Assembly (NCBI GenBank): GCA_946965045.2
Contig: OX337231.1
Coordinates: 3,906,001-3,970,000 of the forward strand
Reading direction: 5' to 3'
DNA length: 64,000 bases
Source of the DNA: Epithemia pelagica
Taxonomy: Eukaryota > Protista > Bacillariophyta
Positions 1-64,000 of the stretch are shown one piece after another. The notes under the pieces were generated by a model. It made no database searches, was not told the DNA's origin, and worked only from the letters and a program-made list of their open reading frames with translations. The stretch's first letter is position 1. Each line of letters opens with the position of its first letter. The position numbers and the translations under genes are program-made.

Positions 1-932
1 TTGTTGTTGTTGATAATCGGCAATGGCTTGGGTCAATTGTTCCATGGCCTGACAGGCTTCTTGGGCTTGTTCGACCAAACATTCTTGATCGAGGGGTGGG
101 AGTGTGGCGGCTTGAACATTGGAGGCGGCCACTTCTTCGACTGTCTCCCACGCCAAGGTGGCCTCGGTCGACTCGACACCATGATCGGCCGTGGCTTGTT
201 TGGCGGCCTGTAAGGCTTGCGACAATTGCGCTTGGACGGCGGGGGAATCGACGGCCGTGGCGGCTTGCACACCGAGTTTCAAGGCACTCAAGTCTTGCGA
301 CAAGGTTTGGAGTTGCGCCAAGGGGGTTTGATACTCTTGAATCAAGCGTTGCAATTCGGCCATTTTGGAATCGTATTCACGACAGGCTTCATTCACATCG
401 TCCACCAAACATTCTTGATCCAAGCCGCCCTTGGTCGCTTCACTATTATGAAGAATAATACCATACATACGAAACAACAAGAAGACGAATCCAAGAACAA
501 AAGGACAGACGACGACAACAAAGTGTAGATTATAGAATCGAAAACCACGCACACACCGAGAAAAAACCAGAAAGGATGGGAGCAAAAACAATTGTGAGTG
601 AGTTCGACAAGGAGATAGAGAAAGAAAGATCATCCATCCAGGTCCTCCTTCGCATGGCAGTCCCTGAACCGCATCCTTGGTCCAACGCGTACGTACCTAT
701 TGTCGGCTCCAAATTGCAATTCTTCCACCACTTCCCACGCCGCTTGAGCTTGTTGTGAAGTGGGACCAAATTCTTTCGAGGCAGCCATGGCAGCTTCCAT
801 GGCTGCTTGTTGCGAGTCGACCATGAACAGTCGACTATTGGACGTCGTCGTTGTTCCCACCATAAAGGCCGGCACGGTCTCCATCGTCGCCAACAAAAGG
901 GACGAAGCAAGGGTCCACTGGAAAATCTTCAT
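1..932 (-). CDS. Plastid-targeted tandem CP12-like protein (3' end runs off the window)
   Basis: ATG at 932; signal peptide ending VPA-FMV; intron 696-443 (GTACGT...AG) joins GADNS-EATK in frame; two AWExVEE motifs, each followed by a C-x8-C pair (ECLVDDVNEAC, ECLVEQAQEAC). Exon 2 was translated by hand because it is not in the ORF track. Confidence 0.8.
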
Positions 933-1444
933 GGCGGTAAATCGAACAAGAAAAAAGACAGTCAATATAGATTCTTGGAAAGAGCGCTTTCGGTTTATGG
1001 TTTTCTGTTTTCTCGACAACCAACATGAACAATCTCCTTGGCACAACCAAACCCACAAAGATTCGCATCTCCCCACTCCCCACATGCGTGTCTTTTTGGA
1101 GGCAAGTATTCCATCTGGTGTGCGTCACCGCTTTGCGTTCCACGATTGTTCTTTTCGTTCCTTCGTCATCTGGATGCGCTGCTTCGGGGCACTGCCCCCA
1201 GGGCGTATGGGTCGCGCGTACGAGCTACCCATCCCCCACAAAAACTACTCGTCCTACTCCTATAACAAAACCGAACGTCCGTGTCAATCCTCTCTACTCG
1301 TATAGTTAAAAATCATTTCGGAGTTTTAAAAAGCTCGTGGGTCGTGGGTCCACCCAAAAAAATCCTGTTCCAAAAAGTAAATTGTAAAATCGCTCCACAG
1401 GGGTAGTGCAAGTAGAATGGCTCTCTCTTGTAATAGAGACTCTT

Positions 1445-2545
1445 TCAAGCAGCGGCATCGTCCTCTTCGTCAAAAAGGGCATCCATCTCGTGCGGATCCA
1501 TGGGTGCCATTAGGTCCGACAGGAGAACAGAGGAGGAGGACGACGACGCCGTACCAGTAAACGTAGATTCCTCCGTGATTTGTCGCTGGAGCACCGGAGC
1601 ACTGGCCACTGTCCCCTCGTGTGTCGTAGTACTCGTCGTGCTGGGTCCTCCTCGTAGTAGCATGGGTCCTCCTCCGGTGGGTGTTGGTAGTGTCGTCGGG
1701 GTAGCAGCCGCAACAACACGTTCCATATTCCTCGTAGTCTTGTTCGGTCCCTGTCTCATCCTAGACAGAGTCGGTGGTGGTTGCTGTAACACCCCCAAGG
1801 GTGGCAAAGAAGACATAGTGGCCACACTTGGTGTAGATGTCGTGGCAATCACTCCGCGGTCTTGGTCCTCCTGCACGAGTGTCGTCGTCATCGTCTTTGA
1901 AGGTCTCTGCTGCATCCCCACCATCCAATGAATGCTCCCACCACTCTTCGTCGCCTCGTTGTCGTTTCGAGTGTCTTGTTTTGTTTCTGCTTCGTCCTGC
2001 GTCATGGTTCCTCCTCCACCTTGTGTGGTCGTGGCTTGTGGCCCAATGGTACTGGTGGTCGGACACGACGAAGAAGAAGGAGACCGATGAAGGTATCTCC
2101 ACATTTTGTAATTCTTGGTATAGTCATCTCGTTCGGCGGCGGCATGGGTTCGTAAAATCGTGCGCGACTCGGCATCCAAACGTTTCCATCGCTGGGCAAT
2201 CGTACGGGCCAAATCGGCAAAGCCAATCTTGCCATGTGTTTTGCGATGGACGCGGCGTCGGTTCTTGGCGATGGTCGTTGTTTTGAGCTTGTGTTGCCGG
2301 CAAATCTCCCGCGCTTGCTCATTGGTAATGGGAAGGTTGAGGACATCGGTGCCGTCGAGAATGCGCTGCCGCTCCATTTGAAAAAACATGTTGTACGCGC
2401 TCAAGGGAGGTTTCTGCTGTACGGGTTCTTCGTCGTCGTGTCGCTCGGCGGAGGCTACCGCCTGAGCGTTCGAGTCCTCTTGTGCCTCGGCGTCCATTCT
2501 CATGAGTTCCTCCATGGATGGTGGCATTGTGGTGCTTGGAACCAT
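1445..2545 (-). CDS. HMG-box protein (HMG1)
   Basis: PPLSAYNMFFQMERQRIL...HGKIGFADLARTIAQRWKRL; low-complexity C-terminal half. Confidence 0.9.
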   Translation of the reverse strand: MVPSTTMPPSMEELMRMDAEAQEDSNAQAVASAERHDDEEPVQQKPPLSAYNMFFQMERQRILDGTDVLNLPITNEQAREICRQHKLKTTTIAKNRRRVHRKTHGKIGFADLARTIAQRWKRLDAESRTILRTHAAAERDDYTKNYKMWRYLHRSPSSSSCPTTSTIGPQATTTQGGGGTMTQDEAETKQDTRNDNEATKSGGSIHWMVGMQQRPSKTMTTTLVQEDQDRGVIATTSTPSVATMSSLPPLGVLQQPPPTLSRMRQGPNKTTRNMERVVAAATPTTLPTPTGGGPMLLRGGPSTTSTTTHEGTVASAPVLQRQITEESTFTGTASSSSSSVLLSDLMAPMDPHEMDALFDEEDDAAA

Positions 2546-2842
2546 GGTTGACTATAATGGAATCTATGATTACCTAGATATCCTGAATATAGATGAGCGT
2601 GCCCACACAAACGTCGAACTAGGAGCTAGAATAAAGAATACGAATGGTTGGGCGTTGGATCGACATGGAGTTTCTCCTTGTCCGGGCGAAGAGACAACAA
2701 ACGAGAAGCACGGATTCATGTTTCATTGTCTTCAACAGCGGTTTGTTATGCGGGACGGCGACGACCAACTATGGTTGGAACTGGTGCCTACAATACTATC
2801 CCTCACCATTGACCAGTATGTGTGTGCTGAGTTCGCATTCGA

Positions 2843-3049
2843 AACTTCTAGAACTTTGAATTGACTGGTAGCTACTAGCTACAGAAGACAAAAGATTAAC
2901 AGATCGACACCGAACTTCTAGAACTTTGAATTGACTGGTAGCTACTAGCTACAGAAGACAAAAGATTAACAGATCGACACCGAACTTCTAGAACTTTGAA
3001 TTGACTGGTAGCTACTAGCTACAGAAGACAAAAGATTAACATATCGACA
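2843..3049. repeat. 70-bp tandem repeat, about 3 copies
   Basis: gaactttgaa recurs at 2851, 2921 and 2991; units are near-identical with no spacers. Confidence 0.95.
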
Positions 3050-4547
3050 TATATATTCATCTAAATTTTGATGTTTAAAAGCGTCCGGAGTCCGGACATG
3101 AATGAGCTATGAGGTATGAGGAATTGAGGAATAGTTATTGCGAACTGCGAACTACTCCTAACCATTAACTCTAAGATAGGGTTCGATGTTCGATGCTTTG
3201 GGTTTTCGATTTTCGACGTACGAGGTACGAGGTAGTACGAGGTACGAGTAGAGAGAAAAGGAAAGTGGAAAGTCTTACGTCCACAATGGGGGAACTGGAA
3301 GTCTCAATGGTCAATGGCATTTTGGCGTCCCCCACGATCACGAGAATCGAGAATCCATAATCCATAACCCATACCCATACACTCCATAATTCATAACCCA
3401 GAACCCATAACAATTGAACTGTGTTGTTCGTGCACAATAGCAATAGCTCTCGTCTCTCGACTCTCGAATGTCTTCTTCTAGAGCTAAGGTTATCAGCTAT
3501 CACCACCGTCAGGCCATCATGAGCAGTGCTAAGTGCTAAGTGCTCTATCTACAATTCGAGCTGCACACTGCACAATGATGTGGACGGCCTTTCATGATAT
3601 CCAACAACGGACAGCCTCTACACCATCTCTCTAGGACTACCTCATTTTCCCTCTCGTCACGGATCTACCACAAGATATGAGAGCAGGATGAAACATGCAT
3701 CATAAAACATGAATTATTATCATGATTCATGCTGTCTAGAAGAGGTTTAATGAAGTAATTGATGGACAATGACTTACAACCACCCTGATATTGCTCCTAG
3801 CTGGCTCCTAGTCATAAATCCGAGTACTCCTAGCTAGAACCATCTATCTCTAGCTAGAACCTACTCCTACCACCCAGAGCCTTGATGACTATTATTACTA
3901 GGTAGTTATTTATTTCATTATTTTTTGATCAACTGCTATCTGCTATCTGCTTTGATAAATGACGAAAGAATAATTTGAACTACTATGATTTATGAAAAGC
4001 TCTTTTCACTTATCAATTATCAACGATAACAGATAACAGACAATAATAATAATTATTATTTCGCCCTGAATTTTTCAAGCTGAAGATGCAGCTTTTAGCT
4101 TTTAGGGAATAATAGTGACTAATGACTACATCATACTACATACTAACCGTACATAGATTAACGATTTAGGATTTAGGATCTGTAGCTCCAGGGAGGCTAT
4201 AAGCTACCAGCTCTATGCTTTACACTTCTTTGTACTCTTTACTCTTTACGCTAAGCACTCAAAGCAGCTGAATTCTCGCTTCAACATCATCTCAATGACT
4301 ATAGATTAAGGAGTAGAGTTTGTACATGATTACACTGTGGGTTAACTTGTAAAAGTATGAATCGTAAAGTAGCCGATGTGTACGCCCGAAATGTTATGTT
4401 CTACGAGTATGTTCTTTGATCTCTGATCTCGCTTCTTGAACTCGTGATTGGTGATTGTCCACGTATTAATTTCTTATTTCTCCGTTCATTAATCAGAAAT
4501 GCAAACTGCGCGTCGTCCATTGGTGCTCGGAAAGGCAGCTTAGCACA

Positions 4548-5474
4548 ATGTCCACACTTTTTCTGAGTTGCAAAGACGAGAACCGAGGCTTTGTTCGAGA
4601 GATGCCTACGATCTACTCCATTCGTCCAACGCCACCATCTTTTGCAAATACCACCATGACACTACCTATCGAATCGGACTCGACGACACGGGCAAAAGCA
4701 CCGCTGAGTGCATACAACATGTTCTTTCAACTGGAACGCAAGCGCATTCTCAATGGTAAGGATCGTCTGCAAATGCCTATTACTCGACAAGAGGTCCAAG
4801 CGACTTGTCGTGAACATCGCACCAAGCAGAATCAGGTTAAACCCCGCCGTGTGCATAGAAGAACGCACGGTAAAATTGGATTTGCCGACCTGGCCCGGAC
4901 CATTGCGGCTCGATGGCGAGCATTGGACGACCACTCCCTCTTCCTCTTGAAGTCTCAGGCGGCCCTGGAAAAGAAAGAGTACATCAAGAACGAGCAGCTT
5001 CAAGACAATCGTGGTGTCCGTCGAAGAAAACAGGAGCATGGGCCACGCCAAGATTTATTGCAAAACATGAGGACGACGAACCAAGCCACTTCTTCTCTTT
5101 CTTGCTCCAAGCTTTCAGGAGAGGATGAGCCAGACCAGAGAAAGTCTCCGTCCATGATCGATCCTCTTATCCCCGAATACTCGATTGCGGTGCATGCAGA
5201 AGCACACCAGTCCATTCCAGTTCCAGAAAGTGAATCCTTAGCAACTATCCAGTTTGACGACCCACTGCTTGGTAAAGTACCACCAGTGGTATCCAAGACA
5301 GTTCCAGTTGCCGATCTCTCACGTTTCCATCAGAAACAAAAAGAGCATCCAGCTCGGGATCCATGGAAAGATGCCTTCTATTGGTTTGCTTCTCCAGCTA
5401 CATCTTTATCGTTGGAACTTCATGACCTCTCTGCCCCCCTGGATCCAGATGTCATGGATCATCTGTTCGAATGA
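4548..5474 (+). CDS. HMG-box protein (HMG2)
   Basis: APLSAYNMFFQLERKRIL...HGKIGFADLARTIAARWRAL; the true start may be a downstream Met. Confidence 0.9.
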   Translation: MSTLFLSCKDENRGFVREMPTIYSIRPTPPSFANTTMTLPIESDSTTRAKAPLSAYNMFFQLERKRILNGKDRLQMPITRQEVQATCREHRTKQNQVKPRRVHRRTHGKIGFADLARTIAARWRALDDHSLFLLKSQAALEKKEYIKNEQLQDNRGVRRRKQEHGPRQDLLQNMRTTNQATSSLSCSKLSGEDEPDQRKSPSMIDPLIPEYSIAVHAEAHQSIPVPESESLATIQFDDPLLGKVPPVVSKTVPVADLSRFHQKQKEHPARDPWKDAFYWFASPATSLSLELHDLSAPLDPDVMDHLFE

Positions 5475-6313
5475 ACACCAACCTACTCGGACTGTAGAAG
5501 TAAGGCTTTCATGCTATAGTTATTCATTTGTTTCATGGTCCAACCTTCTTTCCTCAATGATTGTGGGTGTTCGACAGATTTTTTGCTAGGGTAGGATGCT
5601 ATTGTCTAGCTACCTCAATACCTCGGGCCTTCCTGGTGCTACCACCATCTACCATCTGGTGTTGGCTGGTATTGCAGATGGAGGAGACGTTGGCATCTGG
5701 CATACGCAATGTCGTCACAACATCATGTTTTTTAGCGACGAAAACTACTGAAGCTGCTGGTTTTCTTGATTGGATACATCAAACACGATTTGGTTGTAGT
5801 CCTATAGTTGTGTCGACTGTATCAATCTTTGACTCTCTTTCTTAGGTAGGCACTGTCCCTACTGCCTTGTCGCTGTTTTCTGTAGGAAGCGTAACAAGGC
5901 CGATGGCATGGTACTTGCGCTATTCTAGAATGGTCTAGTACCAACGTTAGGAATAGCACGCGGACGAGTCAACTAACCGTATAGAGCAGAGCATTCGTTC
6001 ATGGCGCTATTTTAATACAACATTCGTATGTATATTGCTATGATGTATGACACAGAGAGTGAGAGAGCGAGATGTAGATATGTTGTGGATGTCGTATGTC
6101 GTTGTTGTTATGAAGCAATAGAGGAATTGGGGACGGATCCCTACACACCACACATGCTCCACATCTCGTCGACTCGCAGTGTTCCATTGGAGAGTGGACC
6201 ATGGTTCGTGTCATGTGTATGATAGCATTGGTCGGGGCCGTTGGGTGGACGCCTTGTCGTTCATTTCATTCCCTTGTTGTTTTTGGAAAGCCTTCCTTCC
6301 TAGGTAGTACCTT

Positions 6314-8294
6314 TTAGTTGAACATGCGGAGTGCCAGTTCGAGGGGATGTCCCATTTTCCATCGATCGTGTGGTCCGGCCAAGGCTTGTTGAAAGTTGCG
6401 TCCTTGAGCAATAATGCCCGAGTTGTTAAAGGCCGCATGACTGGTATAATAATGTTGCTTGATATGATCCAATTTGATCACTTCTCGACCAATGACAGAA
6501 AAGGACGAATCCGCATCCAAGGTTGGAGTGGTATCGTCCCACAACAAACCGCCACCGACCGTGGGAGAGGAAGCACTGGCATTGGTGGCACCCTTGAAAT
6601 GGCCATTGCTACTTGTATTGTTGTGTTGTTGTTGAGGATCTTGTTCATGCCGAAACTGGTAAATATCTCGACAATACTGCATCAAGGTGGGTGCATCTCC
6701 CACCAACCGTGTATTGGCCTTGAACAAGACGGCATAAACTTCATCAATGCGCACCAGGGTCACAAACAAGCGGACATCGGCTTCGGTAATGCTATTGCCC
6801 ATCAAGTATCTCGAGGTTTGCAACATGGACACGATTTTATCAAAGGCCTGGGTGAATTGTTCCATGGCAATATTGTATTAGGCCTGGGTTTCGGCCAAAC
6901 CGCATTGGTAAGGAGTCATGTTGAAATTGGTGTAGAGCCAGTCATTTAGTTCGTCCATCTCTTGTTGTTTGTCCGAGGGATACAAGTCCAGGTTGGGATA
7001 TTTGCAAAAGGCATTGAATTCCGAATTGAACATGCGAACGATATCGGACGATTCGTTATTGACAATGGTCTTGGTCTCCTTGTCCCACAAGACGGGGACG
7101 GTAAAGGGACCAGACGCAGCCTGTTTGCTGCTTTTGGATGCGGCATGATCGTAAATATCCCTCAAGGAAAAGGCTCCAAATTCGGGATCTGGTTCACAGC
7201 CTTCCAAAACAGTCGGAAAGGGCCCACCCTTGCCTTGTGGATTGGTATAATACGTGACATCCTCATCCTCATCGTCATTCGTAGTAGTACCGTTGGTGTG
7301 AGTGTGAGCATGGCTCTTGGATGTGGCAAAGACCCATCCGGCATGATCGTCCTGGGGTTTGGTGTTGCGAAAGGTGGGCAACAAGAGTGTCATGCTAATG
7401 ACGTGTTCGAGGCCCTTGAGTTTGCGGACCATGAGCGTGCGGGTCGCCCATGGACATCCAGCCGCCGCATACAAATGATAGCGACCCGATGCGGCCGGAA
7501 ATTCGGCCGAGGGATCATCTATAGGTAGGCAGTTTGTAGGTAAAAGGAGTCGTAGAGAGGGCAGTCGTATAGATGGACCAACAATTATTGTGGAGCATGA
7601 ATGGCAGTCCCAACCAACACTATTCCAACCAACGAATCGTAACAGGAGCAAGAAACCAAAACAGTACCAATCGAATAGAACCAGTAGAGAACACAAACGA
7701 ATCACACAAAGAGCCATTACCCAGATCACGCACACCAAACCACGCAAAGACACATGTTGCCAGTGAGAAACACACACAAACACAAGAGAACAAAAGAGAA
7801 GGACACTGGCACAACAGACCAACCAAACGATGGTCGTTTTCCTTGCGGCATTCCTGCCAAAGAACGCTGCCTGCCTGCCACACAACGGTACGTACTGGCT
7901 CGGACAAAGGATCGCCATTGGGAGGGTTTGGGAAAAACTTTTTGGTGCCTGGTTGTGATTTGGATTGTGCTTGTTTTCCTCCTCCTCGGCCACTCTTGGT
8001 GGAGGAGGACGAAATGAGGGAGGAGGTTCGAATGACGGCCGGTCCACTGGTGTTCATGTCTTGACTGTCCAAGGACTTGGTTTGTTGTGGCACTTGCTGT
8101 TGTTGTTGCTGTTTTTTGCGTGTTTTGGGAGGCGGTGATTTGGCTCGTGCGGCATTCTTGTTCTTGTTGTTGGTAGTCGCCGCATCTTTGGCATTGGAAC
8201 TCTCCAATACTTGCAGGGCATCGTCCTCCGTGGTTGTTTTGCCATTCTTGCCTTGTTGTTGTTGTAGGAGTGGTCGATTCTTTTTGCGAAACAT
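6314..8294 (-). pseudogene. Glutathionyl-hydroquinone reductase / GST omega-like (YqjG/ECM4 family) with one in-frame TAA
   Basis: RYHLYAAAGCPWATRTL, FTVPVLWDKETKTIVNNESSDIVRM, ITEADVRLFVTLVRIDEVY. ORFs 6878-8047 and 6314-6865 are in the same frame, split by TAA at 6880-6878. Probable first exon from 8294, with an intron ending at the AG at 7520-7519. Confidence 0.85.
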
Positions 8295-8547
8295 GATGAT
8301 GATTCGTTGGGTTTCCAACCGAAAATACAGAGAGAAATTGTAGAGTATCCGAGATGCAGCAGCACCGTCACTCAACGACGACAACGATCCTCAGGAGTCT
8401 GCACAGGTGAGATCTTCCTACGTCCGTGACTCTCGTCTTGTTGTCCTGTTGTTGTGGTTGTTGTTGATGTATAGCAGAGACGCACCACACCGATAAAGCT
8501 AGAGAGAGAGACGTTTTGTTGTCGAGAGAGTTGTGTGTTCTTTATGG

Positions 8548-8579
<32 letters not shown>

Positions 8580-9158
8580 TTTCATTGTAGAAAGCAAGAG
8601 TTTGCATCTTGCATCTCCGAAAAATCTGTCAATAGATGACCGATCCGCGACCTCAGTGATCGGAGGACGGACTGTGAGCGGCGACTGACGGATGCTCTCT
8701 GCCGGCTGTCGCGTTCGTTCCAAGTTCGCTCCGTTGGCACAAAGATACCTTTCGCTCCACTTTCTTCTCGCGCCATCTGTCACGGCAAGATATTTTGGTT
8801 TGTTTCGTCTAAAACTCTATTCAAGAAAAGCATCACTCTAGTGGTACCGAGCGAAGCGTATCATGTCTGAAATCTATTTCATTGGAAGGCGGAATCTCAT
8901 TCCATGTCATGTCAACGTCATTGGTGAAAATGCGTTCGTTTTTCTTGGAACCATGTTTGTGGTGTATCATGGATTGCCGTGAATTGGAAGCAGCAGACGC
9001 AGTGTCATAATATACCCAACGCTTGACTCTCTTCTCTCTTGAACTCGAGCAGTCACAACGCTTGACTACACACAAAGCACAAAGACCTTTGAGAGGCAAC
9101 CACACAAACTCTCTCTTTCTCCTTCTCTCTACGACACGACCTTGTCCTCCTCCTCATC

Positions 9159-10254
9159 ATGGGTTGCATGCAATCGACTCCCACCGAAGCGGCGACTTCG
9201 TCGACCAAGCAAGCTCCGGAAACGGCCCAGTCCACGTCCGGTGGTCCGACCAGTTTGGCCAAGCCGGGCAAATTAACGTCCTTGGTGTACAATGACACGA
9301 CCAAGGTTCCGACGCATTGGACCGATACCGCCTTTTTGATTCCTCATGAATGGTTGCGTCGCGAAATGTCCGCCTTGGCCGCCAGTGCACAAGCCTTGCC
9401 CGATACCGTCACCGAAGCCGATTCCTGGAAGGCGGAATTCTTGGCCACGTGGATTCTCCAAGTCTTTTATCCCGTCTTTATCATGCGTACGTAGTACCAA
9501 ACAAACGATGAACGAAACGAGAGAGCGCGAGAGAGAGCGGATTGCTTGTTGTGATTATGGTTGTGGTTATAGTTGTGGATGATGATGAAACATGTCGTCG
9601 ACTGCACAACCAGGTCGTTTTCTAATCTCTCTTGTTCTGTATCTCTTCTTCTTTTGTTCTTGTTCCAAACGCACAGACCACACCAATGAGGAAGACATTT
9701 ACGTTCCCATGTTGATGGAACATGGATGCAAGATTGAAGACAAAAAAATCTCCCAGGATCATGAAACGCTCGTCAAGCAACTCCAGGAAATCCAAGCATT
9801 GGCCGATACCATGGAAAAGGCCAAGGGTTTGAATTGTGCCACGGCCATTAGCAGTCTCAAAACCAAGGTGGCCACCTTTGTCGTGGAAATGGGTGACCAT
9901 TTGAAGGAGGAAGAAGAAACCCTTCCTCCAGCCATGTTGGCCGCCCAGGTTCCCAAGGAGGACAGTGACAAGGCGGTGGAAAAAATTATTCAAGCCGGTG
10001 GTTTGGACGGCTTGAAAACGGAAATTCCCGGCGTCATTGTGGCCATGCAAGACTGGGCGACCGAAGCGCACTACCAAGAATTTTTGAAGGAAATTCCTCC
10101 CCCCATTTTGAAATTGCAACTCGACATTTTGGTTCCCAATTACAAGACGTGGTATTGTCCCATGCGAGATGCCCCGACGATGGACAGCAAACCGGAATTG
10201 ACCCAATTGCCCTTTGATCCCTCCATGTTGCCCCCGCCGCCGCCGGCCGAATAA
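9159..10254 (+). CDS. Hemerythrin/HHE cation-binding domain protein with MGCxxS acylation signal
   Basis: Intron 9487-9676 (GTACGT...CAG) reconstitutes MHHTNEED; other ligand motifs are PHEWLRRE, QDHETL and DHLKEEEE. Confidence 0.8.
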
Positions 10255-10912
10255 ACGTGTATGTGTGTGTGTGTGGAACGAACGAAGCAATAAAAGGTAC
10301 TAAAGTAGTTGCGGTGTGTTTGTGTGCGGCCTGGACCCCCAAACACCAAGCTCGAACTCCAACCAGGAGTCTCGATACCCTAAAAATATACCAAACAGAA
10401 ATCCAACAAGATTGAAGAGAAAAGAGTGGATAGAGTAATACAAGATTGGAACGGATCTGATATCTGTGTGAAAAGAGAGAGAGAAAAACCAAAAAGAAAC
10501 GTGTGTCGTTGAGGTTCCAATCCTACTATAGTAAAGTGACTAGGAGTAGTAGTAACCGTCATGAGCGTAATAGCAAGAACTCTATACAACCATATTCTGA
10601 TTGGACACTTGAGGGAGGCAATCGATGCAGCAGCCCGATGCCACATGGAAGGTCGTTTGGGGAAGGAACGAGAGTTGCCTACCGAACTGTCAGCAGGGCG
10701 AGACAAATAGCTCTTTGTTCAATTCTATGTCGGACAGGGTGGTGGTAGTTCTATCGTAGAGATTGGTGCTGTTTTGTCGTCGTCTGTCCTAGTGGAATAC
10801 CTACCTACCTAGTTCGTTGGAGAGGCGCAGGAGAAACAGTGTGTCATTTCGGTGGCATGGTAGGACTATTCTTAGTAGTTGTAGTATTTATTCTGGTTGG
10901 TTTTGGTTTGGC

Positions 10913-11749
10913 TTAAAATCCACAAGCCGCCGCATCGTCCAAATTGCCCTTGGTTTCCAAATAGGACGGTCCGGTCCAAGCGGAATCGGGAATGTCCAAA
11001 TCGTACGGGTCACTGACAATCATGGTTGTGGTTTGACCATCCTCACCAAGTTCCGCCTTGGCCAATTGAACGCGCGCCGAGGCTCGACAATCGCGAAAAA
11101 ACAACACCTTGAGGGCATCTTCCAACAAGGCACGGGCCTCGCCTTCGGTCAAATCGGGACGCCAATGTTCGCGCAACAAGGGCGTGGCCAAGTACGATCC
11201 AAAACCCGTCGCCACCACGTTTTCGCCCCGAATCGTGGTCCCAATCTTGTCAATGGTGCCCAAAAAGGGACGCATCGTGGGTGTCGTCGAGTCTTTGTTG
11301 CTCGTATCGGGATACGTTCCGGCCACGACGACTTCATTCCAATAAGGATTAAACTTGTTGCGGCGATTGTACAGGACAAAGCGCAAATAATTCCAAATTT
11401 GCAAGGCGGTAAAGTCGCGGGGCGTGTCAATCGATTCCAAAACGGTCGTGGTGGTTTCCGACAAGGCCTTGCGTTCCAACAAATCCACCAAGGCTTGCGT
11501 ATCGGAAAATTCGCCCGAGGCACCCAACAAGCACGTGGCGTGTTGCAACGAAAACAAGCGCGGGACATTTTGATGTTTGGCCATGCTGCCATAACTCAAC
11601 AAGGTATCGGCCGCCAACAAGACACCCTTGTCATAGACAATGCCCAAGACGGTCGTCCCCGTTACCATGGGACGAGTCGTATGTTGACGGCCGCCACTTG
11701 TGGAACACGAAGAAGAAGCCGCCACGGACGATCCAAACATGTGGCTCAT
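10913..11749 (-). CDS. PSMB4: 20S proteasome subunit beta type-4 (beta7/PRE4)
   Basis: TTRPMVTGTTVLGIVYDKGVLLAADTLLSYGSMA, LYNRRNKFNPYWN, ATGFGSYLATPLLR, EARALLEDALKVLFFRDCRAS. Confidence 0.93.
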   Translation of the reverse strand: MSHMFGSSVAASSSCSTSGGRQHTTRPMVTGTTVLGIVYDKGVLLAADTLLSYGSMAKHQNVPRLFSLQHATCLLGASGEFSDTQALVDLLERKALSETTTTVLESIDTPRDFTALQIWNYLRFVLYNRRNKFNPYWNEVVVAGTYPDTSNKDSTTPTMRPFLGTIDKIGTTIRGENVVATGFGSYLATPLLREHWRPDLTEGEARALLEDALKVLFFRDCRASARVQLAKAELGEDGQTTTMIVSDPYDLDIPDSAWTGPSYLETKGNLDDAAACGF

Positions 11750-12477
11750 GGTGAGTCGAGTCGAAACAAGAAGAAACAAAAGGACGAATGGAAACACGGA
11801 AATAATGTTGTTGTTGCTGCTGCTGATGATGATGAAGCGAATGTCTTCTAGTGCTTGCTCCACAAGCCACAAGCCTCTCTCTCTCTCTCCAGATCGGATG
11901 GTTCTCCCTGTTCTGTGCTTGGATAGTCTCGGTGTGCGTGTCTATGGAGAGCATGGATATCTTCGATTCTTTTCCCCTACCTTCTTCTGGGGGTGCATCC
12001 TGTTGCGGGGTCGAATGTTCTGCACTCTGCACCCCCGCCAAGTCAAGGGGGGGGGGGGGACCGAAAGACTGGAAGGCAGCTAGGTAGTCTATGCCTGTAG
12101 GCTAGTAGTTGTTCCCAATCGGGCTCCTTGCACTCCTCTCCTCCTCTAGGAGTAGCTAGCAAGTGTCAGCGGAGTTCCAACATCGAGAAAAAACCAACAA
12201 CAACAACAACAACCTCTATCTATTAGTATACGATATACAGTATAGTCATATATAAGAATGTGTGGTGTGGCGCTACGAGTCCCAACAGAACGGCAGGGGA
12301 GGACCGGTCATCTCTCGTGTATGTGCGAAAATGTGTTGGATCATTCGTTGCCTTCTCCACCACGACCACAATAGAAACGCACAGACGCACGCAACATGGT
12401 TGGGCCCTCCAGGATGGTCGTCTCCTCGTCGTCGTCGTCGTCGTTGATATTGGCCATGTAGAGGGACACACTTTTTA

Positions 12478-13509
12478 TTATTGAACCTTGCTGCTGCGAG
12501 TGTGGGTCCGCCGCTGTTCTTGTGACGGCTTGTTCTTGTGCTTGTTGTTCTTGTGCTTGTTCATAATGTCGTGTGGTTGTGGTTGCTGAGCTGTTGCTTC
12601 TGCTTGTTGTCCATCATCATCAATGCCGGCCGTTTGATTAATGCCAAAGAGTCGGACGCCATTCATGCAGGGCAATTTTCCGAGCAAACAGGCCATCCAG
12701 ACAAGGCCATTGACGAGACACATGGTTCCGGCATAATCCACGGCATGACAGGCCATCCACGTGAGCAGACAGGGCACGACCATGAGCAATTCGCGCACGC
12801 CGCGGGTATCGGGCGTGGCTTCCAATTGTTCCCAGAGCGTCAAGGCATTGCATTCGCCCGCGACATCGTCCCAAAAGTACATGCTGCCTTTAATCCAATG
12901 GACTTGGACAATCGTCACAATGGCATGGACGAGATTGACGGCTGTCCAGGACCAACTGAGGGGCACGTGGGGAAAGAGGACGGATTGGACCATGCACACG
13001 ACCGGCAACAAGACGGCCAAGAAGGTTCCATACAAGGCCAACCAAATCCAAAAGACGGATCCGGAAAATTTGCGACTCGGACGTCGATTCAATTCAAAGG
13101 GCATCCAATCGCCATCCAAACCGTACAATCCAGAATAGGTGCGGGGAATGTCACGCGAATTCAATCGCGTCCGGGGTGGCGAATTCAAGGTCGGCGTCGC
13201 CGTCGATTGATCCGAGGCGGACCGAGCGCGAATCGGAGATGTTGTGGTCGTTGTTGTGGTTGTGGCAGTCCGAGGAATGGGACTGATTGGAGCCTCAAGC
13301 AGGCCTTTTCGTCGCCACCACCACCAGGCCGTGGGCGAACTCGTAGTGTCTTGCGATACTGCCAGTGTTGTGGTTGTGGTGGATTTGGGAGGGTTGTTGC
13401 GTGGTCGTCGAGGATTGCTAGGAGATGCGGGTGCTGCCATGGTCATTGGGGACTCGTGGTGGTGGAACGGGTCTGGTTTGTTGTTGTGGTGATTCCCCAG
13501 GCGAGACAT
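12478..13509 (-). CDS. ORMDL: ORMDL/ORM1 family sphingolipid-synthesis regulator
   Basis: SWTAVNLVHAIVTIVQVHWIKGS, LTLWEQL, LLGKLPCMNGVRLFGIN; hydrophobic core preceded by a long Ser/Thr/Pro-rich N-terminus. Confidence 0.9.
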   Translation of the reverse strand: MSRLGNHHNNKPDPFHHHESPMTMAAPASPSNPRRPRNNPPKSTTTTTLAVSQDTTSSPTAWWWWRRKGLLEAPISPIPRTATTTTTTTTSPIRARSASDQSTATPTLNSPPRTRLNSRDIPRTYSGLYGLDGDWMPFELNRRPSRKFSGSVFWIWLALYGTFLAVLLPVVCMVQSVLFPHVPLSWSWTAVNLVHAIVTIVQVHWIKGSMYFWDDVAGECNALTLWEQLEATPDTRGVRELLMVVPCLLTWMACHAVDYAGTMCLVNGLVWMACLLGKLPCMNGVRLFGINQTAGIDDDGQQAEATAQQPQPHDIMNKHKNNKHKNKPSQEQRRTHTRSSKVQ

Positions 13510-14767
13510 TATTGTTGTATAGTTGTGGTAGCGTAGGAATGGCAAAAAACCAAAGTCAGTCTCTCGAGAGCAATAGTAGCTAGAGCACAAGGAGAGTAAA
13601 AGGTGTGTATGAGCAAAAGAGAACTACCAAAAACAGCAGCAGGTCATGATCGTCCACAGTGTCCCCATGTTGTTGTGGCAGTCACCGCGAGAACAAGCAA
13701 ACACGAGAATTCAATCACCGCAAGGAATCCTTTCGATTCGTTCCTCACCCCCTTTCGTTGTGTCATACAGATTGAAGCGAGCAATGCCTGCTTACCTTCT
13801 CTTGGGATTTGCTGTTGTGTTTTACGATCGGTTTTCCGTTGGTAGGTTGAGAGTTGCTTGTCTACCTAGGTAGGACGGTTCAATGTTCAATCCAGTCTTT
13901 TGCAGCGAACAACCGGGGCTCTGGCACGATCGACTTGTCTGTGTTGATGTGGAGGCTCCTGATGAGAGTAGTACAATAGAGTATTGTAGGGAATTCACGT
14001 TCGTTGTCGAATCCAACGATCTTTTGTCTTGCTTCCGGCTTGCTCTTGTTCGTTGTTCTCTGTGTGGGTGAGAGAGCGAGACCACGACTTGAATTTTCTT
14101 GGCACGCCGGCATCGGATCGGCCACTCTAAGTATCTCGTCTGTCCAACTCACGAAAAATGCCGACCCTGCGGGTGTTTGTGGGATTGTCGCGTCCGTCGA
14201 CTTTCTGGTTCGAGAGAAGAGCGACCGTCATCACAATCTACAAGGTCCGTCCGTGAGAGACGATGAGTGTGTGAGTCCTCATTGACGTATTCGAGTCGAG
14301 ACGACGAGCCGAGAATCACGAAAAGGCTGCGGATCTGGCATCCGTTCTTCTTCTAAGAGAGAACGTCGACACGATGGTTCCATCGACGCCATGCGCGGGC
14401 GCGTCACGAACCACGAACCATTGATTCTTGTCTGCAAACTACCTAGTAGTAGATGAATGATACTCACACATGCCTCCTTGGTTGTGTTCTTCTCACAAAA
14501 CGAGTCGTACAACAACATGGATGGATAAGGGTTCGTCTTTGTATTTAGTAGTATATAGTTTGCACAAGCAACAACAACAAGAAGAAACAGATACCATCGG
14601 TAGGCCGTCTTGAATGAAGGACTCGCTTCCCCAATTGGTTCCCCCTCCTATCTCAACATTTGGACCATGGCATTCAAGTCACACGCATGTCCAGTCCACA
14701 CCGTCTGGTTCGTTCTGCTGGCTTGCTACTTAAGGATTCTTGTGGTTGTTGTGGTTGTGGTGCTTGT

Positions 14768-16573
14768 TTATTGAATGACATCGACCAAAAAGTCAAAGAT
14801 ATCCGTCTTTTGAATGGCTTCTCGGACATCTTCTTTTTGCAAGGTTCGTCGTTTGTGCAATTGACTGTAATTCCACGCCCGGATACTCAAATCCAAAATA
14901 AACAATTCACACGCCTTGGCAAACAAGACGGGCGCTTCGGCACTAATCATGCGGACATCTTCGTCCGATTTCATGATCCGCTTGATGCGGGCCAACGGCA
15001 AATCATTGTGCGTCTTGAAATCGTGTTCGGTTTGTTGTTCCAAACTGGTAATGTCTTGCAAGGCTTGATGCCAAAAGGAATTGAGGGCATGATTGAGTTG
15101 CGCCAAAAATTGCGGAGAGGACGACGACAATTGGGGCAAGCCATCTTCGCCCAACAAAATGGTTTCGCCACCATCAGGGGCGGCCGGTGTGGTCGTCGTC
15201 GTGGTCGTCGTGGTGGTCAGGGCCGTGGCCACGGTCCCCGGGGGTGCGGTACCGACGACCAAGGATGCCGTGGCGGGGACCGACAAGGGAGCATTGGTGG
15301 CCACGACGCTCGTCGTTGCAGGAGTAGGAGCAGGAGTGGAGGCCGAGGTTGTGGTTGGCATGGGAGGGTTGGCAGCCACCGTCGCTGGAGCGGCCACGGA
15401 AGCACCCGTCGCCGTGGGTGCACTCGTTGTGGCCGGTGCCGGTGTTGTCGTTGTGGGTGCCGGTGGTGTATCGGGTTTGAGAATGCCGGCTTGAATTTGG
15501 GCTTGGGTATGGGCATGGACCAAGGCTTGGGTTTGCAATTGAATTTGCGTTTGCAGTTGCGCCGGAGTATTGCTGCCTTGCGTGGCATTTTTGTTGCGGG
15601 CATGGACAATCGCTTGGGCCTGGACTTGGGACAAGGCGGCAATCTGCGTCGCATTCATGGGTTGCAATCCACCCCCACGACTCTTGGCCGCTGCCACGAC
15701 GGCTGAGTTACACAAATCACAAATACAACATGACGTATGCCACGACAGGTTAGAAGAGGTTTTGTGTGCTGCGATCCAACGACACGCACGAGAGAGATCT
15801 CTCCTCTTGTGTGCTGCCATCCAACGACACACGCACGAGAGAGAGATATATATAGTAGATCTTGGACACGTACCTTGGGCTTGCGCCGCGGCTTGAACCA
15901 TGGCTTGGGCTTGAGCTTGAATTTGGGCCGGTGTAATGTTGGCTTGTTGTCCCCGCGCGGCCGCCGCTTGCAATTGTTGCTGCAATTGTTGTTGCAACTG
16001 ATGTTGAATTTGACGTTGCAATTGTTGCGTCGTGGTGGAGGGCGTTGTTGTGGATGTGGATGTCGTGGTACTGGGAGCTGGTTTCTTGGCCGCCGGAGGA
16101 CCGGTACTACTTGCCGGAGGAGGATGCGAGACTGGCAGGGGCGTGGTTGCGGTGGTTGTTGTCGCAGTGGGAACTGCGGATGCTTCCGGAGGAGCCACGG
16201 CCATGGGCACTTCTTGTTCTTGCTGTTCCTCCTCCAAGGCACGCTTTTTGGGATTGACGCTTGGTGGTTCTGGTTGTACTACTTCCATGGGAGTAGTAGT
16301 AGTGGTGTTTGCGGCCAAGGGATTGGGAGGTGGAGCCACATTCAAAGCGACGCTTGTGGTTGGGACCATGGTGGGAGGAGGAGGAGGAGCTGCTACTGCT
16401 ACTGTGGGTATGTGAGCCACTGCTGGCAGGGTGGTCGGAGCCACCTGTAACAAGGGATTGGGGGTTGCTGTCGTCGTCGTCGTAGTGGTCATGGGTTGAG
16501 GATCCGTCGAAGTAGGAGTGGCACTGGCCGATGCATCGTTCTCGTTGGTATTATTAGGTGGATGCGACTCCAT
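14768..16573 (-). CDS. NFYC: Nuclear transcription factor Y subunit C (histone fold)
   Basis: C-terminal DFKTHNDLPLARIKRIMKSDEDVRMISAEAPVLFAKACELFILDLSIRAW; Pro/Thr/Gln-rich N-terminus; probable intron 15873-15703. Confidence 0.92.
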   Translation of the reverse strand: MESHPPNNTNENDASASATPTSTDPQPMTTTTTTTATPNPLLQVAPTTLPAVAHIPTVAVAAPPPPPTMVPTTSVALNVAPPPNPLAANTTTTTPMEVVQPEPPSVNPKKRALEEEQQEQEVPMAVAPPEASAVPTATTTTATTPLPVSHPPPASSTGPPAAKKPAPSTTTSTSTTTPSTTTQQLQRQIQHQLQQQLQQQLQAAAARGQQANITPAQIQAQAQAMVQAAAQAQGTCPRSTIYISLSCVCRWMAAHKRRDLSRACRWIAAHKTSSNLSWHTSCCICDLCNSAVVAAAKSRGGGLQPMNATQIAALSQVQAQAIVHARNKNATQGSNTPAQLQTQIQLQTQALVHAHTQAQIQAGILKPDTPPAPTTTTPAPATTSAPTATGASVAAPATVAANPPMPTTTSASTPAPTPATTSVVATNAPLSVPATASLVVGTAPPGTVATALTTTTTTTTTTPAAPDGGETILLGEDGLPQLSSSSPQFLAQLNHALNSFWHQALQDITSLEQQTEHDFKTHNDLPLARIKRIMKSDEDVRMISAEAPVLFAKACELFILDLSIRAWNYSQLHKRRTLQKEDVREAIQKTDIFDFLVDVIQ

Positions 16574-16969
16574 GATGGTGATATAGTGGTCCGAGTCCGA
16601 ACTATCTTGTCGGTTTGAAACTGGATTGACTTTGCCCGAAAAGCCTGCCAAGACAGAATCGAGAGACCAATAAAATATAATATACTGTGAGAACCAATCT
16701 ACCGTTATGGGCCACAACAACAGGTGATTTGTGTTGGTTACAACACGAGACGTTGTACCTTTGGCTCGCACCGGTTTGGTTTGCGTTTTCAATTTTGTGA
16801 GCAAAACAGGATACTTGTAGGATTGTTGATGTCGAGGTCAGTTGCAACTGCAGAGCGTCTTGTCTTTGGTCGGTCTCTCTGTCGTTGTCCTTCGTTCTCT
16901 ATTGGAGAAGAGACTGCAATCCAGAGAGTGGCTGCCAAATGGAAGCAAATGGGACAATCTTCGGCAAAT

Positions 16970-17255
16970 CTTCTGTGGCTGCCGACGCTCCTGAAGCGAT
17001 GGTATCGCTTCAAGAGTACTCCACGCAGATAGACATTAGTCCCTCAGGACTGAGCTATGTATGTAGTAGAAGTAGGAGTAGCCATTAGCCATCTCTACAG
17101 TAGTTCTTTACTGCATACTCCCAAGTCCTTCGACTTGACCTTTTCCTCTTTGAAGATATAGAAAGCTGAAAATGCCTCAAAATTCCAGAGGGTTGGAAGA
17201 ACGATGTTGCATCGACTGAATCTATTTATAGGTAACACAGGAACATCCAAAACAG
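16970..17255 (+). repeat. Diverged, internally deleted relic of the Fic locus (upstream region fused to 3' end)
   Basis: About 16970-17090 aligns by eye with 19322-19415 (gacat.agtccct/ggactg/tgtat/agtaga.gtagccat). About 17123-17255 aligns with 20540-20685 (caagtcctt.gacttg...ggttggaagaa.gat.ttgcatcgac.gaatc) and translates KSFDLTFSSLKI* versus KSFDLYFSSLRIES*. Confidence 0.75.
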
Positions 17256-17370
17256 TAAGGAACCCAAAAAAGTATAAAAACAGATGATTCTTCGTACTGT
17301 TCGACGTCGAGACAAGAGAGACTTCGTCAAGGAGGGCATCGCTAGAACAAATAGCCAGGTTTACCTTCTT

Positions 17371-19285
17371 TTACACTGCCGCCGAGGACATGAGATCCTC
17401 AATCATCTTCACTTTGGATACTGCATAGTACTGCGGAGCCATCCCGGCGAAGCCTTGGATGACGGTCTTCATTTCTTTTCCTTTGGTGGTCAAGACAGGC
17501 ATGTACTGAATTTTTCGGCAACTCTCCATCGGAGAAAAGAATATGGTCACAACATCTGGATATAGTGCAACCCCACTGTGCCTATCCTGAAGGCGTTTCC
17601 TGGTAGCATTGAGCGCTCCGTTGAGATGAACCCCGTACACTGTATGTGAGGGTTTATCTTTGGTAGTATCGCTGCCGGACACTGTCATTTGCAACCCGAC
17701 TAGAACAATGCTGTTTGACAGTTTGGTTTCCATGGCGTTCCTTTCTGGCACACTAAGGCTTGAAGCGTCCGCACTGAAAATGCCGATGCAGGACAGAACA
17801 GAAAGGAGTCGTGGGTCGGAAAGTTTGAAGTAATAGGGTGAAAGTATGTTTGAAGTAGATTGTCGGTTCCAATCAAGGCTGCGTTTTCAAGCGACGTTCC
17901 TGGAAAGTACACAGAAGATGATCGAGAGAAGTCAAGCGACAATTCGGACTTTACAAGAATTCCTTTCATGCTATTCTGACTCGGGCCATGGCAGCCAAGG
18001 CACTTTGCCTGTCTCAACAATGGACCACCACCAGAGACCTGTTTGTGCACCTCGTTCTCGTACAGAACCCCGTAGGCATCTTGATGGCCCATCGTTATGC
18101 TTAAAGCAGCCACAACAAGCCCGAGAGCTTTACAGTTTTTGGCTTTGACTTCTTTCATGAGCAGCTGCCCCAAATAAGGAGATGCAAAATGGATGCGGTA
18201 CCCAGCCGCGAGTGGTGATTTGTGGAAGAGCAACTCCTTCGTTTTTGTGGCCTCTTCTTGTCCCATGGCTTGGTATTCGGCTATCTTTGCAATGGCTTGC
18301 ATGGTTTCGTCTGGGATCGGTGCGTCAAGAATGTCACCTTTTGCCGTTCCGGCCATCTTCAGAGTCTCCGCAAACTCCAAAACGAAACGAGCGGAGCCAC
18401 CGTATCGACGATAGCCTTCCATGACATGGTCTAGATCAAGCGTACCTGAGGATTTCGACCATAATAGACCAAGTTTGGCAGCATACATAAACTCTTCGCC
18501 GCACCATAAGTCGGCGCTTCGTTTGTTTCGTACTGGAGGGATACCCAACTTTCGAACCATTCCCAGAAATGTCTCTTGCCCGGAGGAGACGGTATAGACT
18601 TCACGGCCTCCGGAACCTACTAGCTGAAGACTGTAAAGAGCACCAGGATCGCGTATAATGATGGCGCATCCGGAGCTTTTCCACTGGACCAATTTCTCAT
18701 CGAAGCGAGAAGCCCCTTGTGTTGCATGTCCATACCAAAAGTCTTGGCCCATCGGTTGTGTGCCAATCTCTAATAGCAAGTTTGAATCAAGTTCTCTTGC
18801 GTCTTGGTCTTTGACAAGCTGGTTGGGATTTGTCTTGGTGAATGCCCAGATCTTATCTTCATAGTAGAGCACAACAAGTTCACCAAGATGAAAGTGGCGA
18901 CGAGCTAAGTAGAGGGCAAACATCGTTTTCCCAACACCAGCAGTGCCCGTTATGATCGATACTTGCTGAATGCCAACCTCAAAGTCTTGGAACCTTTTAT
19001 CCAGAAACGTTGCGAGTGTCTCGTAGCAGGGTCTCTCGATCAAATATGGCGATTCGTTCTCCTTTTGCCATGCCGGTCCACCTACCTAGGTAGATCGATG
19101 AAACTCCGAAAGGGACAGTTCTCGAAAGGCACGACCATCGCGTCCGAGAAAAGGGCATTGTGGAGAAATAATGGAAGGAAGCGTTCGTGCTTTTGCTGCG
19201 TTGGTGCCGCTACCAGGGGATGAACCTCGTCTACTAAGATCGGATGGGCGATTCTTCTTTTCCGTTTGCTGCTGCTCTCTGTCAT
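17371..19285 (-). pseudogene. Crinkler/RHS (CR)-type P-loop NTPase + PD-(D/E)xK-like nuclease, frame-disrupted
   Basis: IERPCY; Walker A ITGTAGVGKT; Walker B-like AIIIRD; YGGSARFVL; YFHPITSNFPTHDSF...LQMTVS...H. A 1-nt frameshift at the T-run near 17777 links ORFs 17700-19043 and 17371-17751. There is a second break near 19082-19093. Confidence 0.7.
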
Positions 19286-19536
19286 TTTGCTGCTGGCTGT
19301 ATTATCCTCCCAAGTACCGGTAGTCTTCTGCTGGTCTTGTCAATCCGTCCTGAAAATGTGTCAGAACGAGAGGACGGACATGAGTCCCTGGACTGTGTAT
19401 AGTAGATGTAGCCATCCTATTTCCTTCAGGACCTACGTGCGACTACGTGCGATTGAATAATACATACGACACATAACAACTTTTGGAGCTCACTCACATT
19501 TTTGTGTATCTCCTCCCGTTCAGCCGCAGCAAGACC

Positions 19537-20584
19537 ATGGACTACTATTATCTCTTTCCTCTGTTACTCATTCTCTTCTGCATTCTTGTGCTGTTATGGT
19601 GGTTTTCTGCCTTGGAGTATGTCGGGGGTGTGGCTGGAGTCGGATCGTTACTGGCTGTGTTCTTTGGCGTGCGACTGGACTTGTGGCGTCGCCAGCGAGA
19701 GAGGCTTCAAAAGGAGCAGCAAGAGACGGTGGAATTTGTACAACAGGAAATCCACAAGGTATACCAAGGAGGAAGGATAATGGACCCATCGGGAAAGGTC
19801 TTTGCAAAGTACTGTCACTTATTCGAGGTTACGGCACAACCCATGGACGTGGATGCCTTGACGGAAAAACTAGGAAAATTGCAACGCGGACCACGTACCA
19901 TCGGGTTGCGACGCCCCGGCTTGCTCCAGAAACTCAAGATTGACATGACGTACCATTCCAACGCCATTGAGGGAAATCCAATAACCTACAATGAGACGAA
20001 GATTATCCTGTCGGGATTTGTGGGACCCCGACGCCGGAGTCTTCGGCACGTGCATGACATTGTGGGACACGGCACGGCGTGGGAGCAAGTGCAACAATGG
20101 GCCGCCGTCGGCCCAACAACTGTCTCCATGGATCAAGTGAAACAGGTGCACGAACTGGTCTTGTTTGGTTCGCCCGACGGCGGAGTGTTTCGAAAAGACG
20201 GAGAGATTGCGGTACTCACAAGGACCAAAGTGCTGTTGGCCATGCCGGAGGAGACCGAAGGCGCTGGTACAGCGGCTCCTGGACTGGCTGTCGAGCCATT
20301 CCGATGCCCATCCGTTGGTCTTGGCCGTGACCTTCCATTGCATCTTTGCTCGGATCCATCCATTTCGGGACGGCAATGGGAGGACGGCCCGACTTGTGTC
20401 CAACTGGATTTTGATGCAGCACGGATATCCTCCCATTGTGGTTCCAGTGGGAGCCAGAAAGCAGTGCATGGAGTCGCTTTTGCAATGGGACCAGGGCGAT
20501 CCTGGCCCGTTTTCTCGGCTCATGGCCCATCTCTTGCACAAGTCCTTTGACTTGTACTTTTCCTCGTTGAGGATCGAAAGCTGA
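19537..20584 (+). pseudogene. Membrane-anchored Fic-domain AMPylase (FICD/HYPE-like), single-base frameshift
   Basis: N-terminal hydrophobic segment; TYHSNAIEGN inhibitory helix; HPFRDGNGRTAR active motif in the second frame. Deleting one G at 20260-20261 gives PEETEALVQRLLDWL. Confidence 0.88.
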
Positions 20585-20741
20585 CAATGATGCCTCAGAA
20601 TTCCACACACGGTTGGAAGAAGGATTTTGCATCGACCGAATCCAAGTATAGATTGATAGATGTAGTACAGGAACACGCAACACAAGACAGTCGTGAAAAT
20701 AATCCATACAATCGGCACATTGTTTGCCAACTTGGTAGGTT

Positions 20742-21571
20742 AGCTTTGTCCAGAGACTTTTGGGCCGCCTCGACATTGGCCACTTGGAGCTCTTCCAGGT
20801 TCATTTCGAACGGCTGTTTCGGTTCCGTGTTCGAGTTTGTACTTGGGTGACACAAGTTAGTGTGAGAAATCTGAGTCGTCCAAGAACGGGTCGGCGAGAA
20901 TGCCACCGTCGCCTTTGCAGAAAGAAGCACGGCAAACAGCGAGCTTCCACCCAACCGGCAACGCCATTTGCTTGTCATCTTGTTGAAGAGGGGTCCCTTC
21001 GTGTCCCCCCTTGAACAATTTGACAGACAAATGGTGTTGCCTGTTGGGACGCTTGCTGTTTGCCGTCCTTCTATCTGCTAATGCAACTTTCATCAAGGAA
21101 CAAGCTTCCATGTTCGAATGCTTACAACTCACAAAAATCCACGGTTCGCAAGCTCACAACTCACAATATAGCACTAGTATTTGCAGTCGCAGCAACAGTA
21201 CTCGACAGTAAAACGTAGCAATAGTGTTTGACTTCTTAAACAGAACATGGAAGAGCTCCAAGTGGCGAATGTCGAGGTAGCACAAAAGTCGCTGGACAAA
21301 GCTGCAGCTTTGTCTCAGCTTTGTCCAGAGACTTTTGGGCCGCCTCGACATTGGCCACTTGGAGCTCTTCCAGGTTCATTTCGAACGGCTGTTTCGGTTC
21401 CGTGTTCGAGTTTGTACTTGAGAGACACAAGTTTGTGTGAGAAATCTGGGTAGGACGGGTCGGCGGCGAGAATGCCACCGTCGCCTTTGCCGAAAGAAGC
21501 ACGACAAACAGCGAGCTTCCACCCAACAGGCAACACCATTTGCTTGTCATCTTGTTGAAGAGGGGACACAA
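20742..21571. repeat. Three alternating-orientation copies of a short plastid-leader/coiled-coil gene fragment
   Basis: Minus-strand copies at about 20742-20994 and 21316-21571 (MTSKW...ATVAFSP...LEELQVANVEAAQKSLDKA); degenerate plus-strand copy at about 21006-21304. Confidence 0.85.
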
Positions 21572-22269
21572 CCACTTACGTCCATTGCATTAAGGCTACT
21601 GTCAAGATCTCTCCCCTAGATCAACAGGAAACGCGGCAATCGATCGAATGAGAAGAAGGATGCCACTCATCACGGCAACCAACAACCAACAAACGCAAAT
21701 CTGACCACAACGTCAGTGGGTTTTGGCGGAATCTCACCACGTCATTTTGTCAGATTTCTGCGCGACCAAAATTAAATGGAGATGCGCCCCGTATCTACCT
21801 GCCAGGCAGTGAAAGAACATCCCTAATCCCTAACCGTAAGCGAGTGATGGAACATTTAGCCATGTACAACGAGCAAGCAGACGTGAAATATAACACGTCT
21901 GAAAGGAGGTTATAGGGCCTAGCCCGACCACTCGACCAACAGCGTCGGATGCGCATAGTAACTATCCACAACTGTTCAAACAATAGAACAGAAAAAGGAA
22001 ACCCATGGCGGGCATGATGAGTCTCTCTGGAGGACTGACCTGTTGTTTGGTTCACAATTCATTCTACACACACATGTCTGCAGGAATCAATCAAGGTGGC
22101 GGAACTCCAGCGATTCGGTGGTTCCAGTGATGGGTCGATCGATACTCGAATGAAGGAACACAAGAAAAGGAGACAAGACCCAAAACAGATTGCAAACTTA
22201 TATGTACTAAATTATCTACGGTTGCACTCCAAGGGGAGTATTTCAATGTGACCAGCCTTTGATGTTTGG

Positions 22270-24506
22270 CTACAACCAGGACCAACACGACGACAGGGCC
22301 CATGCCAACGACAGAAAAATCATGGATGGAACGACGACGACACGTCGTGGTGGTGCACTGGAACGCTGATTGGGTGCGGGTGTGGAACGACACCAGGCAT
22401 AGTCTCCCACACAGGGAGAATGACAGGCCGGACCGGTCCATTCCAAATCGGGACATAAACATTGACCTTCGAAACAGACACTGTTGCGATTGGGGACGGC
22501 ACTGAGTTGCGACGCGAGCTCGTCCAATTCATATCCCGTCAATGCTGCGTCCTTGTCTAGTCCCCCATTGGCACTGTTGCTGTGGAAATTGGCCAAGATT
22601 TGTTCCGTGGCGGTTATCTTGCCACAATCGGCATCGGTGAGACACGAGGCACCACCATGTTGGACTGTTTGCAAGGGTTCCTTGTTGATCCAGGAATTAA
22701 AGGTAAAGGCTTGCCAATTTTCGTCAATCAAGTCTTTGGTGGGATATCCGGGTGGATCGCATCCCAAGGTATGCGTCGGATCCTGCAAATCCTGATAGAC
22801 ACGGACAAAGTCAATCTTGTATTCGGCGGGTCGTTCGGGAGAAATGTCTTGACAAAAATCGGCAAACCACGCCGTCGTATCGGGACAGCGCAAACAATCG
22901 GGATTGGAACAATCCAAACAGGTCAATTCGCCACTGGGCGAACACATGCCCGTGGCGGCCATGCAGGCATTGTTGGGATCGCAGCCATTCCAGCCCCATC
23001 GGGGTGACACGTCCGTATTCAAAATCAAGTACATGGCTTCAAAGGGAATTTGCGGAATGGCATCGGCTGCGCCTGGTTTTTGATGCAACATGTCGGCCGT
23101 GACTTGATAAATCAATTCGTCACCAAAATACCATTTGACATAACCATCCTCCTTGCCACTTTGCCATTCCGTGCGAAGGACTGTTTGTTCGGTATAAAAG
23201 GATTCATCGTGATGCCAATTGCAGGACAAGCCGTCTTGCCACACTTCGGGTTCCAAGTTGATGGGCTGTATAGCAGCAACCACAAGGTTCCACAAAGAAG
23301 AAGAGTGGCGTGAGAAAATCAGCCCATCATACATGTGTATACACAAACACAACCATTCTGAATGTCACGACCGTCATGACTGGATACCGTTCTTACCTGC
23401 CCATACCAGTAATTGTTGATCATTCGAGGGGGTCGTTCGTTGTCTTCTTGTTGTGCCGACAGGGTTGTGGCATTGGTGTTGAGATCCAAGCCTTCAAAGT
23501 TGTAGGCCGGTCCTCCCATGGGATACAAGTCGGGATACCATTGACCAGGCTGGGGGAAATTGGGTGTCGTGGGACGCAATTGTGGATGGACCCCGGGCGC
23601 CACTTGCAAGGACGACGATATGAGAGGTCGTCGAATGGTATATTCCTGGACGGTTCCATCGGCAAATTCGACACTGTCATAGACCAAGGAAAAGCCTCCG
23701 GGTTGCGCTTCAATGATGTCAATTTCCGGACCGCCCCGACCGGCACCCTTGGGGTCGTCGCACTTGTTGTACCGCTGGGCCTGTTGGACCTCTTGGGCTT
23801 CGGTCGACACACCGCATTCGTCGTAACTGTACGGCCATACACCGTTGGAACTTTCCAAATAATTGGGACGGACCAAATTGCCCAGCATCTGTCGTATGCA
23901 ACACAAAACGACGGTGTGAGTATGGAGACTGGTTGACACATCCTAAGGGACCCGGTCAACAACAACAACCACAACAAGATTAATACGTACCCAAAAGGCG
24001 GGCCACAATCCACCTTGAAGAGCCGCTCCAGGCAGTTGAAACGAGATTTCAATCACACCCGAAGTGAAACAAAACTTGTTCCATGTGGTGAGCATACCGG
24101 ATTGATAAAAGCGTGAGAATTCATATTCTTGCCCGTTGTTGGGATCGTATTCCTTCCATTGCGCATCCGTGCGACTGGTCTGAATGACGAGGTTGCCATT
24201 TTCCGTCAAGACGTGGCTGCTGTTGTAGTATTGCAAGCCGGCATTGGTGACACCGGGACGATCTTCGGCCGTCCAACGAGTATCGGCGCCATCGTGAAAG
24301 GATCGACCGGGATCCAAAAACTCGTCGCTAAACACCAAGGACAAGGTACGACCGCCCATACCGGTAGTGGTGCGGGCATTGGTCGGTGTGGAGGGATCCA
24401 CCCACTCGTCATGATTCGAGCTGGAAACCAGAGAAGATTGTCCAAGTGCCAAGACACCCAGAACGGAAAGACAAAGACGATGGGGAAAGGAGGGAATGGA
24501 ATTCAT
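22270..24506 (-). CDS. GH16 Kre6/Skn1-like beta-1,6-glucan transglycosylase
   Basis: Signal peptide, LVFSDEF, YQSGMLTTWNKFCFTSG, GLWPAFW|MLGNL, catalytic PEIDIIE, MYLILN; introns 23990-23889 and 23396-23266; hydrophobic C-terminal tail. Confidence 0.9.
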
Positions 24507-25171
24507 GGTTTGGAGGAAACGATTGCGTTTTGAACTCAGTCAATGGTGGACGGAAATAAAGCGATTTCTGGACGAGAAACGGGCCAAAAAGTGAGACCGA
24601 TGGACACGGCCAGCCAGAAGAGCGGTTCCAAGTTCAAACCCATCATCAGTCGTAGGAGCCAAACGTTCATGGCCACGAACGAAAGCACGAGCAAGCAAGC
24701 AAGCATGGTAGCTTGTTTATAGATCGATCCGTTCTTTCATGTGTGCCAAAGTGGATACTTGTGTAGACAATCCAAGCTTGTCCTGGATCGAGGTTTTGCA
24801 ATGCATGTAGCTACCGGTTGGTGGCTCTCTCTCAAAAGATGAGAGCGAAAATTTTGGCAGGTAGCATCTTCTTAAGTATACCAGCAGTTTGTTCTGTCCG
24901 CTTAACGAAAGTTCCCCCCGATTGCAGTCCGGGATCCGGCATATAGGGCTCGATTGAGTCGTCCCGGGTTCGAGGTGCACTTTGCAATCCGGCTGGACCG
25001 AGTCTCTACACTAATCTTCATAGTCGGACGTGTCATTTGTGTGAGATTTCATCAAACGGAAGCAGCAACGACCAAAGACCATCTGACCGAGTCATGTCTT
25101 TCGCGCCGGGTGACCTGCACCTGTGGATTTTTGGCTACCTCGTTATTTTTACTATTTGACGGCCGTCAAAG

Positions 25172-25607
25172 CAGGGTGTTATTTTAGACTCGACCTCTGT
25201 CTAAAATAATTATACCCTTTTAGACCGGGTCTAAAAGTGGGGTTAACCCTTCAGTAGCGCCGCCACCACTGCGTGAGTAGGAGACCGTTCTGCCTCATTC
25301 ATCTCAATGCCATCGCAATGAACAAAGTAAGGTCTTAGTTATCCTCTCTCATGCTTAGAGAGTGCAAGAACAATGTTATCCATACCATCCAATAACTTAG
25401 ATGATGAAGCTATGAGGTCCTCTGGATGTGTTGTCATAGACAATGCTCGCTCTTAGTAGCTGGCTGTCTAGGGTTAGGGTTATTGCTTCGCCGTACAAAA
25501 CCACGGAGAGATTTTAGACCCTGTCTTAGACATTTTATACAGTCTAAAAGTACTCTTAGATTTATTTTAGACCCGAAATATCTTAGACTGTCTAAACGGT
25601 CACCCTG
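25172..25607. mobile_element. Non-autonomous DNA transposon (MITE), 436 bp, 7-bp TSD
   Basis: Imperfect TIR CAGGGTG-N4-TTTAGAC at both ends; GTCAAAG duplicated at 25165-25171 and 25608-25614; many subterminal TTTTAGAC/GTCTAAAA repeats. Confidence 0.85.
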
Positions 25608-26417
25608 GTCAAAGGGGCCGTTATTCCTCTAAGAATGAGCACGTGGAGTTGTTAAAGGACTTTTTCATGCATTGACGTAAGACAAGACCGCGACATGTAA
25701 TCTCTTTAGTGAAACTCCAAAGAATGCCGAGAGACATGATCAGGACAGTGAGTGATCGAATACAATAGCGAGGCGACGCACTATCGCTGAGTCGACAAAG
25801 GTGCACCATAGAATAGCCTTTCAAAAGAGACTGGACGGGCCAGCGGATACGACTTATGCCTGATCCGTCCCTGCAAAGCTCAACAACGCGAACCTGCGAA
25901 CGCCACATTTTCAGTCACCAGGCGCGACGACACATACAAAAACCAAAACGATGCCCGGATTTGCAGTCAGGGAGCCAACAATACAACAAACCACAAGCAA
26001 TCCTTGTTGTCGCTTGGACTCGCTCAACGACCGTATCAAGCTAGAGTCCCGGTAGTCGACCTCCACGATTGACCGAGGAGACCCTCTGTTTTTTGGCGGG
26101 TCACGATCCATGCGTGTTCTGGCACATGTTCGTGTACGCGGATGGAGTGTTGATCGGGCCGCCAAGACGTCCCACAAGCACTGCTGGTCGTCAGCCGGTC
26201 GTTGCGGCCATCTTTCTGGTCCATTTGATCAGAAAGATGCGCAGCTTGAAATAGGCATATCGAGATACTAGGATGCCACAAGGAAAGATAGCTTTAAACG
26301 TTCCTCTCTAGTTACGAAGATGAATGCAGTGCGTGGTTTGCTGCTCTAATCGTCATTGTACTCGTCCTCCTCCAATGAATTGTCTTGTCTTTTGTGGGGT
26401 ACTCCGTCCATGGCCTA

Positions 26418-28518
26418 TTAATGAGACGACATGCCCACGGCTCCCTTGAACGCTTCATCGATAACCTCGGACAAGGTAGGGTGCGTCTGGAAACGGTAGT
26501 AAATTGGAATCATTGCATCGATGCAAACAAATGTTGCGAGTGTACAAGAACAGATACAAAAAACAAGAGAGAAACAGCGTTGAGAATCATTCTCGGAAAG
26601 CATTGGCGTCTAGTCTCAGCGTATTGAGACAAAACATGAAAAAGTCAAACTTACATGAACCATCATGGAGAGTTCTTGTACGGTAGTTCCAGCGGCCACG
26701 GCGTTGGCACATTCTTGAATCAAATCGGCAGCGTGCAATCCCATAATGTGGACTGCGACAACCTTTCCAGTATCCTTACGGAACAACACCTTGGCCATAC
26801 CGTTGCCTTCTCCTTCGGCCAAAGCCTTGGAGTTGGCCCGGAAACTGCCCTTGGATTTGCCCAATTCCCAGCCTTCCTTGGCGGCCAATTCAATCGCCTG
26901 TTCTTCCGTCGGTCCCACCATGGCAATTTCGGGATGGGTAAAGCAGGCGGCTGGCACGGCATCGTGGTTGACGGTATGAGTTCGTCCGCAAATATTCTCC
27001 ACGGCGGAAATACCTTGGGCCGAAGCGGCATGGGCCAACATCATTTTACCATTGGCATCACCAATGCAATACAAGTTGGGAACCACTTCGCCGTCTTCTT
27101 GCTTGGTCATGACTTGCATCTTGTCCGTCACGGCCACAAAGCCTCGTTGCGTTTCAATGCCCCGATCTTCCAATCCCATGTCCTTGGTGTTGGGCACACG
27201 TCCAGTCGCAACCATGCAGGCATCCACTTCCAAGGTTTCTACGTGTTCTCTGGAATCCAAAACAAACAAACGTGAAAGTGTCATGTGTGAGACAAACGCC
27301 AAGACTCCACGACACGAGAGCCACAGGTGAAACAGCACCCGATTTCAAAACGGATTGGCCGAAACCACATGCGGTCCAACACAATGATCCATCCACAACG
27401 CGCGACCTACGAACCCAACAATCCAACACACTGCCTCACAACGGCACGTACTTGGTTTTGGCATCAATCATTTTGATAGTGACGGGCTTTTCTCCGGGAA
27501 TACCGGGTGTGACTTCGGAGGCAAAGACACTGGTGCGGTAATCAATGGGCCGGTCCCGAATCAAGAATCGTTCGGCCAATTTGGCAATTTCCCGATCAAA
27601 AGTGGGCATGAGTTGATCCATGGCTTCGATAAATGTCACTTCACTGCCCAGTGCCGTGTAGACATCGGAAAATTCCAATCCAATGTAGCCCGAGCCGACA
27701 ATCGCCACCCATTCCGGAACGTATTGCAATTCCAAGGCACCGTCCGACGTAAAGACCGTCTTTTCATCGACAGTGATACCGGGAGGCACAAAGGGGATGC
27801 TACCCGGAGCCAAAATGATATCCTACTCAAACCAACGACGACATCAAGGTCAGTTACGGTACACACAAGAACAGGCAAATAAGATAGAAAAAATCAAACA
27901 AAAAGTCAGGATCAAACGTCGAGTCGATGGCTCATTCATGTTTTCAGAGGTCTACAAATCTCTTACCTTGGCAGTGTAGACTTTGCCGGTGGCCAAGTCG
28001 ATAATTTCATGTGGATTGGCCGTCAAACTGCCCCTTCCTTCCAAGACATCACAGCCCAAGGCGGTCAAGGAACCCTCCAAATTGCTCTTGACGCGGCTGG
28101 CCAAATTGGCTGCATGGGCCGCCAAGGCAGCCCGATCGTATGTGACCGCCTCTTGACTGGCTTGGTCCGATTCGTCCGACCCTTGAATGCGAATGCCCAA
28201 TTCGGCCAAATGGGAGACATCGCGCATTTCTCGGACTCGACCCGATGCGGCCAACAAGGCCTTGCTGGGCACACATCCACGGTTGACACAGGTTCCTCCC
28301 ACATCGCCACCGGCAAAGACGGCTGTTTTCAAATCTTGGGCCCGGGCATGCAAGGCGGCACCATGGCCACCCACACCACACCCAATAATGGCCACATCAA
28401 AATCAAACTCTCCGGTGGAGGAATAGAGTGGATTGCTGGCACGAAAGGAGGTTGTCGTCTGTCGGACAAAGGCTGTCGCCGTGACAAAGGTGGCAAGAAT
28501 CGCAACGGCTGATCTCAT
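26418..28518 (-). CDS. lpd: Plastid dihydrolipoamide dehydrogenase (E3)
   Basis: Leader TATA-FVR; IIGCGVGG; [13 protein letters not shown] redox motif; [11 protein letters not shown]; [17 protein letters not shown]; HTHPTLSE; introns 27966-27823, 27451-27250 and 26653-26487. Confidence 0.95.
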
Positions 28519-29634
28519 TGTGATGATGGTGTGAAACGAGTTGTTGAATCGAAAAGAGAGTGTTTTCCAAATCCTTTCCAGTCGATGTCGTTGATATCCA
28601 ACTACTAGCTATCAACAGAGCAGATGTTGTCAAGAATCGTACCTAGTTTGTAAACTTTTCGATCGCCACAAGACGATGATGATGGATGAAACGAGAGATG
28701 TGATTGACGACAACCTTGGTTGTCAAAGCAAGCGTCATCATCCCCTTCCTCCAAATCTTTCTCTCGATGTGGTGCACACACATCACCCAGCAAAAGGGAC
28801 ATAGACTATGTGCTATGCGGGGTTGGACCACGTACGCATGTGCTTCCGAATGGATTCCTCAGCGACATCACACCGCGAATGATGCGCGACTAGTTGATCG
28901 CATGAAGGAGAATCGCATTCTAAGGACAATCGCATTCCAATCACTTGATCTCGCCGATAGATCGCTTGTACTTCTTGTATCCCAGTGAGCATGAAGTTTC
29001 AAGTTTCCCAAGGTTCCGATTTCTTGTTCTGCGGGAGAACTTTGTCAGGGGCCGGGCAAAGCAGATTCTTAACGGAAACCTCAGAAATCAGAACCTACTC
29101 GTGAAGAGTGAGCTGAGTGCCGAGTGAATGAGAAAAAAATAATGAGACGCTGGAAACTGGAAAAGCAAACATTAGCTATTAGTTCGTAGGAGTAGTTATC
29201 AGTTATCAGTTCGTATTTTCAAAGATGTACTATAGCAGATAGCAGTATGATGTATGATGTAGGGACGTAAAGTACGTAGTACTGGTACTTACAGACTTCA
29301 GAGACAGATTGCTGTATCAGGTCCACTATTGCCTTGAGGATGGACGATAAGTAGTGATAGAATAATATAGACCCAACCAAACGAACTTCTAATTCCTTGG
29401 AGGTGTCACTCGAGCTCATCTTTTGGCAACCATGAACCATGACCTTAACAGTGGTTGCGAAGAACGGCAACCACGGTAACAATGAGACCAAAGACAAAAG
29501 ACAATCTCTGACAAACTGAAAAAACAAATTATCTGTGTTTTATCGTGGCGCTAGACCAAGTAATCTGGTTGATATCGTAGTGACAAAACCAGTAGTTACA
29601 TGATAATGAACGAATGTAGATCGAGAACTTGGTT

Positions 29635-30642
29635 TCAACACTTGATGTTGTTCACAGCATCCTCTTTCTCATCGTCCATGAACATTTTATCCATTTCATC
29701 CGGTTCGATCACGGCGAACAGATCGTCGAGAATGCGGTGCAGACCTGGTTTGGCCTCCATGGGTTGATTTGGAGAAGTGACCTGGTGCTGTTGTGGTTGT
29801 TGAGGTGGAGGAGGAGTAAGTGGATAGTGGAGTGACAAAAGCACCCGCAAATCCCATTGACGCGAATTGGATGGATCACTGTGCAAACACAGGCCCGGAT
29901 CCGGAAAACAAGAGGACTGCGCGAGATTGGGCTTTGGTGCAGGTTGAGTGTGGCAACAATCCGAAGTAACCATTTCTCCCTCATCATTCCACCCGGAACG
30001 AATGGGTTCTGCATTTAGTCCATTCGTTTCTAGAGCAAAACCTCCTTGTGGATACTGAGGCACAGCAACGTGCTCCTGCTGCACATCCTGCTGTTGACTT
30101 GGGCGGTGGTAACCTTCTTTCTCCTCCCACTTTCTCAGTGCTTCGGCATGATCCTGCTTTTCCAAAAGCGCTTGATGTTGCAATAACTTTCGTGTTTTCT
30201 TGTCTAGTTTCTTCCATCGTTGAGCCACAGTCCGAGCCAGTTGCGAAAACCCAATTTTTCCATGAGTCTTTCGATGGACTCGCTTCCCCCGACGTTTGTG
30301 TTCCAAACTAGCCAGTCGGATTTCCTCGGCCGTAATGGCCCCTTCAACTTCTTCGTTTCCATGCTCTAGAGCAGTGAGGATGCGTTTGCGTTCCACTTGA
30401 AAAAACAAGTTGTAGGCATTCAACGGATTCTTGGGCCGAGGCGTTTGTGGAGAGGGTTCCGTAACGGGCAGCGAAGCACGGCACAACGAGTGCATCATTG
30501 GATCGATGGAAAGAGTGGGGTCCACATGCCACGGCAATGCAGATTCAGCTTGTTGACTAACAAGAGCATTACTTGAAGTGATACCTCGAATCATTTTTGC
30601 AGTTCTGCTACAATCTATTGGTTTAGAATCTTGACCTTTCAC
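29635..30642 (-). CDS. HMG-box protein (HMG3)
   Basis: RPKNPLNAYNLFFQVERKRIL...HGKIGFSQLARTVAQRWKKL. Confidence 0.9.
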   Translation of the reverse strand: MKGQDSKPIDCSRTAKMIRGITSSNALVSQQAESALPWHVDPTLSIDPMMHSLCRASLPVTEPSPQTPRPKNPLNAYNLFFQVERKRILTALEHGNEEVEGAITAEEIRLASLEHKRRGKRVHRKTHGKIGFSQLARTVAQRWKKLDKKTRKLLQHQALLEKQDHAEALRKWEEKEGYHRPSQQQDVQQEHVAVPQYPQGGFALETNGLNAEPIRSGWNDEGEMVTSDCCHTQPAPKPNLAQSSCFPDPGLCLHSDPSNSRQWDLRVLLSLHYPLTPPPPQQPQQHQVTSPNQPMEAKPGLHRILDDLFAVIEPDEMDKMFMDDEKEDAVNNIKC

Positions 30643-31256
30643 ATTGTACTACATAGGATTGGCACGGAAATCTTACCTTTTGGAGGAAATGGATGAAAAA
30701 TGAAAACGAATGTTGGTCTAGGCTTGCGATGGAAAATGGCTAGAGCGATGGTCGGTCAGCTGTCAACACAATCAATCCGAGGGATGGATGGAGAAATGAA
30801 TTCGCGGCGGGTGAAACCTTGTTGGTCGATATTCTGGACGCGGTGGTTATCCGAAAAGGAAAAGGTAGCATGTGCAAGTCGATCGTTTGATATAATATAT
30901 AAAATATTATGTTCTGGTGCAGTCTGTTGTTTGCATCGGAGTATCGGAGGTTTTCCCCTGAATAGAGCTCACATAGTTAATTGTCTGAGGCGAGGACATG
31001 ATGTTGTGATATTGGATTGGGTTGGCCGTTTGTATCGACGTCTCTCACGACCAAACCACCTTCTAGATAGGAGCTAGGAGTACATACAACATTAGTGATT
31101 GGGTCGTCAGAGCCATTGCTAGGTAGTCTATCCAGTCGCTAAAGGCTACCTACCTAGTTGCCGCTTCACTTACGAATTTCATATCGAAAATCGTGACTTG
31201 TTACTTGAATTATTTTGTTGGTCCATCATATTGGCCAAAAAGTCATGATTAGAAAA

Positions 31257-32139
31257 TAGAGCTGGGTCAAGCAACAGCTTTATTCTGCTGGAGAACTCAA
31301 GCGCTTGAGCGACCAAATTCAAGCGCTCAAGCGCTCAAGCGGCAGCGAACAGGGGCTAACACGGGAAACTATGGCAATAGACTCATCGCAATACCTCTAG
31401 TGAAATGGTAACTACTCTTATTATGTTACTGATATGCAATGGAAACTCTGTTAGAAGATACTTCCCCAGTTCTCACGCAAAAAATGGAGATCAGAAACTG
31501 TTGAAGGATCAAAGTATGATTGTTTTGGCGTGATTATACTGAATGCCCGTTCAGAGGAGGCTGCTGTTGCCGGCATGGCAAGATACTTAAGAGCAAGTCG
31601 CCAAATATTGGGAAACTCAGTTGCCTTTCCTTTCCACCAAGAGAGCAAAGGCTCTTGTGCAACTTTCGTCCCAGCCTTGTTCACGTAGTACATTTTAAGT
31701 CCTGCCGTTGTACGGAACTTGTCAATTTCAAGACGGCAGATGGTAGCATAGGATACCCCTCCACTAAAGCTCTTCCTGGAGTCTCCATTGGCATCCTCTT
31801 CGTCATCTCCCAGTGTGTCACTGACTTCAAACTCCACTTCTGTCCTTGCCCTCTTGGTTGGAGAAGGAACTTCCTGCTATTAGTTCCTCTTCGGACACTT
31901 GCTCATCATTATCATCATCTGGATGGTATGATGACTCATTCTCGTCATCACTGGAGTTCTCGGGCATTTTGGAGAGGTGTGAAGGGCAGATGAATGTGGA
32001 TTTTTGCTACGTTTAGGGACTTTCCGGTAGTCCGGGTGCTTGAGCGCTTGAGCTCTCAAGCAACACCCTTTCTGCGCTGGAGCTCCTCAAGCGCTTGAGA
32101 AGTCAAGCGCTTGAGCGCTTGACGCATGACCCAGCTCTA
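31257..32139. mobile_element. hAT-superfamily deletion derivative, 883 bp
   Basis: TIR TAGAGCTGGGTCA at both ends; perfect 8-bp TSD TTAGAAAA (31249-31256 and 32140-32147); subterminal TCAAGCGCTTGA repeats; internal transposase fragment. Confidence 0.93.
31451..31837 (-). pseudogene. hAT transposase C-terminal dimerisation-domain fragment
   Basis: PLLSWWK...EFPNIWRLALKYLAMPATAASSERAFS. Confidence 0.88.
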
Positions 32140-34384
32140 TTAGAAAAGCTATCGTAGATTGTAGCTCTATCATCTGTAAGGTCGACATGGATGATTCTGA
32201 AGAAGGCAGGGAATCCAGAAAACTTGATGCAGATCTGAATCGACACGAGGATTCGCCAGTCGGTTCGGATTTTCACATTGCTTACGCAGAACCTTATCTG
32301 TTAGGACCTTTGTGGGCGTATGAATAGAATAGCGAAGGATAACCCGAGTTCGAGAGTTTTCTAGTCCTAGTTTCTGCCGTTTCATCCCGAAAGAATCATG
32401 TTCCCATAGCAAAGACAATCGAAGTTATATCATTGAAGCTGAACGTGGTCGATATCGTACACGGTATACGTTATGCCTTTTCGACTTTTCGCATATTTTC
32501 TAGAATCCCATTGCGATTGCGAACTTGGACTACGACCGTGTACCGTGTACCGTGCATATGCAATGTGCAATGTGCATGAGAATGGACAAAACAGAACTTC
32601 CTCCGGAAGAAAGACTCCGGTGAGGTTTCGATTTCCATTTTCGATATGTCGGCACGAGTTGCCCCTAGAATAAACTCGATGCGGTTTGAGTCACGAGCGC
32701 GAGGGAGTTAAATATTCGTATTATTTGTTATTGACATTCAAGAGCATAGAAAGGGACGAAACTTACTCCTAGCTATTGCGATTCGGATAAGTTATGGACA
32801 TTTATAATATATGAATAGCTATACACCTTATCCTTCGTTTTTTGCTGGACAATGGGGCAGCGATAGTTTTAACAGAGAATAAAGAGCGGGCGTAGAAACC
32901 TAGCTGAACTTCCTCTGACTAATCATGACTTGTTTACGCTACAAGAACCAAAACAACCTATCTTTCCCTGTTGAATGTTCTTCGGCGTGGCATCCAGTGA
33001 CCATTGTCGGACCTGTTGAACGAGCACAGAAATCGGGAGCAAGAATGACCAGCTTTGTCAACCAGAGAGCTACGTACGCTATAACTCTCTCCTTGAGAGT
33101 GAATGGGCTAGACCTCTAGACAGCACACTCCTACTGCTAGAGGAGTATTTCAGATGGTGGTGTTGCTGGTACCCTCGAGTAATAAAAAGCTATCTATGTA
33201 CAGAAGAGACTCTTGAAAGAAAGTCAGAACTTGCAGTATTTGGTCAAGTCGAAATAGGAGAATGTTTTTGATGCAAGTGACGTACTGACAGTCATCTCGA
33301 TGAATGAAGTTTCGTCATTTGGACAGAAGGACAATCCCAACTTGACTTTCGTCGAGAGTTGGGTTGTTAGAAGCTTCATTGGGACGGACTATCTTCACCT
33401 TTTGAAATGCCCATGCTTATTCGTGTGAAAATTGAAAATGTTCAGGTACACTTCGTTTCTATACTTCTAAGTGACGTAGGGCAACAGGACATTCCTACGA
33501 CATGGTTCACTCGGAATAATTCCATTCGATCTTAAAGTGTCTTTCGGTATCCGGTATTGCCAATTGCCAATTGCGTCTGTCAGCAGAAGGTATTTCGCTG
33601 GTGACTGGTGACTGTAGCACTTATAGCTATGAGCTACAATATGAAATAATAATGGACTTCGGGGGGGATTTTATTCGTCGAACCCCCGCATTCTTTGTTC
33701 GAAAGATTGGATTGAAATTTTCGCGTGCTTGCGCTACTAGCAAAATTGTTCTGTAGCAAATAAATAACAAAATTCAGCTACCGCGAAGCCAACATTTTCT
33801 CCATCGGCCATTTCGCCAAAGCCTCTATGAACCACGCCATCATCTCCGGCCTGGCAACCCACGCAAACAACAGTATCGCTGCCATCAGAGCCCATAATCC
33901 ACGACAACAAGTCCGCACAACACAAATGAACAATCTTGCCCGGCCGAATTTTGCTCCGGTTACACCGCATATTCCCCAATACCGACGGTCAAACTTACAA
34001 CCGACTCACCTGACGACCCCACAGAGGGGGAAGAATCCGGAGTACTTCCAGCCCACTCAAACATGAGGACACGAATGAGGTGGATGGCACGGCCGAACAG
34101 GGAGGCAAGAAAACCCGAAGAGAAAGAAGAATGCAACAGCACCAATGGGTGATCAGATCCTTGGTGACCTGTCCATTCTTCTTTCCAACGATTTATGACC
34201 GTCGAATGTTTGTTGGGCCGAATAATCGAACTCGGACAACAGGTGGGCGTTCCCTTTTTGATCGATTCTTTGGCACCAAACAAGATTATCTTATAAAATG
34301 GTATCCGAACAACGATTGCCGCAACACCGTGGTGGCTGCGCAGACAAAGGCTCTGGTCCAGCTCCATCCAATAGCATCGCCACC

Positions 34385-35695
34385 ATGATGCATCCTCATC
34401 CACAACAACAACAATACTACCATCCTCCTCGTCCACTCCTGAAACCCAAGTATCCACTGAGCGCTTACAATTTGTATTTTCAATTGGAACGACAACGTAT
34501 ATTGGATGGTACCGATGGATTGGACTTGCCCATTACGGCTGTCGAATTGCAACAAGTCAGTGCCCAACACAAACGCAAGGGCAAACGATCGCATCGCAAA
34601 TCGCATGGCAAAATTAGTTTTCGAGACTTGGCCCGGACCGTCGCGGCGCGATGGAAAGAATTGTCCCAGGAGACACGGCAAGTTTTGGAAGAGCAAGCGA
34701 CGGTCGAAAAAGAAGACTATGCGCAACAACTCAAGATGTGGAAACTTTGGACTGGACAGCAACCACAAGAAGAACAAGAGCAGTCGGCAACGAATGGTGT
34801 TACTTCCACCAGTCGACCACTCCCAGAACTACCAGAACCAGTAAGCTTCTGTTCGTCGTCGTTGACCTGCTCCTCGTCGTCATTGAGCTGCCATCCGAGT
34901 CGAAAGGAACAGCCACCACAAACGCCCAGTGATGACGATGCATCTAGTACAACTCCTCGGCAACCAGACAAGAAGAAGAAGAAGAAGAAAGTAATGAACG
35001 ATACTCACCAGGCTCACATTGTCGAAGAGCCAGAGGCCTGTACAAGTTCTGGTACCAGTCGAGAAACCAAGAAGAAGAACAACACAACCACTCCTTTGAG
35101 CGACATTGTCGTGTCTCCTCCCTCACCAATGGTTCAGGCGTTTGTTGGACCACCCTTTCCTTACTACCCCCATCCTTATTATCATCATCACCTGGCACCA
35201 CAGCCTTGTTCCAGTGCTGATTTGGTACCTCTCGGCTCTAATCTGAATTGTTCCTCCTCCTCAAGACATGCATTCCTCTGGGAACCTTCGTCGTTCGACA
35301 ATGCCTACCACTACCACCACAGCAACACGAGTCCAGCATCGGTTGTTTCCCCGACAGGGTCACCACCACCACCAAGACCAACAACAACAACAACGACGAC
35401 ACGAAACAACAAGCCCAGTCACTCCTCGATACGTTCCGTGTCATGGACGACTACCGACCAGCAGGAACACAATACGAATCGAGGCTTGGATGAACCAACA
35501 CCTCCTACTGGTGCTGGAATGGCCAATGCTCAATGGTGGTGTCTGGATGTGGAACCCACTCCGACTCTCGATTTGGCGGATATTCCAACCGTATCGGAAG
35601 ACTGGGATATGCTCTCGATTATGGATTCGTCCGATCTCGATGGATTGTTTGATCCAGAAGAAAAGGACGATGATGAAGCACCACCACTAGAATAG
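34385..35695 (+). CDS. HMG-box protein (HMG4)
   Basis: KPKYPLSAYNLYFQLERQRIL...HGKISFRDLARTVAARWKEL; the ORF is open from 34298. Confidence 0.9.
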   Translation: MMHPHPQQQQYYHPPRPLLKPKYPLSAYNLYFQLERQRILDGTDGLDLPITAVELQQVSAQHKRKGKRSHRKSHGKISFRDLARTVAARWKELSQETRQVLEEQATVEKEDYAQQLKMWKLWTGQQPQEEQEQSATNGVTSTSRPLPELPEPVSFCSSSLTCSSSSLSCHPSRKEQPPQTPSDDDASSTTPRQPDKKKKKKKVMNDTHQAHIVEEPEACTSSGTSRETKKKNNTTTPLSDIVVSPPSPMVQAFVGPPFPYYPHPYYHHHLAPQPCSSADLVPLGSNLNCSSSSRHAFLWEPSSFDNAYHYHHSNTSPASVVSPTGSPPPPRPTTTTTTTRNNKPSHSSIRSVSWTTTDQQEHNTNRGLDEPTPPTGAGMANAQWWCLDVEPTPTLDLADIPTVSEDWDMLSIMDSSDLDGLFDPEEKDDDEAPPLE

Positions 35696-36015
35696 AAAAC
35701 AAGATTGCCTACAAGAAGAGGAAACCGGACAGGGAAACGAGAGAGCAGTGGGATAGAGAGAGACCACAGGGGGTCTCCATGATTCATATTATGGTATTTG
35801 TGTATAGAAAGAAGAAAGCGAAAATAGTGAACAGTGAATGTTTGGGAAGTCCATGGTTGGGAAACTATAGTGTTAATGTCTTCTATTCGTAGCGGAGTGA
35901 ATCGATACCTCACCTAGCTCACACGGGATTGTGTCTGACGTGTTCTTCAGCTTCTACACAACGGCGTCCTACCCCCCCCCAGCGGGGGTGAGTAACACGA
36001 TTTGTTAGGCTTATC

Positions 36016-36867
36016 TTATCCCTCGTGTCGGGGAAAATAGCTTGGTCGATACGGATCGTATTCCAAAACACCATGCCTATTGTTGGGACGACGATTATGA
36101 TGATCCATGTACTCTTGTAGATCTTGCAGATCGTAAAAGGGTTGTTCCGGATCATATTCCTTATGACCCGTGCCATCGGCAATCACCATTCCACCAACAC
36201 CGTACCGATAAATGGATAAGGCTTGTTTGAGTTCCATACGCAACAGCGTCACTTGGAGTTCGCGTCGTAGCTCCTTCATTTTACTACGATAAGCATCAGA
36301 GACCAGCGTCTTTTGAGTGGAGCACAAACTACGGCTACTACTACAAGTAGGAATGGCACGACTACTACTGCTGCTCCGGTGATTCTCGACTTCTTTGCGG
36401 TGATCACAGGCAATGGAACGATAATAGCCTCCAATGTCACGTCCCTCTGCGCTCTGGGTGGCGGGACGGTAGAGAACATGACGAGGAGGCTGGGTTTTAC
36501 GACCACGGCAGGTTTGTGGCCGATATTTGGCCATGGTCCCTCGTCTAGTATTGGTACTATACCTACTAGTAGTAAAACTTTGAATAGTCGTATGAGAAGG
36601 ACGGAACGAAGACCTTTCATTTTGATGCATTGGGCGGGATGCCTGGTGGTTGCGAATGGAACGCGGAAGACCCGCTGTTGTGTTCCGGTTGCGATTCTGC
36701 GGTCTATTTTGGATATCAAGCGGGGAAACCGAGACATATGCTGTCCGTTGCTCACCGTTCATCCTGCCATGGCGTACAGGCCATCTTTGGTTGTCGTCGT
36801 GGCAATTCGATAGGTGTTGTGTTTGGTGACAATACCGATATGACATGGTCGCTTGCGACGTCTTCAC
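36016..36867 (-). CDS. Hypothetical protein (start uncertain)
   Basis: 283-aa ORF; the C-terminal part has a helical segment (ELRRELQVTLLRMELKQAL) and repeated EYDP motifs; no family recognised. Confidence 0.4.
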   Translation of the reverse strand: MKTSQATMSYRYCHQTQHLSNCHDDNQRWPVRHGRMNGEQRTAYVSVSPLDIQNRPQNRNRNTTAGLPRSIRNHQASRPMHQNERSSFRPSHTTIQSFTTSRYSTNTRRGTMAKYRPQTCRGRKTQPPRHVLYRPATQSAEGRDIGGYYRSIACDHRKEVENHRSSSSSRAIPTCSSSRSLCSTQKTLVSDAYRSKMKELRRELQVTLLRMELKQALSIYRYGVGGMVIADGTGHKEYDPEQPFYDLQDLQEYMDHHNRRPNNRHGVLEYDPYRPSYFPRHEG

Positions 36868-37178
36868 AAAGTACTCCGATTGATAATTATGAGACCATCA
36901 TGAGAAACAACTACGAGACCATTTTCAGTCGTGCCTCAGTCGTGGCTGAGAAAAAAGGGCCCACGTTTGGAACTGGGTTTGAGCGACTAAAAAAGATGGA
37001 AAAGCGATTGGAGGAAACAGCGCGAGCTTGTTAGCAGTACCATAGCTTTGATAAATCGAGTAGGAATAGGAGTAGGTATAGATGAAAGGTCGGGATGAGA
37101 AAGAAGACAACCTTCGTCAACAGAGAATGACAAAAGTTGTCGGTTGTAGATCGGGGGTAACAGCTCTGTTGTCTTTTA

Positions 37179-37749
37179 CTCCCTCCTGAAAGAAAATACT
37201 GCACGTTTTTTTTTTGGTTATTTTAGTCGCATAAAAAGATTACGTAGGATCTGGTACAACTCTACAGGAGGACGGCCGGCTCATTCGGAGTATAAAAATT
37301 TTAGAATAACATGGGGGAACATATTGGTTGACATGCGCGAGTCTACACTATTATAGGAAAAGTACAACTTTTGTGTGCGACGAGTGAGCAGAACCATGGC
37401 CAAAGGTGCCGTCGTTGACCATGGAATTCAGCATGGAAATGGCACGAATCTTGTCAGTTGCACGCATATTCCTACTCTTTGATGCCTCGAGGGGCCGCCC
37501 TGAAGAGGACGTGTTTGGAGCCGCCATAGAAGTGTCAACCGGTGGGCTCTGAAGACCGATGCTCAAAATCACGCCTTTTGAACAATCGTATCTCGTTCCA
37601 AAGCAAGAATCGAACATATAAATAATACACCAATATAGAGCTAATAAGTAGGGCTTTCTAACAAAAAAAATTTTATGGAAAAAGGACGTTCGCTCGTGAA
37701 AATATCGCTTTTTTGGTAAAATCGTGCAGTATTTTCTTTCAGGAGGGAG
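37179..37749. mobile_element. Tc1/mariner (Stowaway-like) non-autonomous element, 571 bp
   Basis: Perfect 27-bp TIR CTCCCTCCTGAAAGAAAATACTGCACG; TA target duplication (37177-78 and 37750-51); internal minus ORF remnant resembling a transposase N-terminus. Confidence 0.92.
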
Positions 37750-37850
37750 TAGGAGTATTATTCTACAAACTGTACCTTATTCATCTATTATAAAGCGGTC
37801 TAGCTATAGGTTCCGATATGTGACCTTTTCGTCAGAATTGATGTGTGATT

Positions 37851-40800
37851 TTAGCTTTCGTTGTTCTGTTTCTTAACTCTGGATGCAAGCCATTCCCATT
37901 CTGACACTGCAGAGAAAGGACCAGACCCATGGGGTTGGGATTTATCGGCACTGTCGTTTGTGGACTCAGACACAGGATCATCCTTTGAAGCGATGGATGA
38001 GGATCTATCAAACTGGTGATCTTCCATGTATCGATTTTCAAAATGATGGAGAGCCGTGTGTCGATGCTTTCCATGACCGTACACAGGGTGCTCGTGGTGA
38101 TGCATCCCAGCCCAAGTTGCATCATGACCTGCTTCCTTCGTGGCTGACAACGACTCATCCGATTGACTCTGAAGGAAGGATTGTAGGTAGGGCGGAGCGG
38201 TAAAGTCTCTGACGGAGGAGCTGCTGGGTTCTGATGAGATTGGTGCGTTGGAGGTCTTTGTTGATACAACTGGCGAAGTGTGTGGTCGTGTGCTGCGACT
38301 CATCTTGCTTGATGTTCTCTCAATGGACGCATGTTTGCTCTCGGATGAACGCTTATCATTTCGCTGTCCACTGGGGTGGGCTGACATGGGCACGGGTGGC
38401 TCCGTGGAAGGACTTGAGGATGGTTTCACATGCTCGTGGTCTTCAAGGTATCGACGTTCAAAATGGCCAAGTGCGGCATGACGATGCTTGCCGTGACCAA
38501 ACACAGTATGTTCGTGATGATGCATTCCGGCCCATGTGGCATTGCGACTGCTGTCCACAATTTTGTCCTGTGGCTTGACAAAAAGTATCGTTGCTGCGAT
38601 AGACCACGAAATCATGAGAAGAAGCACTGTCCAGCGTGTAAACAACGACCCAGACACTTTGTCACCAATGGCGGGATCTTCGAAGACAGTACGACTCTGA
38701 TGAAATGCGCGCTGGATCACAACTGCGGCAGCAGAGCGTTCGTTCTCCTCCTGACGAGCTTTGATCTTCTTCGCCACAGCACATCGAAAGCGGTGGCAAG
38801 AAAGGGCACGCCAGACAATGACAGATGCAGCCATTATGCGCAGATTTCTTTTTGTAACTGTTTTCACGCGGTTTCTTTCCAGGACACGGCAAATAGTTTG
38901 CGCCGCAAGTGACTCTCTTAACAGTTGTTGTCGGCGGAGTACAATCTTCTGCTCGAGAACACATTCTGCTCTGAACCTGACAAGAGCACGTTGTATTGTA
39001 CGCGAAGCAAAATGCAACCTTTCCTTTTGACGCTGATCCATTTCACACTTTGCCACATATACCAGCCAAGCACACTGGATGATCGACGCTGACTCCATCT
39101 CATGCTCAAAGATACAACGTGATCTGTATCGAAGAATGGCCCGTGAAATGGTGATTCTCGCTCGGTCGGCTCGTTCTAGCTTTTTCTGTTGAACCAGGCA
39201 CTTTGCTCGGTAAACCAACCAGGCCATGCCAATCAACGAAGCCGATGACATCTGCTTTCTGACAAGCCTACACTTCTCACAGTATTGCTTCATGACACTG
39301 ACAATGATCCTTGACGCTTTGATCTCCGCCCTTTTTCTCTCTCTTTCTTGTCGACACTTCAAAAGGTACGAGGCCCATGTTTCTTGAATGCATCTGGCCG
39401 CGGCATGGAGACGATTTTGGTGTCGTGATATGGCATCCCGCTCCTGGCGTCGAAGTTCGACCGTGCACTTAGCTCGATAGACCAACCAAGCACGCTGAAC
39501 AACTTTGACGGCACCAATCACTCGGTCTCGTTGTCGGACAACAGCCCTTTGCTTCTTCAAGTTGTTCTCGATGACACATTTTTCACGATACAGTGCCCAG
39601 GCCCGTTGGATGGCCGTGGCTGCTCCAGCCATTCGGGCGCGACGACGAGTAAAAGCATTCTTCTCTTGTGCATTCGCTTTTGGCTGCGATTTCGATTCAT
39701 TCGACGTGACAACCTCCGTCCGACGTTTCCGTAAAGCCATCGCACGGCGCCTCATCCTGGCAACGAATCTAGCTCGGTAAGCGGCCCATGCTCGCTGAAT
39801 TACAGCGGCCGAAGAGTTCATTCGGTTTCTCCTCAATGCAACAGAGTTTAAGTCAGGCTGTTTCTTTTCTTCGCTTTGACTCTCTCTTCGCTGTTCTATC
39901 TTTCTTTCAAGGACGCACTTGGCGTGGTAGCTTCGCATGGCCCGTGAAATAATCTTGGATGCTTCCGAACGAACGCGATGTAGACGCATTCGCTTAAGTT
40001 CTTGCTTTGATCGATAGGTCAACCAAGTCCTACTGATAGCATTGGCCGACGCCATTCGTTGATTTCTCAGAGCAACTGCGTTCCTTTCCGCGATACATCT
40101 GGCATGAAAGAGAGACAAGGAGCGGCTAATCACTCGAGAAGCATGTGCAAGCTTCCTCTCTGCGATACATTTGACACGGTAGTTTGACATCGCCCCGACA
40201 ATAGTTCGGGATGCGTTGTGGCGTCGATCTTCTAGTCGCCTCTGTTCTTTCTTGGCTTCCAGTTCACGTTTGGCGGAACAAACGCGCCAAGCTCGCTCTA
40301 TGACATCGGCTGACTTTATCAGCTGTCTATGAAGCGCTTCCCTGTTCCGTTTCGACACACACATGGCGTGATGCTTTGAAAGACTACGCAAAATAACCAG
40401 GCTGGCATGCTCCTCTCTTTGTTGTCTCAAAGCTGCGCATCTTCGGATGTGGTGATAAACAACGAATCGATGAATCGTCTGGCTGGCCTTCTCGCGGGCA
40501 AGCAAAGCTTCCCGTTCTTTTCTCAGGACACACATAGGCCAAACATACAAACGGAGAGCACGTTGTATTGTTCGCGCTGCCATAGATTTGCGGAGAGCCT
40601 CTTTCTGAAGGATGAGAAAGATACAACGAGCTTGATGGCAATAGAACGCACGTTCAATGATACAAGCTGCAGATTCCCTTTTCTTTTGGATCTGTTCACG
40701 ACGGTACCTTCGCATATACCGTGCATGATACCGAACGAGCTCACGTTGAAAATCCGTACGTTTCGACTGCTCTTCTTGGTATGTCCTCCAACACTTTTGG

Positions 40801-43800
40801 ATGATGGTTGCAGCTCTGTCTTTAGGCTTCCTGATTCTGCGTTCCAAAATAACCAGTGCACGATGGCGAATCAATGCTCGTTGAATCACGAGGGCATACT
40901 TGTTTTCTCTGTATCTCCTCCATGAAAGTTGGATAGCACGTGTTGCGACCTGTTGTTGGGCCTTCATCTCTCTTACTCTCTTCTTCGAGACCAATTGTGA
41001 ATGATAGCTAGACAGAACACGGCATATTACTTGTGTTGCAGCAGCTTCCTTTAACATGGTACGTTCTCTCTTCAAGCACTCATGGTAGCAAATCAAGGAC
41101 CGCTGAATAACAATCTTCGCTGCTTCTTCCTTGCGGTACTGTCTCCATACACATTGCAGGATTCTTGCGGCCTCGTCACGACGCCGAGCTATGCGGATGC
41201 ATTTTGCGCGGTACCATGAAAAGGTGCGTTGAATCACAAGAGCTGCATGTTCGCATCGCTTCTCTTGGCCACGTCGAGTACGGAAAGCGGCCAGAACACG
41301 CTGAATCGTTAGTGCCGCACGGTTCTGCCTTCGTTCCATGGTACACTTTTCATGGTACAACGAGAATGCTCTCTGAAGAGTTTCGGCCGCAGCATTTTCA
41401 CGTCGGTTTTTGGCCGACAAGTGACGTTTCCACGCCTGTTGAAGAACACGGACTGCATCTTGTTCTTTACGCTGCCTTTCCATATCAGCCAACCTGCGTC
41501 TGTGGTGAAGGCTCATGACACGACAAATGGTCTTGGCTGCTGCAATTCGCTGCATCAATACATGCTGTCGCCAGCACTTTTGAATGAGCACGGCTGCTCG
41601 TTTCTGTCGACGAACCATGGATTGGACGAGATGCAAACGAACAAAAGCCTGAAGACGAGTGGCTTTGGAGTCCTTGTCCAATGCGAATGCATTGGATTCC
41701 TCTTCAATTTTGACATCCACCTCTGTTTCCGATTCCCCGTTGGTGTGATCGACTTCTTGCCTAGGCTCTAGACTCTTGGTGTTCTCCACAGACTTTTCCC
41801 TCTTGGGCGAAAGTGAATTCGATGACACCCAGACATTAGATCGGCGAAAGAGTCCGCCCGCGCTACGTCTCACCAGGGACCCTAACCTTCGTTGTCTACC
41901 TCCTGGGCTGGTGCTTCGGGGCGACTTGTCTGGTGTCACCTCTTTGGATTCTCTCCGAGATTTGGGAGACCTGGGACGCATGAGTTTGAGTGACTTGGGC
42001 ACGAATCGCCCAAGCTTGGATTTCCGACGTTCGTCCTGAGCACCTTCGTGCTGCAAAGTCTCCGTATCAACTGGCTTTTGGATCCGCACCAGGTATCCAC
42101 GGACCAACGCTTGAATTACAACAACCTTGAGATCCTTAACGTTCAAATGCTCTTGTCGAACGAGCGAGTTCATACGGCGATCTACGACACTGGGTTGCAC
42201 AAGCTCGTGTTCGGATGCTTTGTCGAGCGAAGAATTCGACAACGACGAGAACAATAACTCATCGGCTTCATGTTCCTCTTCCTCGCCTTCCTTGACAGGA
42301 CAAAGAAGAGAAGAATTGGCACCCAGAGCGGCGGCTGCAGTGGTCTGGCCTGCGGAGGATGTACTGCTCAGGGTTCCCGAACTACTCATGCTTCCCGCTT
42401 GAGTTAGGGTGGAATCATCTTCGGAGGACGAAGAAGTATACACGTCACTTTCATCGTCCTCGCCTTTACGATTGTTGCTCTCTTCTAGGGCTTCTTGCCG
42501 TTTGGCGGACATGGGGGATGAGGGTGGAGACGAGGCCACAAACATGGTTTCTCCCATTTGTTGAATATCCTCTACCATGCCATCGTTTGTCGTTGGAGCC
42601 TTGGATGAATTATATTCGGTTTGCATACTGCTCGTTCGGCTATGACCCTTGGCCTCATCATCGTCATTGTCCACATCATTCTTCTCGTCGTTATCGTCCT
42701 CTGCCGGATATTCATGTGCCTTGACCACACGAGGAGGTGAGGCATTCTCCTTGGCAACATCCTCCAAGACACAGTCGACTTCGGCTTCCACCACGGGGCG
42801 TTGCGGTGTCGTGACAAAATTGGTGGCCAGAGTAAAGGACTCTTCCGAAAAGGCTCCCGATGTTACCGACTTGGAACTGCTTCGTGGTGGCGTGGTGTTG
42901 GTCAAGGGAATTAACTTGAGATCATCGTAGGGACTGGAGGACAGGACGTCCTGTTCCGGTGTACTCAGCGTCAAGGTAGGCTTGGTTCGAGGAGGTGTGC
43001 ATTGAGTCTCTTCAGTGACACTAGGATTGACTTCCAAAGCAGAAGGATTCTCGTCTTTTTCTGCTTTCATCATGGATCCATTGGTCGTAGACTCATTGGT
43101 CGGTGGAGAGCCCACCATACTCTGCCAGTGTTGGACAACTTCACTCATGACACCCATGGCCCCGGAGGAGCCATTGGGTTGTGTCAATTGGTCTTTGATG
43201 GGTAGGACCACGCCATTTGTCAAAACAGTGGTTGGTTCGTGTTCCTCTTCGGTCTTCTTCTTTTCTTGAGGACTCGAGCACTGCCCCGATACTGGTCTAT
43301 CGTCTTCCTTTTTTTCTTCCGTCCCCATCCGGTCCAGGTCCAAGGTTTGTGTTGTCGTTGTCGTCGTCGTCGTCGTCGCCGTCAGTAATAGGGGACTGGG
43401 TGTGGATCCGCCGTCTCGTCCCAATTGGTCGAGAATGGAACTAGCCACGGCCGTGGAAGCCACAGTCGTGGCAGTGGTGGTACTGACGGCATCTCCATCC
43501 ACCGTGGATTTCTTCTCCTTGCCACTCATGCCTACACTCGTTTCTTGGTGTGGTGGTGGTTGTTGATCCGGCCGTGACCAGTCGGGTTGGGCCTCCATAC
43601 TGTGCGTATCTTCGTCCTCTTCGTCTTGTGCTTGGGAGCACGATGCTTCCTCATCATCTGGTTCTTGTGGAATAACCCAGGGTTGCGTCACTACGACTTG
43701 TGTGTGTTCCTGGACCACACTAGTGCTCCTCGTATTAGGAGTAGACGACGAACCATCCAACACTTGATGAATGGAAAAGTGCGTCGAAGAGGATGTCGAC

Positions 43801-45965
43801 GAATGGTTATCCTCATCTTCTTCTTCCATGTCATCGTCCAAGAGAATCATGTCGGAATCACTCCCATTGGTCGTGGGAAAGGAGGACGAGGAGGACGTTT
43901 CATTTTCATCGTCATCGTCGTCGTCATCTTCTTGCAAGACATGGGTAAAAAAGGATCCATGAAAGGTGGTGTGACTGGTGAGAATGGGGGCCGATACGGA
44001 CAAGGGCATTTCTTGCTTGTCGTCATGATGATTGGCTTGTTGCAGCAGGGCTTCCAAGGCTTGGGTATGCTCTTGTTCCTGGGGGGACAAGGGAATCCAT
44101 GCCTCCTCGTTGTTGTCACGTGTGTCGTGTTCTTCTTCTTCGTCTTCGGGTCCTTCGCCTTCCCAGACGGGAGGCAAACTGCCGGGAGAAGCCGCCGCCA
44201 GTGGAGGATTCGACTGCCAGCAAGACGACAATGGGGGTTTGGAGGGTGTCCTTTGTGGTTCCGTGTCGTCGTCGGAATCAAAATCGGGATGATGAGGAAG
44301 ATGATGCTGTTCCTGGAGTGCTGCTGCTTCTTGTTGATGGTGCCGAATGGTTTCTTCATTAAAGTACGCCGTCAAATCTTCGTCTTCTTCCTCTTCTTGT
44401 TGTGGACGGTTGTCGCTCATGGGGGGATCCGGTGGTGGTTGTGGACCGTCGTTGCGGGGGGGATCCGGTTGGGTGAGCTGCAGTCGTAGTTGCGTTTGGT
44501 GATGAAGGGTCCAATCATAGGCTTGTTCCGTATCGTCATCTTGTGTGGTATCCTCGTGCGTCCATTCCGCCATGCAATCGAGCAATTGTTCCATGGCCGT
44601 CAAGGCTTCTGGTTGTTCTGGTTGTGGTTGTTCTGGTTGTTCGGCGGGGTCTGGTCGTCGTGGTGACAGACCTTGCGTGGAATTGGTTGTCGTGGTCCGA
44701 ACCGGCGCGGCTGGTTGTGGCTCCTCGAGAACCGTCGCGTAGTAACAACAATCGGGTGTGGAGTCCGCTGGTGGAAGTTGTTGCGGTGCATTCTCGGTTT
44801 CGTGTCCCTGTTGCTGTGGTGCGGGTGACGATTGTGCTGCTGAGGCATGCAATTGTTCGTGCTGGGACAATCGTCGCGCCACTTCCTTCAAAGCTGCCGT
44901 GGCCTCGGATACAGTATTGTCCGAATGCTGATGCAAACTGGCGCGTTCCAAGAGAGAGACGGGCAATCGAATGACATGAGGATCGTCATTGGGTGGTGTG
45001 GTTTCTTGGTTGGTCGATGCCTTGTTCGTTGTGGCGGGAGAGGAGGGAGAGGACCGGGATTGTCGTGGTCGGGATCCAAGAATGGGAGATGTGGGAGAGG
45101 ATCGTGCCGTTTGCCACAGAGACTTTTGCGGTGTGGAGGGAAGAGACTTGGTGGTCGACACAACCGTACGAGTCGTAGGAGCGCCCGTGTCGTCGGACGG
45201 AGGACTCTGTGGTGGGAGGGATCGATTGGGCGTCGTAGTGGGAGTCTTCCAGGAGGCCACCAATGCGGGCGTGTCTGTATTAGGATCCTTCTTCTTGTTC
45301 TTGTTGTTTTTGCTGTTGCTGCTGGTTCCATAGCCCAAACAAGCGGCTCCACAACAGGGATCATTCGGGGCCACGACATTATCGTCTCGCGCATCTTGTG
45401 GCACGAGATTGAATTGGCGCAAATGCGGCGAGACTGGAACTTGTGGTGCTTGTCGTGGAGGAGTGGTGGGTGGCGTATAGTGTAGCTGCAAGAGGGAATT
45501 GTCCAACAATCCTAGAGTCTCGGGTGGTGATGATTGCTGTTCCAGAGGACTCGAGGCGGCGGTGGAGACGGTGGGGGGTGTGGGTTTGTGGCCTGTCGCA
45601 GTGGCAGATGACGATGATGGACCAAGGGGTGTGCAGTGGCTCTTACTCGTACTAGTACTGCTCCGATTGGGGGTGGGTTGCGTAGTCGTCGTAGTCGTCG
45701 TACGAGTCGAGGCGGTAATGGTAACGGCTGTGGGTCGATTGGGACTGGACGGTCGGAGTAGTGTCTGTTTGTCTGGTGGGCCGTTGGTGTTGGTGGTGAT
45801 GTCGCGCTCCTCCTGGTTGTCTGGATCATCCTCATCGTCATCGTCGGCTTGTTCCCAGGAACATTCGGCTTCCACTGCTTCTTCCGTCTCGACAGTTTGC
45901 ACAATGCGCAATTGTTCTTCCATGACAACAGCCTCGACATTTAATTCGTTGCCAGACTGTGTCAT
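37851..45965 (-). CDS. Giant IQ-repeat protein with a C-terminal transmembrane segment and His-rich repeats
   Basis: Uninterrupted ORF of about 2700 aa; roughly 35 degenerate IQ motifs (IQRAWAAYR, IQKCWRQH, IQRALVRFR and others); acidic disordered N-terminal half; TM WTVLLLMISWSIAATILFV. Confidence 0.85.
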   Translation of the reverse strand: MTQSGNELNVEAVVMEEQLRIVQTVETEEAVEAECSWEQADDDDEDDPDNQEERDITTNTNGPPDKQTLLRPSSPNRPTAVTITASTRTTTTTTTQPTPNRSSTSTSKSHCTPLGPSSSSATATGHKPTPPTVSTAASSPLEQQSSPPETLGLLDNSLLQLHYTPPTTPPRQAPQVPVSPHLRQFNLVPQDARDDNVVAPNDPCCGAACLGYGTSSNSKNNKNKKKDPNTDTPALVASWKTPTTTPNRSLPPQSPPSDDTGAPTTRTVVSTTKSLPSTPQKSLWQTARSSPTSPILGSRPRQSRSSPSSPATTNKASTNQETTPPNDDPHVIRLPVSLLERASLHQHSDNTVSEATAALKEVARRLSQHEQLHASAAQSSPAPQQQGHETENAPQQLPPADSTPDCCYYATVLEEPQPAAPVRTTTTNSTQGLSPRRPDPAEQPEQPQPEQPEALTAMEQLLDCMAEWTHEDTTQDDDTEQAYDWTLHHQTQLRLQLTQPDPPRNDGPQPPPDPPMSDNRPQQEEEEDEDLTAYFNEETIRHHQQEAAALQEQHHLPHHPDFDSDDDTEPQRTPSKPPLSSCWQSNPPLAAASPGSLPPVWEGEGPEDEEEEHDTRDNNEEAWIPLSPQEQEHTQALEALLQQANHHDDKQEMPLSVSAPILTSHTTFHGSFFTHVLQEDDDDDDDENETSSSSSFPTTNGSDSDMILLDDDMEEEDEDNHSSTSSSTHFSIHQVLDGSSSTPNTRSTSVVQEHTQVVVTQPWVIPQEPDDEEASCSQAQDEEDEDTHSMEAQPDWSRPDQQPPPHQETSVGMSGKEKKSTVDGDAVSTTTATTVASTAVASSILDQLGRDGGSTPSPLLLTATTTTTTTTTQTLDLDRMGTEEKKEDDRPVSGQCSSPQEKKKTEEEHEPTTVLTNGVVLPIKDQLTQPNGSSGAMGVMSEVVQHWQSMVGSPPTNESTTNGSMMKAEKDENPSALEVNPSVTEETQCTPPRTKPTLTLSTPEQDVLSSSPYDDLKLIPLTNTTPPRSSSKSVTSGAFSEESFTLATNFVTTPQRPVVEAEVDCVLEDVAKENASPPRVVKAHEYPAEDDNDEKNDVDNDDDEAKGHSRTSSMQTEYNSSKAPTTNDGMVEDIQQMGETMFVASSPPSSPMSAKRQEALEESNNRKGEDDESDVYTSSSSEDDSTLTQAGSMSSSGTLSSTSSAGQTTAAAALGANSSLLCPVKEGEEEEHEADELLFSSLSNSSLDKASEHELVQPSVVDRRMNSLVRQEHLNVKDLKVVVIQALVRGYLVRIQKPVDTETLQHEGAQDERRKSKLGRFVPKSLKLMRPRSPKSRRESKEVTPDKSPRSTSPGGRQRRLGSLVRRSAGGLFRRSNVWVSSNSLSPKREKSVENTKSLEPRQEVDHTNGESETEVDVKIEEESNAFALDKDSKATRLQAFVRLHLVQSMVRRQKRAAVLIQKCWRQHVLMQRIAAAKTICRVMSLHHRRRLADMERQRKEQDAVRVLQQAWKRHLSAKNRRENAAAETLQRAFSLYHEKCTMERRQNRAALTIQRVLAAFRTRRGQEKRCEHAALVIQRTFSWYRAKCIRIARRRDEAARILQCVWRQYRKEEAAKIVIQRSLICYHECLKRERTMLKEAAATQVICRVLSSYHSQLVSKKRVREMKAQQQVATRAIQLSWRRYRENKYALVIQRALIRHRALVILERRIRKPKDRAATIIQKCWRTYQEEQSKRTDFQRELVRYHARYMRRYRREQIQKKRESAACIIERAFYCHQARCIFLILQKEALRKSMAARTIQRALRLYVWPMCVLRKEREALLAREKASQTIHRFVVYHHIRRCAALRQQREEHASLVILRSLSKHHAMCVSKRNREALHRQLIKSADVIERAWRVCSAKRELEAKKEQRRLEDRRHNASRTIVGAMSNYRVKCIAERKLAHASRVISRSLSLFHARCIAERNAVALRNQRMASANAISRTWLTYRSKQELKRMRLHRVRSEASKIISRAMRSYHAKCVLERKIEQRRESQSEEKKQPDLNSVALRRNRMNSSAAVIQRAWAAYRARFVARMRRRAMALRKRRTEVVTSNESKSQPKANAQEKNAFTRRRARMAGAATAIQRAWALYREKCVIENNLKKQRAVVRQRDRVIGAVKVVQRAWLVYRAKCTVELRRQERDAISRHQNRLHAAARCIQETWASYLLKCRQERERKRAEIKASRIIVSVMKQYCEKCRLVRKQMSSASLIGMAWLVYRAKCLVQQKKLERADRARITISRAILRYRSRCIFEHEMESASIIQCAWLVYVAKCEMDQRQKERLHFASRTIQRALVRFRAECVLEQKIVLRRQQLLRESLAAQTICRVLERNRVKTVTKRNLRIMAASVIVWRALSCHRFRCAVAKKIKARQEENERSAAAVVIQRAFHQSRTVFEDPAIGDKVSGSLFTRWTVLLLMISWSIAATILFVKPQDKIVDSSRNATWAGMHHHEHTVFGHGKHRHAALGHFERRYLEDHEHVKPSSSPSTEPPVPMSAHPSGQRNDKRSSESKHASIERTSSKMSRSTRPHTSPVVSTKTSNAPISSEPSSSSVRDFTAPPYLQSFLQSQSDESLSATKEAGHDATWAGMHHHEHPVYGHGKHRHTALHHFENRYMEDHQFDRSSSIASKDDPVSESTNDSADKSQPHGSGPFSAVSEWEWLASRVKKQNNES

Positions 45966-47611
45966 GATTGAGAAAACGCACCAGAGGGACCCGTGTGTGA
46001 TTGTGATGGATCGGAGATGATCGACTTTTGCACCTCTTTCATATGTCTCTCCTCGCCAGCCAGCGAATCCTTTCGTGGGAGGGGCAGCACCTTTGGAGAA
46101 GGATCGTGTGGAGACTCCACTCGACTTCTCTCTCTGTTTCAACAGAAATGGGATGAGAGTGAGTGGATTGTGTCCTATTGCTTTGTTCGCTTTCACTGAA
46201 CACCCAAAAAAAGGATGAGATGCTAATGCCACTACAGACCCGGCCGGCCACAACGGAACTCGTACCTAAGCACGATGGCACGCCAGCCTCTATCTCTCGA
46301 CTCCACGTGGACCGACTGGCTGTAGTAGATTTTTCACAAACGTCCAACGACCATTGGCATGCGTTTGGACTTTGCAGGAATCAATGACTCCATGAGAATG
46401 GGGCGCAAATTTTGGAATTGCGTCGAGCAAATGCCCCCCATGTCGAGGCGCGCGCGAGGAAAAATCTCTGCCTGTGGCTGGCGAAGCCAGAAATTTCAAA
46501 TACGGCACCGGCCCGGCACACGCGCGCCGCTCTCGAGCAAGAGCGGGTCGAAGGACGGACTGATTGACACCCAAGTCCCAAGTTGTGAGTCCCGATTCCT
46601 GATTTCAATTAGACTACTCCCTCTAGCTCTTTCTCCTAGTCTCATTTCGATCTAGACCTACACGGTACGAGTAGATAGACTTGTCGATTGTTCCAGATCC
46701 CCTTGTCCTACCGACACAAGAGAACGATGGATGGAACCACCTAGCAGGAATCCTCCAGGAAAGGACACTTGGAATGCTGGACACAGAAAGAGCCAGAACC
46801 AAATGCTTTGGTGTCTCTCCAGAAAAAAAGATTACTACCAAGCATGACATGGATGATCCATGGAGAATGCATGAGTTGGAAAGCCATGTATCTATCCAAT
46901 AGGATTAGGAAATTGACGACGACGACGACGACAAGACTTGATCCAAACGTCGCTCCTGTTCCCTTGGTTCCCCTCACCCAAGGAAATGACACGTGTTTGG
47001 TATTTGTTGTTTGTTTGGTCCCAACAAACGCAGTTTGGTGTGTGGGATGGAACGAGTGTCGAGCCCGTACCATTCTCCTCCTTGGCTGGATCCCCTACAC
47101 CCGGGGGATTCCATTCATTGTGGGCAGCAGTACTCCTCCCGTTGTGTATAATAATCTAGTAGGGCCCTTGTGGATGTGGTAGGCGAATTACACGGAAGTG
47201 GACGATGTCGTACTGGCGGTATCCAACGACGGTCGTCGTCGTTCGGGTTGTGGTTTCTTGTTTGTGTGGTGGTCGTGATTGGACTTGGTGGTCATGGTCT
47301 TGGGGTGACGCCCGGACTGTTCCATCCGTTGTGCTGCTTCTTGTTCTTGAACGACTCGCAAAAATCGACTCGTCAAAGTCGGTCGTCCAAATCGGCCCTT
47401 CATCATCCTGTCAAACTACACAAGACAAATGGAACGGATCAATCAATCAATCAATTGAGTGTGATGGATATCGTGTGGTGTCTCTTGTTTCGCTCTCTGG
47501 GACGTGGTTTGGCTTGGCTAGCGTGGAGCTTTTGGTGTATACACTCGTCTGCTGCGGACTCGTTTGTGCGGTTCTTCACTCTGTTACTGCTGTCACCACA
47601 AAGCCTCACAA

Positions 47612-47650
<39 letters not shown>

Positions 47651-48351
47651 CTCGTTTTATAGATCCACCAAACCTTTTGAGACAAGAGGTCCAAAACAAC
47701 ACAACCACCACAAAAACAAAATAGAGAATCAAACGTGTGTCCTCAGTCCTCAACCCTTGTGCGTTGATAGGATTGTTCCGTCCCGGATGACAGTCCACGC
47801 AAACAACAGCCCATGGCCCACGAGAATTACGAGTAGAATGTCCCGTTGTAGGAATCTGGTACACTGCTACGAGATCCAGCTGCAAACCAGGCACGACCAA
47901 ACAGTCTCTGTTTGTTCCGGCAAATGACCGGCAGGCTTTACGTCGCTTTCGGGTCGCTCTTATCATTGGGTCGCCGAGAGAGCGGACAAAAAAGTCGATC
48001 CATTGCTCTGACACTCTCTCATTCATTGTGAAGAATCTCGGTGGGGTGTCGATGGATGGTGGTGGATGGTCGAGGACTGTCTCTGTTTAGGTGGTTCGTT
48101 GTTGTTTGGGATATTTATCTGTTCTCTCTCAATCTCTCTATTGCACGGTTCGGAGGGAGGTTCTGCGGGAACTGTCCTGTTATTGGTTCCTGTGGATTTC
48201 CGTGACTCCATACGTGGTCTTTGAAACCAAGAACAAAATTCCAAGAGGGACCTCCACTCTCTTTGTTGGTAGTTCGAACCACGCATTTTCTCGACAACAA
48301 CACCAGTGGCGCGCTGCCCTGGACGGTTTGGGGACGACCAAAGGACACAAT

Positions 48352-51300
48352 ATGACGACGACGACCAGAAGAACCTGCCAAGAGGACGACGCCAACCAGA
48401 ATGACTCGGTGGCGTCTGGTTTGTCGCAACAACAACAGAACCGGATGGGCGGTTATGTGTGTCCAACATGTGGGTACCATGCCACCACGACTGCCACCAC
48501 AACACCAACTGGGACCACCCCAATCGTCACCGGAACGACGACGGTCCACCATGCCCCCAGGGCACCTACTGCTACTACGATCCGACCGTCCTTGCAACGA
48601 CAACGATTCTTGTCGTCGTCCTCCTCCTCCTCGTCCTCTGCCACGTCCAATACTACAACCACAAGGACCGACCCGTTCCATCCTCTGGCCAATCCTACAA
48701 CGACCAGCAGCACAACCCATCACAACCAAATAAGGAATCATCCGAGGGAGGATGGTCCACATTGCCACAGTCTCCACCATCACAATACTCCTCCTTCTTT
48801 TTCTGCCACGACCACCAGCATGCTCGACTGTCGTCGGCAGGTTTGGTATTGGACGCGTCACTTGCAACACTTGCAATATCAGCAAGCCCGGCACTTGCTC
48901 TTGTCGCTCTTGTCCACGAGCCAAGGACCTCGCATTTGGTCGCAAGTCTTGTATCCACAAGCCGGAGCCACAACCAGTACGAGTCGTTCATCCGAAGAAT
49001 TGTCGTTGTCGTCCAACAACACTCGATTGCCCTTGTGTTGGCACAAGGATGTGGTCTTGGCCGTCTTGGCGTCTCCATCGACTGCCGAGTGTCCCTTGCC
49101 ACGACCCTTGCAATGGACCGTCATGTCGGTCCAGGGACGATTCGAACACGAGGCACCCATCCAGTACTTGTCCGATGCCGACATTGTGCTCGCCTATTGG
49201 AACCGCAGCGATGGCCGGGAAACTCAAGTGCCTAGTCGAACCACCACCCCGACGCAACCACACTCTCTGTATGAGGCAGCCTATCAAATCTTTGTCGAAC
49301 CAGCCGCAGCTGCCCATCCTACCAATACGCGGCAACACAGCACTTCGCCTTCCTCAGGAGGAGAGGAATTATCCATTCCGTACCAGCAGGAGGACACGAA
49401 TGCCTCCCTGGCCCAACCACCACAACCACAATCATTGCAAGAACAACAACGAACCATTGTCTTGCCACCCGAAATACTGGACCCTACTCAGGGACGGTTG
49501 CATCGGGCCTTGGCCAAGTGGCCACTCTTGACCGTGTCGCAACTGGTCCAACACTATGGGGCACCACCATCACCTTCACCACAGCAGGCAGAGGAACAAA
49601 AAGAAACAAACCAAACAACAACAAAAGAAACACAAGAACACGAAACAGGAACGGAGGATCCGAATGCTCCTACTACTACGGCTCCAACCGAAACGGCTGA
49701 TAGTAGTGTGTGGTCCCGGTTCAACGTCCAGTCCTATATTCTCCAGGGTCTCTTGTCCTGTCCACAGTGCAGTCGTCGTACGACGACTAGTACTATTACC
49801 GACTCGCATCGATCGTCATCATCATCGTCCTTCTCCTCCGCAAATAGCCAACCTCATCGATTGGCGCTCTTGTACTTGTTGCATCGGGCTTGTCCCGCAC
49901 TCCGAGACGACGCCACGACCATGTTGGCCGTCATGCAAACCATGGTTTGGTCGACACAAGACATGGGTCCCTCGTGGTTGGGACCGCAATTGCAACACGA
50001 CGCAACCTTTGGCAAGACGCTCATGGAAACGGCATTGTATGTGCCAGCCACCATTTTGCGATGCTTTGCCACCAAAATTCGCTGTCATTCCTTACCAGTG
50101 GTGTTGGCCGCCTGTCACCGCAATGGCGAAACACTGTTGCATACCGGATCGGGATTGCGTCGTCATGCCAAGGTCGTCCAGGTGGCCAGTCGGCAGGAAC
50201 CCACGGCCGTGCGACATGCCCTGTCGGGATCCAGTACCGAACGGTTGCGACGCGATGGACTGTTTTGGCGAACCTTGTTGCAACGCGTCTCAACCAAGGC
50301 TTCGGCCGTGCCCTCGATTCAAACCCTGCTGCAACACTTGCATCCCAGTCTCTTGCAACCGCCGTCGTCAACTCACACTCACCCGCAGAATTCCAACCAC
50401 AACAACAACAATCCTCACAATCATCATCACACCAATCACAATTGGGATATTTGCTTGTTGGTGGCACGTGCTGGATGGCAAGCCTTGCCTCGTGCCTGGT
50501 ATTCCAATGCCACCTTTTGGAAACAAGCCATTGTACAATCCCACTTGTCCTTGTCCGACTTGCCGCCACCCTTTCAATTAGTAGTGCACCCCACGACGAC
50601 CACCACCAACGACAATGACTACGACGACGAGTTGGGCAGTTCCTCCTCTCACCACCGAAAACGAAGGACTCCCAAACGAAACGCCCACCACCAAACCAAT
50701 ACCAACACCAACAACAACCATAACAACCATACCAATCCAGACGATCGTGTACGGGCCGATGTGCTCTTGACATGCTTGTATCAAGCAGCCTTGGATTGTG
50801 CCTATCTCGTGGATCCACAGGACGTGCTGGAACTCTTTCGACAATTTCCCCATTTGCTCCACACGGACAGTGAACGAGCCATTTTCCCACTCTTTTGGTA
50901 TGCCAAAGCCCGGCAACGGCCGACGGCCGCCAATGGCAATGGCGAGACGGTTTCGTCCCGAACCATGGACGACCCGGAGGCCTTGTCGTCCTCGTCCTCG
51001 TCCTCCTCTTTGTTGCAGCAAATTCCCTCCACGGTATGGTCCAACCAAGCAGTCATGATGCAAGCCTTGTCCCTCTATCCACAATCGACTTTGGAATGGA
51101 TCCATGTGGATTTGTTGACACAACATCCGGAACTCATTCAAACCGCATTGGATGTCTATGGTGCCAGGACATTGGAATATCTACCACCTCATGTGCAACG
51201 TACACACGTGGAACTGGTCGTCCAAGCCGTGTATTGTCTTGGGGATGGCAACCATAATGGACGATTCTCGCAACCGTCACCAGGACAAGACGAGAATGAA

Positions 51301-52392
51301 ATTGGAGCAACTGGTAGACAAGATCCTTCGAATAGTACCCGCAACGATCGCGAAGCCCGAGCGGGTCCAGCAGTTCTACAAGACGTGACCCTCTCTTCTT
51401 TTACTCCATCCACATCCTCCTCAAGTGCAGCGTTGCCTCGTCCTAGTTTGTGGTCCGTGTACAATTGGATTCTTCCCGAACTCTGGCACGATGCACGCCT
51501 GGCCATTGCTTGGGTATCGGTGGGTGGTAATTTCTTACACGACGATTTTTCACCTCACTTTGATTCCAATACGGAACTCTTCTTGGCCATGGCCAAGGCA
51601 CAAGAACCACAATTGCGCTTGCAACAGTACGAACGACAACAGGAATTGCTGTTGCAACAACTCAATCTGCCACAATCGCCCTCATCACAGGCCAATCCAC
51701 CCATGCTCCATGACCGACCGCTTCCCCCACGGCAGGGCAATACATTGTGGTGTGGCGATGTGGTGTTTGCGAGTGAAGCCTTGTTGGGGGACCGATCTTT
51801 TTTGGAACAGGCGATCCGCTACAATGGTCATGTGCTGTGGGAAGGCCGGAATGGATTGAATCGTGATTTGGACCTGGCCACCTTGGCAGTGGCATCGACA
51901 CCCACCTTGCTGGATGGATACGATTGGAATTGCCTGTACAGCAGTACCGCCGGCACCACCCCATTCCTGTCGTCGTCATTCCTGGACGATGAAGCTGGTT
52001 CGCACGGAGAGGCGCCGGAGGGTGACTATGAGTTTTGTCTGGCTCTGTCGCATCATGTGCACCAACGGCTGTCGGTGTATCATGCCTTTATGGAATTTGT
52101 TTTGGGCATTGCCTTTTCCGAGCGACAACAACATGTCCAAGAGGAGGAGAACTGCGGCAATGAACTGTTCACTGTTGCTGCGAGTAGCAAGGCTGACGAT
52201 ACAAGGGGAAACGTTGGCCAACCACAAGAATCGTGCTGTGTTTTGGGCATGTTGCGGGTGGGGAAAGAAACCACTCAAGCCTTGCAACACTTGATTGCGC
52301 TCTATGTAGGGATTCCCATGGGAGAAGATTTGCAAACACTGTGTCGGGCATCGGATCACTTGGCGGCCTACGGGTTTTCGAACGAAAGATAG
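48352..52392 (+). CDS. DUF4116-like helical repeat protein
   Basis: Long ORF with motifs such as LPVVLAACHRNGETL, VWSNQAVMMQAL and FASEALLGDRSFLEQAIRYNGHVL. Confidence 0.7.
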   Translation: MTTTTRRTCQEDDANQNDSVASGLSQQQQNRMGGYVCPTCGYHATTTATTTPTGTTPIVTGTTTVHHAPRAPTATTIRPSLQRQRFLSSSSSSSSSATSNTTTTRTDPFHPLANPTTTSSTTHHNQIRNHPREDGPHCHSLHHHNTPPSFSATTTSMLDCRRQVWYWTRHLQHLQYQQARHLLLSLLSTSQGPRIWSQVLYPQAGATTSTSRSSEELSLSSNNTRLPLCWHKDVVLAVLASPSTAECPLPRPLQWTVMSVQGRFEHEAPIQYLSDADIVLAYWNRSDGRETQVPSRTTTPTQPHSLYEAAYQIFVEPAAAAHPTNTRQHSTSPSSGGEELSIPYQQEDTNASLAQPPQPQSLQEQQRTIVLPPEILDPTQGRLHRALAKWPLLTVSQLVQHYGAPPSPSPQQAEEQKETNQTTTKETQEHETGTEDPNAPTTTAPTETADSSVWSRFNVQSYILQGLLSCPQCSRRTTTSTITDSHRSSSSSSFSSANSQPHRLALLYLLHRACPALRDDATTMLAVMQTMVWSTQDMGPSWLGPQLQHDATFGKTLMETALYVPATILRCFATKIRCHSLPVVLAACHRNGETLLHTGSGLRRHAKVVQVASRQEPTAVRHALSGSSTERLRRDGLFWRTLLQRVSTKASAVPSIQTLLQHLHPSLLQPPSSTHTHPQNSNHNNNNPHNHHHTNHNWDICLLVARAGWQALPRAWYSNATFWKQAIVQSHLSLSDLPPPFQLVVHPTTTTTNDNDYDDELGSSSSHHRKRRTPKRNAHHQTNTNTNNNHNNHTNPDDRVRADVLLTCLYQAALDCAYLVDPQDVLELFRQFPHLLHTDSERAIFPLFWYAKARQRPTAANGNGETVSSRTMDDPEALSSSSSSSSLLQQIPSTVWSNQAVMMQALSLYPQSTLEWIHVDLLTQHPELIQTALDVYGARTLEYLPPHVQRTHVELVVQAVYCLGDGNHNGRFSQPSPGQDENEIGATGRQDPSNSTRNDREARAGPAVLQDVTLSSFTPSTSSSSAALPRPSLWSVYNWILPELWHDARLAIAWVSVGGNFLHDDFSPHFDSNTELFLAMAKAQEPQLRLQQYERQQELLLQQLNLPQSPSSQANPPMLHDRPLPPRQGNTLWCGDVVFASEALLGDRSFLEQAIRYNGHVLWEGRNGLNRDLDLATLAVASTPTLLDGYDWNCLYSSTAGTTPFLSSSFLDDEAGSHGEAPEGDYEFCLALSHHVHQRLSVYHAFMEFVLGIAFSERQQHVQEEENCGNELFTVAASSKADDTRGNVGQPQESCCVLGMLRVGKETTQALQHLIALYVGIPMGEDLQTLCRASDHLAAYGFSNER

Positions 52393-52879
52393 GCCTGACA
52401 TGACAGGTAACGACAACGCAATATACTAGGATTAAGATTTTCCCTCTATCACGAATCCACACAGCAGAGTGAGGCACACATTTCGTGTCCGGAGCACTCG
52501 ATTCCTCAATCTTTTAAACACATGGCGCGACATGAGTGAGGACACAGAATCGTAGACAATACGGTTGTATTCTCTCCATCCTTCAGTGTTGGTAATAGCC
52601 GGCTTTCTGGAAAATTGTGGTCAACGTGGTCGTTCTTGTCGTTGTCGTCACAATGATTTGACGCAAGTTTGCGGTTGTCGTTGCCAGACGGTCCATGATG
52701 ATGGCACTCTTTACACCGGAGATTTAGACGACGCCAGAAGGAGCGTACAGCTCAATCCAGTAGCCACAGTCTCTGTGTTGCGGTTCGGTTTGTAACATGA
52801 CAGCAGCCCTGTAGAGTTGGTCCGTGGACATGGCATAGAGGACCTCGCATGGTTCACCTCATAACATGTACACAAAGAG

Positions 52880-55800
52880 CTATGATGCCGCCAGCGTAGT
52901 TTTGGCAACACTACCATCACCAAGAAAGGTTTGACGACAACATGGGCAATCTCGTCGTTGTTCTTGAATGTGTTCCAAACCAGCAGTATTCTCTCCGTCG
53001 AACAGATCCTGAGGCGTCGTACTAGAATGGCTGCTGGAATCTCGAACCAACCATGCCACGATACAGTCTCGGTGAAACAGATGAATGCAGTGAGGGAAGG
53101 ATGACCCACTAATTATATCGCCATCTTGATAGGGAGAGAGACAGATGGCACAACAAGAGCTCGTGTCCTCCGCGCTGATAAATCTCGGTCGTGTCCTGAC
53201 TGCGTTGTCATTACCATAATGGAGAGGGATGCTCAGGGTGGACTTGTTGCTGCTGCTTGCTTCAGCAATGGGGCATAGCCACAGCAAGTAAGAAGTCGGG
53301 TGATCTGTCTCATTGTCGTTTTCACTTGCGTCCTGCTTTTGTTCTGAAACGTGTTCTCGTCCATGTTCTGGCAAAGGAGAGGCAACGTCTAGAGTTGCCG
53401 ATCCAAGATCATTCGTTCCATTCTCTGCCAATAATAAGGGCTCCTTGCTGCTGTCCTTGACGTTTGTCGATTGTGGATAGGGAGGCCGTGCCGTCAATCT
53501 ATAGGTGGACGGTTCCAAGGCGTGTTCAATCTGTGCCTTGCCAAGAATGCGTACACCGCGACGGGTCCGACGACCACTGCGTTCCGTATCAAAGCCATGA
53601 TGGAACAATTGATGAAACAGATTGTGGGTGTAATAAAAGGCGCGTCGATTCGGAGTACCATCCTCGTCCTGATTCTCATTCTCGTTGTTGTCATTGTTGT
53701 TGTTTTCTTCGTCGTCATCATGTCCCTGGAGTTGAAAGGTCAAGGCGCACAACAAGAGGGAACAGAATAAGGACCAACAGGCCCACGAGGACGGTGAGGA
53801 TGGATCGATTGGTGCCGCCATTGCCGTGGACATGGTATCCTCTGAATGGGGGCTCGATTCTTGTGGGTGCAGATCGTGGTTCTGATTCAGGCCATCGTCT
53901 TGATGATAGTCCTGATGATTGTCGTGGTGAAAGCGTCCTGGAATACCATTGGTGGTCGTCCAATACAGACTCAACATGGGAGCGGCAATGCGACTGGAAA
54001 GAAGAATGAGCAACAGAGCAATGAACGAGACCCAGTACGGCCAGATCAGCGACAGATAATGAATCATTTGAATCTTGGTTGGTACATATTGTCGCAATAA
54101 CACCAGGGGCGAATGAGGTTGGGACACGAACGACAAGGATGGCGTCGACGTGGACGACGAGGAGGATTCTGGTGGTGGAGTCAGGTCACCGTCATTCCCA
54201 GTGGATGCCAAACTGTGGTGTTGTCTCTTGTTGTTGTTGTTGTTGTTGTTGTTGTTGCTTGTGTCATCCCAAATTGCTACGGCAGCTGCCGCGGACCAAA
54301 CCAATGCTGTCATCCATGTTGTAGTTCCTACATGCGACATGCTTTTGGTCGTCGTCGTCGCAGTTATGGCTTCATCATCCGTTGGCGAAGGAGCGTCCAT
54401 TTCCTGTTCTTGATGCGTCGTCTCGATTGTACTCCAGCCTTGATCCTTGGGAGCCACCATCATCCGGCTGACTGATGTTGTCGTCGCATAGTGCTGGTCG
54501 CTGGCAGATGCGACTTGTAATGGTTCGGCTGGTGGCGCATTCCTAGCAGACACAGTCGCAGCAGGGAACGTCTTGGGTTTCCACAAGGCTTTTCTGCTCG
54601 TGGTAGTTGTAGTAGTCACACTCCATCCAAAGGCGGCCGTCCACACGTCATGTGGCGTGAGCAGGTACGAATTGGAATCCTTCTTGTTCGTCTCGCTTGG
54701 GTCCACCGTTGGCGTTGGTGGTGTGGGTCGTCGACGGCGTTCGACTCCCAGGGTCCAATGGTGCCACAAGGACCGTCGTCGTCGTCCTCGTCCTTGTGTC
54801 CATGGATCATGATCCACTGGATTGGCTGGTACCCGATTCATTGTTGCGGTAGTGGTGGTTCTGGATATCGTAGCTACAGCATCCGCCTGTGGTTGTGACC
54901 CCACTGGTGGTTGTCGCACGGTTGTTCTTGTTGTGGTTGTCGCTTTTCGATCTTCTGTCTTTTGGTCGGCACGTTGTGGTTGTGGTTGTTGTGGTGGATG
55001 GTTGCCGTCCTGATCCTTGTGTTGTTCCTCCTCTGTCGCCTCGTCTGGTACAGTTTGGTGGTTGGGCAACACCAAGGGAAGCAAGCGTGAGTGGTAGGAA
55101 CTGGAGATTCCTATCACGACGTGTCTCGTATTCGTGTGCGTCCTACCAGCGTCATGGCGGTGGAAGGATGGTGGTGGTGAGGATGAGGATTGGCAACTTG
55201 TAGTAGGAGTAGTACCAGAATACCAACACCACACTACCGAGGAGGAGCCCGAGACGAGGAACATGGTCGCGATTGTAAAGAGGGCCAGGGTCGAACCAAA
55301 CAGCAAGAAAATCACGGTACCGTGTCGTTCCAAGTCGCCTTCGTCTTCTTCTTCTTGTTGTTCCAATGAATCAGTGGCATGTGACATAAGTTGTTGTTGC
55401 GGCTGCCGGGTCCAGGTGGTTGGGACGGTTGTGGTCGTCGAGGCTGTAGTAGTGGAAACGGATGCGTGCCATGGTGGTTGATTGGTGGCGGTTTGTCCAA
55501 CCATGTGCAAGAGCAACCACGGTTCCAAAAATGGTTCTCCATCCTCCTCCTCATTGTCTTGCTGCTCCTCTTGTTGTGGTTGGTGTTGGTGTTGGTTCTC
55601 AGTGTCTCGAGTGGTTTCCGCAGTGGTAGTAACCGTTGCACTGCTTCTCCGTGTCGTTCTTCTGGCTGTTGGACGAACCATCCACGTGAGCAAGGACCAG
55701 ACAGCTCCCAACACGAGACACAACCAATCATCTGGTTCGAGAACGAGCCATTGATCCACCTTTTCCTCGTCGTCGTCGTCGTCATTCTCTGGAGGATGAG

Positions 55801-56104
55801 TTTCGGAGGGTGGTGGTTCGTCGTCGTCCGTGACAAAGAGGGCAGGAATGGAGGCCCGAGCGTGTCGTGGTTCGACGACAAGTTCGTCCTCGTCCTCGTC
55901 TTCGTCCTCTTCATCATCATCACTGTCCATATCCCACCACCATTGCATAGACATTGTCGTCGTAGGAGGCCTTCGACTGACTGTGGAAAACACTGATGAT
56001 TCGGCAGGATCATTCTCGTGATTCTCCTCGAATGGTTCCTCCTCCACCCGTTCCTCCTCCTCTTCCTCGTCGAGTCTTGGTGGACTTGTATTCGTGGAAT
56101 CCAT
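52880..56104 (-). CDS. Multi-pass membrane RING-H2 E3 ubiquitin ligase
   Basis: C-terminal CAICLSPYQDGD...CIHLFHRDCIVAWL...CPCCR; several upstream hydrophobic segments. Confidence 0.85.
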   Translation of the reverse strand: MDSTNTSPPRLDEEEEEERVEEEPFEENHENDPAESSVFSTVSRRPPTTTMSMQWWWDMDSDDDEEDEDEDEDELVVEPRHARASIPALFVTDDDEPPPSETHPPENDDDDDEEKVDQWLVLEPDDWLCLVLGAVWSLLTWMVRPTARRTTRRSSATVTTTAETTRDTENQHQHQPQQEEQQDNEEEDGEPFLEPWLLLHMVGQTATNQPPWHASVSTTTASTTTTVPTTWTRQPQQQLMSHATDSLEQQEEEDEGDLERHGTVIFLLFGSTLALFTIATMFLVSGSSSVVWCWYSGTTPTTSCQSSSSPPPSFHRHDAGRTHTNTRHVVIGISSSYHSRLLPLVLPNHQTVPDEATEEEQHKDQDGNHPPQQPQPQRADQKTEDRKATTTTRTTVRQPPVGSQPQADAVATISRTTTTATMNRVPANPVDHDPWTQGRGRRRRSLWHHWTLGVERRRRPTPPTPTVDPSETNKKDSNSYLLTPHDVWTAAFGWSVTTTTTTSRKALWKPKTFPAATVSARNAPPAEPLQVASASDQHYATTTSVSRMMVAPKDQGWSTIETTHQEQEMDAPSPTDDEAITATTTTKSMSHVGTTTWMTALVWSAAAAVAIWDDTSNNNNNNNNNKRQHHSLASTGNDGDLTPPPESSSSSTSTPSLSFVSQPHSPLVLLRQYVPTKIQMIHYLSLIWPYWVSFIALLLILLSSRIAAPMLSLYWTTTNGIPGRFHHDNHQDYHQDDGLNQNHDLHPQESSPHSEDTMSTAMAAPIDPSSPSSWACWSLFCSLLLCALTFQLQGHDDDEENNNNDNNENENQDEDGTPNRRAFYYTHNLFHQLFHHGFDTERSGRRTRRGVRILGKAQIEHALEPSTYRLTARPPYPQSTNVKDSSKEPLLLAENGTNDLGSATLDVASPLPEHGREHVSEQKQDASENDNETDHPTSYLLWLCPIAEASSSNKSTLSIPLHYGNDNAVRTRPRFISAEDTSSCCAICLSPYQDGDIISGSSFPHCIHLFHRDCIVAWLVRDSSSHSSTTPQDLFDGENTAGLEHIQEQRRDCPCCRQTFLGDGSVAKTTLAAS

Positions 56105-57886
56105 GTTCCAAAACGTCAAGAAAAGAAACTGGGATGATGACGATAATGATGAGGATGACGGTAATGTGATGGTGTGATGGCACCCAATCAATCACGGTCG
56201 ATGCAATCCAGGACTCTAATAGAATTTGTGGATGGATTCTAATAGAGAAACCTCACGACGGACCACACTTTTGCCAGTAGCAAGAGTCTCTCGATTGGAT
56301 CTCTCGACGACACACTGAAAAGAAGGATTCGAATCTAATATATAATCCAAGAGATGGAGAGAGAGAATCGAGAGAGGGAGAGAGCAATGACTTCTTGTGT
56401 CGTCCTTCGTCCTTGCGTTTGTTCTTTGCCGTGATGGTTTCGGAGTAAAGAGTTGATTGCGGATGGATCTTTTTGGTCCGTGTCGAAGACATTGGGACAA
56501 GCTGCTGTGTCTCCCTTCAAATTCTTGGCGGCCATCGTCTCTGTCGCTCACCGAATGTGTTTGCTTTTTCGCACCTCTCGCAATCTCCCTGAGAGTCTCT
56601 CCAAACTCTGAGGATTTTCAATTTTCAAACGTTCCGTCTACAATCTGTTTCACACTACTCTTCCGTTGGAAGTTGGAATGTTCCGAGTTCTGATCGCCCA
56701 AAGCGAACGAAACGCGACTCCAAAACGATCGACGAATCGACCTCGGAGGATAGGTAGTACACGCAGTTTTTTTTTTGCTTTCTAGCAGCGGAGTAACCTT
56801 AGGAATACCTACTCCTCTATGCTCTAGAGGAGTAGTTTGTTTCGGTTTGTTATTCTTTGGTGTACCCAGACCATGCCTACGTTCGGTCGTCCTATCCAAC
56901 AAGGAGGAGGAGCTCCAGTTGCGAGCTCTCTCTATTCGAGAGAAACATCCCAAGCTCTAGAGCAATAGGTAGACGGAATCCCTTTGCTTTCTACCTAGCT
57001 ACCTAGCTACCTAGCTACTAGAGAGCTGTTGCATCAACCATCAACGGTGTCGTTCTTGACGGAGAAAGCACCAACTGGTGGTTCGCGTGTTTCATTGTTG
57101 AGATTTATTGCGTCCGGGTAGGGAGATATGGAGAGATGGAGCGATGAGACTGTAAAGACACACGCGCAACTCGGCAGCAACGATTGCACTCCATGGTGCA
57201 ACCCTCTGCATCACGAGTGTACAAGATTATAGGAGATGCTCCGGATCGACTTTCGGAATATCGAGCGGCTGTAGTTTTCATTCAGTTAGAAAGAATGATG
57301 TGTTTCGTGGAGTCAAACTCTCGAAAGTGGATGGAACGAGTAGGTGTGCGCGCCAGCCCAGTTTCCCAACGAACCTCTCGTTGCTCACAAATAATACGCC
57401 AACAATTGTCCCAAAACGCAATCTCGAACAGCCATGGTCCTCTTTCATGTATTCATTATTGATTGAGATGGAGTCCATTCATTGGGACCAACGAATTAAA
57501 TCGGATGCACCACACATACCCAAACATCACACACACCCAAGCCAAGTCGGCAGAGTCCCAATCGACTCGTTTTGCCAAATACTCTCCAGCCAAGTCTCGG
57601 TTTGAGACGGCCAGGACTCTTGGTCTCGTAGTTTTCACACCGTCGACACGGAGAGAGTGTCTCATGGTGATGGTGGTGATCCGCAGGTAATCACTGCAGC
57701 TACTCTCTTTTTTCTCTTGCTGCATCATTTATTGTTCTTGGTTCCTAACAACCACTAGTGATTGACTGCATCTCGAGGTCTCTCTCGTTGTTTCTGCTTT
57801 GATCGACTCATTGTTCAAAGACCAGACAGACACACATATACACACACTCAAAACTGGTTGGTTGGTTCCTGTGCTCACTCTCCAAA

Positions 57887-58828
57887 ATGCCTACGAAACG
57901 AAGCCATAGAGAGGAGCATCACTGGCAGGAGAAGGTGCACATTATTGAAGCCACGGCCGAAGAAGTGGCTCGTGCTTCGACTCGATGCCACCCTCAAAAG
58001 ACTACAAACGCAGCCGCAGCAACAACATGTCCCAAGAGAAAACACTGCTGCACTACTACTTCTTCTACTTTGTGTTGTTCCAAACCAAGAGTCGATGATC
58101 CACAGCCAGCCCGAACCAACAACGACAACAATGACTGGGCAACGTGGCACACATCCGTCTTGACGTCCTTTGTGGCACAACCATCCTTGGAGCAACAACC
58201 GCAATCACCATCCTTCTCTCCTCAAGACTTGCTACTGCAGCAGCAGCAGCAGCCTGCCGATTGGGTCGTTCATGCCTTTGAACAAGCCTCCTTGCGGGCG
58301 CAACAACATGCCTGCCAGCTCGTCCAACACGAAGTGGCACGAGTCCATGCCCAATTTCAAGACTGGATCGAGTTGCAGCAGCAGGAACAGCAGGACGTTA
58401 AGGAAGAAGAGGAGGAGAAACACGACGATCCTGTTACTAACCAGCCAAACAACAGCAGGCACAAAGATCCCTCCAGCAGCTCTCGTGGTCGCAAACGACG
58501 CCGCTTGTTGAATCATCCTTCCACTCTTTATCATTCTTCTTTGCCTGTCCCACACAACCACAACGACGACAATGACGAAACGAATGAGGATTGGTTGTGG
58601 CATCAAGCTCGTCGGAGTCAACGCATGATGGATTTAGTCTCCACCTTACAACAGGTACATGGTCGATTGTTGGATGAATTGGCCGCCTGTGCCGACGATG
58701 CTGAAGTACGATCATCCTCTGTTGGTTCTGGTTCGTCGTTACCGTTGCCACGAGGGGTGCCGCAAGGATCGGTCTGCAAGAACCACGACAGCACGAACAA
58801 GAAGGGAGACAAAACATCCTGTAGCTAG
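57887..58828 (+). CDS. Hypothetical helical/coiled-coil protein
   Basis: 313-aa ORF with composition typical of neighbouring genes; no family recognised. Confidence 0.6.
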   Translation: MPTKRSHREEHHWQEKVHIIEATAEEVARASTRCHPQKTTNAAAATTCPKRKHCCTTTSSTLCCSKPRVDDPQPARTNNDNNDWATWHTSVLTSFVAQPSLEQQPQSPSFSPQDLLLQQQQQPADWVVHAFEQASLRAQQHACQLVQHEVARVHAQFQDWIELQQQEQQDVKEEEEEKHDDPVTNQPNNSRHKDPSSSSRGRKRRRLLNHPSTLYHSSLPVPHNHNDDNDETNEDWLWHQARRSQRMMDLVSTLQQVHGRLLDELAACADDAEVRSSSVGSGSSLPLPRGVPQGSVCKNHDSTNKKGDKTSCS

Positions 58829-60532
58829 CAAAGTAGAAGGAATTCTAGGGGGAATGCATTCCTGGCTGGTTTGTCGTTGTTACTTTTGGCGTGTCGCTCG
58901 CGTGCCAATCCTTCATGCGTTTGTCAAAGAAACAAGTAGTGATCTTCCCATCCCATTATTTCTACTAGCAACGCACGCCTGATCCGTGCGTTCTCGGTTG
59001 TGATTTGCAAAAAGTGTTCCGTGTCATGTGCATCTATTGTCGGGGGACTCGAGAAATGACAATTCGTGTGCAGTTGATAGAGTTCGTCCAGAAAGATGCA
59101 GAGACTCGCTGACTCTTACGGCTCTGTGCTCACCTGTAAATACGATAGCAGCACGGAAAGAACGATATATTGGGGCACTGGGTTGAAGATTTCCAAACTT
59201 TTAGTGTCACAGCGCTTGTCAAGAGTTGCGATTCGACTACGACAAACAAAACAATCTCATGATGCCATGTCATCCCGCAGCTCTCTTGTCGGCAACCGTA
59301 TGTTGGACTGGCATGCCACCAATCAATTTGGGGTACAACCACGTCATGGTCTCGTGGACCTGTCACCACCAGAGAAGAGTTGTACAAAGTCATTGTGCGT
59401 CTCTCCAGTGTTTCTGCTGCAGTTGCGGCGAGGTGTAGTGACCACCTTATCATGCAGCACTTGTATGCTCAAGACTAGAGCCATGCCTTCTCCATTGATT
59501 TGGGGAGACTCACATGCATACATGCGTCATTTCCGACCAAATCACGTTTCTTTACAAGTATCGGATCGACTCAAATACGGTTTGAAAAACCTCGGGTCCA
59601 CAAAGTCGCCAAGACCACGAAAATCACTAACGTGACACGGAAGGAAAGAAAACGATGAGACTGGTTTCCACAGTGCGACCAACCAGCACGGTACAGAGTG
59701 TGGCCGTGACGAAACAAAGACCATCAGAACTTTACGAGTGTGGTCCAACAGCAATGGTCGATGGATTCGGACGGGAGATAGAACTTCCAAACAAGCATGC
59801 CGTTGCCACGTTCCTGTCCTTCGGTTGGGACCTTTGTTTCAGCCATTGACGTAAAAGCAAAAATATGAAACCGAGTACAAGTCTCAAACGACTGACCATA
59901 CAACTTCAAGCCAACGTCGCTGGTAAAATAACAACGGAATTCCACGATAAATCACGAAACCGGAGAGATCTTGCGTAGATGCTTTTGCAAAGCAGGCATG
60001 AAAACGAGGCGTGCAACCAAGCGGCGTTATCATGCCTGCTTTGCAAACCAAAACAGCTTCGCTTTGAATGGTGCATACTTTCCATCGCATTGATACAGTC
60101 GGATGTTTTTTGCATCTCATTTCCAATGACTATTCCCGAAGCGAGATGACTTGTCCGGCTCGATAGAAAATTTAATGACTCCCCCGTCTGAAGCAAAGGT
60201 AGAGACTGCATGTGCAGTACTCGACACAGGCAATAGAGCAAACTCCATTGGAAAACGAACATGAGCGGAACGTGGGTTCGTCCAGACTTCACTTTGTTGC
60301 TCTCTCTGTAGAAAATGTGAGAGCGCCAGAGTCAAACGGCTCGCAGAGCTGCGCGTGTCCTTTTTTTGGTCCCGATATCGGTAAGTAAATGTTAAACAAA
60401 GTTAACGGTCATCCTATGTTTGTAGCCGGCCTGCGTTGATCACATACGAATTGCCGTTGCGAGCGACCCTAGATACTGGAAGAGTAAAAGAGGTGCAAAG
60501 TCTCTCATGTTTCTCATTGTCGGCCATGCCCA

Positions 60533-60858
60533 TTTTGATCTTGGATCTTGGGCCATCCAGAACCAAACTCTTTTGCGCACGAGAGCGGTCCATCCACATG
60601 AAATCGGGCCCCGAACACACAAGCACACTCTTAGCTAGCTTCCACATTTGCGTGTAACATATATTTCTGGAACTAATCTAGGTAGTAAGAATTCCATGTC
60701 CAGCTTTTGATCTTGGGCCATCTCTCTAGAACCAAACTCTTGGCGCACAAGCGGTCCATCCATGAGAAATCTGGCCCCGAACACACAAGCACACTACTAG
60801 CTATTAGCTTCCACAGATGCGTGTAACATTTATATTTCTGGAACTAATCTAGGTAGTA
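60533..60858. repeat. About 155-bp tandem duplication
   Basis: 60533-60687 and 60705-60858 share gggccat...agaaccaaactctt...ccccgaacacacaagcacact...tatttctggaactaatctaggtagta. Confidence 0.9.
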
Positions 60859-60974
60859 TTCAGCATTTTGTTCTTCCCAATCTCGTCTGTCGTTTGATTC
60901 GTTGGCTCCCCGACAAACGGTTTTCCCACAGCGCTCTCGTTCTCTCTCCTTGACACGTTTGGTCGACTCGTTTC

Positions 60975-63866
60975 TTAGGGATCTGTTCGAGTGGCGCGAG
61001 CGGACCTCGGTTCCTGGGTGTCTCGCGTGGCAGCAGCGGATGCCTGGCGACGACCACCGGGTGGTATGGAGGGAACTGGTGGAGGAGGATATCCTCGACT
61101 CATGCGCATCATCATCATGCGCAAATCTTCCGGCGGCAACTCCCACGGTTGCGCGTAGGGATTCACCGTAACCGGAGGCATCCATTTCCAATATTCGACG
61201 CGCTGAGTGCCCTCGATGCGTACCGTCTTGCCCACTCGGCCATCTTCTCGGATATCCCGAACGACATGAGGCCATATTTGTGTCACGAGAATTTCTCGAT
61301 CGCGACGCGACATTTCGTGCAACTTCCACGCCATGTCCTGACACAACCAATTGGAGGAGACTTGGCCCGCCATTTCATCCTCCTCGTCATTCTTGGACAA
61401 GGCCAGTGCCGCTTCTTCTTGCAACCGCATGTGCACGTGATGACGGACCGTCAACACCTTTTGTTCTCGGTCTTGTCGCTGCTGTCGTTGGACAAACCTG
61501 CGGTACACGGATGTCGCCAAGGCCACCAAACTCACCGAGGTGAGACCGACGTACAAGGGCGACACACTCAAGGCCGAAAAGAACAAGAAGAGACTCTGTT
61601 GCGTGAGTTCCCACACGGCGACCAGCACCACACTGAGAATGGCCGTCACAAAAAAGACGATTCCCACGACAATGCGACCATAATAACAGAGACGTGGAAT
61701 CTGCACTGGCATGTCGGGATGCAAGGCGATCCACATGTCTTGGGTGTCCTTGTCCAGTTCCAATACAAATCGAGCATAGTACGGGACAGTGCCGACCACA
61801 GCGCCACCATTCCATTGTTGCAGCTGTTGCTTGGCTCGTTGCTTTTGTTGTTTGGCAGGAATCGCCTTGAGATGCGGAGATGACGATGTCAAATTGGCCA
61901 AATACAACAATTGCAAGTCGTAACCACATTCCAGTTCCCCAACGACTCGACTGTAGTGAAAGAATGGCCGGTTGGTCCAAGTTCCCACGGTATGATTGGC
62001 ATCTATATTCCCTTCGACTTGACAGTAGGATTGAACGGTCCAATCATGCAACAATTGGTGCACCGCGTCCATGGTTGCGTTGGCTTCTTCCGACAAGTAA
62101 CACGATCCTTCATGGACTTGGTGCAGGCGAGGGCAACTCACGATACGGCCGCCACGACAATGCGCATGTCGAGGACAGGGAACCCATTCAATCACCCGTT
62201 CCTGGATTGCAGGCACTACATCGGTTTCGTTGACATTGGTTTCCACGTCTTGGTTCTCTGTCTCCTCGGAATCATCGTCCAGTTCGTGTTCCGTCGACAC
62301 TGGTACACACTGCGGATCCAGTTCCACAGTGTCGTTGTTCCCCTCGTCGTCTTGTGGACTGTCCAAAAAGCACTGCACCACGACCGCCGTTCCGAATTCC
62401 CTCTGGCCCGTCACGGAGTGCCACATCCACTGGACCAATTGGAGGGAGGAGACGCCTTGTGGATGATAGCCCGCCAAGACAACCGACAACCAAACGACCA
62501 AGCCGGTCAAGACGAGGGGTCCCCAAAAAATGACTTGTTTGCGCCGCCATTGACGGGCCCGTTCTTGTTCCGCCTGTCGTCGACGCTGATACGCGGCCGC
62601 ATCTGCTTGCGCTTGCTGCAATCGTTCGCGGTCGCGGCGTTCCGCAATGACTTGCAAGGCTTGTTGCCGCAACTCTTCATTCACGTCGTCGTCGTCATCG
62701 TCATCATCATCATCGTAGTCATCATCCTCCAAATCTTCTTGACGTTCCAATTCCTGATACATGCGCTCCAAGGAATGGACACTTCGAATGGAGCTGGTTC
62801 CGGGAGTAGTTGTGGTAGTCGAAAAGTTGGCGGGAGGTTCTGGTTTGGCAGCTGCTGCGACTGCCGCAGGGGCCGAAGATGGTGGAAGGGGAATTTCTTG
62901 TGGATCCGAGCTCTTTGGGCGATTGCTCGAGCGTGTCTGGGGTCGAATGGCAATTGTGGGAGGATCGGGTGAGGAAACTGCCGCGGAGGACGAGGTTGCC
63001 GGTGCAGCACCAGCTGCTGGTGGCTCGGCCTTGGAGGCCTTTTTGGTATTGACAGAAGGAGACGATGCCGACGGCAAATGAGGCAGAGGTGGAATCGGAA
63101 TGGTCGCTTGAGTGGGAGGATCATCCTTGGCCAAGGTCACCATGGGCGATCCAAAGGGCGGTTTGGTGGTGAGGGCCTTCTTTTTGGCCGATTGACGCGT
63201 AGTTCGAGTCGGGGGACGCGGCGGTGTATGAGCGGCTGCCAGAGGGACTGTGGAGGGACGGGTCTCTCCAGCAGCAGAGGACGACGACGATGATGGTGGT
63301 TCGGAAGCCGTGACGGGCGGTGGGGCGGTCCGTTTCGGTGCACTGTTCTTGGCGGCTGCCGGAGCATCTTGGGTTCGTTTTCGGGACGGTGTGGGGGCGG
63401 TCGGAGGCTTGGTAGTCGTACTCGTACGACTCTTAGTCGTTCCATGCGTCCCTTCGGGTTCAGCCGCCTTGGACGAATGTTGGGCCGCTGCGGTCGATCG
63501 CGTGGTTCGAGTGCTCACAGTGGAAGCAGAAGGTGCTGCTGCGGCAGTGGACGATCGAGTGGGTCGATGAATGACCACCTCCGCATTGTCGTTGGAGGCC
63601 ACCGAGGGTTGTTTCGTGGGTGGTGGGCCTCGCCTCGGTGATGCAGCCGTGGTGGTTGGTCGAACACGTTTCGTCGTGGGTGCGGAAGAAGGTGGAGGCG
63701 CCGTTGTGTGAGGAGTAGTCGTCGATCCTCCGGTTTCGGCCTTGCGTTTTCGCAAGGTGCGAGCGGCAAACTGTTCGGCTCGTTGTGCCGCCAAGCGTCG
63801 TTTTTCGGCCTGTTCGGCTCGACGACGTTGGGCTTCTTCCTTGGTTTCACCCGTGGCGTTGTTCAT
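60975..63866 (-). CDS. Man1/Src1/Heh-like inner nuclear membrane protein
   Basis: Basic disordered N-terminus; two TM segments flanking a luminal Cys domain (WVPCPRHAHCRGG...C); C-terminal winged-helix-like IWPHVVRDIREDGRV...YWKW. Confidence 0.8.
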   Translation of the reverse strand: MNNATGETKEEAQRRRAEQAEKRRLAAQRAEQFAARTLRKRKAETGGSTTTPHTTAPPPSSAPTTKRVRPTTTAASPRRGPPPTKQPSVASNDNAEVVIHRPTRSSTAAAAPSASTVSTRTTRSTAAAQHSSKAAEPEGTHGTTKSRTSTTTKPPTAPTPSRKRTQDAPAAAKNSAPKRTAPPPVTASEPPSSSSSSAAGETRPSTVPLAAAHTPPRPPTRTTRQSAKKKALTTKPPFGSPMVTLAKDDPPTQATIPIPPLPHLPSASSPSVNTKKASKAEPPAAGAAPATSSSAAVSSPDPPTIAIRPQTRSSNRPKSSDPQEIPLPPSSAPAAVAAAAKPEPPANFSTTTTTPGTSSIRSVHSLERMYQELERQEDLEDDDYDDDDDDDDDDVNEELRQQALQVIAERRDRERLQQAQADAAAYQRRRQAEQERARQWRRKQVIFWGPLVLTGLVVWLSVVLAGYHPQGVSSLQLVQWMWHSVTGQREFGTAVVVQCFLDSPQDDEGNNDTVELDPQCVPVSTEHELDDDSEETENQDVETNVNETDVVPAIQERVIEWVPCPRHAHCRGGRIVSCPRLHQVHEGSCYLSEEANATMDAVHQLLHDWTVQSYCQVEGNIDANHTVGTWTNRPFFHYSRVVGELECGYDLQLLYLANLTSSSPHLKAIPAKQQKQRAKQQLQQWNGGAVVGTVPYYARFVLELDKDTQDMWIALHPDMPVQIPRLCYYGRIVVGIVFFVTAILSVVLVAVWELTQQSLFLFFSALSVSPLYVGLTSVSLVALATSVYRRFVQRQQRQDREQKVLTVRHHVHMRLQEEAALALSKNDEEDEMAGQVSSNWLCQDMAWKLHEMSRRDREILVTQIWPHVVRDIREDGRVGKTVRIEGTQRVEYWKWMPPVTVNPYAQPWELPPEDLRMMMMRMSRGYPPPPVPSIPPGGRRQASAAATRDTQEPRSARATRTDP

Positions 63867-64000
63867 GATTCTTCTTCTTCACTGAATGATAAGAATATGA
63901 GCTGATGCAATAATCGTAGAGTGGGATTGATGGGTTCGTTCCACAGCCGGAACAAAGGCGCGCAAGGCTCCAAGTGAAGCAAGAAATGCCGGAAGGTGCT

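Follow-up and report, generated by a model that had tools for sequence, protein, structure and literature searches.

FICD, also called HYPE, is a metazoan Fic enzyme of the ER membrane that AMPylates and de-AMPylates BiP and carries two TPR repeats. Canonical Crinklers bear an N-terminal ubiquitin-like header with an LxLFLAK motif (PF20147), which serves their delivery. The prevalent architecture of Crinkler/RHS-type (CR) proteins combines an NTPase, an HTH and a REase, as Zhang et al. (2016) are summarised in PMC5289972, and CRN homologues have already been reported in free-living eukaryotes (PMC5289972, PMC12957317).

Here, we analyzed a stretch of 64,000 nucleotides (C4:3906001-3970000; the window) of the 60.5-Mb, 23-contig genome of the diatom Epithemia pelagica, in which a CR gene and a Fic gene lie head to head. 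Their start codons, at 19285 on the minus strand and 19537 on the plus strand, are divergent and 251 bp apart, in agreement with the roughly 250 bp given in the original prediction for this DNA. The genes that flank the pair are ordinary cellular ones, encoding an NF-Y-type histone-fold protein, ORMDL, SKN1/KRE6 and a pyridine-nucleotide disulphide oxidoreductase, so that the description of an island between housekeeping genes is borne out. The closest named relatives of the genes at the locus come from the pennate diatoms Seminavis robusta and Nitzschia inconspicua. As comparison alleles, we used a second assembly of the species (L032; ENA ERZ21939226), which is 96.9% identical to the window across the spacer between the two start codons, and contigs from four public runs. 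The original prediction read the two genes as a conflict module. We consider it likely that they are instead unrelated chance neighbours in a structurally unstable region of one diatom lineage. The features of the locus are as follows.

17120..17255, plus strand: relic of the Fic 3' end, with the final codons, the stop codon and ~100 bp of downstream flank (~83% identity to 20537-20690)
17371..17790, minus strand: CR C-terminal piece with the predicted REase-like domain (stop codon 17371-17373)
17530-17547, minus strand: TxFxxP, invariant, in the CR C-terminal piece
17644-17655, minus strand: KPSH, the family-invariant (K/R)PxH, in the CR C-terminal piece
17677-17694, minus strand: LQMTVS, the family-invariant LQxTVS, in the CR C-terminal piece
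17772..17780 (~17776), minus strand: CR break 2, where the frame shifts at four consecutive A (plus strand)
17778..19085, minus strand: CR body, 436 aa, 61% identity to the homologue P0001 over 438 aa
17808-17819, minus strand: PTHD, at the start of the C-terminal domain, within the CR body piece
18648-18665, minus strand: Walker B-like AIIIRD, in the CR body
18924-18947, minus strand: Walker A GTAGVGKT, in the CR body
19080..19090, minus strand: CR break 1, 8 extra nt relative to the L-GGPAW of the homologues
19091..19285, minus strand: CR N-terminal piece, 65 aa (tblastn with P0001/P0002, frame -1)
19253-19267, minus strand: basic cluster KRKRR, conserved across the CR homologues
19286..19536: spacer between the divergent start codons, 251 bp
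19537..20259, plus strand: first Fic piece, with two hydrophobic segments, a basic stretch and SNAIEG
19549-19608 and 19621-19677, plus strand: Fic hydrophobic segments, residues 5-24 and 29-47 (Kyte-Doolittle)
19957-19974, plus strand: inhibitory-helix motif SNAIEG; SNAIEGN (19957-19977) aligns with TVAIEGN of human FICD
20260, plus strand: Fic frame break, GAAGGCG in the window and GAAGCG elsewhere
20261..20584, plus strand: second Fic piece, with the catalytic loop and the stop codon
20357-20392, plus strand: Fic catalytic loop HPFRDGNGRTAR, which fits the Fic motif HPFx(D/E)GN(G/K)R

The CR gene (19285-17371, minus strand) is spread over three frames, each holding one open piece, and is broken at ~19080-19090 and ~17776. 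Breaks in both genes had been implied in the original prediction, which spoke of repaired proteins without giving details. In tblastn searches with P0001 and P0002, the three pieces match full-length homologues colinearly and end to end. The N-terminal piece contains an FLHNALFS motif besides the basic cluster, and the homologues share these N-terminal motifs. The body piece runs for 436 codons without a stop and contains the P-loop NTPase, a helical middle part and the beginning of the C-terminal domain. All of the motifs named beforehand for this gene, namely KRKRR, the Walker motifs and D...QxTV..H, occur where they had been placed.

The family to which this gene belongs is small and mostly restricted to diatoms. 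Its full-length homologues among P0001-P0012 measure 627-653 aa, and 1.84 billion representatives, searched exhaustively by profile, yielded only 184 relatives at E<=1e-3. Most of these are metagenome fragments, and the distant full-length ones include a protein of Batrachochytrium salamandrivorans. A word-based search with the A6 profile, which includes distant CR members, recovered nothing beyond close diatom relatives. Elsewhere in the genome, the paralogues on contigs C16 (631 aa) and C7 (691 aa) are intact, the C5 copy is interrupted close to break 1 as well, and C9 carries a fragment; the gene in the window would thus be one of four or five paralogues.

Across the family, the P-loop residues are invariant or nearly so (GTAGVGKT and hhhhRD; G119, G122, G124, K125 and D220 in A6). 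Pfam nSTAND3 matches the Walker A region in 9 of the 12 members (best E 6.8e-6), at a sub-threshold score of 19.7 bits against the Pfam cut-off of 27.2, and the AAA match is likewise weak. Beyond these sub-threshold nSTAND3 and AAA matches, the protein family is not named by Pfam, NCBI-style naming or PADLOC. In place of the broken pieces, intact natural homologues were folded. The full-length model of P0002 has a mean pLDDT of 62, and its top Foldseek rows, RPP1, Apaf-1, NLRP7 and ORC2, are weak (E ~2e-3). The likeness to STAND NTPases thus consists of the nSTAND3-like Walker A region together with NLR, Apaf-1 and ORC rows that are all weak. The C-terminal domain, modelled from 32 sequences, reaches a pLDDT of 91. 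Neither the full model nor the C-terminal domain model found a significant match in PDB fold searches; for the C-terminal domain, Foldseek gave E>0.2 and the best VIA Z was 3.7, and the weak rows of these searches include about a dozen proteins of the REase fold.

Comparison with the ESM Atlas was more specific. By feature score, the clusters nearest to the CR family are 'Crinkler (CRN) family protein' (0.98, 226/256 shared), kinetoplastid RHS (0.93) and oomycete proteins with the Crinkler header PF20147 (0.90), and rows 2, 5 and 7 of the structure comparison agree with this Crinkler/RHS placement. The C-terminal domain aligns with Crinkler-header- and RHSP-bearing clusters at TM 0.47-0.57 and with Rpn/Transposase_31, Mrr_cat and LlaJI nucleases at TM 0.37-0.43. 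These results uphold the original identification of the minus-strand gene as a Crinkler/RHS-type NTPase with a REase-like C-terminus. We assign the gene family to a header-less Crinkler/RHS type; its REase-like fold is moderately supported, and its nuclease activity is putative.

In the predicted architecture, a short and basic N-terminus is followed by a P-loop NTPase of STAND-like type, then by a helical region and finally by the REase-like domain, the same order as in the CR proteins summarised in PMC5289972. In contrast to canonical Crinklers, the diatom family has neither a ubiquitin-like header nor LxLFLAK and shows no secretion signal, with about 100 aa and an NLS-like basic cluster preceding the NTPase instead. 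The PF20147 header is absent from Pfam scans of the window pieces and of 22 family members, and neither PF07999 nor PF20147 gave a sequence-profile match in the family. The C-terminal domain also has its own signature, PTxD...LQxTVS...(K/R)PxH, in place of the PD-(D/E)xK of CR proteins, with a Thr where the Lys is expected (A3, A6). The displaced basic residue of (K/R)PxH could replace the missing catalytic Lys.

Unlike described CR proteins, the window copy is frame-broken, and its two breaks differ in their distribution among alleles. At break 1, ACCT is doubled (plus strand) within the 12-nt palindrome CTACCTAGGTAG. The second assembly and all contigs of the four runs have 4 extra nt here, 4 fewer than the window, and are still out of frame. 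Introns were considered both for this break and for the matching place in the C5 copy; the candidate intervals of 20-32 nt either fail to restore the frame or delete conserved residues. Break 2 is heterozygous: runs X1 and X3 contain both the window form and another with an additional A, which is in frame at this position. Further frame-shifting indels segregate at 17571 (-1, in the conserved C-terminal domain), 18480 (+2) and 18849 (-4). The indels at 18480 and 18849 are sample-specific. The in-frame form at 17776 and the -1 indel at 17571 occur on separate contigs with similar partial depth in X1 and X3 and most likely lie on one haplotype.

One lesion common to all alleles, followed by haplotype-specific ones, is the pattern of a decaying pseudogene. 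We propose that a frameshift shared by every allele seen would have separated the conserved N-terminus from the body, and that the haplotypes would then have gained further indels. Judging from the breaks, the window copy is most likely a pseudogene. One alternative, which we regard as unlikely, is that the allele with 4 extra nt still expresses an N-terminally truncated CR NTPase-nuclease that acts independently of Fic. No ATG-started frame in the window covers the P-loop, but in the second assembly, which carries that allele, a frame starting MPFSRTRW... enters the body frame 24 codons before GGPAW, so that a truncated product with residual function is conceivable. The C5 paralogue, broken within 5 codons of the same place, likewise keeps an open body of 558 codons. 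However, the 65 residues that such a product would lack, among them the basic cluster, are conserved in the family as a whole. Moreover, the haplotype whose frame is kept at 17776 most likely carries the -1 indel at 17571, while the window haplotype is broken at 17776 itself.

The Fic gene (19537-20584, plus strand) occupies two frames, with a break at ~20260. Both Fic copies of the second assembly and all contigs of the four runs read GAAGCG at this position, and Fic is intact there. Since the run contigs represent a different allele, ~2-3% divergent, the extra G in the window may be a consensus error or else a null allele private to the window. A 49-nt GT..AG intron (20212-20260) would restore the frame but was rejected, because it deletes FICD-aligned residues present in the intact allele P0014. 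This allele encodes 348 aa and is 97% identical to the window copy. The Pfam Fic domain matches the C-terminal piece of the window at E 2.4e-15 and P0014 at E 1e-20. As originally described, the gene combines a membrane anchor, SNAIEG and an intact HPFxDGNGRxxR.

The best solved-structure matches of the diatom Fic are FICD chains, including the FICD homolog chain 5jj6 for the C-terminal piece (E 8e-17), and P0014 aligns with human FICD (E 4e-26) from residue 129 onward, from the inhibitory helix through the Fic core to the C-terminus. The two proteins share the (S/T)xxxE(G/N) inhibitory motif, HPFxDGNGRxxR and an N-terminal membrane anchor. On the other hand, only ~85 residues separate the anchor of the diatom protein from its inhibitory helix. 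In P0014, P0015 and P0017, Pfam scans detected no TPR, and Fic is the sole Pfam domain, which indicates that the TPR repeats of FICD are missing. The 19-residue Kyte-Doolittle means peak at 2.65 within residues 5-24 and at 1.8 within residues 29-47. The second of these hydrophobic segments is conserved in P0014, P0015 and P0017, whereas the first is found in P0014 and P0015 and is absent from P0017 of Seminavis. Because the two segments are followed by a strongly basic stretch, the positive-inside rule suggests that the Fic domain faces the cytosol rather than the lumen.

These features support the predicted membrane Fic, which we classify on its sequence as a membrane-anchored class-II Fic closest to FICD. 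With its FICD-like core and autoinhibitory glutamate helix, the product would, by analogy with FICD, AMPylate or de-AMPylate a cellular protein. Orthologues in other diatoms are 54-70% identical, and the one in Seminavis robusta is annotated as 'FICD homolog'. A dN/dS of ~0.25, calculated over the window copy and the two copies of the second assembly with the window pieces placed end to end and the base at the break omitted, argues for constraint. The gene is a conserved, stand-alone diatom gene. Its core also matches the prokaryotic defence-associated PADLOC models SoFic and PDC-S04, but the Fic domain by itself accounts for these hits, and no PADLOC model matches the CR proteins.

The original prediction had proposed a search for recurrent CR-Fic adjacency and held that uniqueness to this locus would count against a module. 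We surveyed nine other CR loci and six other Fic loci from a few diatom genomes by tblastn. No Fic gene lies within 10 kb on either side of the four CR paralogues in the same genome (C5, C16, C7 and C9) or on the available flanks of the foreign CR loci L015, L016 (Nitzschia inconspicua), L035, L036 and L037, the flanks of L035 and L037 being shorter than 400 nt on one side. Conversely, a CR gene accompanies 0 of the 6 Fic loci, which are C2, C10 and C3 of the same genome, the Seminavis locus L033, locus L034 (again with <400 nt on one side) and copy B of the second assembly. Among the loci reached, the adjacency occurs at this locus alone.

The surroundings of the two genes are structurally unstable. 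The Fic relic adjoins the CR stop codon just downstream, ~3420 bp from the corresponding Fic sequence, as would be expected if a CR+Fic unit had long ago been duplicated in tandem. In that case, the adjacency is not very recent. In the second assembly, a tandem duplication covers a block of ~6.8 kb, which begins 13 nt before the Fic ATG and reaches into SKN1, the neighbouring glucan-synthesis gene. The CR gene is not included, so that Fic copy B lies behind SKN1 with neither a CR gene nor the shared spacer. In runs X3 and X4, contigs have loose ends at 19524 that, judged by their position, are what this duplication junction would leave.

The relic bears on the possibility, in our view quite unlikely, that a linked and working CR-Fic pair was once duplicated as a unit, leaving the relic, and has been decaying since its CR partner was lost. 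The spacing is that expected for a CR+Fic tandem repeat, and the stop-free 436 codons of the CR body imply a fairly recent inactivation. However, a tandem duplication copies any neighbours and is therefore uninformative about a joint function of CR and Fic. The pair was not seen in a second lineage at the nine CR and six Fic loci, and the other duplications in the region ignore CR. It is more doubtful still that the two genes formed a lineage-specific pair in which a nuclear CR NTPase-nuclease was checked by the membrane Fic, and which was duplicated (relic 17120-17255) and is now decaying. We regard as highly improbable a working conflict module, with Fic regulating or neutralising the CR NTPase-nuclease, or with both serving, under one bidirectional promoter, as effectors of defence or cell death: the divergent starts 251 bp apart and the ties of both families to conflict systems elsewhere speak for it, but the CR frame is broken in every allele seen, each partner is missing at the other's further loci surveyed, Fic orthologues persist without CR, and Fic copy B begins only 13 nt upstream of its ATG. 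Nor can the pair be literally 'co-transcribed', as had been suggested, since the genes are divergent.

Thus, the gene identities of the original prediction hold, whereas the regulatory or defence pairing built on them lacks support: a tempting 'conflict module' candidate can be struck off as unsupported, which otherwise leaves little beyond annotation. What is new are members of already known kinds and is limited to that. With CR and Fic read as chance neighbours, the locus provides a clear example of haplotype structural polymorphism and of a pseudogene decaying step by step. It further adds to the record an FICD-like Fic that is anchored in the membrane, lacks TPRs and is conserved in pennate diatoms, and a header-less family of Crinkler/RHS-type NTPases with a REase-like domain in diatoms, of which intact paralogues are open to study. 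As a remote possibility, these diatom CR proteins might serve as an endogenous immune or selfish system built on a STAND-like NTPase-nuclease.

Comparison of the window with L032, the second assembly of this species (ENA ERZ21939226), showed that divergence rises from approximately 0.2% over the Crinkler/RHS-type (CR) gene (compared at 18378-19285) to approximately 3.5% over the divergently oriented Fic gene (19537-20584), with a dS of about 0.08 across the latter. In L032, which represents another assembly or haplotype, approximately 6.8 kb is duplicated in tandem (L032 1160-2206 and 8001-9047), and the duplicated block contains Fic, local repeats, and part of the neighboring glucan-synthesis gene SKN1/KRE6. 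At the duplication junction, window position 23843 is joined to 19524. The three Fic copies, one in the window and two in L032, are roughly equidistant. This equidistance and the sharp increase in divergence from CR to Fic suggest that the Fic copies have recombined with one another or undergone gene conversion. In addition, the public sequencing runs X3 and X4 both contain loose ends at window position 19524, which would be a candidate trace of the L032 junction.

Further features of the window and of two other contigs of the same genome (C2 and C5) are as follows.
Window 17120-17255, counterpart at 20537-20690: relic of the Fic 3' end directly downstream of the CR stop codon, ~83% identity
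Window 20742-21571: repeat units of ~570 to 575 bp, 96 to 97% identical
C2 1835900-1837400 (L022/L029): closest paralogue of Fic, with a C-terminal half that shares 46% identity
C5 1173431-1175283 (L017 7690-9572): CR paralogue

The relic comprises the final Fic codons, the stop codon, and 3' flank, and lies approximately 3,420 bp from its counterpart. This arrangement is consistent with the CR-Fic unit having been duplicated in tandem long ago, with a later deletion. The repeats contain inverted repeats and short signal peptide-like ORFs (MTSKW...SLFAVLLSAKATVAFSP), and several further copies of this repeat unit are found in L032. On C2, a second, tandem copy restricted to the C-terminal half lies after the Fic paralogue.

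Copia-type (RVT_2) retroelements occur within a few kilobases of the CR-family genes in L015, from another diatom (L015 666-4703), and in L017, the C5 paralogue locus as read in another assembly (L017 1-3859). The surroundings of both loci are therefore rich in transposons.

The first frame break in the window's CR gene is enclosed by a perfect 12-nt palindrome, CTACCTAGGTAG (19078-19091), which arises from a doubled ACCT that is single in other alleles. This doubling may reflect replication slippage or a transposon excision footprint. The C5 paralogue retains an open body of 558 codons, and its sole obvious lesion is a frame change where the N-terminal region meets the NTPase body, at most five codons from the position of the window's first break. 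These near-coincident lesions may be due to chance or may mark a preferred route of inactivation for such genes.
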